From Amoebophrya sp. A120 (lineage: Eukaryota; Protista; Dinoflagellata): a stretch of DNA of 64,000 nucleotides. The translations under genes were made by a program, and so were the position numbers. The stretch is from assembly GCA_905178155.1 (NCBI GenBank), contig CAJINV010000025.1:180122-244121 (forward strand), given 5' to 3'. Positions 1-64,000 of the stretch are shown here, piece by piece; positions within the stretch are counted from its first letter, which is position 1, and each line of letters opens with the position of its first letter. The notes under the pieces were generated by a model, which worked only from the letters and a program-made list of their open reading frames with translations, did not search any database and had not been told where the DNA came from.

Positions 1-2417
1 ACTGTGATGTAGTTTCTCTTTCTGTTCTCGAGCACCAGCTGCAGACCGCATGCTCTGAGGTCAGTAGACCCTGGTACATTTTACTTCCCGTAGTTGCATA
101 CTCCGATGCGGGCGATGCGCGAGCGCACGGGGATCGACGTCAGCAATACGGATGCGAAGTCCCTGCAGGACGCGGGGATTGTTTATTTCAAGGAGGACAC
201 TTTCGTGGATGTGAACCGTGGAATGAGCTACCGTATGAAACGGAACATGTTGCAAAAGCTTGTCATGTGGAGGTACTTATACCAGCATGGCATGACAGAA
301 GTAACAGCAGAGCAGCCTGCATTCATAAGCATTTGATTTCTACTCCAGGATCGCAGGATAGATCTTGTCATGTTTTCTATCCCTATGTATTTGTAACTCG
401 TACAAGATGATTTTTGTGACATCGTGTATACACTAGTCCGATGACGTCTACTGTGTGGCGCCAATCTCCCTGAAGAACGCGAACATCGGAGTCTACCAGT
501 ACTTATGAGAGAAGTGCACAACCCCCCTCGTCCCCCTCATTTGTATAGCATGAACAGCAATACAAACACGACCACAAGTGGAGCCTCTGCATGACAAGTT
601 TGTGTGCCTCATGTAGAAGTACTGTTTGGGCTCCTTCCGGAATCTGTCAGGCATAATAGTGATACAAGGATGCAACTGGATTTGGGATTTTGCATGAGAA
701 ATAAGAACGAGGGGGGGTTGTGCATTGTCATAGTACTTCGCGGTGGGCGTGAATTGTTGCCGCACCGGCGACCCCAGTTTCGAGGGATGCGGTAATAATT
801 ATGACTCTGTTGGGCATTTTGCATGACCAATGCTGTTGCGCTTGTGGAACGTGCATGACAAAGAACTACAACACAACTAACTACAACTCTGCAGTCGACG
901 CCCCGACGAAGATATCAAATGCAAAAGTGTCTGGGTCTGGAAGGTCACAACTTGTGATGCTGTCTGTGGATTCTAAACAAAATTTGTATTGCATGACCCG
1001 CAAGAGGGGTCGGGTTTGTCCTAGGTGGAGAGGGCATTTCTCATGCGGTAGAGGTATCACAAACCCCTCTAAAAATCTGTGATGCTACGGCATGCATCAC
1101 AGACATCATGGCTCATGGAAAATATGCATGACAAATCTAGAAATCTTCCAGACCCAGACATTTTTGCATTTGATAGAAGACAGCCGGCAACGCGAGGCCA
1201 GTGAAAGCGGGCATGCGGGTGGTCTTTATCCAGGAAAAAAACTTTTTTTAGTGTACTAACGGTCTTCCAGTAGCAGCTTGACAAATTTCAATTTGCTCTG
1301 CATGTCAGAGAAACTCTCTCATGCATGGCTAGTACGTGAAAACCAAAAGCAAAACGCGTGTGAGAATGAGACTTCATTGCTGTCTGGCATGACAAGTGTA
1401 AGTTGTAAATGCGTCTTCTGCATGACAGATTTACACTATCACAGTTTTTTTCATGGGATAGCGTTCCCCGAGCAACTGCCGTACTACCGGCTCGCAGTGG
1501 AGCAAGCCGAGGCAGAGTACAACTTTCAAGCGAGTTATGCAAGAAAAAAACACCATCACAATCACGTTTAGCTGATTTTGCCTCACAAATTTGTGTCGCA
1601 TGACAAACTTTTCTTGTATTGCAAAAACATGAAGGAAAGTCCCCCTCCCCTGTGTATATTAAACACAGGGGACTTTCCTTCATGTTTTTCTATAACTACA
1701 GTCAAGACTTATACTATAAGTCTTGACTGTGATGCATTTTTGCGCATGACGTATTGCAAAAATGTGCAAAAGTGATTGCGATGGTGTTTTTTTCTTGCAT
1801 ACGAGTTCCGAGCAGCTGCTGTTTTTTCACTTCGTCAAGGACCCCGTCGCGGAAGTGCTCAACTTCGAGCAGTATTAACTGCAAAAGCATCGTACTAACT
1901 AGTAGTGATTGCAATTATAGTACAAATTAGGTTAGCATGACATATCGAATTTGTCATGCTGATCGCGCTTGGGAAGGAGATTTGTCGTGCATAATTGCGA
2001 TTACACCGAGTGCGATATTACTTTTGCACTGCATAAGCAGCGCGGCCTGGTCGACCGGGTGCGGGCAAACACGATGTTCTCCCTAGCGAACTTTCTGCTC
2101 GCGCTATCCTGTGTAAAAAGGTTCCCACCCCAGAGTTGTCATGCAGATTTGCGATCACAGGAACATTTGTCATGCGCATCCCCAAGGGAGGCACGTCCAA
2201 TCGTGTTTTCGCATTTGTAATGCTGCAAACAGGATAAGCGGATGGATTTAAGATGCGCTTGTCCTTGCCAACATGCACTACACTACGGACTGCAACTTGT
2301 CATGCGTAGCTCCCAAAACTTCTGGACTTGTGTTGCTAAGTTCCCAACTTGACTATGGGGTGGGGACGTTTTTACATATGATGCGCGCCGTTCCTGACCT
2401 GGGCGATAACGTCGTAA
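1..2417 (+). CDS. Spliced gene, 5' end outside window or unresolved; hypothetical Cys-containing membrane protein
   Basis: Removing introners (about 235-435, 504-732, 913-1175, 1227-1460, 1536-1801, 1873-2035, 2105-2383) and a GT-AG intron 792-894 gives ...LQDAGIVYFKEDTFVD...SDDVYCVAPISLKNANIGVYQYFAVGVNCCRTGDPSFEGC...KAGMRVVFPEQLPYYRLAVEQAEAEYNFQAS...APFLTWAITS* (TAA 2415-2417). Confidence 0.75.
504..732. mobile_element. Introner family C (TIR core GTGCACAACYCCCC)
   Basis: Inverted ends, DR gtact on both sides. Confidence 0.88.
913..1175. mobile_element. Introner family A (TIR core TGTCTGGGTCTGGAA)
   Basis: tatcaaatgcaaaagtgtctgggtctggaag...cttccagacccagacatttttgcatttgata, DR gaaga; very similar to 37303-37565. 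Confidence 0.93.
1536..1801. mobile_element. Introner family E (TIR with A-run, tatgcaagaaaaaaacacc)
   Basis: Inverted ends, DR cgagt. Confidence 0.88.
1873..2035. mobile_element. Introner family B (TIR core TGCAAAAGYATCGTACT)
   Basis: Inverted ends, DR agcag. Confidence 0.88.
2105..2383. mobile_element. Introner family D (TIR core AAAAACGTCCCCACCCC)
   Basis: Inverted ends, DR cgcgc; reverse-orientation relative of 17599-17877. Confidence 0.88.
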
Positions 2418-3322
2418 GACTGAAGAACACTGCTGGTTTCGAACATGATTTCAATCGTACGAAACAAACCTCCCACTACCTCAACCATGATTTTCCGTTT
2501 CAAAAAATTTAATGAAAAGAAGGCCTAGCGGTGTAATACTAATAAGTAGATTAGTACTCGCTCCGCCCGGGGCTGCGTACTGTGGAGACGATGAAAGCGA
2601 TCCCAAAAACAAATGCGAAGCAAAAAGTCTCACTTTCAGCGACCTCCGTGTTCCGCCAACATCTAGCTGTGTAGTTTAGTCAATGACAATCTGAAAAGCT
2701 TGGTGGAATTCGAATTAGGAATCCACACGCACTTTTTGAGTGCAAGTTCCTGTTTTGTTTTTTTCGGAAGCAGCTGCAACGAAAACGAATCTCTTGGCCA
2801 CCATCTTAGTTGTAAGTACTTGTTGTGTCCAGTTTGGAATCATCTCGGCTCTCAGTTCACGAGCAATCTCTCCAACCAGTCCGAATTTGAAATCGATGAA
2901 GAACATAGTCCAGTAACTAGTCACATAGACATAAATAGAGATGAAAGGAAAACAAGCAACTACACGGGTGGTAAGTACTTGAAGATGTCAGCACACGAAT
3001 CAGTAGAAATAGTAGGAGTCGTGCTCGTGTGAACATGTGTGGAAAAGTTTAGTTGTCCCGGAAGATCTTTGGGCCTGCTTTTGTTGAAAAGATGATCTTC
3101 AACATCTCCTCGCGCTGCGCTTCTCTACTTTAAGCAAGCAGTCGCGTCACGCTTACTTGATCGAGAAGTCCGCCCTACAAGTGTCAACCCGTTCATCGCC
3201 TGTGCGAGTAAGCCTCCCTCCGCGAGGTCGCAAAACACACGCGGCGAAGAGAACTTACCTATCTACTATCTTCAGCAACATCTACATCTTGATCTTCCAG
3301 CAGGAGCAGTGGCAGCGCCAGC

Positions 3323-6300
3323 ATGGATCGATACAGCAACAACGGTAGTGCTACTAGTAGAGCTGGTCGGGCGTACGCGCCCCGAGACATTCATCTCCGA
3401 GAAGATTACCAGCAGAACATGATGAACACCAGTGATGCAACAACATCTTCAAATCCCGCGCGAACCGGTGGGGGACCACAACATCGTGATGATTTTGGTT
3501 CATCTGACCAAAACTACAACACGGCAAGACGTGGCAATGGTGGAGCTGGCCCTCCTGCAAGTTCGTCCAGCAGCCGCGGCGGCAGAAACACTAATGGGAA
3601 CAATATGAACCCACAGACACGGTCTAGTACTTCCTTTTTCAGTCGCGAACAACCCCGGGCCTTCGACCCGCCATTGCGGTTAGGTCCGGAATATGACCCA
3701 CCGGTCTTGCCCGGTCCGGATAATTACACTTCTTCATCGCATCGCCGAGCCTTATTGACTGGGCAGCACCGCGACCCCGATTTGTCGCACGGCTTTGCGG
3801 GGGTCGAGACCTTTTCCCACCGCCGAAGCCCCCGCCGCGATCTGGATCTCTACGAAGAGCTGGCGCACCGGCAGTTTCGGGGGGGCACCATGGACAACGC
3901 GGGGGGGAAGGGACGCCGGGGCGGGGGAGCGGCCGGGGGTAGTGGATGGAACGGCGGTCGTGGGGCATATGAGAGTGCACAACTCCCCCTCCCCCTCATT
4001 TGTGTTCTTGCATGAGCAGCAACACAAGCGCTGGCAAAGATGCAGCTTTTGCATGTCAAATTCCTAGAGGATTGTCGTGCTGCTTAGGATCTCGGAATCT
4101 GTCATGCAAGCAGTGCTAACAGGCAAAGTGTGGATTTGGAAATTTGCATCACAAATGAGGGCGAGGGGGGGTTGTGCACTTTCATACGGCAACTGGTACT
4201 TCTATTAGTAGGCCTACCGCGGAGGCGGTCGAAATAAAGCATCGTAGATCTCCTCGTCCTCCTGCTGTCCCGCCGTCTGCGCAGGATGAACAAATGAGTA
4301 GTGCCAAAAGTCGCGGTCTTCTCCCCGAAGAACATGTTCTTGACGAGGAGCCACTTCCCGCTGCCGTGACGGACGCAGCTCTGGTCTTAACGGAGTACCT
4401 GGCGAGCAGGGCCAGGTCGTCCCCACGCGAGGATATTGCCGGCCGCAAGAGTGAACGAAGTCTACGATCCTCGCCAAGAAATGATGGACAAGCAGACGAT
4501 AGTACTACCAGGGGCGTTCGTGAAGATTTTTACCACGGTCCTCGCCACAGGGATAATGAAGATGAACAAGTAGCTGATCGCAACAACTTCTACAGTCGGT
4601 CTCCGCACGACAATCCTGATGGCAGTCGACCTGCCTCGCAGCGCGAGGTTGTGCGTGACGCTTGTCTTGAGCTCATCGCCCGGAAAATTGCACTAGATTT
4701 GGAACTATGGATTGCAAAAGCATCGCACTCTAGTAGTAATTCTTGCAATACAAACTTCTAGCGCAGCATCTTCATGATGATTGAACAAGAGCGGTGGAAT
4801 CATCTGTGATGCCGATCTAGCTTGGAAAAAACATTTGTCATGCATCATATCATTGCGACTACTACGAGTGCGATACGGTACTTTTGCACTGCATAAGCCC
4901 GGGAGGACTTCGTTCCAGCCTCTTCCGCAAATAACAGAAGCCTGCGACCGTCCCCACGCGATCATGTTAGTGATCACGACGTTCTTGGACCACCACGGGC
5001 TTCGCGGTCAGGAAGAAATGAAGACGGGTACTATTATAAAAAGCGTACACGAGGAGGACGTGGCGGGGGTGGGCGACGTAGCAAGTCTCCTACTTCCACC
5101 GCACTGGTCGAGGATCAGAATATTAACAATTCTTCCCGTGGAGGTCCAAATGCAGGTCGCCCTTCCCCCCGTGCTGGGGCCGATAAGGAACTGCACCCGC
5201 TTCGTCCTGGAGCTGGAGCTGGGAGTAGTAGCTCATCCTCTTCTTCTTCGTCTTTCCAGCGTCAGCAGTTGCGACACGAGTTTTTACAACAGCCAAGATC
5301 TTCGCCCCGTGATGATGAACTAGAAAGGCGTCGCGCTGCCTATGACCTGCTCAGAGGCTGTTCCAATCTCAAAAAATTTGTATTGCAGAAAGCGGAGCGG
5401 TTTGTGTGTCTCGTCTCATGCAGATCATGCAAGAAGTAGAAGACAAAAACAAAATGCAGACTTTATTGCAACGTTTGAGATTGTTCTAACACCTGAGAAA
5501 CTTATACTGTCGAGCTTGATGACTTCTTGAACGCACACGATGAATACAGCCTCTATCCCACGAAAAAACTGTTTCACTGTGATGCTTTTGCAAGATCTGC
5601 ATCACAAGTTTGTTACACATGAGGACACAGAAAATCTGCCATGCGCGCTTCCCAAAGGAGAGTGCTTCTAAAAGTCCAATGTCTTGCGGGTGTAGCAAGA
5701 CAAATACTCCTGCGTTCCATTCTATGCATCACAAGTTCACAGTGAAACAGTTTTTTCTTGTGACAGCCTCCAACCGGTCTCCAATCCTCCGCCGTTCCCA
5801 GAAATAAACCGGAAAAACCGGCTATCCTGTGCAAAAGTATCGTACTCGTATTGCAATCATGCATTACAAATCTTTCTCTTGAGGTAAATCCGCATTACAA
5901 ATTTCCTCTCTCATGCTGAGGAAATTTGTAATGCATTTATACGAGTACGATACTTTTGCAGTTCATACCGGCTATCAAAATGAAGAATCCCTGCACCCCA
6001 TACTCAAACTGGAAATTTGTGATGCTGATTTGTGACCGCGAGTCGTGTTGTCATGCTAATAGATGTAGACGCTGTAGGTCTGGCTGGCGTGGGAAAGCCT
6101 TGCATGTTCAGCATGACAGGAGGCAGCTGGAAGTGGGAAACAGCATGACAAATTGCTTACAAACAACGCCGCAACTGCGTCTCTTGCTCTTGTAGCAATA
6201 CAAACGGCACGCGTTTCTTTGTGTACGGCGCAGATCCAGCATTACAAATTAGATAGCGAATGATGAAAAATTTGCGAGCCAATAAAAAAAATCCAGCATT

Positions 6301-9300
6301 ACAAATTTCCTGTCCGATAATCCGGGGAGGTGGGATTCATTTTTCCTTTCAATACCGGCCCCCACCGCCCCCACCACCGGGAACAGGGATGAAAGGCTAC
6401 AAAAGTCGCCCGAGCTACATCGGTTCTCTCGCTCTGGAAAACGATAAAGCTCCTGTGGGTAGCACAACCACGACGGCGAAAGGTGGATACAAAGGCAGCG
6501 CTACTTCATCTACTTCCCGGGCTGCACCAGCTGGTACCCACCTCAGCCCCTTGGCGGAAGACGTTTCTACCAGCGGACCTCCACGCGGTAAAGGCTACAA
6601 ATCCCGACCGTCCTACATCGGATCTGCGGCCCTTCTTGCTAGCGTCGAGGGTAGTGGTAGCAGCTGGAATATCAAATGTAAAAGTGTCTGGGTCTGGAAA
6701 CTTGTGATGCTGGGTGGCGTCTCATGATGACGCCACAAGTGCTGGCTCAGCATGACAAGTTTCTGAGCTTCTAGGTGTTGCCTATTCTGCATGACAAACT
6801 GCGCTTCTGCATCACCGAAAAATAGGGCTCTTGGGTAACATGCATGACAGACTAAGGGGTCATGCTGGCAGAGCATGACAGACCGTCCATTCTTCCAGAC
6901 CCAGGCATTTTTACATTTGATATGGAACACCCCAGCCAGAGGCTCGCCGCGGGATGATAACTTAGTGAATGACCCGCCCTCGTCGTCGTCGTACACGACT
7001 GGCCGCTATTCCCCGACGAACAATAATATTAAAGGGGCGAACAACAGAAGCACGAAAGGTTCATCTGCTCGCACGAGTGCCACGACCTACAACACCGCTG
7101 CCAGATCTCCGGGAGGAGCAGCCTATAAAGATTTCGATGCAGTAGATAAAAACTCTTCTTCTTCGAGAACTATGCAGTCCTCGTCCAAGGACAGCCACTA
7201 CTCGTCGGCGCCTTCGTCCTCCCCAGGCGGGCATCAAACAAGCCACGATAATTTGTACAGCCATTTCAATAGGGAAAAAACCAGCAAAATGACGAGTTCA
7301 TTGGAAGACGTACACCACGAAAGAAGCAGCTTCAACACCACGTCGACACCTTCAGCGCAAAACAGTCGGAGCAACACAAAGGAGAGTGGGCTCTTTCATG
7401 TGCCGGTATGGATTGCAAAAATGTCTGGGTCTGGAAGAGTGTAAGCTTGTCATGGAGGTTTTCGATGACCCATGAGGTCTGGAATGCGGGACCTAGCATG
7501 ACAGAGTCTGTGAGGTCTCTGCCATGCTATCCTGCATGAGAAACTGCCCTCCAACTTGGTCGAAAGTCGACAGCTTTTGGCATTCATGCAGCACAGATTT
7601 TTGCATTATTCGGATTTAGCATGACGAGTTGTAATCTTCCAGACCCAGACTCAGACATTTTTGCACTCCATAGCCGGCCGGGCGGAACGACTACGACAGC
7701 AAGAGGAGCGGCCGCGGCAACGACGAGCAGGAAAAATACAACCGCAACTCCGCCTACCAGCATGAGGATTCAAGAATTTATTTATCCGCATCCCCCGCCT
7801 CCAAGAACGTGTACCAAAAAACCAGCAGCAAGGAGAGCAATTCGTCGAGCAGTGCTTTTGGTAAAAAATCTCTCGTCCATCCGCACAGCGCCAGCGGAGG
7901 TTTAATTCCACGTGCAGCACGAGGGCCTAGTGAGATGAAGAACTCAAGGCATGATGTTCATCGCGCGACCACGTCGTCGAGTAGTAAAAACAAAAATAAC
8001 CGGGCAACTTCCAGGGACAGTGTATTGCAGGCACTGAACCTGCAGCCGGCCTCCAAAGGGTTCGATGCGGATAATATCGTGAGGAAAAATCCCCCCTTTC
8101 CATACCGCAAAGGGATACTTCTGAAAATTTGCGATGCTGATTTGTGGCCACAAATCGTCTCGGTATTGCAAGAAGGCCAAGCCAGAGACTCCGCCGCATT
8201 ATGCAGGCGGTTTCTGATGCTATGGGGCCTACAGAGTTGTACACATTTTCCATGCTACGCGCCTACGTCAAAACCCTTCTACTTAGGCCCAGGCATGGAC
8301 CTGCAGTCCTCTACTGCAATACAGACCTGATTCGTGTAAGTACCCGAATCCAGCATCAGCAACTTCCTTTTGATATGGGGAAGGGGGGTTTTTCCTTGTG
8401 ATAGGTAATTTCTGGAGTCCGACGCTGGACGGGATGACGTTACAAAATCATCCACGACCTCTATCCTGTGCAAAAGTATCGTATTCGTAGTAATCGCAAA
8501 CATGCATTACAAATCTTGCTCTTAAGGTAAACCTGCATTACAAATTTTATTTCTCATGCTGAGGAAATTTGTGATGCAATAGCAATTCATACTAGTACGA
8601 TGCTTTTGCAGTTCATAACCTCCACCTCTAGCTGATATCAACAGAGACATGAATAAAGCTCCAAAGACCTCCTCCTCCTCTGACTTTGTGGACGAGCAGC
8701 TGCAGATAGATCATGCACAGCCGACGGACACAAAAATGAAAATCGTCCACGGGGACCACCACGAGGAGCAGGCTCCGGGTCAACAAGAAGAGGGAGATGC
8801 CTACACCTCCGACGGGGACCACACGGGTTCCTCGTCAGAAGAAAGCGAAGAAATTTTCGACGCGAAAGAGGCACGATATCCTGTTTAAAAACGCCCTACC
8901 CCGCCGTCAAGATGGAAATTCTGCAACACAAATCCAGACGTTTTGGGAGTCACGCATGACAGGTTGCACTGTGTAGGGCAGTGCAGGTTAGTAGGGACAG
9001 CCGCATTACAAATCCATCTAATCATCCTACTCACAGCATCACAAATTCCAAAACACGACTGAAAATGCTTGTCATGAAGATGCGCATCAAAAATATTCCT
9101 GCCATTGCAAATCTGCATGACGACTCTGGACTGGGGACGTTTTTCCACAGGATACACGGAGGAAACACGAGGCCTGGTTTGACGAGTGCATGAAAAGGTT
9201 TGCGGTGAAAACCGTGCTCCCGCATATCAGCCAGACGAATGCTTCCTCGACTGGGGCCACTCCATATCCACCGAGTGCACAATTCCCCCTCCCCCTCATT

Positions 9301-9814
9301 TGTAAATGCAAAATAACAAATCGAATCCACACCATACGTTGAAGCACTGTCTGCATGACAAATTTTCGAACCTGAAACAGTACTACAACTGATGTGCAGA
9401 GTTGACATGCGGAAGGCCCATTGCTGTATCTGTCGAACGTTGCTTATGTTGCCGCCTATGCATAATACAAATGAGGGGAACTACGAGGGGGAGCTATGTG
9501 CATTGTCATACCCCAGTCGCGTCGTCCTCGAGTGGTGCAGCGTCTTCGGGAAATACGAAATGGAACAAACCGAAGCTGCCGAAGAAGGAAGACTATGCAA
9601 TGCAAAAGCATCTTACTAAGTAGTATAATTAAATTGCATCACAAATTAGCCCAGCACTACAAACTTATATTTGTATTGCGGATTTACCTTGAAAAAGGTA
9701 AAGGGATTTGTATTGCATGAATGCAATTACTACGAGTACGATACTTTTGCACAGGATAAAGACGTCCTCTCGACGATACAGGAATCGCTTACGCATCTGT
9801 CAAGGAACCGGTGA
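3323..9814 (+). CDS. Large spliced gene, low-complexity Ser/Gly/Arg-rich hypothetical protein
   Basis: MDRYSNNG... frame preserved across about 13 introners (junctions near 4706-4895 and 5359-5488 are less clear); ends ...KWNKPKLPKKEDVLSTIQESLTHLSRNR* (TGA 9812-9814); contains duplicated KGYKSRPSYIGS motif. Confidence 0.7.
3968..4186. mobile_element. Introner family C
   Basis: Inverted ends, DR gggca/cggca. Confidence 0.87.
4706..4895. mobile_element. Introner family B (degenerate)
   Basis: tatggattgcaaaagcatcg...cttttgcactgcata; DR not preserved. Confidence 0.7.
5554..5765. mobile_element. Introner family E
   Basis: Inverted ends, DR gcctc. Confidence 0.85.
5823..5967. mobile_element. Introner family B
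   Basis: Inverted ends, DR ccggc; abuts next element. Confidence 0.9.
5973..6354. mobile_element. Introner family G (TIR core GAAAAATCCCCCCTCCCC, degenerate)
   Basis: Inverted ends, same DR ccggc as preceding element. Confidence 0.82.
6670..6922. mobile_element. Introner family A
   Basis: Inverted ends, DR tggaa. Confidence 0.92.
7407..7672. mobile_element. Introner family A
   Basis: Inverted ends, DR gccgg. Confidence 0.9.
8075..8403. mobile_element. Introner family G
   Basis: Inverted ends, DR gataa/ggtaa. Confidence 0.87.
8462..8617. mobile_element. Introner family B
   Basis: Inverted ends, DR acctc. Confidence 0.9.
8877..9154. mobile_element. Introner family D
   Basis: Inverted ends, DR cacga/cacgg. 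Confidence 0.87.
9265..9510. mobile_element. Introner family C
   Basis: Inverted ends, DR ctcca/cccca. Confidence 0.83.
9594..9758. mobile_element. Introner family B (opposite orientation to 5823 and 8462 copies)
   Basis: Inverted ends, DR aagac. Confidence 0.88.
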
Positions 9815-10593
9815 AACAAGCAGTGGTTGTATGTTGCAGATCTTTTTCAAGTGGAATTCGAGAGAATTTCAATTTTTCCGAAATGATACACACGCTGGTA
9901 TTTTTCGACTATCACAATTCGAACACTTCTGCATGCATTCTCGTCCTGCGCCGAAAAGAACGACCACACTCCTAGTTGAGAAAAGAGGGGCGACGGTTTG
10001 AAACACTTGCTACTGCACGCACCCAAAATACAACGAAAAATATTTGACTTTATTTTTGTGAAGAACTACTAGGTTTCGGTTTGTGCGAAGCAGAATTTTG
10101 TACTTACTTATTTGTTCGTACGTACACGACGGTCGTGCCAGGAGGTGTAAAAGTCTTGAGCTTCATACGTTCGTCGTTGGGCGATGCAATCGTTTTCGTT
10201 CGAGCTCGTTCTACTCCTTGTCGTCACCGTACAGAATGCGTAGTACCAGTATTGAGCAACGTTCTGCGGATTCATGGTCCCAATTGTCGTCTAAGACCAA
10301 AGGCTTTCCTGCTTGTACTTGATTCCTTACTTGATGTTTTTTGTCAAAAACCGCAGGAAAATTTATATCAAGTACAGCTACTTGTGCTGGTGCACACGGT
10401 TACTGTTTTTTTTTGCGTTTGGCTTTGGAGGAACTCACTACAAAAATAGCTTCTGAGGTTGACCCTCACTCTTCCGAATTTACTCACATTAACTCCCTCA
10501 GCCACTACCTGTGGTTCGAAAAGAACTTCTCAGCCTCGAATTTTTAAAATCACCCCGACTCGTCGGAAGTAGAAGATCAGAGTCCAAATCATG

Positions 10594-10844
10594 TATGGAT
10601 TGCAAAAATGTCTGGGTCTGGAAACTTGTAATGCTAAAAGTGAATGGTAGACGCACTGCAATACGCACCTTTGCATGACAAATTTTTTGGCTGCCATGTC
10701 TTACGTATTCCGCATGGCAAACTGCGTTTTTGCATGACAGGCAAGAGGGCCTTTTCGCGCCTATGCAACACAGATTCTCGAGCCATGCCAGACAAGCATG
10801 ACAAACTTGCATTCTTTCAGACCCAGACATTTTCACAATCCATA
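10594..10844. mobile_element. Introner family A, host gene unclear
   Basis: Inverted ends, DR tcatg. Confidence 0.88.
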
Positions 10845-11226
10845 TCATGCCGAAAAAGACTACCACCTTGTTCGCCGGCGCACAGGTTGCGGTCGCGGCG
10901 AAGCAGGGTGGTGAAAATGTCGAGGACCAGAAGATGGCGGAGAAGTCGATCGCGAAGGGGGGGGGGTGCGGTTGGCATCGTCCATTCCCCGCGCACTTCC
11001 AAGATGATGGAGGACCGGGCAGGTACAGAATATCTTTGGATTTTTATAGAGGATGCTGCTGCTACTTGCGCATATTTTTTACGCGGGAGGAAGCGCAAGG
11101 TCATTTGAAGATAGGCGGATCAGAGTCGTTTGTCGCTTTATTTTCTTGGCATGCAGTCGTATTCAAATAGAAATGGTACTTATTTCGATTCTTATCGCTC
11201 GCAAGACAATAGATATAGAAGAAGCG

Positions 11227-11506
11227 CACTCGTGCACTTGCGCCCGCCGTAGGCGACGTTTCGCACATTGACTTTCACTTCTATTTTCTTGGCACGCAGT
11301 TGTATTCCAGTACAAATAGTATAATATACTACTTTCAACGCGTACATCCAGTCAAAAAAATAGTACACCGATAGTCTGAACGCGTACATCCAGTACAAAT
11401 AGTAAAATCGAATAATTCGATTCTTATCGTAATCGCCCGATTTACTGTTACACTCGTGCACTTGCGCCCACCACCGTAGGCGACGTTTCGCACATTGACT
11501 TTCACT
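11227..11506. repeat. Direct duplication of about 55 bp
   Basis: cactcgtgcacttgcgccc...cacattgactttcact at 11227-11279 and 11451-11506. Confidence 0.8.
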
Positions 11507-11589
11507 CATCAAAAACCCAAGGTAAAAGTAAAATTCCGCGGGGCTCGAGGACGCTGACGCAGTCCTTCAATGGCCTACGGGAACCGGTA

Positions 11590-12078
11590 TTGAGTACTTC
11601 GAGTGGGTTCCTCTCACTCAGTATTGACCAACATCGCTTGGCGGAACAAGCGACGTCGGCGAAATGTAAGCCCTACGACGGCGGGTGGGGAATGGATGAT
11701 GAAGCGGAGTGTCCTTGCAAACAAGACGAGGTCGCGTACTACTACAAAGACAAATGGTTTGACAAAGCCTTGAATCATGTTCCCCTCATCCATGCTGGCA
11801 GGACAATGTACAAGTGCTTCAGCAGCTGCTCCGACCTCGGCGCCGCGATGAAAGATTACGAAGCCCCCCAGTGGCTCAAGCACGACAGTCGCGATCAGGA
11901 TTGGAAACCAGTATGTGGCCAGTCACTGGATTTCTTGAACGAGGCGTTGACAGATCAGGCGCAGTCACACGGCATCACTGGAAACTCCGGGACGCAATGC
12001 AAGTGGCAGCAAAGCGCGAGCAATTCGGGTGATTACGAATGCGTGGAGACTAATCCCTTGACCTATGTTGTAAAATAG
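11590..12078 (+). CDS. Uninterrupted Cys-rich coding segment, hypothetical; start uncertain
   Basis: Protein-like ORF with 8 Cys (KCKPYDGGWG...CPCK...KCFSSCSD...PVCG...QCKW...YECV); frame open upstream to about 11416. Confidence 0.55.
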   Translation: MSTSSGFLSLSIDQHRLAEQATSAKCKPYDGGWGMDDEAECPCKQDEVAYYYKDKWFDKALNHVPLIHAGRTMYKCFSSCSDLGAAMKDYEAPQWLKHDSRDQDWKPVCGQSLDFLNEALTDQAQSHGITGNSGTQCKWQQSASNSGDYECVETNPLTYVVK

Positions 12079-13446
12079 TTTAAGGGGCGAGTAAATTGCG
12101 GACGGATGGTGTGTATGAATATAAACCAAGGGGACTAGTACGTCCCTCGAAAGTCAACCGGGGCAGTTTCGGAAGACTGAGACAATAGGTGTCATTTTTT
12201 AGCTACTTGCAATACACAATTTACCACAACATCAACCAAATCCGTTTCTCGTCGTCTCGATTTGCCTCATCTGATGCAAAGGTCTGACTCCTTCTCTTTT
12301 CCGTGACTTCCGACCGTGGTTGATTCTCAACAAAAATGTAAAATGGAAATATGTACGATGTACGCATATTGCTTCCCGAAACCGGCCCCCATACTGGCGA
12401 TTTGACTTTTTCCAGTAAAGCTTTCCCCTATCAAGTTTCAAAACCTTTCTTCTTTTTTTCAGCCCTAAACCCAATCAAGTTTTTTGAGCTTTACCCTTGT
12501 TATAGTTTCAGACCTGCCCCAACAAACAGATCAACACCTTTCAAGCCCTCTTTTTCGCAGCCTTTTCGATTTTTACTTTTCGCTCTGTCTCACAGAGGTC
12601 TACCTCCAAACTCTTACAGGAACATTTCATTCTAGCTGCCTCCCAACCTTTCCCTACTTTGGTCTAAATCCGGCCTCGATTCAAATCAATTTCACGCACA
12701 GGTGTTTGAGATTGAGCTGACAACTGCCCAGACTGGACAGAGACGACACAAAGTCGCGCGCGGCCTGCCTCCGCGGTTTCGGAAATGAATCCTTTTTAAG
12801 CGCCGCTCTCGGAAGATCATCCCGATCTGGATCTGCGGCTAGGCCTAGGTTAGTAGATGATTGACACGATGAAAATATATGCGAAGGGTTTTTGTTCATC
12901 CACATTTTCTGCTCCTGGTTCTTGATGTAGTTGTAAATGGAAATTGCAAGAGTTATACTTCTATGACATGCAAAAGCTCATCGGTATCCGTCTATGACAT
13001 GCAAAAGCATCGCGCTAGGATAAATTGCATTACAAATTGACTCGGCATTTTTACAAATTGAATTTGTGATGCGGATTTCACCTAAGAAAAAGATTTGTAA
13101 TGCATAAAAGCAATCTTAATGTGGCCGCACCTCGGTCATCCTCCCTCGTCCATCGGTAGAAGTGGCAAGAAGTAGTACTACTCCGAATCGTCATCGGTAT
13201 GATTCTCACCTGCTGTCCCCCGTCCTCGTGTGGGACTACTACAAACAGCACCACTAGTTAATTATATCGGTAATATGCCAACACAACAAGTGTAATCGTC
13301 GGTCGTACTAGCTCTAGCGCCGTCGCCGTCGGTCGTACCAGTATGGTGTCATCGTTGGGAAGAATGCAAGGCCGTCGGTCTACTTTTGAACGGTCAAGTA
13401 GGACGAGCTCGCGTGGGCCAGCACAGTTGTTCCATATTCAAATCGT

Positions 13447-14254
13447 ATGTAGTGAGGTCACGAACGTTCTAATCTAGCGGTTTTTTTGACAGGCAGTGCG
13501 CAAAATGACCGGCAGTTTTCAATCGGCCGGAGGCGTTTTTTGACATAAAAAGTTTCTAATTATCAATCGGCCGGGGCTTTGCCAACAAACAAGCCCGGGC
13601 GGATTCTATCGGTTCCCGATTGATAAAACGACGCAAGGGGGCCGGCAAAAGGGGCGCCCTTCTGAGGCGCCCGGCGCATCTGTTGCCGCCGATTTGGGGC
13701 GCCCAAAAAGGGGCGCCAAGAAAATGCAAAGACGACAAAAACCCTGAATCCGCATGGTATGGGCCGTATTTTGGCCCACTTTTGGAGGTCGGAAAGCCGG
13801 CCACCAAAAGCGGGCGTTTGTAATGCGGAGAGCAGGGCAAAAAGTGCGACTTTCAACAAAAAAAATACGAAAATGCAAAGGCCGCCAAAATCTGTGAGCT
13901 GACCCGCATGCTACGGGCCCGATTTGGGGCGCCCAAGGGGCCGGCCCCGGCGGAGGCCCTTGGGGGGCCATAGCATGCGGGAAAGCGTTTCGATTCAGGA
14001 GGCGGCAGGGGCGCGGCTTTTCAACAAAAAAAGCCAAAGGACGCAAATCCCGCCAAAAGCAGCATGCCAACCCGCATGCTATGGGCCCGATTTGGGGGGC
14101 CCACAGGGCCGACCCTGGCGGAGGCCCTTGTGGGGCCATAGCATGCGGGAGAGCGTCTCTCCTCTGAAAAGAGCGAAAAGACCCGGCTTCGTCCAGTCAA
14201 AAAGACCCCGCGTGACCTCACTACCCCCGCCTCCCTCGGCGGCTATATTTGGTA
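13447..14254 (+). mobile_element. GC-rich non-coding element with subterminal IR and 3' hairpin (Helentron/HINE-like), copy 1
   Basis: Starts atgtagtgaggtc, has gacctcactac followed by ccgcc...ggcgg hairpin and ctatatttggta; homologous to 25423-26153; flanked by 61-bp duplication. Confidence 0.7.
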
Positions 14255-14527
14255 TTGAGCGGTCAAGTAGGACGCGCTCGCGGAGGCCAGCACAGTTGTT
14301 CCATCTTCAAATCGTCGTTCCTGAAAGAACAGCAACCTCGTCGTGCGACAGCAACACCTCTGTGAGTTACTTACTATAAACTTTAACTTTTTTGGAAGAT
14401 ACTACCGACACACCAAACTCCAACCCACCTTCTGTTCAACAGAATAGCTGCTGAACATCAAGAGAATTTGAATTGCTTCAAGAAGTACAACTAAGACTAA
14501 CTAGCGTGCCCTTCTTTATTCTTGTGT

Positions 14528-14806
14528 TATCCTGAGTAAAAACGTACCCACACCAGAGTCAGGATGGGGATTTTGCAACACAAACCTAGGAGTTTTGTGA
14601 GTCACGCACGACAAGTTGCGCTCTGCAGTGTAGTGCAGGTTAGCAAGTGCAGCCGCGTCACAGATTCATCTGCTCATCCTTTTCACAGCATCACAAATTC
14701 CAAAACACGATTGAAAATGGCTCTCATGCGGATGCGCATTACAAGTCTTCCTGTCTTTGCAAATCTGCATTACAACTCTGGTATGGGTACGTTTTTCCTC
14801 AGGATA
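14528..14806. mobile_element. Introner family D upstream of a start codon
   Basis: Inverted ends, DR tgtgt; near-identical to 42111-42389. Confidence 0.9.
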
Positions 14807-14971
14807 TGTGTGCGCTCATACTTACGTGAAGATCAGTAGACTTTCACCAGGAAAAATACAGAAGAAGAATTTCCACCTCCAGGAATAATAATTATTAAAG
14901 TAGGACTGGAAAACTGCACGGAGTCTAGTACAACTTGGGCTCCTTACAACTTAGTTTACTTCACTACGGTC

Positions 14972-17900
14972 ATGCCCATTATGTTGCGGAGCAAGACTAG
15001 CGCCGCTGCGCTGATGGCAGCCGCAGCGAGTTTATCAAATGCAAAAATGTCTGGGTCTGGAACTACACAGCAACTTGTCATGCTCAATCTGAATCATGTA
15101 AAAATCTGTGTTGCATGATTACCAAAAGCTGTTCACTTTTGAGCTAATCGAGAGGCAGTTTCTCGTGCAGGATAGGCATGATAGAACACTCACAGAATCT
15201 GTCATGCTATGTCGTACATACCAGATACGACCTCGTGGGTCATGGAAAACCTGCATGACAAGTCTGGCACTCATCTTCCAGACCCAGACACTTTGGCAGT
15301 TGATAGAGTTTTCCCACCTGCGCGGTTGTGCCAGTGGAGGCCGTCATGATGCCGATTCCTTCTCGTACTTCTACACCACAACCCGACACTATGGAGAGAA
15401 AAAAAGTTGTCACAGTCACTAACTTCTTGCAGGTTTTGCATTACAATTTTTTTTAGCATGATCACAACTTTTCCTTGTATTGCAGAAGCACTAGGGATGA
15501 AACAAATCCCTTACGGAGCGTGGTTGTGATGCATTTTCACGCATGACAGAGGATTTTGCATTGCAAAAATGCGCATGGGTGATCGTGGCGAAGAACTTTT
15601 TTTGTTTGATAGACAAGGCGGGGCCGCCGTACAAGGACGAAGCCGCGGTCACGACCGACGTTCCTGATATCAAGTGTAAAAATCCCTGGATGTCTGGAAG
15701 AATGCAACTTGTCATGCTAAATCTGAAGCATGCAAAAATCTGTGTTGCATGATTACCAAAAGTCGTCCAGTTTTGACCAAGTCGGGAGGGAGTTTCTCAT
15801 GCAGGATAGGCATGAGAGAGATCGGACAGAATCTGTCACGCTAGGTCCTGCATTCCAGACCCCGTGGCTCATGGAAAAGCTGCATGACAAATCGCGCATT
15901 CTTCCAGACCCAGACATTTTCACACTTGATACCTGATGCCGTATTACAAATTGCTGATGCTGCGGTCACGACCTCCGACGTTATTACCGAAGCCAAGGAA
16001 GCCATGGAGCGAGCCAACACGACCAAGGGCCTCGCAATGGACAGCGCAGCCAAAGCCAAAGGACACGCAGAGGAAGCCATTAAATTTGCCAACAAGGACG
16101 ATCCGGAGCGCTACGACTTGACGAAAGCACAAGACAAACTACAAACCGCCATCGGTGAGGCCAAGGCCGCCGCGGCTCACATCGAAGGGCTTCGCGCTGA
16201 AGTTGAAGCAGCCCAGACCCAGGCCGCCGCGGCTCACATCGAAGGGCTTCACGCTGAAGTTGAAGCAGCCCAGACCCAGATCCAGACCCAGACGTAGTTC
16301 TCTTTTATTTTCTTCTTTCAAAAGTTGAACTTTTGAACGACTTGAACTTTTAAAGTTCAAGTCGTTCTCTTCCCTGTGCTGTACTATGGTCTTGTTTCCA
16401 GACAAAACACCAGACACTTTTACATTTGATAAGGTTTGTCATCCGACAGGCAGAGGACGGACCCAAAGTGGTTCGCTTTGGTTTCGTTCTCCGTTCATAT
16501 GCAAAAATAAAAAGAGGCACAAGGAGCCGCAGCCGCCGCGAGCGAATCATCCGAAATGAAAAAACGTCAGGTTGTACCTCATATCAAATGCAAAAGTGTC
16601 TGGGTCTGGAAGATTGCGAGACTTGTCATGCTTGTCTGGCAAGACCAAAAAGTTTGTGATGCGTGTCCAAGAAGAGACCCTTTTGCCTGTCATGCAAAAA
16701 CGCAGTTTGTCATGCGAAAAACGCAACACAAAAAAGCGCGGACATTTCTCATGCTTGCCTGTGCATTACAAAGCATTCACTATTCCCAACGCAGCATTAC
16801 AAGTTTCCAGACCCAGACATTTTTGCAGTTGATACCTCCGCGACGCCGAAGACGCGGTCCGCACGGCGGACGCGCTCATCCTCTCTATGAATTGCAAGAG
16901 TAACGTACTAGTATAAATTGCAATACAAATTGCCTCAGCATTACAAATTGAATTTGTAATGCGGATTTGCCTTGGGAACTAGATTTGTAATGCATAAATG
17001 CAATTAGTACGAGTACGATACTTTTGCACAGGATACTCTCCGCGAAGGAACAAGGGGTTCCGCTTCCGCAGGAACCGAAATCGCCAGAGGTAGTATGCAC
17101 TTGGAAAGAGAAAGGCCCCGCACTACCCGCGCTAGTCGTCTCTCATAGCGCAGCCCGCATGTTAGTGATAGTCAGACGATGGATGCGCATCAAGGGCTCC
17201 CGGAAATTTATGCTATGGCGCTTCAGGAGAGGCATGCCCGAGGTGCCGGTGGCCGGAAACGGAGGCAGTTTTTTTGCATAAATGCAGGTCTGGAGACAAT
17301 AAAGTTCCTCGTAGTTGTATAGGAACACTTTAGAGGGCCGTGGCGCGGGTAGTTCTCAGGCGACCTATTTGTGCATTGGGATATCTGTCTGGGTGGAGCA
17401 AAGTTGAGTCTGCGGGGAAGTTGGGGGCGCATGCTGGCGCCGCAGTTGCACGCAAAACGGGTCAGTTTGTTCAAAACTATGCTTGGCCCGCGACGAAGTG
17501 GACGGCGCATGCTGGCGCCGCAGTTGCACGCAAAACGGATCAGTTTGTTCAAAACTATGCTTGGCCCGCGGCGAAGTGGACGGCGCATGCTGGCGCCGTA
17601 TCATATGTAAAAACGTCCCCACCCCATAGTCAAGTTGGAAAATTAGCAACACAAATCCAGAAGTTTTGGGAGACACGCATGACAAGCTACAGTCCGTAGC
17701 GTAGTGCACATTAGCAAGGACAACCACATCACAAATCCATCTGTTTATCCTGTTTACAGCATTACAAATTCCAAAACACGATTGGAAATGCCTGTAATGG
17801 AGATGCGCATTGCAAATCTTCCTGTGATTGCAAATCTGCATGACAACTCTGGGGTGGGGATGTTTTTACATAGGATACGCCGCAGTTGTTCGCAACACGC

Positions 17901-18282
17901 ATCGGGCTGCCAAGGCAGGTTACGATGGATTGAAACCGCGGGAGGCTGTATGCAAATATATCTTATCTCAGGAAAAAAGTGTTACAGTTACACACATAGT
18001 CTATGCAGGCCAAGCAAGACAGACAAGCTCTGTCATGCCGGATATGCATAGGAGCCTTGTTTCATAGGTGTTTTCATCCCGTAGGATTTCTGCATTACAA
18101 GTTTTCTCTCTCATGCAGAGAAATTTGTGTTGCTGAATTGACTACAAATGTGTAACTGTAACACTTTTTTCGTGGGATATATCTGGGCCTGGAATCAGTA
18201 TCAGACCTGTGATGAGCTGAAGCATAATCATCTCAAGGGCATCAAGAAGATGAAGAGTTGCGATGCATGGGGAGGAGTGTAG
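14972..18282 (+). CDS. Spliced gene, putative secreted Ala-rich coiled-coil protein with internal repeats
   Basis: MPIMLRSKTSAAALMAAAASFPTCAVVPVEAVMM...AAAAHIEGLRAEVEAAQTQ x2...LYLRDAEDAVRTADALILSAKEQ...AHAGAAVARKT repeats...SCDAWGGV*; junction around 17090-17350 unresolved, may be two genes. Confidence 0.6.
15033..15305. mobile_element. Introner family A
   Basis: Inverted ends, DR gagtt. Confidence 0.9.
15390..15611. mobile_element. Introner family E
   Basis: Degenerate inverted ends, DR gacac/gacaa. Confidence 0.75.
15668..15931. mobile_element. Introner family A
   Basis: Inverted ends, DR cctga. Confidence 0.9.
16582..16834. mobile_element. Introner family A
   Basis: Inverted ends, DR cctca/cctcc. 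Confidence 0.9.
16886..17035. mobile_element. Introner family B
   Basis: Inverted ends, DR ctctc. Confidence 0.88.
17426..17598 (+). repeat. 78-bp coding tandem repeat (about 2.2 units), third unit interrupted by an introner
   Basis: ggcgcatgctggcgccgcagttgcacgcaaaacgg...aagtggac repeated. Confidence 0.85.
17599..17877. mobile_element. Introner family D
   Basis: Inverted ends, DR cgccg. Confidence 0.9.
17964..18179. mobile_element. Introner family E
   Basis: Inverted ends gaaaaaagtgttacagttac, DR tatct. Confidence 0.9.
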
Positions 18283-18444
18283 TGTTTTTTTGTCCTCGTG
18301 CATAGGAAAAAGAGGGAGCCACTTTGTTTATTTCCCTGCAATAAATTACGAAGAAGCCCAGATCATGCGTATAAAAATTCGCAACAAGCAGAGTCGGAGC
18401 AAAACTTCTTTATGCGCCAGCTCTCATAGTTGTACTATAGCAAG

Positions 18445-19400
18445 TACTTAACCTTGTCGTGCTTGTAGTACACGACGAAACGAGAGACGAGCCGCTGTGA
18501 AAGGCAAAATAAAACAAGAAGCAAGCGTGTGGGCGATATGCCCACACGCAGTGCCTGCCACTGGGAAGCAAGACCTGTGGCGAAGCCCTGCTACTAGAGC
18601 CGCGCGCGCGATTTACAATTAGCGCCAGCAGGTGCGCAGCGGTTCACAGGAGGGTTGCGGCTGTGTTTATTTCTTTCGCTTTTTGTATAATGTGCCTACG
18701 CCAAGCGACCACCGGCGACCCATACCTCCACAAATCGCAGCTACAGCTAGCCGAAACGCATGCACCCAGGGGGGCGGCGCCCTGGCGCTGGCACTAGTCG
18801 CGCCTGGGTGGCTGCATTGAAAACAGAGAGGGCGGCCACGCCTGCGGCGGATTTCTAGTCCCTTGCCAATAGGGGGCGCGTCTGTCCTCGCCGAATGTAA
18901 CGAGAATAAAAGCCTTATTCTTTGGCCCGATTGCTGGGCCCTGCTTCTCGTTCTGGCACTACAGGCGCCGGGCGGGCCAACCGTTCTAATTTTTGGGCTG
19001 CCCTTGGCGGTTTGCGCCTGCCAGTCTTCTATTTATTTTTCTTCTCCCGGTTTTTTGTGCGTTCGCGAGCACCGGGCACCTGAAGTAGAAGTATTTACCT
19101 ACCTATTTTGCTGCCTTGCCTTTTGTTGCTTGGCAGGGCAACTGAAGTTTTTTTCGTGCGTCGGCTGCCCCTCCTGCCAAAACCCCACCTCGCCCAGAAG
19201 GCGCCTCCCCTTCGGCCAAGCTTCTGTATTATTTAGCCGCTTCCAGGAGAGCTAGTTGCTGCAGTGCGATTTTTCTATTGTTATGCGCAGATCTTTCCCG
19301 CGCCGTTGTGCCAACACGGCGGCGCGAGTGCAACATACTTAACCTTGTCGTGCTTGTAGTACACGACGAAACGAGAGACGAACCGCTGTGAAACGCAAAA
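18445..19400. mobile_element. About 830-bp insert flanked by 65-bp direct duplication
   Basis: tacttaaccttgtcgtgcttgtagtacacg...gctgtgaaa at 18445-18509 and 19336-19400; hairpin gcgtgtgggc-gatat-gcccacacgc near the left end. Confidence 0.6.
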
Positions 19401-19582
19401 AAAAGCGGCACAAATCAGCGGCATCCACCCTCAGCGTCCAGAGATATTTGCATTGGATATTAGGCTGGTACTAGCACCGCGACGGATACGGATACGGACA
19501 CGGACGTCCACGCGTCCGCTGTGGATCATCCGTGGTAGAACCGGACGGACACGGACGAGAACAAGTAGACGGACACGGACGA

Positions 19583-19904
19583 TATCAAAATGAAAAATCC
19601 CCCCTCCCCATATCAAAACGGAAATTTGTGATGCTGATTTGTGACCACAAATAAGCTTTGTAGTGCAGAGAGGCACTGCGGCCAGATCCCCAGGCTAGGT
19701 AGGGGCGTGTGGGTCTAGTAGTTCAGCATGGCAAACGGCTTGCCTTTGAGCCCACCAGCATGACAAATCGCTTCCCTAATGGGGCGAAAGCTTCTGCCCT
19801 TGTCCTCTTGCAAGACAGATGTGATTTGTGACCTCAAATCCGCAACGCAAATCTTTGGAAACATACCTTTTCAATATGGGGAGGGGGGATTTTTCCTCTC
19901 AATA
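19583..19904. mobile_element. Introner family G, host gene unclear
   Basis: Inverted ends, DR gacga. Confidence 0.88.
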
Positions 19905-21476
19905 GACGAGAGCAAGTACTTAGACGGACACGGTTGGAGACAACGCAGAAGGAGCGCAAAAAAAATTGTCGCGCTGAACAGCCAACAGCTACGGCGCATT
20001 CGTCTTCCAATGCTATATATGGGATATTTATAGTATTTGGGGCAGTTGTGTCGCTGCATTTTCATTTTGTGAAAGCCTTTCCAGTGAAATTTCCAAAAAA
20101 TGAGAACTCCATGCGCGCCACGGCGCGTCTTCTTTCCACTTAAAAAATGATCTTAATATAATTTTACAGACGAGGAAAAAAAAGAACAAAGTTTTCTTAC
20201 ACCCGTGCAAGGGGACGACCTCTAGCTCTACTTGTACGCTGACCGAGCAGCAGGACACTTTTTTTGAGACTGCCTCGGATGTTACTTGCACAAATACACC
20301 AGGATGGAAGCTCACGCACACACAATTTTGTATAGTGACCATTTCATGTGTGCCGGCGCTTTGTTGCGGCGTCGCACAATGGATGTCAACAACAAGTCTC
20401 ATCTCTTCAGTTTTGCGAGTCGACTATCTTCACAGAGCCACAAGCGCAGATCGAGATCGGGGACCTCACTTCTCGAAAACAATAAAATAGATCCCGAACT
20501 ACAAGTTCTTTCGGACAGTGGACTCTGAGTTGTATATATAATTTGGCAAGAAGAAGTCAGAATCCCATGCGGTTTGGGAAATGAATCATTTCTAAGCGCC
20601 GCTCCCGGAAGATCCCGACCTGGATCTGCGGCTAGCTTGTTGGATGGTTGACACGAAACATGTGAAAGGGGTTGTTCCGCATTTTCTGCTCCTGGTTCTT
20701 GATGTGGTTGGCTGTTAAAGAACGTGTAACCACGGACATTTTGTGCTTCGGTCCTCTTCTTCAGATTGACTGAGACAAAACCAAAAGACGAAATAAGGCA
20801 CCGTAGGTACTAATACTAAAACTAAAACTGAACCGCAATCGTCCTCGAACTGCCTGTATGTAGTAACGCAAGCGGAGTGAAAAACTCCCAGTAGCTCTTC
20901 TCGCCTGTGGTTTCGACCGAAGAAGTACTACTGATCTAGCAGCTGTTCCTTCGAAGAAGATCATCCTCTCGTCGTCCCTGCTGCACCAAAGGACTAATGT
21001 GATTTTTTCCTTCTGTTTGCTTGTGGTGGTTCTGTTATATTGCCCGGTCTTCTTGCTTCTTGGTCGTGATGATGTCTGAGAACCTAAAGATTTTTTCTCA
21101 AGCAATGCACAAGGTTCCTCCTGCGACCGCTTATCAATAACGTTGCCAACGTTCTTGTAGTAAAATTGTACTAATCATTATATACCAGCAGAAGTAGACC
21201 AGCTTCTGTTCGCCTTCGCACGCATAAGTAGCCATAGAGTTGTACGACTGAGGTAGTGGTTGTCAGAAACAAAGCGACTTGTCTGTCGTGTGCACTGCAC
21301 ACGCCCCGCTCACCACGCCCCTGCCACAGCAGTAGGCCCAACCACGCCCGAGAAACGAAGGACGTCAGTCGGACCAGGAACGGTACATAGTAACTCCGTA
21401 GTTGCACCAGCAGAAGAGCCGCCCACGACGAGGTCCCGGACACTAATATACGGTGCCACCAGTGTACAGCTAAAGC

Positions 21477-24400
21477 ATGGGAGGCTGTCAGGGAAAGCAA
21501 GCTGGAACTTCTACCGGCTTCGCCTCTACCAGTGGAGTATCAAATGCAAATATGTCTGGGTCTGGAAGAATGCAAGTTTGTCATGCTTGTCTGGCATGGC
21601 TCTGAAATCTGTAATGCACGTTACCCAAGAGCCCCATTTTTCTGTCATGGAGAAACGCAGTTTGTCATGCAGAATAGGCAAAACCTAGAAGCTCAGAAAC
21701 TTCAACTTGTCATGCTGGGCCGGCACTTGCGGCCTTCTCATGATGCGCTACCCAGCATCACAAATTTCCAGACCTAGACATATTTGCAGTTGATATGGAG
21801 CTGCTGCATCAGGTTCTTTGCCGAGCGGAGGGGGGCCGTTGGAAACGATCGTCGAAACGACAGCGGAGTTTGCCATGCAGAGCGCGCAAGAACAACCCCC
21901 AGGAGCACCAGACCGGGCGTCTCCATTTTCGTCGGATCTCCATCAGGACCGGAGCAGCGGAGCAGGTGGTATAAGGTTTTGAAGTTGATGTAGTTGCCAT
22001 GCGAATATTAAATAAAACTCGAATATAGATCTGAGCTTGTCATGGGTGGTCATATGGAAGATGCGAAGGGGGAAAATGAAAAAAGTATATAAATCAAATT
22101 ATATTTCAGATCTCCAGAGGTTGACCTCCGAGGCCAGTAAAAACGGTTCGCCTGCACCAGATCATGGAATGATGAACATGCGGCAAGAACCCTGCGATTA
22201 TCATCAGGCAGATCCCAAGTTTCTCGACGAGTATGACGAGTACCAGTTCCGCCGCGAGCAGTATTACAATGAAAAATGCCCCCACCCCCGAACTTGAAAG
22301 CATTTGTATTGCAAATCTTTCCAAATGAAACATTAGCCCTCTTGCGTGTATCAGCATCATAGATTTCCGATCGTGAATAGCAAAAAATTGTATTGCAAAA
22401 GATCCCAGCAAGAGCGGTGCTTGTCATGCAAGCGATGCGAAACACGACTAGAATCTGCATCAGAAAGATTTTTACTCCTTTCATGCATGACAAAAAGCTT
22501 TCATTTGGAAACTTCGCATCACAAATTGTTGCAATTTCAGGGGTGGGGGGCATTTTTCACTGTGATAAGCAGGCTATGATGGCCGTGAAGCACAACTTGA
22601 CGGACCGCTTTCTGCAAGACGAAGAGCAGCAAACTGTTTTCAACAATAGCATCAGCACGGATGACGTTGTGCTCCGCGGTGGAGCTGCCAATGTTTACTC
22701 TAGTACAGCTGGCTCAATACAACCGTCGTGCAGCTACCTGCAGCAGGGGGAATACAACCCGAAGAACCAAAATGATCAAGGTCTTACACAAGAACTACAT
22801 CAGGGATCGGCAAAGACACTGTATGGGGAGCTTTTGCACAGCAGCTACAGCTACCCGAGTCCGACGGAAACTAGTGCGACAAGCGGAATCATGGTGGGTG
22901 CTGGAGGCGTATGAGAGTGCACAACCCCCCCTCCCCCTCCTTTGTGTTGCATGAACAGCAACACAAGCGCTAGCAAAGATGCAGCTTTTGCATGACAAAT
23001 TCCTAGCCGGTTGTAGTGCTGTTTTGGCTTTTGGCATCTGTCATGCAAAGAGTGCTAACAGGCAGATTCTGCCTGTTAGAATGCAAATCTACCTTCTGCC
23101 GCAGAAGGTAGATTTGGGATTTTGCATGACAAATGAGGGGGAGGGGGAGTTGTGCACTGTCATAAGGCGGAAATAATAATTATAACGAGTACTACACGAC
23201 GAACAGCAACAGCGCTGCAATCTACACGGGGACGACAACTAGTCCGTATGACGGCCCAGAGGACAACTACACCGATGAACAACACGAGAATTACTTATCA
23301 AATGTAAAAGTGTCTGGGTCTGGAAGAATGCGCGATTTGTCATGCAGCTTTTCCATGACCCATGAGATCTGGAATGCAGGACCTAGCATGACAGATTCTG
23401 TGCGATCTCTCTCATGCCTATCCTGCATTAGAAACTCCCTCCCGACTTGGTCAAAACTGGACGACGTTGGCAATCTGCCTAGTCGCCCCTAGGTAGGTGC
23501 AGGAAAAGGAATTTTCTGTGTGGGCTTTTTGTGCTTAATTATTCCAACAGGGGCTGCGTCTTTTTTTTCTGCCTTGCCAGCAGAGGTGTATAGAAGATGG
23601 GGGGGCATTGACGGAAGTGGTGCGAGACCTTGGAGACGGAGCAGGCGACAAGAGCGGAAATGCTACAAATCAAAAAAAAAGCTCGCATACACGCGCACTG
23701 TTTAACTGTGTGAAAGGTGTCGGCCCTGATTGACCTGCTGCGGCAGGCAGGTGAATTCGTAGAAGTGCTTCACATGTTAAGTAACGCCCACCGGCCTCCT
23801 AGATTAGTGATGAATTTATATGCGAAAAACAGAAGAGAGGGGCCCAATCAAAAAAAAAAAATCATGCAACACAGATTTTTGCATGTTTCAGATTTAGCAT
23901 GAGAAGTTGCATCGTTCCAGACCCAGACATTTTTACATTTGATATTACTTAAACCACAGCAAAAATAAACCCTACACCAGCAAAACGAGTAGCTACTTCT
24001 ACAACAACGACCCCCGAGATGAAAGCAACACCTGCAAGATGAACTACAGTGTAGCTACCAACAACGCGGATCGACATGGTGAAGCCCCCGCGGCGGGGGC
24101 AAAAATCGCATTAGCAGAAGACAATTCTTATGCATTGCAAAAGCATCGTACTCGTATTGCAATCATGCATTACAAATCCCTTTGCTAAGGAAAATCCGCA
24201 TTACAAATTTTTTTTTCTGAGGCTGAGGAAATTTGTAATGCATTTATACGAGTACGATACTTTTGCAGTTCATGATTCTCGCTCAGCGGTGGAGGCCGAG
24301 AAGAAATGCTCTGTGACCAACGCTATGCAGTGCAGATACGTCTGGGTCTGGAAGGATGCAACTTGTCATGCTAATTCTGGATACTGCAAAAATCTGTGTT

Positions 24401-26373
24401 GCATGATTGCCAAAAGCTGCTCACTTTTGACCAAGCTGAGAGGGGGTTTCTCATGCAGCCGAGGCATGATAGAGGTCGGACAGAATCTGTCATGCTGGGT
24501 CATGTATGACAGACCTCACGCGTCATGGAAAACCCGCATGACAAGTCTGCCAACTTTCCAGACCCAGATGACATGTTTGCATTTGATAAACGCTTTGCTC
24601 GCATTGCTTGAAGAGGAAGATGAGCAATACCAGGTGCAGCATGCCCAGACGGAACGCGAACGGCGGAAAATAAGCGAGTCCTCGGGCATGAAAAGCCAGT
24701 ATGTGCAAGCGCGACCATTTGAGAACGGCGGGGTCGTGCGGAGAGGTACAATGAAATTACTAAATGAAAATTTTGAAAAATTGATAAATGCTGGCGAGTG
24801 ATGAAGATATTCACATGCGCGATAACCCGGCTCATCGAATGAACACATGCACGCTTATAGCATCACACTCCTGACTGTTCTTCACATGCGTTGTATAATG
24901 TCGAAACCAGCAGGTCCCTACATCGATAATATCAATATGGACGACACAGTGGACAGCTACCTGGACAATTCTCCAGCAGTATGAGAGTGCACAACTTCCC
25001 CTCCCCCACATCTGTCATGCAAAATGCATTGCGTCAGCACAGCACTTCCGTTGCTGCAGAAGATGCCATTTCAATGAGGGGGAGGGGGAGTTGTGCACTC
25101 TGATAAGCAGATGCCACCATCGATGAAAGCTTCGTTGCCCCGGACAACAGCGCTGCGTATCCTATGTAAAAACGTCCCCACCCCCTAGTTCGTAGCCACA
25201 TAGCATATGCTTTCTCTTCCCGTCGTAGTTCGTTCTCCTCTTGTTTCCTTTTGTGAAAATTTGAAAATTCTCTGTGCTTTAAGTTGGTCTTTTCCAGTAC
25301 ATAAACACCCCCTAGTTGTATATGCAAATCTGCATGCTCAGAATGTGTGTCATGCGGAGCAGCCCCATGAGAAGCATTTTCTTGTTGTGTTTTGGAATTT
25401 GTCATGCTCCAATCAGCATAATATGTAGTGAGGTCACCGAACGGTTCTAACCGGGGAGTTTTTTTGACATATACCCTGAAAAACGACCGGCAGTTTTCAA
25501 GCGGCCGGAAGCGTTTTTTGACATAAAAGATTTTCAATTATCAAGCGGACGGGGCTTTGCCGTCAAACAAGCCCGGTCGAAAACTATCGACTCGCACTTG
25601 ATAAAACGACGCAGGGGAGCTGGCAAAAGGGGCGCCCTTCTGAGGCGCCCACCGCCTTAGTTTCTGGCGATTTGGGGCGTCCAAAAAGGGGCGCGCAAAA
25701 AACGCGCCCAAAATCAGAACAGCGAAACAGCATGGCACGGCCGCGATTTCGGAGCATTTTGGGCGGCCGCGAAAGCGGCCGCCTTTTCGCCGGTTTCAGA
25801 GCCTGGGAAGCTTTGCAAAAAGCGCCGGCGTGAAAAATAAAAACGCGAAAAAGAAAAAGCGGCCCGCACGCGCAAAGCCAATCCGCATGCTACGGGCCCG
25901 ATTTTTCTTCGCTTTTTGGGCGCCCCCCGCGGCACCTGGATCGGCCCCTTAGCATGGGGGCTGGCTTTCGGAAAGGGATTTCAGGAATTTGCCAAAATTT
26001 GCGACGTTTCCCAAGTGGCCGCCATACCGTGCGGCATAACGTTCCTCACGGTGGTATGGCGAGCCCATAAAAAGCAAAGCCGCAGCCAAGGCGGCGGTCG
26101 GCAAAAAAACGCCCACGACCTCACTACCCCCGCCCCGGCGGCTATATTTGGTAGGCTTGGCCTGTAATGCTTATGCACGAGCTAAAGAGTAGAGGATTAC
26201 ACTACGAGGCCAAACTTTTCATTCGCATTACAACCAAAGCTTGTGGATTTGTCTAGCAAAATTTCCATTTTCTTAGCGCTATAGGGCTATGGGCTGGGGA
26301 CGTTTTTTCTCAGGACACTGCGAGAGGGTTATTCAACTGTGGCGCGTGCCTGTTGAAGCGCATAGGGGAGTGA
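21477..26373 (+). CDS. Spliced gene, hypothetical protein with N-terminal MGGCQGK acylation-like motif
   Basis: Frame preserved across 8 introners, a GT-AG intron 21966-22109 and a probable GC-AG intron 24794-24913; ends ...APDNSAARGLFNCGACLLKRIGE*. Confidence 0.7.
21538..21795. mobile_element. Introner family A
   Basis: Inverted ends, DR tggag. Confidence 0.9.
22262..22567. mobile_element. Introner family G
   Basis: Inverted ends, DR agcag. Confidence 0.88.
22910..23164. mobile_element. Introner family C
   Basis: Inverted ends, DR aggcg. Confidence 0.9.
23296..23944. mobile_element. Introner family A carrying a nested poly(A)-tailed insert
   Basis: Both TIRs and DR ttact present; reverse complement of 15668-15931 apart from the insert. 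Confidence 0.88.
23476..23861 (+). mobile_element. Poly(A)-tailed retroposed module (SINE or 3' end of a non-LTR retrotransposon)
   Basis: Interrupts a family A element, ends ggggcccaatc(A)12; 3' part homologous to 31971-32200. Confidence 0.7.
24129..24274. mobile_element. Introner family B
   Basis: Inverted ends, DR attct. Confidence 0.9.
24324..24588. mobile_element. Introner family A
   Basis: Inverted ends, DR aacgc. Confidence 0.88.
24980..25105. mobile_element. Introner family C, internally deleted (126 bp)
   Basis: Inverted ends, DR agcag. Confidence 0.88.
25158..26317. mobile_element. Introner family D expanded by a nested element
   Basis: Left TIR at 25158, right TIR ending 26317, DR ctgcg; frame restored across it. 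Confidence 0.82.
25423..26153 (+). mobile_element. Helentron/HINE-like element, copy 2
   Basis: Same ends and first about 280 bp as 13447-14254. Confidence 0.7.
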
Positions 26374-27192
26374 GTTGTAAAGATTTGAAGACGTGGCAAG
26401 AACGATGAATCTGAATGTAAATCCAAGTTGTAGAGGATAAATCCAACTCCAAGTAGAGGACGTCGTCTCTTTCGTACGAGAATACAGAAGATACCAAGAA
26501 CGCCATGAAATGCGCACACCATCCTCGCTGAGTACTTTGATACACAATTCACGACGACAAACAAATTCTTCCCGCGGTGGCATTTCCTCCTGTCATCAAC
26601 AACTGGATGGTGATAACGATATTGCAGCTGCTCCGACTCCTTTACTCTGAATCTGAACACGCGTTTGAAATTTCGTCGTTGCGTTCGCCGCAATGAGTAA
26701 TACTCATGCACTTCCCGTGAGTTGATGTGAGGTGGCGGTGCACGACGTGCAAAAAAAAGAACAACAGTGGGAGATGATTGAAGATGATGTTTCATCAGAA
26801 GCAAAGAAAGCAAAGCGGAAGTTGTTGTACTTCATATGAAGGAAGAGTGGACGACGCGACGAGAGATTCAAATAATTGAGAAACAAGATCCGCATTTGTA
26901 TAAAGTTGTACCGATGAACTAGAGGTAGCGACAAACGTGTTGGCGTTGCGATGTGATATACTACCTTTTTGTGTCGTGTACTAAAAATGACCCGTTCATT
27001 CTAGTCGTAGTTCTAGCTGCATTCGCCTTGAAAATGAAGACCGATTGAATTGCTACTTACACTCCTCTCTACTTGCCGGCGAGATTTCGTCCGAAGCAGA
27101 GGCATATCATAAACTTGTGTATACATAGGTAGAAGTACAATTTCAGACTCTACAGAAGTAAATACGATTAAGCTACAAAAATCTTTGAAAAA

Positions 27193-30100
27193 ATGGTGAT
27201 TCTGCACGTGAAGAAGGGTGAGGCAAAAAACGAGTTTCTGCAGGATGTTCTCACCTTACGAGAGAGCACAACTCCCCCTTCCCCTCATTTTTATGTTGGT
27301 ATGAACAGCAATACAACCACCAGCACACGTAGGGCCTTCGCACAACAAGTTCGCGTGCCTACTAGCGTAGTACTGTTCGGGCTTCCAGAATCTGTCATGC
27401 AAATAGTGCCACAAGGTGGCTGCACATGGATTTGGGATTTTGCATTACACATGACGGCGAGGGGGAGTTGTGGACTCTCATACACCTCCGAAACCGTTGA
27501 CCAAGTCCTGAAAAAAACCGTGGAGCTGCACAACATTCGGCTGTATCAAATGCAAATATGTCTGGGTCTGGAACAAGGATGTAGCTTGTAATGCCGCATT
27601 TGGATTCTAAAAATATCTGTATTGCAGGAGCAGCAGAAGAGGTGCATTTTTTGCTACACGGAGGGGGTATTTGTCGTGCAGTATGGCGGGCATCACAAAG
27701 CCGTCACAATAGCTGTGATGCTAGTACATGCATCACAGACATCGCCGGTGATGCAAAATGTGCATGACAAACTCCCAGACCCAGACATATTTGCAGTTTA
27801 TAGGCTGAAAGTCTTGCGACTCGCTGTCTCTTATTCATTGCAAAATTTCTGTCGTACTAATTTCTGTAGAAGTGAGTCATGGCAAATCATATGACATGGT
27901 CTGGTTTCAAGTTCACGCAGTTTGTCATGCTGATCTCGCTTTGGGATTTGCATTTGTCATTTCATTACTGAAATTAGTACGGTAGAAGTTTTGCACCGGA
28001 TGCGTCTCTGCGCGAATTGGGGAAGCACGGACCCCTCCGGCCCGAAGAAACCAGGGGACTGATATCAAATGCAAATATGTCTGGGTCTGGGAGATTGCGA
28101 GATTTGTCATGCTAATCTGGCATGACTCTGAACTCTGTATTGTGTGCCGCGAAGAGCTCCTCTTCCCTGTCATGCAAGAAAACAGTTTCTCATGCGGAAT
28201 ACGCAGCTCAGAACCACGAAAAAAACTTGTCATGCTTGGCAGCGCATTACAGTGAGCTCACTATAATTTTTTCCTTCCTTGCATCACAAGTTTCCAGACC
28301 CAGACACAAGTATTTGCATTCGATAACTGAGCGAAGACACCAACTTTCCGCTCGACGTGAATGCGTATGGCACACCAACCAATCCAGATGAGCACGGGTA
28401 CAACTTCATACGAATTTAAGTAGATTTATTTGTCATGCAAGCAGCAAAGGTTTTTTCTTTCTTTTGCCGCTGCTGTGATCAGTATTTTCGATCTATTTTT
28501 CCACTTGGTGTTTCAGTTTCTGATCTGTATCTGATCCCACCTACAGGTTCCGCACCGGTTGCCCGCCACCTGGCGAGGTAGGCGAAGTGCTGATTCGCAC
28601 CGCGAATGAGTCCGAGCAGGCCGTTGCCCACACCCTGGTACAGCAACGAAAGAATCTTACAAAAGAGATTTGCGAGGAGTGTCTGGCCCAGATGCGATAT
28701 CGTACGTAGAAGTAGCGATATCATGTACGACTACTACTCAAGATCAAGTACAAGTGGCTGGTGTACTAGAAAATCCGAAATGTGGCAAGTGAATTAATTT
28801 CCTTGCGCTGTCAACATACTCATGCCGTGTAGTGTCTATGACGTCGCTTTATTTCATGATGTCGCTTTTTCCTACTATATCCCCGGCGCGGTCATGATCG
28901 CTTACCCGGCGTTCCACAAGCTACCGTTCTTCGATTATGGAAGTGAGCTGGAGTGAAGTTTGTCATCAGGCGGTATTTCGCATGAGAAACCTGGTTTCTG
29001 ATAATTCAAAACTCGCATGACAAAGTTCTTATTCGATTTCAGCTCCATATCATCCCCGTGCGGTTGGAACTGGAAGACAAGGAAGAATTGGATGGACAGT
29101 ACTTCTAATATTACAAGGTTTGATCATTTGATTTGTCATGTGTCTTGTGCATGATGAGGAGGTCTTGTCATGCGGCCGTGCTATGTAAGGATACGTGAAC
29201 GTGAGTGGTATATTTTTCTTTCTTCCTAATGCTAAATCCGCATCACAGGTCCGAGCTTCAAGACGTCCTGGACATTCCGCAGGCAACGATGTGGTTCGCT
29301 GGGAAGGAACTATCCTTTGCAAAGCTATCGTACTCCTGGTACAAATTCATCTTGCAGCCGCGCATTACAAATCTCAATCTCAACATAAATCCGCATCACA
29401 AATTTACATTTCTGATGCTGAAGAAATTTGTCATGCGGTTCTTGCACTAGAGGTACGATATTGCTTTTGCAATGCATAGGAACTCGTGGTCGGCAAGCTC
29501 CTCTCCGACTACGTGGGCAAGTATCCTCAGCAAAAGCATCGTAGCGGTGGTAGTTGCAAGACTGCATGACAGATCTCGTATCTATAGATGAATCAGCAAC
29601 AGAAATTTCCTTTCTGCTTTCGAACGAGATTGTCATGCAATTTATCAATCCCACGGTCGTGCTTTTGCAATGCATAGCCGGAACGAAAAAACCAAGATCG
29701 TGATCAAACTGCAGACCAAGGCTGCGTACCAAATGCAAAAATGTTTGGGTCTGGAATAAAAGGTGGAGCCTGTATTGCGTTGCTTGCATGGTTGCAAAAT
29801 CTGTATTGCGCCAGCGCCACGACTAAAAACGAAAAGCGCGGTGACCTTTTTTTGTCATGAGAAAATGTAGCGCATCACCTTCACAATCACAAGCCTTCAA
29901 GTTGTATTCAGCGGACCCAGATCGATATTTGCGATGCATACTTCGGGCGCCCCGGTGCGCGAGCCGAGGGTGGACGAAAACACGCACAAGGCCATGCTGA
30001 GCTACTACTACAAGAAGCAAGAGTATGGGGGTGTCAGAATCGAAATCGACAAAGTTGAATATTTATAATCAGTCATGCATAAAATGCGACGCAAAAAGTG

Positions 30101-32328
30101 ACTCTATTGCAGAGGACGCTAGGGAGGCAGATTGTAGTCCTGCTAAGGTTCAAGAATTGGGGTGGTGACTAGCATGACAGATGCGAGCTTTTTTGCCCTG
30201 AACAGCACGACAAACTGGCTTCCGATACCGGCAAAATTTGTCATGCGCCGCCTAGAAACTGTGGGTCCAACTGGTATGGATTTTCTACATTACAAGTTGA
30301 AGTTTTTCAGCTTTGTCGATTTCGATCCTGACGCTCCCATAGAGAGGAGGCGAAAAGACTAGCGGAAGACGAGGACGACAGTTACCTGGAAAGCAACTGG
30401 GCGGTATTGTTCGGAAAAATCTCCCCTCCCCGTATCGAAAAGGAAATTTGTGATGCTGGATTTGCGTACACAGATCGCCTTGCATTGCTAAAAGGCCAAG
30501 AACAAACGCAGTCGTGACCTGAATTGCAGGCGATTTGTCATGCTGTTTCCCACTTCGAGTCGCCTCGTGTCATGCGGAAGATGAAAGGCTTTCCCACGCC
30601 TGCCAGAACTACAGTCCGCATCATCTCCTGCCTTCCAGCATGACAACATGAGTTGCGGTAGCAAATCATGCTACACAAATCTTTTTTCCGTAGCCATTTT
30701 GGCTCAAGTTTTTTTTTCCGCGAAGGGAAGAAGTACTTGCAGTACAGATTCGCTGCACTCGTCCGGGGAGCGACGTGTGCTGCGGTTTCGATCTCTATCC
30801 TTGCCCTCGGTCGCCTCCCTTCGCCCCCCGAAGGAGAGGTTCACTTGGTAGAAATCTAACCCTGATGCCTTACACCTCCCGCCGCTAGGATGGACGATTT
30901 AGTCCTCGTCTACGATAAAGACACCCCCGAGGCGGGGCAGTTCGCGCTGAACCTGTACGACCACGCGAAAAAATGGATCGGGTTTTCGGTGCAGGAGCCG
31001 AAGCCGACCGAGCGCACCTCGTTCACGGTGAACGGCGCCAGCATGGGGATCATCATCACCAAAGACGTGTTCAAGTCGGAGTTCGTCACGGACGCGCTGG
31101 AGCTGATGGTGGCGGCCAAGAAGCCCTGCCTGCTGATCCACCACATCGCGGGCAAGACCAACGTGGAGGACGAGATCATGCAGTGCGAGAACGACGACTA
31201 CCTGCGGTACATCCGCAAGGCGCAGACCTGCATCTACACCTTTGACCTGGCGGACCAGTGCCAGGACCACATGATCACGCTGCTGGAGTTCAAGTCCGCG
31301 GACAGCAAGAAGGAGCTCCAGAAGCAGGCCGTCCTCCGGCTCGAGGAGACCCGGGCGGACGTGCTCTTGTTTTCCTCGCGCGTCGCCAAGGGCCGGCTGA
31401 ACGCCGCGGTGCACAGGAGGTACGACTTCTGCCTCACCTGCGCGGTGGAGGACCCCCCGGTGGCCGAGGACGTGCTGAATAAGGTCTACGACATCATGAG
31501 CCGGTACGCGCCGGCGCTGCAGGTCGCGCGCAACCAGGGCGACAAGGCGGTCACCAACGTGCAGCAGCGCACCGCGAACATCCGCGACTCCTTCAACCTG
31601 GTCGTCTTCGCCACGAGGAATTGCTTCGCCACCGACGAGAACGGGAAGGGCAGCGCGGTGGTCGAGGAGGTGAAGGCCGCGCTGGAATCCGAGCTGCAGG
31701 TGTGCATCATCCAGCACCTGTCCCAGTGTCCGGACATCGACGCGGAGATCGAGATATCGAATGCAAAAATGTGTGGGTCTGGAAGAGCCAAACTTGTGAT
31801 GCTGCATTTGGATGCTAAAAAGACCTGTATTGCATGACAAGCAAGAGGATTCAAATTTGGCTACGCGGAGAGGGCATTTGTCATGCTGGAAGCGCATAGA
31901 TAAGCGCTCAGAAAATCTGTGATGCTGTGGCATACATCACAGACAGCATGGATCATGGAGAATTTGCATGGTGACGAAGCAGACGACAAGCGCGGGAATG
32001 GTACAAATCAAAAAAAAAAATGGCATAAACGTGCTCTGCTTAACTGTGTGAAAGGTGTCGGCCCTGTGTAACCTGCTGCGGCAGGCAGGTGAATTCGTAG
32101 AACTGCATCACATGTTAGGCAACATCCACCGGCCTCCTAGCTCAGTGATGAATTTATATGCGTAAACAGAGCGGGGCCCAATGAAAAAAAAAAAAAAAAA
32201 CATGCTACACAAATCTCCGTTTCAGTATGGGGAGGGGGGAGTTTTCATTTTGATTGGCGGACAGCAAGGCTTTGAAGAAGCACCTGGTTGGCGGCGGGCG
32301 GCCGATCGGGTTCCGGGGGCTGAACTAG
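27193..32328 (+). CDS. CFAP298: Cilia- and flagella-associated protein 298 (C21orf59/Kurly) orthologue, spliced
   Basis: Reconstructed MVILHVKKGE...HNIRLKVLRL...ELGKHGPLRPEETRGL...MRGAVMIAYP...MWFAGKEL...LSDYVGKNEKTKIVIKLQ...GAPVREP...MLSYYYKKQEEAKRLAEDEDDSYLESNWADSKALKKHLVG matches CFAP298 family motifs throughout. Confidence 0.92.
27257..27482. mobile_element. Introner family C
   Basis: Inverted ends, DR cacct. Confidence 0.85.
27544..27802. mobile_element. Introner family A
   Basis: Inverted ends, DR ggctg. Confidence 0.88.
28063..28325. mobile_element. Introner family A
   Basis: Inverted ends, DR actga. Confidence 0.9.
29311..29478. mobile_element. Introner family B
   Basis: Inverted ends, DR ggaac. 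Confidence 0.88.
29522..29676. mobile_element. Introner family B (degenerate)
   Basis: Inverted ends, DR gcaag/gccgg. Confidence 0.78.
29727..29940. mobile_element. Introner family A (degenerate)
   Basis: Inverted ends, DR ctgcg/cttcg. Confidence 0.78.
30024..30341. mobile_element. Introner family H (TIR core GTCAGAATCGAAATCGAC)
   Basis: Long inverted ends, DR aagag/gagag; homologous to 58702-59011. Confidence 0.88.
30687..30708 (+). other. Complete dinoflagellate spliced-leader sequence (DinoSL) in genomic DNA
   Basis: tccgtagccattttggctcaag is a 22/22 match to DCCGTAGCCATTTTGGCTCAAG. Confidence 0.95.
30890..31754 (+). CDS. Intron-free ORF of the retrocopy; two TIR-like domains; 3'-truncated
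   Basis: About 288 codons with strong GC3 bias; second half YDFCLT...IRDSFNLVVFATRNCF...VVEEVKAAL...VCIIQH follows the TIR pattern; runs into a family A left TIR at 31755. Confidence 0.7.
31755..31970. mobile_element. Family A introner retained in the retrocopy, right TIR missing
   Basis: Left TIR and internal sequence like 913-1175, then switches to the poly(A) module. Confidence 0.85.
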
Positions 32329-33842
32329 TTTGTAGGACAGGGAAGATGCATCTTCTGAAAATCTATGTTTTCAACACTTTTGTTTGTGAAAGAGATGAAG
32401 GTTTGTACTTAAACCTTATCTGCACCAACCTTGTTTTGCAAACAACAAGGCTTAGCTACTTACAAGGATCGGGATAACAATGAGTCAGAAATCAGAACCC
32501 TTTAACGCTCATACCAAAAAGTTTTTCAACAGTGAATACCAATACGGCCACAGCCAGTACCCGAAGTATTTTTTAGAATTGAAGCAAGAAGAACAACTGT
32601 AGTGGGGAACAAATGGAAAACGCAAACAAAGGCAGTCGCAGTTGTAGAAGAAAGATGCGTAGACTAATTCTTCTTCATCGCGTTCTTTTCCTAATTGCGA
32701 TACTCTCCACGACCGGCAAAGAAACTTGAGTCTGAGAAGCGAAAAGTGAATAAACAGGTTTGATGGAAGTGTTTTTTTCAACAAGAATCTTTAAACAACA
32801 ACTCAGTGTGAGTTCCGGTGAAGATCGGATGTGGACTAGGAACCAGAAGTGCTTTTGGCGGGTGACGAGCTGCTGTTCTGTAGTGACGAGATTGAGTTTC
32901 ACCCGTTCTTCCGGCGTCGTAGATAATTCTTTTTCCAAGTGCAACCCCCAGATCGGAGGAAAATTTTTACCACTTTTTCACGGATCTTCGCGGATTCTCG
33001 CGGAGTAGCCGTATGGTCTAGTCAGGTTGCGCCTTATTTTGGGTGAATTTGCTTGCCAGTTTTGCGATGTCAAATAATTTGAACTTGTGCTCACTTGCAT
33101 TGCACAAGCCAGTGAAGAGGAGTTCACCTCCGAGACCTCGTTTCATTCGGTCCGTATTGTCGTTCTTTCGGTTTTTCCTTCCTTTTTAGGTTTACACCGT
33201 CCCACCTCCTCCTTCTATCGTCGCTCGGTTGCGCTGCACATAAGATCCTTCGGGGCTAACCAGGAACATGCTCGGTGTAGTTGACCTGCAAGAACTCGCG
33301 TAAGAAGCAAGAAGTACAACTAGGTACTTATACTTTGTTTCCGTTCACAGCTTCAAGCCCGGCGGGCAAAACCAGCACAAGCGTCTTCGTTAAAAAATGT
33401 CGGTGACAAGAACAGAGGTATGTTCGGTTTTCTTCTGGCATTTTCATCGTACAACAGCGTCTTTGTCGTACAACATGGTTTCGTGATTCGTTGCGCTGCT
33501 AAAAACCGTTCGCTGGAGGAGAACTGCTATGGCACTCTCGTACTTGCCAGTTTGCATTCTTCTACGAATTATTTCCGCTGTTTCAGTCACTACCTCAAGT
33601 CTAGTCATGATCTTCGTTTCATCTTCCTGCAGGCAGCAAACGAACCCAACCCGTTTTCACAATTTTCATATCCAAATCATACTAGTACAACACCTAGCGC
33701 AATCTAGTCACCCTGGACCACTGCGCCAGTTCTTTTTACATACGTACGTCTAATTTAAACTTTGTTTTCCACCAGACCACCCGTTGTAAGTACCACCCTT
33801 CGATATCGATTCAATAAACTTCCAAGTAAACCTCCGCCCACA

Positions 33843-35832
33843 ATGTACGGTCTCCACAAAGTGAACCACATGTACACCGCCTCGGGTACGGGCAAGGACT
33901 TTGTCGTGCAGGACCCTTACTTATGAATTGCAAAAATGTCTGGGTCTGGAAGATTGCAACTTGTGCTGCTGTCTTTCGATTCCAAAAAAGTCTGTATTGC
34001 ATGACCAGCAAAAGGAGTCCAGTTTGTGCTACGCGGAGAGGGCATTTCTCATCCGGAACACGCACCAGAGAGCCCTCTCAAAATCTGTGATGCTAGGCCA
34101 TGCATTACAGGCATCATGTGTCATGCAAAATCTGCATGACAAACACAAACCTGGCACTCTTCCAGACCCAGACATATTTGCGTTTGATATTACTTCAAAG
34201 GCGGGAAGATCGGTTTCGAGAAGATGGCGCAGCACCAGGGCGCATATGCACTGCAAAAGTATCGTACTCGTACTAAAAATCGCAGTCATGCATTACAAAT
34301 TTCTTTCTCAAGTCAAACCCCCATTACACATTTCATTTCTCATGCTGAGGAAATTTGTCATGCGCTTTCTATTAGTACGATCTGCTTTTGCATTTCATAG
34401 CGCCAAGGGCACCGCGATGATCCCCGAACCCATTAACCGGCACAAGTACCAGGCCTTCCCGATGGGCTTCGGGTCCGTATGCAAGAAAAAAACTGTATAA
34501 GTGTAAGGCTGTGATGCAGAAAATGCCAAACAGTTACACTTGTCAAGCTGGACATGCGTCAGAGGCTCTTTTCGTACGTGTTTTCACATACTGGCCGCGC
34601 ATGACAGGCTCTCCCTGTCATGCAGAGCAAACTTGTGATGCTATTCCCCCAAGAAAGTTACACTAACACAGTTTTTTTCTTGGATAGTTCGTCGGCGTGC
34701 CCGAATACAAACTGAACCTGAGCCTCGCCCGCAGCAAAGCGCGCTTGGAACTCTCGAAGAAGGACAACGACCGGATTAAGGAGGCCGGACAGCGGGCTCT
34801 GAACGGCGCGACGTCGCACTTGTCCCGATCCGTATGCATTGCAGAAGTACTATCGCAGTTGTAGTAGCGGTTGCAGCAATACAAATAGCTCAGCATGACA
34901 AATGGGATATATTGTCGTGCTGGTTTACAACTTTGTTGGGAAGGAGATTTGTCATGCATAGTTGCGATTACCGACTTGAGCTTGACTACGATTGCGATAG
35001 TACTTTTGCAATGCATAATCCGTGTCCGCGGACAACTTGCGGGTGCCGTTCTCGAAGACGACGGGATTGGTGGAGCAAGGGTATGATGCGTAGCTGCATG
35101 AGAAATTGTGACTATGACGCGTAGCTGCATGGCAAATTATGATTTTGACGCGTAGCTGCATGACAAATTACTTGTACTGGTTCAGCATCGCAAGAATTTT
35201 TTGGGCAACAGGCTCTGCGAAGATTACGAGCTGCTGGAGCTGCGCATGATCCACGTTCATTCTGAAAAAATACACAAAATTTAGTAAAACGAGAAAAACA
35301 TAACAGCCTGAGAGCTGCAAATACAATGCATGCCCAGCATGAGAGCTGCAAATACTTTGCATAATGCGCATCACAAATTTAGATTTAAGTACACTAAAAA
35401 AACATAACAGCCCCTGCCATCCGAGGCCGATCGTGAAGGAGGCGCCGAGCATTTTCGACAGCGTCACGAAGTCGGGCATGGTATGCACTGCAAACACGTC
35501 TGGGTCTGGAAGGATGCGAGCTTTGTCATGCACATTTTGCATGACCGATGGTGTCTGTGATGCATGCCCAAGCATCACAGATTTGTTGAGGGCGTCGTCA
35601 TGCACATATCGCATGAGAAACGCCCTCGCCACGCAGCAAAAACTGGACTCCCCTTGCTGCTCATGCAATACAGATTTTTTTAAGATCCAAAGGTAGCATT
35701 ACATACAAGCTGCATTCTTTCAGACCCAGACAGATTTGCATTTGATACATGGTCTGGGAAATCGGTGACGCCAAGAAGTACGGGTTCAACGGGTACTCGC
35801 GGACCGGCTACGGGGGCTTGTGGAAGCGTTAA
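33843..35832 (+). CDS. Spliced gene, small basic hypothetical protein (possibly flagellar)
   Basis: MYGLHKVNHMYTASGTGKDFVVQDPYFKGGKIGFEK...WEIGDAKKYGFNGYSRTGYGGLWKR* after removing 5 introners and GT-AG intron 35081-35410. Confidence 0.8.
33922..34189. mobile_element. Introner family A
   Basis: Inverted ends, DR ttact. Confidence 0.9.
34245..34399. mobile_element. Introner family B
   Basis: Inverted ends, DR gcgca/gcgcc. Confidence 0.87.
34478..34686. mobile_element. Introner family E
   Basis: Inverted ends, DR gtccg/gttcg. Confidence 0.83.
34833..35017. mobile_element. Introner family B
   Basis: Inverted ends, DR atccg. Confidence 0.87.
35482..35747. mobile_element. Introner family A
   Basis: Inverted ends, DR catgg. 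Confidence 0.9.
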
Positions 35833-37302
35833 GTTGAAATATTCAAACGCTTGTTGAGTACTATCCAGCTATCAGCGGGTGGGGGGTGTTCGTCTTCTTT
35901 GTTCCCCTGATGTTCGTTTGATGTTTTTTTTCCCATTTCCATCCTCTATCTAAGAAACCTTCGCTATTAAGTGTGAACCCCCACTTGTTTCACGAACTCT
36001 GAATCATCTTCTAGTACAATAAACCAACTGGTGCATAACTCACCCAGTCTGAGTCATCGTGTCTTTGATCACGTAATGCCAATAGAAGAAGCCGGCGCAA
36101 GCAACTTGAAAATAAACCCAAAGCTGCATGAAAAGCTGTACCCCAAGCTCAGCAAGCGGCTGGTACTGCTATCCCGAGACTTTCTTTTGCAAAAATCTCT
36201 TGATGTTAGAAAGCCAAAGTTGTTCCCCCTGTCCTTTTCGAGGTTCCGGTTTTTTAGGCCGATGAGCCAGCAGCTTCAGTTTCTTACACGTAAAAAATTT
36301 GACAGCTTTTCTTTTTACCCTGACAGTGGGAAGGTAAAGCAGTAAAGGGACGACAGGAAGGCCGGATTCCGGCCGCAAGTTGTTTCCGGCCGCCGGAAAC
36401 AACTTGGGGCGCTTGTTGTTCGAAAAATTTATCGGTCAAAAAACGTAGCTCCTCATGAGTTCAGGAAAAACATGATCTCTACACGACCCGGTATGTTGCG
36501 GCTCCGTGCTGTGGAAGTCAAGAACATCTTCGGTTTAATCCGCAGCAAGGCGCAGCTCGGTATGTTTATATACAACATGTCGTCGGTCTGTCGAGTTGAT
36601 TGCGGAGTTTCGGGGAGAGGTAACATCAGCCTGGCCACAATGCTAGCTGTGATTAGATTTGTAGTCCCTACTTACATTGTACTAGTACAAGTTGTATAAG
36701 TTGTGCCACACACTTCCGCAACAAACGACAACGTGCTGTAGTGCTTTTGTGCGGCACCGGCACGCGAAGCTGAACTATTGATACAACCATTGTTCATGGT
36801 AATTTTTTTTTTCGGACGCCATTCTTCTGAATATTTCCAGTTGAGGAGGATTTTTATTTGTTATCCTGAATCAAAATCAATCCAACCCGTACCCGAGGTG
36901 ATAAGTAGTTGTTTTTCGCTCAAGTGTGGTATTTCGATCCCAGCTAAAGCAAACCGATCTAATAGAAGGAATTTCTTTCCGTTATCGATTGCAAATATAT
37001 CTGGATCTGGAAATTTGTGTTGTTGAAGCTTTCGCTGCAGAGTTGTAGACACTTCCTACATAATTGTCAGCATCAGAACTTTTGCGAGATTCATCGCAAA
37101 GAAGGTACTTACTGCAGATTCAGGCGTAAAACGCACGAAAAAGAAGGTGAAGGTGCTCAATCGCATTCATGCATGACAGATCTTGTTGCCCTTCCAAATT
37201 CGCATGACAAACCCAGCCCCAGACTACATATTTGCCATGCATACCTGGTTGCTTTCCGCTGGACTGTCGTGGTACTTCGATTCCATCTATCCGAACAGAA
37301 TC

Positions 37303-37565
37303 TATCAAATGTAAAAATGTCTGGGTCTGGAACATTCAAAACTTGTGATGCTGTCTCTGGATTCTGAAAAAATTTGTATTGCATGACCAGCAAGACGACT
37401 CCAGTTTGTGCTACGCGGAGAGGTCATTTCTCATGCTGTATAGGCATCACAAAGCGCTCTAAAAATCTGTGATGCTACGGCATGCATCATAGACATCATG
37501 GGTCATGGAAAATATGCATGACAAATCGAGAAATCTTCCAGACCCAGACATTTTTGCATTTGATA
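37303..37565. mobile_element. Introner family A in apparently non-coding or 5'UTR sequence
   Basis: Inverted ends, DR gaatc. Confidence 0.92.
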
Positions 37566-37746
37566 GAATCTAAACCGATCCAATAGGAATTTCTACCTGT
37601 GGAGGCGGTCGGTCGTTCTTCCTGTTGGTGTTGTATACTGTAAAAGTTAAATTTCTACTACCTGTGGAGGTGGTCGGTCGCTACACCAGTAACTAGAACT
37701 ACCAGTCGTGCAACTACTGAAACTGATAGTGATAGCTGCCAAGAAC

Positions 37747-38816
37747 ATGGCAACGCCCTCGAAGTCTGTCGCAGTGAAGAGAATGTCTGTCCCTTCGTTC
37801 ACTACAGCTTCGTATGAACTGCAACTGCAAATATGATGCCTGAGTCTGGAAACTTCTGATGCTGTTTGGTGAATCTTCATGTGGACGCCTTCATTGACAG
37901 CCAAGCATGACAAGTTTTGGAGTTGCTATAGTGTAGCTGCCTATCTGCATGACAAACTGCGTTTCTGCATGTTGACAGAGAAATCTGGCTTTTGGGTGGC
38001 GTGCATGACAGACTTGAGAGCCTGAGCCATGCTAGCCGTGCATGGCAAGCCTTGCATTCTATCAGACCCAGACCACATATTTGCATGTGATACTTCGTGG
38101 TCGGTTTTCCTGGCAAGAACTACATTTTTGTGGTTTTTCTTGGCGGGAGGTGCTGTCGTGACCGACGTGCGCGCAGTCCTAATGCAACCAGCGGGACAAG
38201 GACAAGAGGTAGGAGAACCAAGTCTAGGAGCACAAGAAGCAACACGCCCACGATGGCGTTATGGGAATCTCAAACGTTACATTCTCAACTGTTACATGGA
38301 ATTTGTAAATGCAAGAATGGCAAAAGTGAAAGTTGCGCCTTTTGAATTACAGGTTTGGAGCAGATTATATATAATGCTATCCAGCGCGGCGTCGAGATCG
38401 AGAACTTGTGATGCAAGGAACGCTTGATCGTGTGCAGAGCGATGGCGTTTTTGCATGACAAATCATGTAACAGTTGCGAATGTAACGTTTGAGAATCCCA
38501 TAGGCGTTGCTGTAGGCGGCGAAATCTGCCCGCCGCCGCCGCTTCCGCCACGACGGACAAAGCGGCTGGGGCGGCGCCTCTCCTCGGCGGCGTTGCAGAC
38601 GGACTGGGAACGGACACGCGCTCCGACGAAGACCCCCCCGCGGCGAGCTCTTCCTCCCCCCGCGGCCGCGCCGCGGCGAGAAGTTCCTCCCGGCGCGCAC
38701 GCGCCGGCTCCGCTTCCGCCTCGACGGGCGAAGCGGCTGGGGACGCGCCGCAGGCGCCGCCGCGCAGCCGCTCCCGTGGTATATTCAAAACTGGTTTTGA
38801 ACGCTGTTTCTCATAG
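37747..38816 (+). CDS. Spliced gene, putative secreted Ala/Ser-rich hypothetical protein
   Basis: MATPSKSVAVKRMSVPSFTTAS+WSVFLARTTFLWFFLAGGAVVTDVRAVLMQP...RWR+CCRRRNLP...CFS* across introners 37813-38092 and 38260-38502; the opposite strand is also largely open. Confidence 0.5.
37813..38092. mobile_element. Introner family A
   Basis: Inverted ends, DR cttcg. Confidence 0.83.
38260..38502. mobile_element. Introner family F (TIR tatgggaatctcaaacgttacattc)
   Basis: About 40-bp inverted ends, DR ggcgt; degenerate relative near 5359-5488. Confidence 0.9.
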
Positions 38817-39188
38817 ATCAAAATACAGAAAATGAACAGGACGAGAAGAAAAAGCTACGAAAGCGATCAAGCAAGAAAAGGACCGGAATACCAAGGAAAA
38901 GCAAGCAGATTCTTGCTACGATCGAGAAGAAAAGAAACGGAGAAGAGGAAAAAGAGAAAAGGAAAGAGCTTGAATCCGATTTACGCTGAATCCGAATGAA
39001 AAACTGCCTTGTTTCTATATTCAAAGAGCTGAGCCACGGCTGCGGGCAAGTTAGGAATAGGAAAAGACGCGAAATAGCATAAGAATCTGGGGAAAGCTCG
39101 ATGATGTTAGGGAATTTGTAATTCGAACCTTTTGAATTTGATGTAGTTTTAGCGGGTGTTCGAATTGGAACTCGGTAGGCTTGCATTT

Positions 39189-41235
39189 GAAAAAAAAAAT
39201 CTTTCCATTTCGAAACTAGGTCCCACACGCTCCCCCTCCCCGGCGAAAACTTTCTCCCTGCCCGCGCTCGGCGACGCTACTGGTTCACTTCAGCCGCACG
39301 GGCTCCATGAATGTGTTGCGGCTTGGGACGGAAGGACACCAGGGCGAGCTCCCTGCCTGCGGCAGCGGGGCCGACTGCGCGGCGGGCCCCCGCTGCGTTT
39401 CCCCTGTTGCAGGCGCCGAGCGATGTACGCGACAAGAGCCCTTGCATGCGAGTGGGAAAGGAAGGCGGGGGGCCCCGAACAACACGGGGGCCCCCCGCGA
39501 GCAGGTGAAAAAGGTGGAGGGGGCCCCTTGGGCACCGGTGGTACAGGCCGGGGGCCCCCCGCGCCCGCGCGGGAGAGAAAGGCGGGGGGCCCCCTTGGGC
39601 GCCCCCGGCCTCCAAAGGTGGAGGCCGGGGGCCCCCTGCGGGCGGGGGAGATTTACCGCGGAGAAGGACGGGGCCCCCCCCCGGCCTCCCTCCGGCGGGC
39701 GGCCCGGCCGGAAGAAGGGCGGGGGCCCCCTGCGGAGGCGGAAGCGCGGGGCCCCCTGCGGACGCGGGATACGCAGCGGGCGGTAAGGCGGGAGGCGGGG
39801 GCCCCCTGTTTCACCAGGCAGGCGGCCCGGGAGAAGGTCGGGGGCCCCCTGTGGAGGCGGAAGGGTGGGGGCCCCCTGCGGACGCGGGATACGCAGCGGG
39901 TGAGGTGGAGGCGGAAGCGTGGGGGCCCCCTGCGGAGGCGGGATGCCCCGCGGGCGGGAGGGCGGGAGGCGGGGGCCCCCTGTTTTCCCCGACGGTATGC
40001 TGGACGCAAAAATAGTAACCCTCATCGTAGCGTCGTCCTTACAAGTCTAGGCCTCAGCGCGTACCGGTCTCAAAAAAAATCTTTCCATTTCGAAACTAGG
40101 TCCCACACGCTCCCCCTCCCCGGCGAAAACTTTCTCCCTGCCGCCCGCGTTAAAGAAGGCCTCTTTACGTAGCTAGTTACTTCTTTACAAAAGGACCCAA
40201 AAAAGGAGACCTAAGGTTCGGGTGTGAATTTCTTCACCCAGCTTCTGTTCCCTTCCTTGAGTTGCTGAGGTGTTGAAGTTTACACCTATGCTCGACTGTG
40301 CAAGAGGGTTTTTGCCTTACCCCTCTAAGGTCTCAGGAATCACGCTGCCACACTGTTTCCAAACCCACGCCGACACTACCAAAAAGACTTTTTGATATAG
40401 AATGAAAAAGCCACAAAGAAGCATGCTGTAGGGGGAAGGGAAAAGGCTTGCAGCTACTCAAAAAGCGCGGCCAAGAATATCAGAGGGCTTGCCTGGGGGT
40501 AGTTTCTGCATAGATGCCGCGCTCGTGTATTTTTTATATCGTAGTAAAGACGTAGAAGAGCAAGGGCGCGATTTGGTCGGCAACTGCCCCCTTCTCTGCC
40601 TTCCTCCAGCAGCAATACTTCCAAAAAGAGCCTATGCACAGCCAACATTCCGCCGCGCCCAGCCATGCATGTCGTGGCACTTCGACGTCCCAAAGGTTGC
40701 ATCTTCAAAACTCACAAGAGTGAAATGAGATTTCCCGACCTTTAGGCTTAGCATTTTAGGCGTGAGGGGCGGGGCAGTGGGCCACTAGGAGGAACAGGTA
40801 CAGAATCACCACCGAAAATGGGAGTGTGCTGCAGCCTTCGCGTTACATTACCACGGTTGTCGACTCCCACGCTCAGCTGGGGTGGAGGCAACCCGGTGGT
40901 GTGACTAGCTGCGTACTGACCAATGTGAGCAACCGTAGCATTGTCGCGAGGAGGAGGGAACAGCAGTCCGGAGACCGGTGGATTCGCAATGCGAGAAGCC
41001 GGAGAAGGGGTCAGACCGCAACCTACAGAACACGAATTGGAACCGCGATGAGATGATGATGACGAGCCTGGATCAACACCATTTCCGATCTGAGGTTGTC
41101 ATTAGATGCATTGCAGTTTTATGTTTGTGCCTATGTATTTAAAAAAAAAAAAATCTTTCCATTTCGAAACTAGGTCCCACACGCTCCCCCTCCCCGGCGA
41201 AAACTTCCTCCCTGCCGCCCGCGCTCGGCGACGCC
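39189..41235. repeat. Three copies of an about 80-bp A-run-headed sequence, the first two enclosing a GC-rich GGGGCCCC palindrome array
   Basis: aaaaatctttccatttcgaaactaggtcccacacgctccccctccccggcgaaaac at about 39189, 40073, 41141; palindrome-rich repeats about 39465-39980. Confidence 0.8.
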
Positions 41236-41299
41236 GCTTCCGCCTCGAACGCAGCGGCTGGGTACGCTCTCGGCGGCGCTGGAACTGCGCGAGTTAAGG

Positions 41300-44200
41300 T
41301 GCTGAAGAGTAATGGGCATCAAATGCGAACAATATGTCTGGGTCTGGAAGCCTGCAGGATTTGTCATGCATTTCGCGGACGATCATCACGAAAATCGAAA
41401 TCCATGGCTTGGAATGCAATTGCAAACAGAAGCATCTTCACAGATTTTGCGAGACCTTCCTCATGCCCATCCCACATGATCAACGTCCTCACAGTGAAGC
41501 GGCGGCTTTCTGCTCATCAGATCATGAGAAGTAGTAGCCTACCGTTTGACTCACTAGCAAGGAAGAAGTATTGAGCTGCTTTTGGCTTTCATGACACGCA
41601 GACGGACCTCTACCCTTTTGGTCCCGAGACTGCGCATGACAACAAGCTGCATCCTTCCAGTTCCAGACAAGTTTGTTGACATGCATAATGCTCCGTTGGG
41701 AATTATCCAGTCTCATCTGATGAATGAAGATCCGGGTCACTACTTGATGAATCTATTCAAGCTGACGTTTTCCGGCTTGCAGAGTCAGCTGCCCTATCAC
41801 ATGTAAAAATGTCTGGGTCTGTAACAATGCAACTTGTGATGCTGCGTCTGCATTATCTAAGAATCTGTATTGCATGAACAGCAAAAGAGGTCTGGTTTCG
41901 GCCACGGCGAGAGGGCATTTCTCATGCGTTATAGGCATCAGAAAGCCCTCACAAGATCTGTGATGCTAGGGCATGCATCGCAGACATCAGGAGTCATGCA
42001 AAATGTGCATGACAAACCTTGCATCCTTCCAGACCCAGACACTTTTGCATTTTATATGCCCCGGGACGAAACGATGTGGTTTGACAACCGGATGTGCTCG
42101 CTTACCGAGATATCCTGAGTAAAAACGTCCCCACACCAGAGTCAGGATGGGGATTTTGCAACACAAACCTAGGAGTTTTAGGAGTCACGCATGACAAGTT
42201 GCACTCCGCAGTGTAGTGCAGGTTAGCAACTGCAGCCGCATCACAGATTCATCTGCGGATCCTGTTCACAGCATCACAAATTCCAATACACGACTGGAAA
42301 TGCCTTTCATGGGGATGCGCATTACAAGTCTTCCTGTCTTTGCAAATCTGCATTACAACTCTGGCGTGGGGACGTTTTTACTCAGGATACGAGATCCGTG
42401 ACGAGGTATTCGAGTCGTGGAAAACCGCCGACTCGAATCGTCCTGGAGTCTGGAAGGTTCCGCGGGTCACGTTGTATCCAGCGGAATTAAGTATGCCTGG
42501 GTCTGGAAGGGTGGAACCTGTAATGCTGGTCTTACATTCCTGTGAATTGAAAGTGAAATCTGTACTGCAGGACCAACAAAAGTAGCCGCGGCCGCCTCTT
42601 GTGTCATACAAAGTCGCAGTTTCTCATGTGCCGGGCTGCGCATGTTGAGAAAGTCTTCTGGAAAGTTGTCATGCTTGGCTGCGTTTTTCGGAAGTGTTTC
42701 TATCACCCACACTCTAGCCTCACAAGTTTCCAGACATCGAGGGATATTTGCAATGCATACGGTGGGCCAGGAGGCCGGGGTCTGGTGGGACCTCTTTTTC
42801 CACGACCCGTGGAGCGACGCCCGGGTTTTCAAGGCAGTGAGCAGAGGGTTTCCCGATTTAACAGCGGGAACCAAAAGCCCGAATGTGATCTCCTCCGCCT
42901 TTGCGTCGTTCTTTAAGGAGAAGGTCTTTCCCCTCTCGAGGAAGTTCATGAGCTTAGCTGATGATGATGAACAGAAAGCCCTAAGTCTCGCCTTTGTAGA
43001 CGCTTTCGCCGGCGCGCTAGAGCTATCAAGTTCAAATATGTCTGGGTCAGAAGTTTACGGTTGCAAGGCTTATCTATCGCGCAGCTTTCGCATGACGACC
43101 CAGTGCTCCCAGATGGGCTGCGGGCTCTCGTATCTTCACATCAAGTTTTGAGAAGGCTCATCCTCGATCATGATGCCTATGTTCAGCATGAGACAACACG
43201 TTGTCTCTCTTTGGGTAACCGAACAAAGTGGGCATGTGTTTTGCTGGCTATGCAACAGTACAGACTTACGTGTCGAGCAGACGAGGCAGACCTAGCATAA
43301 TGAATAAGTACATTCGGGCTCTACAACTTCCAGACCCAGATACTATAGTTGCACTGCATAAAGTCGGCCCGGGGCGACGACCAAGCACGCGGTCAGCTTT
43401 TGGTCGTCTCAGGTTGATACTGAGTACGGCGGGAAAGTTGAGAACAAGTTTGAGGTTTCCTACGGTGGAAGATCCGGCCTCCCACGAGAGCAGCTCACGA
43501 CTTTCAAGCCTCACTATGGTGGCGCAGAGCATCTAGATGGCGTCGCTATGATTAAACCAGAAATCCCCCTGAAGAAATACATGCTTCTCGGAAAACGAGT
43601 CAAGGAGGGGGCCAGGGCCACTAGATTGAATAACTCACAGGGTGCTGGGGCTTCAACTGTGCTAGTGTTTCACTACACGACATGTCCGCGCCTCTCTCCA
43701 GGCCGTAGGCTAAGCATGACGAGCTCCATTCGCCGCAACTGCAAGCGCCGCCCTGCGTGCATTTGTATGTAGTGAGGTGAGGAGCGTGCATCTTCGTGGG
43801 AAGAGGAGCGAGCGGCGTTTGTGCTTCTGGTCTCGTTTACAACAGTTATTTGAAACCGGAGCACGCCCAAGACGGCGGCTGGTCAAAATATGCAATGGAA
43901 AATAAGTAGTTACAGGCCCCACCCTAGCAAACTTTTTGCCCCGCCCATCGTTGTGGGCTCCGAGGAGCATGCACCCCTTCCGGATTTCTGGTCTAATATA
44001 AAGGCCGGCAATGTCGACCTCGACGAGAAACAAGCAGAATCGTTTGGGGCCAGGGGCTGGGGATACTCCTCTAGTCTCGACGACGAGAACGAGCTGCTGC
44101 TGCGAAGGCCAGGGGATACTACTCTGGTCTCACAGGGCTGTTTGTGCGTTGGTGTTGACGAAGAAACCCGAAAGCTTCCGTTGTGCGCGCTGTTAGCTCG

Positions 44201-44378
44201 GAGGAGCTCTTACGCTTTGATGGAGCTAACCATTACGAGGGCTGAACATTACGGGGACACGCATGCTACAAAGTACGAACTGAAAATTAACATTCGTGTG
44301 TTTTTCCGGCCTACAAAAGAGTTTGGAGGCCTTGACAGAACCGACTTGGAGGAAGAATGCGGACGCCTTCCCTGGTAA
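41300..44378 (+). CDS. Spliced gene, hypothetical protein; ends uncertain
   Basis: PLGIIQSHLMNEDPGHYLMNLFKLTFSGLQSQLP+RDETMWFDNRMCSLTE+IRDEVFESWK...+GQEAGVWWDLFFHDPW... continuous across introners 41795-42056, 42111-42389, 42475-42759. Confidence 0.55.
41795..42056. mobile_element. Introner family A
   Basis: Inverted ends, DR tgccc. Confidence 0.9.
42111..42389. mobile_element. Introner family D
   Basis: Inverted ends, DR cgaga. Confidence 0.92.
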
Positions 44379-44859
44379 GATTTTCTTGACAAGCTTCCCT
44401 GCTCTAAAAAGTGCATCGCTTCCTTTTCTTTATCCTTTTCAGAAATCGAGCTTTCCAACGCGAAAACGCTACATGACCCCACAGCTCGACCAAAGAAGCG
44501 ATAGAACAAGAGCGCTAACAAGAAGACGACTTAGACTAGTGAAAGAACAGGAAGTTGCGCAGGAAAGTAAGACAACGATTAACAGCAGGGATAGGGAAGA
44601 CGGTCCATGAATTGATTGAGTTCGTTGAGCATTTTACTTTTGACAAAAAAGATCCATCAAAAATGAAAATGGTCACCCCTTTCAGTTGATATGCCGACAG
44701 TGCGTCGAGAATCTGATGAAGAAATAAAAGAATGGCGCGCCAGGCTACAAAGTACTTATTGTTATTTACAAAAGAACGAAATAAAAGTAAAACCAAACAG
44801 GGTAGAATTTTCTTTCGTCATCTCTCCGGCCAAAGCGACGCCGGTATTTTCTTTCGTCA

Positions 44860-45700
44860 GTATCTTTTTCACCGCTTCGGCCCGAGCAACGCCGGGGGCG
44901 CGGGTATTAAAAAGAGCCGGCCCCCTTACGCGTGTAGCCTTTGGGCCGTGGCACTTCGGCGGCGCGAAAATCCCGGGAAAAAAAAAGAAAGGCGCCGCCC
45001 CCGCCGTAGGTTGCAGGTACGCGAAAGCGCTGCGGAGCTGCCGCCGCAGCGCCGAAGCGCCATGGCTGCCCGTAGAAATTTTTCTTTTTTCTCTATTCAC
45101 TTCGGCCCGAGCTTCGCCGGGGGCGCGAGCATTAAAAATAAAGCGCTGGCCCGCCCCCTATGCGTGTAACACTCTGGTCGCGAAACTCCGAAGGCGCGAA
45201 AATGTTGAAAAAAAAAAGGCGCCGCCGGCATAGCCACTAGGCAGGCGCAAGCGCCGGGGGGCATGCAAGTACGTAGCCGCCGCGGCCCCCCCCAAACTAA
45301 CACCACCCAACGAATCCCGACGAAATTTATCTTCTCCACCTTCGGCCCGAGCTTCGCCGGGGGCGCGGGTATTAAAAAAAAGCCCCGGCCCCCGTACGTG
45401 TGTAACCCTTGGGCCCCCACGGGGCGCGAAAACCTAAAAAAAAAAAAGGCGCCGCCGGCATAGCCACTAGGCAAGCGCAAGCGCTGCGGGGCATGTAAGT
45501 AGCCGCCGCAGCCCCCAAACTGACACCATCCAAGCAAACCCAGTGAAATTTATCTTCTTCACCACTTCGGCCCGAGCTTCGCCGGGGGCGCGGGTATTAA
45601 TTAAAAAAAAGCGCCGGCCCCCGCACGCGTGTAACCCTTGGGCCGCGACACTCCGGAGGCGCGGAAATCTCCAAGAAAAAAAGAAAGGCGTCGCCCCGGG
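44860..45700. repeat. GC-rich tandem repeat, about 230-bp unit, about 4 copies
   Basis: ttcggcccgagcttcgccgggggcgcg...attaaaaa recurs near 44877, 45101, 45341, 45567. Confidence 0.8.
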
Positions 45701-47168
45701 AGAAAAACTTTTGCGCAGTAAATAAGTACACACTTCTGCGAAGAGAAATAAGCGAAGGCGCCCGGACTTTTTCTCCTGCGGAAGATGATAAAGTGCAAGA
45801 CTACAACGACGCCCGCTTCTCACAGTGACAATCACAAATTTTTGCACAGCCCGACGCTGGTGGCGCGGTCCACTACGTATGGGCGAACTCCTGCAAACCT
45901 CTGTATGCGTGACGTATGAATCTAGTTCGAGTGACTTTCTGTTTCTAGCCCGAAGACAAATGGTCGGAAACGCAGCCCAGTTGTGTCTTTGTGTGCCGCT
46001 GGAGATAGGGATGCTGACTGATGTAAGTTTACGCCAGTTTTCTCCTTTTTTTTTCGACATATAAAAAACGCGACGTGGTTACTACTCCAGTCGCACTCGT
46101 AAAATTCTTTTTTGAGAATGCAAGCCGTAGCTGGTTTGCTCTTTCTGATACCACGTCGAGTTTCGTCGCGAAGCACCGTAAAGCATCCTGATGAGATTCT
46201 TCTTATGTGCAGTAAAAAAGATATTAAGCTACACTGCGAAGCGAATGCGAAACACTAAGCCCTGACTTCTTATTCTGTGGAAAGTAAAATGCAAGACTGC
46301 AACGACATAGACGTGCGCTCGCAGTGACTATCACAAATTTTTGCACAACTCGACGCTGGTTGCGCGGTCTACTACTCATGGGCGAACTCCTGCAACCGCT
46401 ATGAGTGGTTATGAGTTAAGTATCGAGTTCCCGCCGTGGGCCTTGGCCTTCTTCGCATCAAGGTTGTGTGTTCCGTAAGAATGAAAAAAGTCAGTTGTTC
46501 TTTCATCTCAAGAAATTCCCAGATAGTGTTGTTGAAGCTGTTGACTGAGCCTGCGAACTTATCAACACTCTTATTGCAAGGAAAAATTTTCCCTCCTCAA
46601 CCTCATGTTGAAAACGTAAACGTATGCGTCTGAAAATTTGTGATGGAGATTTCGACGAATCAAACGTCTTCTTTTGAATAAAGTCTAGGTGTGATTGAAG
46701 AAGAGCAGCTTCTTCACGGAGAGAGAAGATCAAGATGAAAATTTTCACGATTTGGTTTTGTCCTCCATGTGTCGGGAGCACCACAGCGGTGGGCGATAGA
46801 ACGTTATTGTCGTCCTGTGTTCCTGTTCCGGCCTGAATCTGAGTTACTCTTCTGTTACGCATTGTATGTTATGCAAATTCACTGCAACGCAGTTACAACC
46901 AGAGAAGCACGACAACGAACCAGGAAAAATTGACACGAGAAGGAATTTTGGTTGGTCAGCGATGCACATCAAGAACATTTCCGGTGTCGTGTTTTTTGTC
47001 AATGCTACCAAAAGTGGAAAAGCTGCGTTTTCGGTGGCAGAAAGCCTAATATTTCGCTCAGCTTCCGCCAGCACAAGAACCGTATACAGATAAATGGATG
47101 CTTGAAAATCAAAATCAGTGGACTGTAGGTGATCACGACCATGATATCGAGGAACGCATAGATAAAAG

Positions 47169-49992
47169 ATGGATCTCAATGCGGAAGCGGTTCGCTGGTT
47201 GGCTGCCACCACCTCCGGCAGTGATGGTGGAACGAGAAACAGTAATTATGGTGCGCCAACGACAGCTGCAAATAAAAGAGCATCTGCTGAAATGAATTCC
47301 ACGCGTCGCGACAGCACGACAACGCTGTTAAACAACAACCCCCTTCCCGCTTTTCAGCTGCTGCACCGCGCGTTGAAGCAAGGCATTGTGTACGCATTGC
47401 AAATTAATAAGTATGCCGAAGTCTGGAGTAGACAAAAATCTGTGTTGCATGGACGGAAAAAGTTGCCTAGCACTTCTAGTAACGCAGAGGGCGAATTTCT
47501 CATGCGGAATAGGCACTAAGGCGCTCTTGCGCAATCTGTGATGCTTGTGGTCGCATTACAAACCAACTTTGTTTTCCACGAGATGCATTGCATTCTTCCA
47601 GACCGAGACATTATTTGTTTTTGATATCGTGGAGAAAGACCTGTTTTTGTTAGCGGAGACCTGGGCGAACCTCGGGCTGGCGTATCGCAAGTTGCAGCAG
47701 CACGAGATATACCCAGTGCAAAAGTCTCGTACTCCGACGTAGTCGTACTCGTACAAATTACAGTGATGGAGGAGCACGACAAATTTCTCTTCCTGACGAG
47801 CTAAATCAAGAACGTGACAATTTTTGAACTTCCATTGATTTGTAAATGCAATTCCATTTGATGTAATGCTAATGTTGAGAAAATTTGTAGTGTACTATGC
47901 AGTTGGTACTCGCTGCACGATAGTACTTTTGCATTGCATAGTGTGTTGCAGAATGTTTCCGAGTTCGGCACCTCCTCTCCCGTCCACGACCAGCAACAGC
48001 TGCAGGATTTATCCACTGCAAAAGTGTGTGGGTCTGGAAACTTGTGATGCAAGTCAGGGAAAAATGCGTATACTGGAATGCACTGCCAAGCATGACAAGT
48101 TTTTCCGTGGTTCAGAGTTGCGTACTCCGCATGAGAAACTGCGTTTTTGCATGACAGGGAAGAGAAGCCCTTTGCGGTCACGCAATACTGAGCTCACAGT
48201 CATGCCGGACTAGCATGACAAATCCCGGAATCTTGGAGACCCAGACATTTTTGCATTTGATAGGATTTGGCCATTTACAATCTGCAGCTTTCCGCCAGCC
48301 TGCTCAGACGGGTTTTGGACCACGACAACGACATAGAAATTCAGAACGCTCTAAACGCCCTCGAAGGAGCATCGAATTATACTTATCCCACGGGTTCTTC
48401 TAGCACGACGACCGGGTCTACTTCTCTGTCGCTGGACGCCACGTTGTATTAAATGCAAAAGCATCGTACTAGTAGAAATCGCATGACAAATTCTGTCAGC
48501 ATGAAAAATGGAATTTGTAATGCGGATTTCGGGTAAGAAGGACATTTGTAATGCATGACTGCGATTACTACGAGTACGATACTTTTGCACAGGATACGTT
48601 GCAGAACCACTCGAAGCTGGCTTCCCTCTACCTGAACTTGTCCGTCTTGCACCACGAAAAAGCGCGGGCTGCGGTAAATAAAATATCGACGTCTACAACT
48701 TGCGGAACGACATCGTCACAGCCCTCAAATCAAAAGAACCAGACCAGGAGTTGCTTTGAAGATGACTACACTATGAACGTGCAAAAGCATTGTGCTCGTT
48801 GCGATTGCAATCATGCATTGCAAATTTTTTTGTCAAGTCAAATCCGCATTACAAATTTTATTTCTCATGAATTTGTCATGCGATTTTCATTTTTACTAGT
48901 ACGATGCTAGTGCTTCTGCTTTTGCAGTGCATACGAACCGCTTTTCACCTCCTGGTCCCAACCGCCGACCCGGAAATCGAGCACGAGACAGCACTGCAGT
49001 ACGGGATCCAATGTGTCGACATGTGTGTCTCGGCGCTGCTGCGTTTGGAACAGAATCCCAACTTTGCAGTACCGAATTTATTTTACGCGCAGGATCAACA
49101 TCTTCTTCCCGGCAGCTCAGCGCAAGAACGGCTGTCCTCTGCGGCAACTATGATGTACAACAAAAACAGCGGCACGACCAACTCCTCCTCTTCTACTTCC
49201 AGTAGTCAACAGAAGCTGTATATCCGAGGAAAAAAGATTGTACAGGTGTAACTTTTTTGGGGAAACAGCATTACAAATCTGTCTGGCATGAGAGCAAAAC
49301 CTGTCATGCGCAGATTGTAGGTGAAAACGCGCCTGAATGGACCTTACAATGCATGGCCGGCATGAGAGCTGCAAATACTTTGCATGTTGCGCATCACAAA
49401 TTTAGATTTACACTAACAATGTTTCTTTCCTTGATACTGTACTCGATCCTGGCCTTGGGTTATCACAGGAAAAAAGTGTTACAGAAGTTACACATTTGTT
49501 GGAGCTTCTGCATCACAAATTTTTTCTGTGTGGCAGAGAAAACTTGTAATGCGAAGATCATAAGGGAAAACAGGAAGGAAAAGAGGCTCGGAAGCACTTC
49601 CTGCCTGAGAAAGGTTGTCTCTGTTGCCAGTCTTGCATGACAATGTGTAACTGTAACACTTTTTTCTTGCCATATGGGTTACAACCAGCTCGGGATCGCA
49701 TACGAGAAAGTCCGGGAGTTTCGAAAGGCGTATATCCCGTGCAAAAGTATCGTACTCGTACTAATTGCGTTTATGCACTACAAATATTTTTCTTCAGGCA
49801 AGTCCGCATTACAAATTGAATTTGTAATGCTAAGTCACTTATTTGTGATGCAAGTTATACTAGTACGATGCTTTTGCATATTGCATAGCGTACTGTGCCT
49901 ACCAGAACGCGCAGAATGTGTGCGCAACGTGTCTGGGACCGGAACATCGGGTTAGTAAAGTGGTGGAAAATTCGTGTGCGAGGATTTTTTAA
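47169..49992 (+). CDS. Spliced gene, TPR-like helical repeat protein
   Basis: Exons give LAETWANLGLAYRKL, LASLYLNLSVLH, LALGYNQLGIAYEKVREFRKAYCAYQNAQNVCATCLGPEHRVS; 8 introners. Confidence 0.72.
48010..48262. mobile_element. Introner family A
   Basis: Inverted ends, DR ggatt. Confidence 0.88.
48447..48596. mobile_element. Introner family B
   Basis: Inverted ends, DR cgttg. Confidence 0.9.
49221..49436. mobile_element. Introner family E
   Basis: Degenerate inverted ends, DR ctgta. Confidence 0.82.
49461..49674. mobile_element. Introner family E
   Basis: Inverted ends, DR tgggt; very similar to 50915-51133. Confidence 0.9.
49733..49887. mobile_element. Introner family B
   Basis: Inverted ends, DR gcgta. 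Confidence 0.9.
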
Positions 49993-50555
49993 CGGTATAA
50001 TTAGAAAAAAAAATCCCTAGTACTTGGTCCTCTCGACGTAGTTATCTTGCAAAAAGAAAGCTGTGATGGTGCGCACAAGACCGGTTGAAACTATTGAAAG
50101 CACTACAGGGAAGATCCATCAATGAGGTAGACGAGTTTCTTTTATATAAAGAGAAATCAAGTAGAAAATTAAAAAAGAAATAGCCATGAAATTGAAATTA
50201 GTAGTAGGAACGCAGAAAATTATTTTCGCGAAAGTAGAAGTACAGAAGTGAAACATGAAGATGAACGTATTAACAAGTAAAAAACACAATCAAAGTTGGA
50301 CCTCGAAGCTCGGTCTGCAACGACTTTGCAGACGATCGCGCAAAAGTAGATCATTTTTTTTACTAGATGAGAGAGCGCATCAGGACCACGATCACGATGT
50401 TCTTTTACCTGGTGCTTGCAGGTCAAATGCCCGCAAGTCCACCCTTCTACTCATCTCGAGAACGAGATGACACGCTTCCTGGCGGTGGTCTTCTTCTTCT
50501 TCTGAATAAAATCTAGGTGTGAAGAGCTGCTTCTTCACGGAGAGAGAAGATCAAG

Positions 50556-53500
50556 ATGAAAATTTTCACGATGGCGCCTCCGGCCGAGAAGGGTTTTTCG
50601 GCGCTGTTTGCAAAACACGATGCAACTCTACTGCTTGGTGGTTCTCGGTATGGGGATTGCCGCAAAAAGGACGCATGCAGCCACCTCGTTCACCGCGCAG
50701 GAGCAGTACTTCTGTCCTACTTGCTGAGCAACGTTTTGGTTTTCCTACTGTTCTTGCAGGACCACGCAAGTGCAGTACAAGCAAGGCCAGCGACATCCGG
50801 GGGAATCACCTTCGAACAAGCACTGAGCTATTTCCGCGAGGACTACAAAACGATCAAGTCGGGCCGGGCGGTGCCGCGTGGCAGGCATCTCTACACGGAC
50901 AATAATGATACGCATATCACAAGAAAAAAGTGTTACAGTTACACATTTGTTGGAGCTTCTGCATCACAAATTTTCTCTGTGTGGCACGGAAACTCGTAAT
51001 GCGAAGATCATACGGGAAACGGAAAACAGGAAGGAAACGCGGCTCCCAAGCATTTCCTGCATGACACAGGTTATCTGTGCTGCCGGTCTTGCATAGACTA
51101 TGTGTGTAACTGTAACACTTTTTTCTTGCGATAACGCACAAGGACGCCTTGGCGCAGGGAAAGTTGCACCCGGAGGACCCAAAAGTTTTGGACATCGTCG
51201 ATTGGTGGCCGGTATGCGATGCAACATCAGTATCGTGCAATTGCATATACAATTTGATATCTCAATCTCAGCATGATGAAAGAGGCAGTTTTTGTTCATG
51301 CTGATTCGCTTAGGAAAAGAAGATCTGTGAACATGGATGATTGCGATTGCTACGAGTACGAGACTTTTGCAATTCATACCCGGTGAACCGAAACAACTCC
51401 GCGGAGATTTCGTTTCTCGCCGCCAACTATCAAATGTAAAAGTGTCTGGGTCTGGAAGAATGCATGTTTGTCATGCTTGTCTGGCATGACTCTCAAATCT
51501 GTCATGCAGGTTACCCAAGAGCCCCATTTTTCTGTGATGCAGAAACGTAGTTTGTCATGCAGATCAGGCAACACCTAGAAGCTCAGAAAGTTGTCATGTT
51601 GCAAGGCTAAGGGCAGGGCGTCCCATTTCTTTATAAAAGCTACAAACGGTAACCACCTACCCAGCAAACTCTGAGAGGAATATGCACGGGCAAAGCGATC
51701 TCTACCGAGAGACAACCACAAGAAGCTCCTGGGACGGCTGCGGGATGAGCTTTGTAGCTATCTGAGTTGTCATGCTGAGCCAGAAGTAGCTCAGAAAGTT
51801 GTCATGCTGAGCCAGCACTTGTGGCCTCATCATGAGACGCCACCCAGCATCACAAGTTTCCAGACCTAGACATTTTTACATTTGATACCAACCTAATCTA
51901 CCTCGAGAACAGCTTCGGCGGCGTGCATCTCGTGGAGCGGAGGCGGAGGAAAAAGGGAAAAAGACAAGCCAGCACAACCTCAAGCGGTGGAAATGCGGTT
52001 ACGTACGACGGGCCTGCTACTTCCAGAAGTTCCGGCACCAGCAGTACCCGCCCCCGCCCTCCAGAAGCGCCTTCTGATACAGTAAAAATGGACGGCGACG
52101 GCGAACAGGTTGAGGTCGACGTGGGAGGTTCCGAAAATGGTAGCGATAGCCCGAGTAGTAGTTCCACATCAGCAGACGATGAAGCCGCGCTTGTTCCTCC
52201 GCTGTCTTTCCAAGAATCATCTGAATCGTCCGTCGCGGATGGATATCAATTGCAAAAGTATCGTACTCATAGTAAAAGTAATTGCATGTCTGCATTACAA
52301 ATTTCTTTCTCTTTTTCAAGGTAAATCAGCACTACAAATTTAATTTGTAATGCTGGGCTCATTTGTTTTTGCAATGTAAGTATACTAGTACGATGCTTTT
52401 GCGTTGCATAATGTAGTTGACAAGAAGGACGCGCTCGTGTCCAACGTATCCTGTGCAAAAGTATCGTACTCGTAGTAATTGCAATCATGCATTACAAATC
52501 TTTTCCTTAAGGAAAATCCGCATTGCAAATTTCATTTCTCATGCTGAGGAAATTTGTAATGCATTTATACGAGTGCGATACTTTTGCAATGCATACAACG
52601 TGCTGGCCTTCAACGACCAGGGCGGGGACCGCATGTCGCGCACCTATCGAATGGAAATATGTCTGGGTCTGGAAGGTTGCAACCTGTCATGCTAAATCCG
52701 AAGTATGCAAAAATCTGTGTTGCATGACATGAGTACCTCCAAAAGCCGTCCACTTCTGGCCAAAGTGAGAGGGAGTTTCTCGTGCAGCATAAGCATGATA
52801 GAGATCTGACAAGAGAATCTGTCATGCAGGTGCTGCATTCCAGACCTCATGGGTCATGAAAATCCTGCATTACAATAAATCGCGCATTGTAGTTCCAGAC
52901 CCAGGCATATTTGGATTTGATAGCACCTGTGTCCTTACAACGAACCCCCACGCCTCCTTCTCCCACAGCTACGCGTTTGGGTACGCGGTGCATTTTACTC
53001 ACTGGAATAAACGTGTGTCGGTCCTCTCGTCTCCCTGTCGAGAATCACGAGTACGCCACAACGGACGGCTGACGATCACGGCAGGTTTCTATAGTTGCTA
53101 GATGTTCTTGTCTACCCTGCGTCAGCAAATGCATTTTATTTGCATGACAGACAAAAGGTGCATTATTTAGGTAACGTGCACGACCGTGCGACTCCGATCG
53201 ATGAGAAGAGGTATGGTAGCCGGGCATGAGAAGCCGGGCATTTTTCATTTTCCAGACTCAGACTGACATATTTATTTGCAATGCATACACCTGTTGCGGC
53301 TGGTAAAACGGCTGGCGGACAAGCTCGCGCTGACGACAGGCTCTTTTACGTCGAGTCCTCTTGACGCAGGTGGAAAGAAACTATTACCGACAGAACAAGA
53401 AGAACTCCTAAGACAAAACCTCCAGATCGGTATGGCGGAGGTGGGTATTTTGTCGGGCACCGGGCTATATTCTGTGCAAAAGTATCGTACTCGTACTAAT

Positions 53501-55623
53501 TGCAATTATGCATGACAAATGTTGTCCTTAAGGTAAAACAGCATGACAAGCTCCAGCTTTCATGCTGAGAAAATTTGTAATGCATTTCTACGAGTGCGAT
53601 ACTTTTGCAATGCATAGGCTAGTATCAACTGTAAAAATGTCTGGGTCTGGAAGAATTCATGTTTGTCATGCTTGTTTGGCAGGACTCTTAAATCTGTCAT
53701 GGACGTTACCCAAGAGCTCCGTTTTTCTGTGATGCAGAAGCGCAGTCTGTCATGCAGAATAGGCAACACCTAGTAGCTCAGAAACTTCTCATGCTGAGCC
53801 AGCATTTGTAGCTTCATCATGAGACGCTTCCCAGCATAACAAGTTCCCAGACCCAGACATTTTTACATTTGATAGCTAGCGCTGTGGCACACTTTGTGGA
53901 ACGAAATCCTGTTGCCAAAGTACTGTGAGGAAAAATCTCCCCTCCCCATATCTTAAAAATTTGTGATGCTGATTTGTGATCACAAATCCTGCCTCTCTTG
54001 CAAGAAGGCAAATCCGAAGAATCCGCCGCCTTATGGAGGCGATTTGTAATGCTATTTCACCTACATGGCAGGCCTCTGCTATGCTAAGCGCCTACAACAA
54101 AACACCCCTACGCAGGCTGAGTCTTTGCCTCTAGTGCCTCACTGCAAGACAGGGCCGATTTGTGTACACAAATCCAGCAGCAGAGGTTCCGCTTCAATAT
54201 GGGGAGGGGGGATTTTTCCTTTTGATACAAGGCTCATCGAGGGCGGGGTTGCCGCACTTATTAACACGCAGGATCATTCGTCCGCGATAGTACCAGCGGA
54301 AGCGGACACTGCAAGGGCAGGTGCCCGTACAACTTCCGCATCCTCACACCTGGATTTCGGGGACTTCTTTCAACTCTTCGGCTTCGACTTAGATCCAACG
54401 GTGTTCGCGCGGAACCGAAAGTATCCTGGGCAATAATTGAATGCATCGTACAACTCATAGTAATCGGAATGATCATGCACGAGCATCACTATCACAAATC
54501 TCCTTCCCAAGCTAGAACAGCATGACGAATTACATTTGTTGTGCTACTTGTGCTCCTGCTCCTGACCTAGTAATTTGTAATGCCATTAGTACTACGTTAA
54601 TTTTTGCACAGCATAGAAAGAACCTGGTCCGCCGTGGCGCCTTCGGTCGACGCAGCATAGATACAACGGAACTTCTGATGCAGCAGAACAGCAAGACAAA
54701 TAACGCAAACGGAGGTACTATCGATGCGCCGGAGCTGCAACAGAAGAAATCTGCTCGTCCTTATCAGCTGCAACTTCCGCACGTGTACAAGTTCGTGCAG
54801 GGGCTTTCCGTCTGGCTGAACCGACAGCGGGTTAAGAATGCGGTGCTACGCATTGCAAATGTCGATCTGGGATGTGTGATGTAAGGAATTTGAAGGACAG
54901 CAAGATCTTCCGTAATGCCTGGCTCTTGTCCTGCTGGAAATAACGGGGCTTTTCATTCGATGAAACGTAAACACAACTGAACTCGGACTCGCCAGCAAGT
55001 TCTGACAAAAAATTATTAAGTTGTCACGCTGTTGTAGCCATTATAAAAGGGACTATAGGGAGCAAACCTCATCTCGCATGTAGTTGGAGGGACCACCATG
55101 ACGAATTGATGTCTGCATCTCCCCATCTTCCCACCGGAGGACCCGGATCTTGACAAGTATTTGCATTTCATAGGTACGGTATACGAACGAGCTGCTTGCG
55201 AGCGCGTCAAACCACGTTGGAGCACAGAAGAACCAGGAAGACACTCTCGACGGAACACCTACCGCGGACGACCCAATCTACCTGTATAGATTCGACGACA
55301 AAGGCACGACCACGGGAGGAGGTGAAGCGCCGGATGAGCACCCCAGTCCTAGTGGAGCTGCTGGAGGTGCAGCTGGTAGCCGTTCCGAGAACGAACAGCA
55401 GAAGTTGAAGTTGTTCAACAACATCGAGGACAAAAATGCCACTTTCCACGTTTTGATAGACGACGCCTACCACACGGAGTCCAGCATCCAGCACACCTTC
55501 GACGTGTTTCTGCCGTTTTTGAAGAAACCCTGGGTATTTTTCGTCGAAGACAATGTATCGGAAGGGAGTCAATGCTTACTTAGTTACAACAGCGAATGCT
55601 TGCACAAACGAGGCAAGGCATGA
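50556..55623 (+). CDS. Spliced gene, membrane-anchored class I SAM-dependent methyltransferase
   Basis: N-terminal hydrophobic segment; motifs GGDRM, HSYAFGY, EVGILSGTGLALW (motif I), LFGFDLD, LIDDAYH, FFVED; true last exon may lie at about 57345-57521. Confidence 0.68.
50915..51133. mobile_element. Introner family E
   Basis: Inverted ends, DR acgca. Confidence 0.9.
51428..51887. mobile_element. Introner family A with an about 190-bp internal insert
   Basis: DR ccaac; insert about 51599-51787 flanked by duplicated agctcagaaagttgtcatg. Confidence 0.85.
52447..52595. mobile_element. Introner family B
   Basis: Inverted ends, DR caacg. Confidence 0.9.
52645..52922. mobile_element. Introner family A
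   Basis: Inverted ends, DR gcacc. Confidence 0.88.
53468..53616. mobile_element. Introner family B
   Basis: Inverted ends, DR ggcta. Confidence 0.9.
53623..53874. mobile_element. Introner family A
   Basis: Inverted ends, DR gctag; 6 nt from the previous element. Confidence 0.9.
53921..54227. mobile_element. Introner family G
   Basis: Inverted ends, DR caaag/caagg. Confidence 0.87.
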
Positions 55624-55889
55624 GGTAAAAGAAGAATAAGGATTCGCATTTGCATTCATGATCTTCTACTATGTGGTGCACTACAGACGATCCATGATCA
55701 TGATTACAACTTAATCACGATGGTACGACAAACAAATCTCACCGAAAACCTGAATCTTTGCCGCCTTCACGCGCAACTCTTTGTAGGATTCACGCGCAAA
55801 TGCGTTTTTTGTATTGTCAAAAGTCCTTTTCCTCGATGGTATGACACTTTCTACGCGATGTGATGGTATGATATTTTCTATGCGATGTG

Positions 55890-57086
55890 CCCGGTCGGGT
55901 CGGGTCTACGGCCGGTCGGGTCGGGTCTACGGCCGGTCGGGTCGGGTCTACGGCCGGTCGGGTCGGGTCTATCGCCGGTCGGGTCGGGTCTATGGCCGGT
56001 CGGGTCGGGTCTATGGCCGGTCGGGTCGGGTCTATGGCCGGTCGGGTCGGGTCTATGGCCGGTCGGGTCGGGNNNNNNNNNNNNNNNNNNNNNNNNNNNN
56101 NNNNNNNNNNNNNNNNNNNNNNNNNNNNNNNNNNNNNNNNNNNNNNNNNNNNNNNNNNNNNNNNNNNNNNNNNNNNNNNNNNNNNNNNNNNNNNNNNNNN
56201 NNNNNNNNNNNNNNNNNNNNNNNNNNNNNNNNNNNNNNNNNNNNNNNNNNNNNNNNNNNNNNNNNNNNNNNNNNNNNNNNNNNNNNNNNNNNNNNNNNNN
56301 NNNNNNNNNNNNNNNNNNNNNNNNNNNNNNNNNNNNNNNNNNNNNNNNNNNNNNNNNNNNNNNNNNNNNNNNNNNNNNNNNNNNNNNNNNNNNNNNNNNN
56401 NNNNNNNNNNNNNNNNNNNNNNNNNNNNNNNNNNNNNNNNNNNNNNNNNNNNNNNNNNNNNNNNNNNNNNNNNNNNNNNNNNNNNNNNNNNNNNNNNNNN
56501 NNNNNNNNNNNNNNNNNNNNNNNNNNNNNNNNNNNNNNNNNNNNNNNNNNNNNNNNNNNNNNNNNNNNNNNNNNNNNNNNNNNNNNNNNNNNNNNNNNNN
56601 NNNNNNNNNNNNNNNNNNNNNNNNNNNNNNNNNNNNNNNNNNNNNNNNNNNNNNNNNNNNNNNNNNNNNNNNNNNNNNNNNNNNNNNNNNNNNNNNNNNN
56701 NNNNNNNNNNNNNNNNNNNNNNNNNNNNNNNNNNNNNNNNNNNNNNNNNNNNNNNNNNNNNNNNNNNNNNNNNNNNNNNNNNNNNNNNNNNNNNNNNNNN
56801 NNNNNNNNNNNNNNNNNNNNNNNNNNNNNNNNNNNNNNNNNNNNNNNNNNNNNNNNNNNNNNNNNNNNNNNNNNNNNNNNNNNNNNNNNNNNNNNNNNNN
56901 NNNNNNNNNNNNNNNNNNNNNNNNNNNNNNNNNNNNNNNNNNNNNNNNNNNNNNNNNNNNNNNNNNNNNNNNNNNNNNNNNNNNNNNNNNNNNNNNNNCG
57001 GGTCTACCGCCGGTCGGGTCGGGTCTACCGCCGGTCGGGTCGGGTCTACCGCCGGTCGGGTCGGGTGGGTCTACCGCCGGTCGGGT
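55890..57086. repeat. 21-bp minisatellite spanning an assembly gap
   Basis: (gccggtcgggtcgggtctacg)n either side of an N run at 56073-56998. Confidence 0.9.
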
Positions 57087-58116
57087 AGATGCGTGATAAG
57101 TGCAACTTTTATCACGATGGTATGACAAACAAAGCTCACCGAAAACTTGACTCTTTGTCGCCTTCACGCGCAAGTCTTTGTAGGATTCACGCGTAGTTGC
57201 GTTTTTTGTACTGCTAAAAGTCCTTTTCCCCGATGGTATGGCGGGTTCTACATGATCTGGATAGATTCGACGTCGGTACGATTTGTGGAAGATTCCATCT
57301 ATATCATTTTGAACCTGGCCACTCATAGTACGTACTTAGTACAAGTAGTCGACTTTCCTGTCTCATACTTCTGCGGTGCGATATACAGCCTCGCGGGACG
57401 GCTTTTTGACAGCGACGACGTGGATCCGTTTGGGAAGAAAAGCGGTAGTGGCGGTGTGGAACTGTTTATCCATAAGACGGGCAAGAAAAATGACTGTCTC
57501 ATCGTGGTGGAAGGAACTTAGGACTCACTAGTTTTACAGGCATTTTAACAAAACGGCAGCCCGAAAAATTTTGTAATTTTACAGCATCTACGAGTGAAAG
57601 TGAAAAGCATTTCCTCAGTGCAGTAGTTGCAAAAACGAACTATGAAATGCAAACATCTACTTTTCCAAAAAGAAGAAGCTTCCAGAGTCCTCCAGAACGC
57701 ATCTGCAGAAGAGGCGCCGACCTACTTCTTCCACCGCTCCGACTGGGTCAGCACTCCGCTCCTCGTTGTAAGTAGTACCAGACGGATGTTTTGCACTGGA
57801 ATTGAGTCCTACTCGGAGGCTCAAATAGTTGCAATGGAATGATGAATCTATAGCGAGTGCGTCGAGTGGCCTAGGAAATACTAGCATCAGCTTGGAACGA
57901 GTGTTTGTGTTTTTTTTTTCTAGTCTGGTGGAGAAACGCAAACGGTGTAATGGTCCGCGTTCGACTGAGAGACGAAAAGGACCGATGTTGGATAGCAGTA
58001 CAAGTTTAGTATTCACTTTTCATTTCTTTTTATCTTCACGCCGCCTCGCACATCTGGCCATCTATCCCGTTTTTCGTCTGCAACTCTTGAATCAGGACGC
58101 GGCTGGTCTTGAGACG

Positions 58117-58271
58117 TATCCTGTGCAAAAGTATCGCACTCGTAGTAATTGCAGCCATGCATTACAAATTTTTTTCCTAATGTAAATCCGCATGACAAAT
58201 TTGATTTCTTATGCTGGCGAAATTTGTAATGCATTTATACGAGTGCGATACTTTTCCTTTTGCAATGCATA
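58117..58271. mobile_element. Introner family B just upstream of the IFT80 start codon
   Basis: Inverted ends, DR agacg. Confidence 0.88.
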
Positions 58272-58310
58272 AGACGCACGGTATTGCAATTGCAGCGAGT
58301 TCATTTTAAG

Positions 58311-61115
58311 ATGCGTCTCGTCCTCCAGCAAACGGAGGACGGTTCCCGGCACGAGTCGCTCACCACCGGCGTCGCTTGGAGCAAGAACGTATCAGATGCA
58401 AATATGTCTGGGTCCGGAAGAACACAAGGTTTGCCATGCATGTTTTGCATACCTCATGATGCCTGTAATGCACGACCTAGCGTCACAGATATTTAGGAGG
58501 CTTCCTGAAGATGCCTATATCGCATGACAAATGCCCTCGCCGCGTAGCACAGACTGGATTTCTCAATCTCTTCCTGATTTATTGAATACAGATCTTTTTA
58601 GAATCCAAACACAGCATTACAAATTGCAACCGTGTAGACCCAGACATATTTGCAATGCATAGAACGGCAAGCAGTACGAAGTGTATTCCTGCGCAGATGA
58701 TTATGGATGTGTCAGAATCGAAATCGACAAAATCGAAAAATTTGTGATGCATAAAATGTAGGGCAGTAGAGGCCTGTATTGGAGAGCAGGCAAATGACAC
58801 CAATTGTAAGCCTGTTTAGGGGTATGCAATGTGCTGCCAGAGTAGCATGAGAGGAGCGGTCTTCTTTGCCCAAACAGCATGACAGACTCGATGGATCTGG
58901 GTGCTCCCGAAATTTGTCATGCGCCGCTTGGAAACTGAGGCTCCAACTGGTATCGATTTTATGCATCACAAGTTTTTCGATTTTGTCAATTTCGATTCTG
59001 ACGCTTCCATAATGATCAGACCGTGAAAAAGTGGAGCCCGGACCAGGGGCAGCTTCTCGGCAAAGTCACCTATCACAGTGCACAACAACTCCCCCTCCGC
59101 CTCCTTGGTATGGCAAGAACAGCAACACAAGCAACAGCAGGTATGTGACTTCCGCATAAAGACAAATCCGGACGTAGATTGTAGTCCTGTCTGAGCTGCG
59201 GCCCGAGCTTGTCATGCGCAAAGTGCTTCAAGGCAAGACGTGGAAGATTCAGTATTTTGCATTACAAGTGCGGGGGCGGAGGAAGGGGGGTGCACTCTTA
59301 TATCACCGACACCAGCTCCTACTGCACCAGCATCGACCTCTTTGGCGAGGTCTTTGTCATCGGTTTTAGCGATGGGTCGCTCTCGTGGATCCGGAAAGAC
59401 GGGCGGGAGGAGAAGAAAGTCGCAGGGGCGCACCGGGGCGGAATCACTATGGTAAGTAGTATGCTATGATAGCGTGCTTGTATGAAAAATGTAAAGTAGA
59501 CGTCTACCTTTGAAATCTGTCCTGTAGACGACCCCCGAAGACTTCTTGTCCGGGTTCAAAGTTCTGATGCAGCTGTGTAGCTGCGTGATTGATCTTCAGA
59601 AGTAGCACCAGAGCTGTATTTTTACTGATGGCATGCATGCTGGCGCGAGCACGACCCTGAAAGGAAGGACACAGATCACCGTATTTAGATGATAGAAAAA
59701 TCCGACCGTAATTACCTAAAGGTAAGATGGAACTATGAGGGAACCGCAATCGTGTCAACCGGCGAGGTATCCTGGGCAAAAGCAGTATCGTACTAGAACT
59801 ACCAAGTACAAATCACACGACAAATTTCCTCAGTTTGTAAAGTAAGATTTGTATATGCGGACTTACCTCAGGAACGATAATTTGTAATGCATTACCGCGA
59901 TGATCAGTACGACTGCAAAACTTTTGCAATGCATACGACGACGGCAGCTGCAAGATATGGAGCAAGTCGGGAATGGTGAGATCGACGTTTTCGCAGACCC
60001 ACCCCATCTACGCCGCGAGTTGGTTTTCGGATTCGCAATCGTTGCTGTATTATGCTGTGCAAAAGTATCGTACTCGTATTGCGCTCATGCATTACAAATC
60101 TTGTTCTTAAGCCAAGTCCGCATTACAAATTTTCTTTCTCATGCTGCGGAAATTTGTAATGTGTATCAGTTCAACTGGTCCCGCGGTTCAACAATGTACC
60201 TACCAGTTCAATAACGCCCCGGGGCCTAAATATCCTAGAACAAACAGGGCATTTGATATGCTCGGCGCCAAAAAAATATGCGGATCGATGCAGGAAAAAG
60301 TAGGGGGCCGCTCCTGACCCAAAGGTACGCTCCTGATCCCAGTGGTACTTAGTCGATCCGGGGGGACGGGTAGGACCTGACCCCCGGTTCGGGTCTGTAC
60401 CTGCAATGCCGCAGCGCCGTCGTTTTAGATGGTAGGTGCTGCGGCACAGCGTCGCGCACCGTGATGGGCACCACAGGCCTCACATCTACTGTCTTCACTA
60501 CAGAAAAAAGCAGCCACGACTGCGCTCTGTCCTAGCGTTCGCCTGCTTTCTGTTTGAAACCAGCGCCACGCGCACGGCTTCAGTCTTCGCGCGCCCATTC
60601 ATCGGAAGTATCGTTCCTAAATCGTGTGGCCGCCAGCCGTCCCACCGTAACCAATAGTCGCGCAGCGCTTCGTGCCTCACAAACCAAAATCGCGCGCGCG
60701 CGCGCCAAGAGAGTCGCTTGCGCCTGTCGTGTGGCCCTTCCGCTTCTTTCATCGCGCGCCGCGTCCCGGTGTTTCGGCCCACCTCAGGCACTTCGTTTTT
60801 TCTCATTTCGGCGCTCCGCCTGCACACGTCGGCGCAGCACTGTTTCTGCGCAGTTAGTGTTGCCCCGACCTTCTCCATTGCGCATACTTTTTGCGCCATA
60901 TGGTGCCCGCAAGATATGCTCTGCCGCTCATCGAGATTACTTTCAACCTTTTCCCGCTCTTTTTTTTGGGATTTGCTACGAGTAATACGTATGGCTCTGC
61001 TCTTTTTCGTATGCCCGGAACCTTCACGAACTAGTTCGTGAACTGGGGTACACTCTCGAACCGATTCAAATGCATTTATACGAGTGCGATACTTTTGCAG
61101 TTCATATGTATTGCA
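58311..61115 (+). CDS. IFT80: Intraflagellar transport protein 80, N-terminal WD40 exons; remainder not found in window
   Basis: MRLVLQ...HESLTTGVAW...VYSCADDQTVKKW...[60 protein letters not shown]...IYAASWFSDSQSLLY matches the IFT80 N-terminus. Confidence 0.9.
58390..58661. mobile_element. Introner family A
   Basis: Inverted ends, DR gaacg. Confidence 0.87.
58702..59011. mobile_element. Introner family H
   Basis: Long inverted ends, DR atgat. Confidence 0.9.
59071..59302. mobile_element. Introner family C
   Basis: Inverted ends, DR tcacc. Confidence 0.85.
59768..59935. mobile_element. Introner family B
   Basis: Inverted ends, DR cgagg/cgacg. Confidence 0.83.
60051..61106. mobile_element. 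Introner family B split by a nested 0.9-kb element
   Basis: Left part 60051-60161, right part 61069-61106, DR tgtat. Confidence 0.85.
60162..61068. mobile_element. TG...CA element with 4-bp TSD (aatg) and degenerate terminal inverted repeats
   Basis: tgtatcagttc...gaaccgattca inserted in family B sequence with aatg duplicated. Confidence 0.65.
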
Positions 61116-61671
61116 TATGGAAGTGCCACCAGGTGGGAACGAAATCAACATGCAAAGATGCAGCAAGTGCTGCCAAGACAAACGGCAAAGGCGGGTGAAC
61201 AGGGGTCTTTCTCCGCCGGATGGACGACTGAGCCGCCGGGCGGACGGCTTAGCTGCCTCCAAGCGGCTGCTCCGCTTCGCGAGTTCTTCGATAGGGAGCC
61301 CCCTCAACCATAGGGGGCTCCCTCGTCGACAGGGCGCCCCCTCCGTCACAGGGAGCCCCCTCCCTGCTGGGGAGCCTTCTCCACCATAGGGGCCCCCCTC
61401 CTCGATAGGTCGCCCCCTCCGTGGTAGGGAGCCCCCTCCTTGCTAGAGAGCCCCCCCCCACCATAGGGGGCCCCCTCCTCGACAGGGCGTGCCCTCCCTC
61501 ACGGGGCGCCCCCTCTTCGATAGGAAGCGTCCGCCGCCATTGGCGGCCCCCCCCCCTCTAGGGTGCCCCCCCTCCGAGTCGACTCCCCGGTGGTTAGCCG
61601 ATGGTCCGACGGCGAGCCGACACACCGGCGGCTTGCCGACTCCGCGGCGGCTAACTGATAGTCCAACGGCG

Positions 61672-62670
61672 GGTCGCCGGCCGGTTGGGCTGGGTCGCCG
61701 GCCGGTTGGGTTGGGTCGCCGGCCGGTTGGGTTGGGTCGCCGGCCGGTTGGGTTGGGTCGCCGGCCGGTTGGGTTGGGTCGCCGGCCGGTTGGGTTGGGT
61801 CGCCGGCCGGTTGGGTTGGGTCGCCGGCCGGTTGGGTTGGGTCGCCGGCCGGTTGGGTTGGGTCGCCGGCCGGTTGGGTTGGGTCGCCGGCCGGTTGGGT
61901 TGGGTCGCCGGCCGGTTGGGTTGGGTCGCCGGCCGGTTGGGTTGGGTCGCCGGCCGGTTGGGTTGGGTCGCCGGCCGGTTGGGTTGGGTCGCCGGCCGGT
62001 TGGGTTGGGTCGCCGGCCGGTTGGGTTGGGTCGCCGGCCGGTTGGGTTGGGTCGCCGGCCGGTTGGGTTGGGTCGCCGGCCGGTTGGGTTGGGTCGCCGG
62101 CCGGTTGGGTTGGGTCGCCGGCCGGTTGGGTTGGGTCGCCGGCCGGTTGGGTTGGGTCGCCGGCCGGTTGGGTTGGGTCGCCGGCCGGTTGGGTTGGGTC
62201 GCCGGCCGGTTGGGTTGGGTCGCCGGCCGGTTGGGTTGGGTCGCCGGCCGGTTGGGTTGGGTCGCCGGCCGGTTGGGTTGGGTCGCCGGCCGGTTGGGTT
62301 GGGTCGCCGGCCGGTTGGGTTGGGTCGCCGGCCGGTTGGGTTGGGTCGCCGGCCGGTTGGGTTGGGTCGCCGGCCGGTTGGGTTGGGTCGCCGGCCGGTT
62401 GGGTTGGGTCGCCGGCCGGTTGGGTTGGGTCGCCGGCCGGTTGGGTTGGGTCGCCGGCCGGTTGGGTTGGGTCGCCGGCCGGTTGGGTTGGGTCGCCGGC
62501 CGGTTGGGTTGGGTCGCCGGCCGGTTGGGTTGGGTCGCCGGCCGGTTGGGTTGGGTCGCCGGCCGGTTGGGTTGGGTCGCCGGCCGGTTGGGTTGGGTCG
62601 CCGGCCGGTTGGGTTGGGTCGCCGGCCGGTTGGGTTGGGTCGCTCGCCGGCCGGTTGGGTTGGGTCGCCG
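61672..62670. repeat. Near-perfect 21-bp minisatellite, about 47 units
   Basis: (gccggccggttgggttgggtc)n. Confidence 0.95.
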
Positions 62671-63904
62671 TCAGGCGGAGGGCCCCGGGGCCATTTTGTA
62701 GGTTAAAAATTGGCTATTTTTTTTCTGTTTTCGAAATAGTGCGACCGCTATGGGCCGTCGTAGCGCAGGGGCCGGCGTCGTGTTCTTCGTCGGTAAGCTT
62801 TTGGCCCTGCCTTTGCCATGGAGCCGATGGCCGGCCGGCATTGGCCTTGCCCGCTTTCTGGCGCCTGGCTAGCCTGGCAGCAGCGTAGCACGCAGGGGGC
62901 GGCTTCCATTTTATTCCGTGCCCCGCACGCCGGGCACGGCGGGGCTTCGGTTTTGAGAAGGTTGCCAAAGGCCCGGGCCCATTCTCCCTCGTTGTGTTTC
63001 AGCCGTGGCCTTTTGGTGTGTTTCTCGTCTTCCCGATTCGTCTCTCTTGGCGTTGCCAATTGGCGTCGTGGGGGCACAAAATGACGGGGCCCCGGTGCGC
63101 GGTTGGAATGGGGGCAGCGCCGGGCGCCGGGTCGGCTCGCTCCGTCGTTGCGTGCGCCGGATCCGGCCTGCAATATTTCGAAAGACCTTGGGGAGGGGCG
63201 CGGGGTATGTCCGAAGGTATGGAAACGTCCTTTGTCACCGTCGGCGAGACCTTCTAAATTCTGGCTAAATTCGGGACCATAGGGATTTCCCTCATGTTTT
63301 CCGCGTTTCGCTTCTAAATCTTGGCCGCGGGGCCATTCCGGCAGGCGCAACCCGGGTCAAACCAGAAAAAATTTAGAAGGAAAAATAGACGCCGGAAATA
63401 GAATGAAAAATAAAATGAAAAATAGAATGAAAAATAGACGCCCAAAATAGAATGCCAAAAATAGAACAAATTTAGAAGGTCATCCGGGACGGTCTTCTAT
63501 TTTTGAAAATTTAGAAGGTTCTCCGGCAAGGCCATTGGCTCTGTGGGATTTGGTTGAAGGCTAAGGGCCTCGCCACTTCCTTTGCTCAACAGGACCCGGG
63601 GCGCCGGGCCTGTGTTGGGTTTGCTGGCCTGGCTTGCAAGTTTGGGCGGGCCGGTCCTGGGTGGTTTTGTGGTTGCCAAATGTTTCGGCGCAAGCTTCGC
63701 GGGCATGTTGTGGTGGGGGCTTTGTTGTTTGCCGGTCGCGCCCGGCTCGTTGGGCCTCGTCGGGGCAAAGGGGCCCCTGCCCCGGTGCCGGCTCCTGTGC
63801 CTCCAGCCGGCGCCGCCGGCTTGCTGGCGGCCGTGCTTTTTCAAAAATCAGAAAAAAAATAGAAGAAAATTAAAAGCACCAACCGCCCCGGGCCCTCCGA
63901 CTGA

Positions 63905-64000
63905 TCGCCGGCCGGTTGGGTTGGGTCGCCGGCCGGTCGGGTTGGGTCGCCGGCCGGTCGGGTTGGGTCGCCGGCCGGTCGGGTTGGGTCGCCGGCCGGT
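63905..64000. repeat. Second array of the same 21-bp minisatellite, runs off the window
   Basis: gccggccggt(t/c)gggttgggtc units. Confidence 0.9.

Follow-up and report, generated by a model that had tools for sequence, protein, structure and literature searches.

A spliced-leader-capped first-exon copy with a retroelement tail inside a CFAP298 introner of Amoebophrya sp. A120

Results and Discussion

An insert of 1.5 kb (30667–32216) in an introner of the ciliary gene CFAP298 contains, between two exact copies of a 16-bp target-site duplication (TSD), a complete dinoflagellate spliced leader (DinoSL), the 5' UTR and first 288 codons of another gene, the left part of a second introner, and the 3' tail of a poly(A) retroelement family. 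Its origin is attributed, with a probability of about 0.65, to 5' transduction in two steps: insertion of the tail into the first intron of the parent gene, then retroposition of the trans-spliced transcript of that gene. The DNA analysed (the window) is a stretch of 64,000 nt from the assembly GCA_905178155.1 (contig CAJINV010000025.1, 180,122–244,121); positions are those of the window and all features lie on its forward strand.

Composition of the insert

The left TSD (30667–30682) was identified by an exact 16-mer match to the right one (32201–32216); the 16-mer has only these two copies in 64 kb, and the motif is present once in each of four other aligned introners of family G, to which the host element belongs. 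It is followed (30683–30708) by four extra T residues (30683–30686), likely untemplated, and the 22-nt DinoSL (30687–30708); the latter is the single match in the window even when five mismatches are allowed (30688–30708 plus the T at 30687). The next segment (30709–31754) is the copied 5' UTR of the parent (181 nt, up to the ATG at 30890), its first 288 codons and one further base; the frame remains open until the TGA at 31835–31837 (315 aa), homology to the parent stops at codon 288, and no Pfam family was found for the 288-aa ORF. The left 216 nt of an A-family introner (31755–31970; introner alignments, motif matrix) end within the target motif of the tail family, and the inferred 5-nt direct repeat of this introner is 31750–31754, i.e., the end of the copied coding part. 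The 5'-truncated tail (31971–32183) and a poly(A) of 17 nt (32184–32200, read directly) complete the insert, the A17 directly abutting the right TSD. The anatomy claimed in the earlier note (TSD, DinoSL, 181-nt UTR, ORF, left part of an A introner, A17, surrounding G introner with GGCGG) was thus present in the sequence throughout, and so was its signature of target-primed reverse transcription (TPRT), the 16 exact bp of the TSD lying within the 7–20 bp expected for TPRT and being accompanied by A17.

An SL RNA gene at 30687–30708 was considered and rejected; the leader is followed by the T run of the parent's UTR, and neither a GT donor nor an SL intron is present. The window therefore holds a complete 22-nt DinoSL without an SL RNA gene, and such retrocopies could be mistaken for one; the available text on the Amoebophrya genomes gives one complete 22-nt DinoSL-like sequence per genome, taken as the putative SL gene (PMC7789003).

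Parent gene

The parent, identified by ORF clustering and located outside the 64 kb of the window, is P0005, a gene model of 5129 aa with the source label Amoebophrya sp. A120. Residues 1–288 are identical to the insert at 287 of 288 positions; P0005 continues with KCQD precisely where the A introner of the insert begins, and the base preceding this introner is A, as the Lys codon requires. About 6% of the coding sequence is present in the insert. As judged from its sequence, P0005 is a giant dynein-type motor-protein gene model, of which the insert copies the predicted first exon: dynein motor domains were found in fragments 88–91% identical to its later part, and the part scanned with Pfam (the first 700 aa) gave weak EF-hand matches only. 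The long N-terminal part of P0005 is without a Pfam family; a relative of 65% identity (P0007) has PA14 and WD40.

The contig comparison covered four of 14 sequencing runs, two of the four being without pieces here, and 16 of 1447 pieces were listed. A 2156-nt contig of the DNA-like run X1 is DNA of the parent locus; it consists of 1166 letters unlike the window followed by a gapless match to 30707–31696 with two differences in 990 nt. Since the match begins at the AG that ends the leader, the SL is absent from the parent's DNA; the DinoSL of the insert is joined at the trans-splice AG of the parent, and the RNA origin that had been proposed for the copy is borne out. The retroposition is recent, as measured by the same two differences.

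From the UTR to codon 269 the parent's DNA is intron-free (990 of 1048 nt, 31697–31754 being outside the contig), so that over 30707–31696 there is no cis-splicing to explain. A processed (spliced) retrocopy was therefore discarded, the parent having no intron to lose in this region, and the suggestion that upstream introners had been removed before retroposition has to be given up for this region; the search for a parent locus proposed with it succeeded, and the introners expected in the parent and absent from the copy were not there over 30707–31696. Nor are uninterrupted coding stretches of this length rare: with a published coding-sequence density of 1.42 introns/kb (PMC7789003, available text) an intron-free run of 865 nt has a chance of ~0.29, and several stop-free frames of 600–720 nt (putative exons) occur elsewhere in the window. 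The parent contig of X1 stops flush at 31696 and the summed depth rises at 31667–31696; this could be due to an introner in the parent or to one more 5'-truncated copy.

In the run X3, the left junction is bridged by a 1380-nt contig that starts in the CFAP298 exon and continues across the left part of the G introner, TSD and SL as far as 31754. This contig has four additional differences (31174, 31177, 31249 and 31486), all synonymous and absent from both the window and X1, which suggests a second expressed haplotype or a paralogue of the parent.

Host gene and host introner

Two exons of the host gene were assigned to CFAP298 by Pfam PF11069: 29946–30020 (E 4.6e-06, profile 38–62) and 30344–30404 (profile 63–82), the latter ending in the GGCGG direct repeat (30400–30404) and confirmed by a spliced joint in X3; the last coding exon is 32261–32328 (to TAG; read directly, X3 contig depth 237). 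One exon of the gene gave no CFAP298 match. Between them lie the left part of the G introner (30405–30682; alignment with other G copies), with the left TSD at its end, the remainder of the insert, and the right TIR with the right GGCGG repeat (32217–32260, repeat 32256–32260; comparison of G copies, X3 joint). The entire 1856-nt G introner is spliced out of CFAP298 RNA despite the insert: the joint 30399→32256 was observed in X3 (RNA by the tool's guess) at a depth of 237 vs ~8.6 for the intron; among the contigs listed for X1 it did not occur. The raw RNA runs X12 and X13 gave 0 reads on 30100–32500. The claim of introner excision at the RNA level thus holds for this element, and such removal has already been published (PMC7789003, available text). 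As excision proceeds with 1.5 kb placed 39 nt from the right end of the element, recognition rests on the ends; a second parasite can insert into introners and be tolerated there.

Tail family and its target sites

A second, older tail copy with A12 (23480–23861; start approximate, set by eye) is located in a reverse-oriented A introner (23296–23945) and matches the module of the insert at 23631–23861 (86% over 231 nt). Four further copies (L001–L004) were retrieved from metagenome_contigs with one exact 32-mer as probe; all are from one assembly, which carries the same introner families. Thus the 3' module is indeed the 3' end of a retroelement, and its description as an unrelated module is superseded. 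Five copies were aligned and share a core of ~170 nt before the A tail, being divergent upstream; L002 was omitted, as its core is split by an additional insert of ~380 nt. L002, L003 and L004 have TSDs of 15–19 nt and element lengths of ~790–940 nt; for L001 no 5' end could be located, and the second window copy has at most a short TSD. Between the left TSD and the element, the 5' junctions of L002–L004 show short re-copied target or stuttered sequence, from which it follows that the reverse transcriptase (RT) of the tail family can jump templates.

A tails are present in all six copies examined (two in the window and L001–L004), and all six end 3–4 nt before the introner motif GC[AT][AT][GC][AG]CA. 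In G introners the site used is near the right end and homologous among L002, L004 and the present insert; in A introners a homologous site is shared by L001 and L003, and the second window copy sits at the motif of the opposite strand. Insertions into exons are removed by selection and repeats make up 37% of the window, so that location in introners is by itself weak evidence for targeting; the repeated use of homologous introner bases is the stronger point.

No Rfam match (E 0.1) was obtained for L001–L004, whose 5' ends are perhaps incomplete, and on 23400–33000 Rfam gave only two weak miRNA-like matches, on another introner. Folding of the tail RNA gave z −0.74 for the copy of the insert, with two-sided change in one of 46 consensus pairs, and so does not establish a conserved structure; a search of viral_contigs found no tail copy. 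As neither an RT nor an endonuclease was found, the family was not placed in any clade.

Inner junction at 31970

The A introner is an abundant TIR element with 5-nt direct repeats. The segment 31755–31970 matches ten other A copies of the window over about its full length, is 74–81% identical to the best of them, and breaks off where the aligned complete A copies continue to the right TIR. The target motif together with the upstream AA has one sense-strand place, element position 207–216, in seven of seven complete A introners of the window, and the inner junction is at element position 216. A matrix built from six sites without the junction ranked 31960–31970 first (11.1 bits) among 1252 positions of the copied segment, the next being a site in the ORF (10.4); the junction was set as the end of the matrix window, whose columns are those still present there. 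In L003 the order is A-left (aligned to 31755–31970), TSD, 16 re-copied target bases, tail, A13, TSD and A-right, and the final 5' join is at the same GCATG as the inner junction of the insert. Read most simply, the inner junction reflects a plain insertion of a 5'-truncated element into the first introner of the parent. The letters common to both sides are TG (2 nt), as judged against the A consensus, rather than the tgg reported before. An alternative nick at ATCATG, 16 nt before the junction, was set aside as a misfit to the family motif.

Origin of the insert

According to the favoured 5' transduction, the tail would first have inserted, 5'-truncated, into the A introner that forms the first intron of the parent. 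The trans-spliced transcript of the parent would then have run into intron 1 and ended at the tail; the introner in this RNA, being without right TIR and repeat, would not have been excisable, and the tail would have made the RNA a substrate of a putative partner non-LTR (LINE-type) RT, with reverse transcription primed at the G-introner target in CFAP298. We infer from these features the tail in the intron 1 DNA of the parent, its role as transcript end and the copying by a non-LTR (LINE-type) enzyme. SINE and LINE tails are described as making RNAs substrates of a partner RT (PMC4494074), and SVA as well as an intronic L1 transcribed from the RAP1GDS1 promoter are documented cases of an analogous route (PMC12593883, PMC13174262; available text in each case). 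In favour of this course are the motif at which all six tail copies end, the position of the inner junction on that site in A introners, the structure of L003, the uninterrupted parent DNA over 30707–31696, the TSDs of L002–L004, which agree with the 16 nt of the insert, and an 83-nt X1 contig (31916–31998) that spans the inner junction with 0 differences and no break at 31970, extending only 28 letters rightward, below the 31-letter rule of the tool. Against it, no listed contig contains both the tail and parent-specific DNA, the TSD implied for the inner site (~8–10 nt) is shorter than the 15–19 nt of four other copies, and the coding-region site scores close to that of the junction. The observed depths of X1 (29.6, 36 and 50.6) fit about equally a tail-bearing parent with the retrocopy rare or absent in X1 (27, 27 and 54 expected) and a template switch with the retrocopy present (38.6, 39.7 and 54), and fit badly a tail at full frequency in both loci (38.6, 54 and 81); 5' transduction therefore depends on a low frequency of the retrocopy in X1.

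In the template-switch reading, which goes back to the earlier note, reverse transcription began on a tail RNA at the G target and, after ~214 nt, the RT switched by way of TG to an SL-capped pre-mRNA in which a complete A introner was still present as intron 1. This reading is rather unlikely, though more probable than the alternatives below; its retroelement end stands, and the switch is judged less likely than 5' transduction. The 2-nt microhomology, the stutter at the 5' junctions of the relatives and the X1 depths are consistent with it, as is an X1 contig (31969–32062, depth 50.6) in which a longer tail copy of identical sequence seems to be joined at 31969; LINE/mRNA chimeras made in this way are described (PMC12593883, PMC13174262), and intron-retaining retrogenes of Symbiodinium were noted earlier (PMC5585692; available text of all three). 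A switch has, however, no reason to hit the DNA target site of the family, which would occur by chance in ~2% (2 good sites × 13 nt/1252), and L003 has the same join from a plain insertion; the forks then expected at 30707 and 31970 are absent from the X1 contigs, although contig cleaning can remove forks. Arrival of the A introner and tail after retroposition, or a later deletion joining 31970 to the tail, is improbable: intron 1 of the parent is outside the contigs listed and the 2-nt microhomology also suits a deletion, but a single pair of TSDs brackets everything, the junction falls on the target motif, and two differences in 990 nt leave little time for an arrival, yet the A part is no closer to its best window relatives than given above. 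An assembly chimera is more improbable still; the poly(A)/TSD junction was masked in the contig comparison and the left junction is absent from the X1 contigs listed, but the 1380-nt contig of X3 bridges the latter, and the 16-bp duplication is exact and at the usual G site of the family, as in L002 and L004.

The readings differ in what they say of RNA processing. With 5' transduction and with a template switch alike, the SL can be added while the first introner is still in place. Only after a switch would the copy record timing: it would demonstrate that a transcript can be trans-spliced before its first introner is removed, but not that other introners had already gone; with the tail already in the intron of the parent the RNA is unspliceable and gives no information on the order of trans-splicing and excision. 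The locus does not date trans-splicing against introner excision, and the copy is probably no fossil of trans-splicing before introner removal.

Relation to known systems

The insert resembles the chimeras of SVA (SVA_F1/MAST2) and RAP1GDS1/L1PA2 in having a sense host first exon before a retroelement 3' end, poly(A) and a TSD, and in the proposed transcription from a host promoter through an intronic element; as far as those chimeras are described in the available text (PMC12593883, PMC13174262), it differs in how the exon was joined, which was read-through into the intron rather than splicing into the element, in the trans-spliced leader at its 5' end, and in that the element is a truncated non-coding tail with an inferred source copy. 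Repeated use of fixed sites in an abundant TIR element is shared with Tx1/Tx1D (Xenopus), Tx1-Mar and SINEU in Mariner-N4_AMi, and the 5' extensions of SINEU-2 that copy part of the target transposon are counted as a likeness; unlike Tx1/SINEU as described there, the targets here are introners excised from RNA, so that genic insertions are tolerated (PMC4494074, available text).

A genomic DinoSL upstream of UTR and ORF is common to the DinoSL-marked retrogenes of dinoflagellates (PMC5585692, PMC12014239); compared with the available descriptions of those, the present copy is 3'-truncated (288 of 5129 codons), has TSD and poly(A) intact, ends in a retroelement tail and is far from its parent. 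For the retrogene machinery, PMC5585692 gives Ty1/copia as a candidate and states that 'direct evidence is still lacking', PMC12014239 mentions LTR as well as non-LTR elements and does not choose between them, and the available text of PMC12014239 and PMC11453091 names no demonstrated mechanism. The host elements agree with the published introners of Amoebophrya in direct repeats of 3–5 nt, TIRs, non-canonical ends and RNA-supported excision; the available text describes no nested retro-insertions (PMC7789003), and here 1.5 kb is nested in one element. In mostly non-subscription literature no prior report of introner-targeting retroelements or of a TSD-flanked SL retrocopy in the lineage was found, and both an introner-targeting family of non-LTR type and a concrete path by which a non-LTR element can yield an SL-capped retrocopy are likely new. 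So young a copy still has its TSD, poly(A) and recognisable tail; it therefore points to TPRT and can serve as a probe for the enzyme. A broader proposal is tentative: the lineage may possess a non-LTR family specialised on introners, which would cut a shared motif, hide in excised introns, be transcribed from host promoters and turn host first exons into SL-capped retrocopies. If true, this family would be a working route to SL-marked retrogenes, for which no enzyme has been shown so far.

Other features of the window

At 39190, 40073 and 41141 three copies were observed of an A run (8–13 nt) followed by the same 65–80 nt, with differing sequence before it and a GC-rich repeat between the copies at 39190 and 40073; these could be serial insertions at one target or the heads of a tandem unit. 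The region 60500–63400, after an N gap, consists of GC-rich short-period tandem repeats with strong strand skew.
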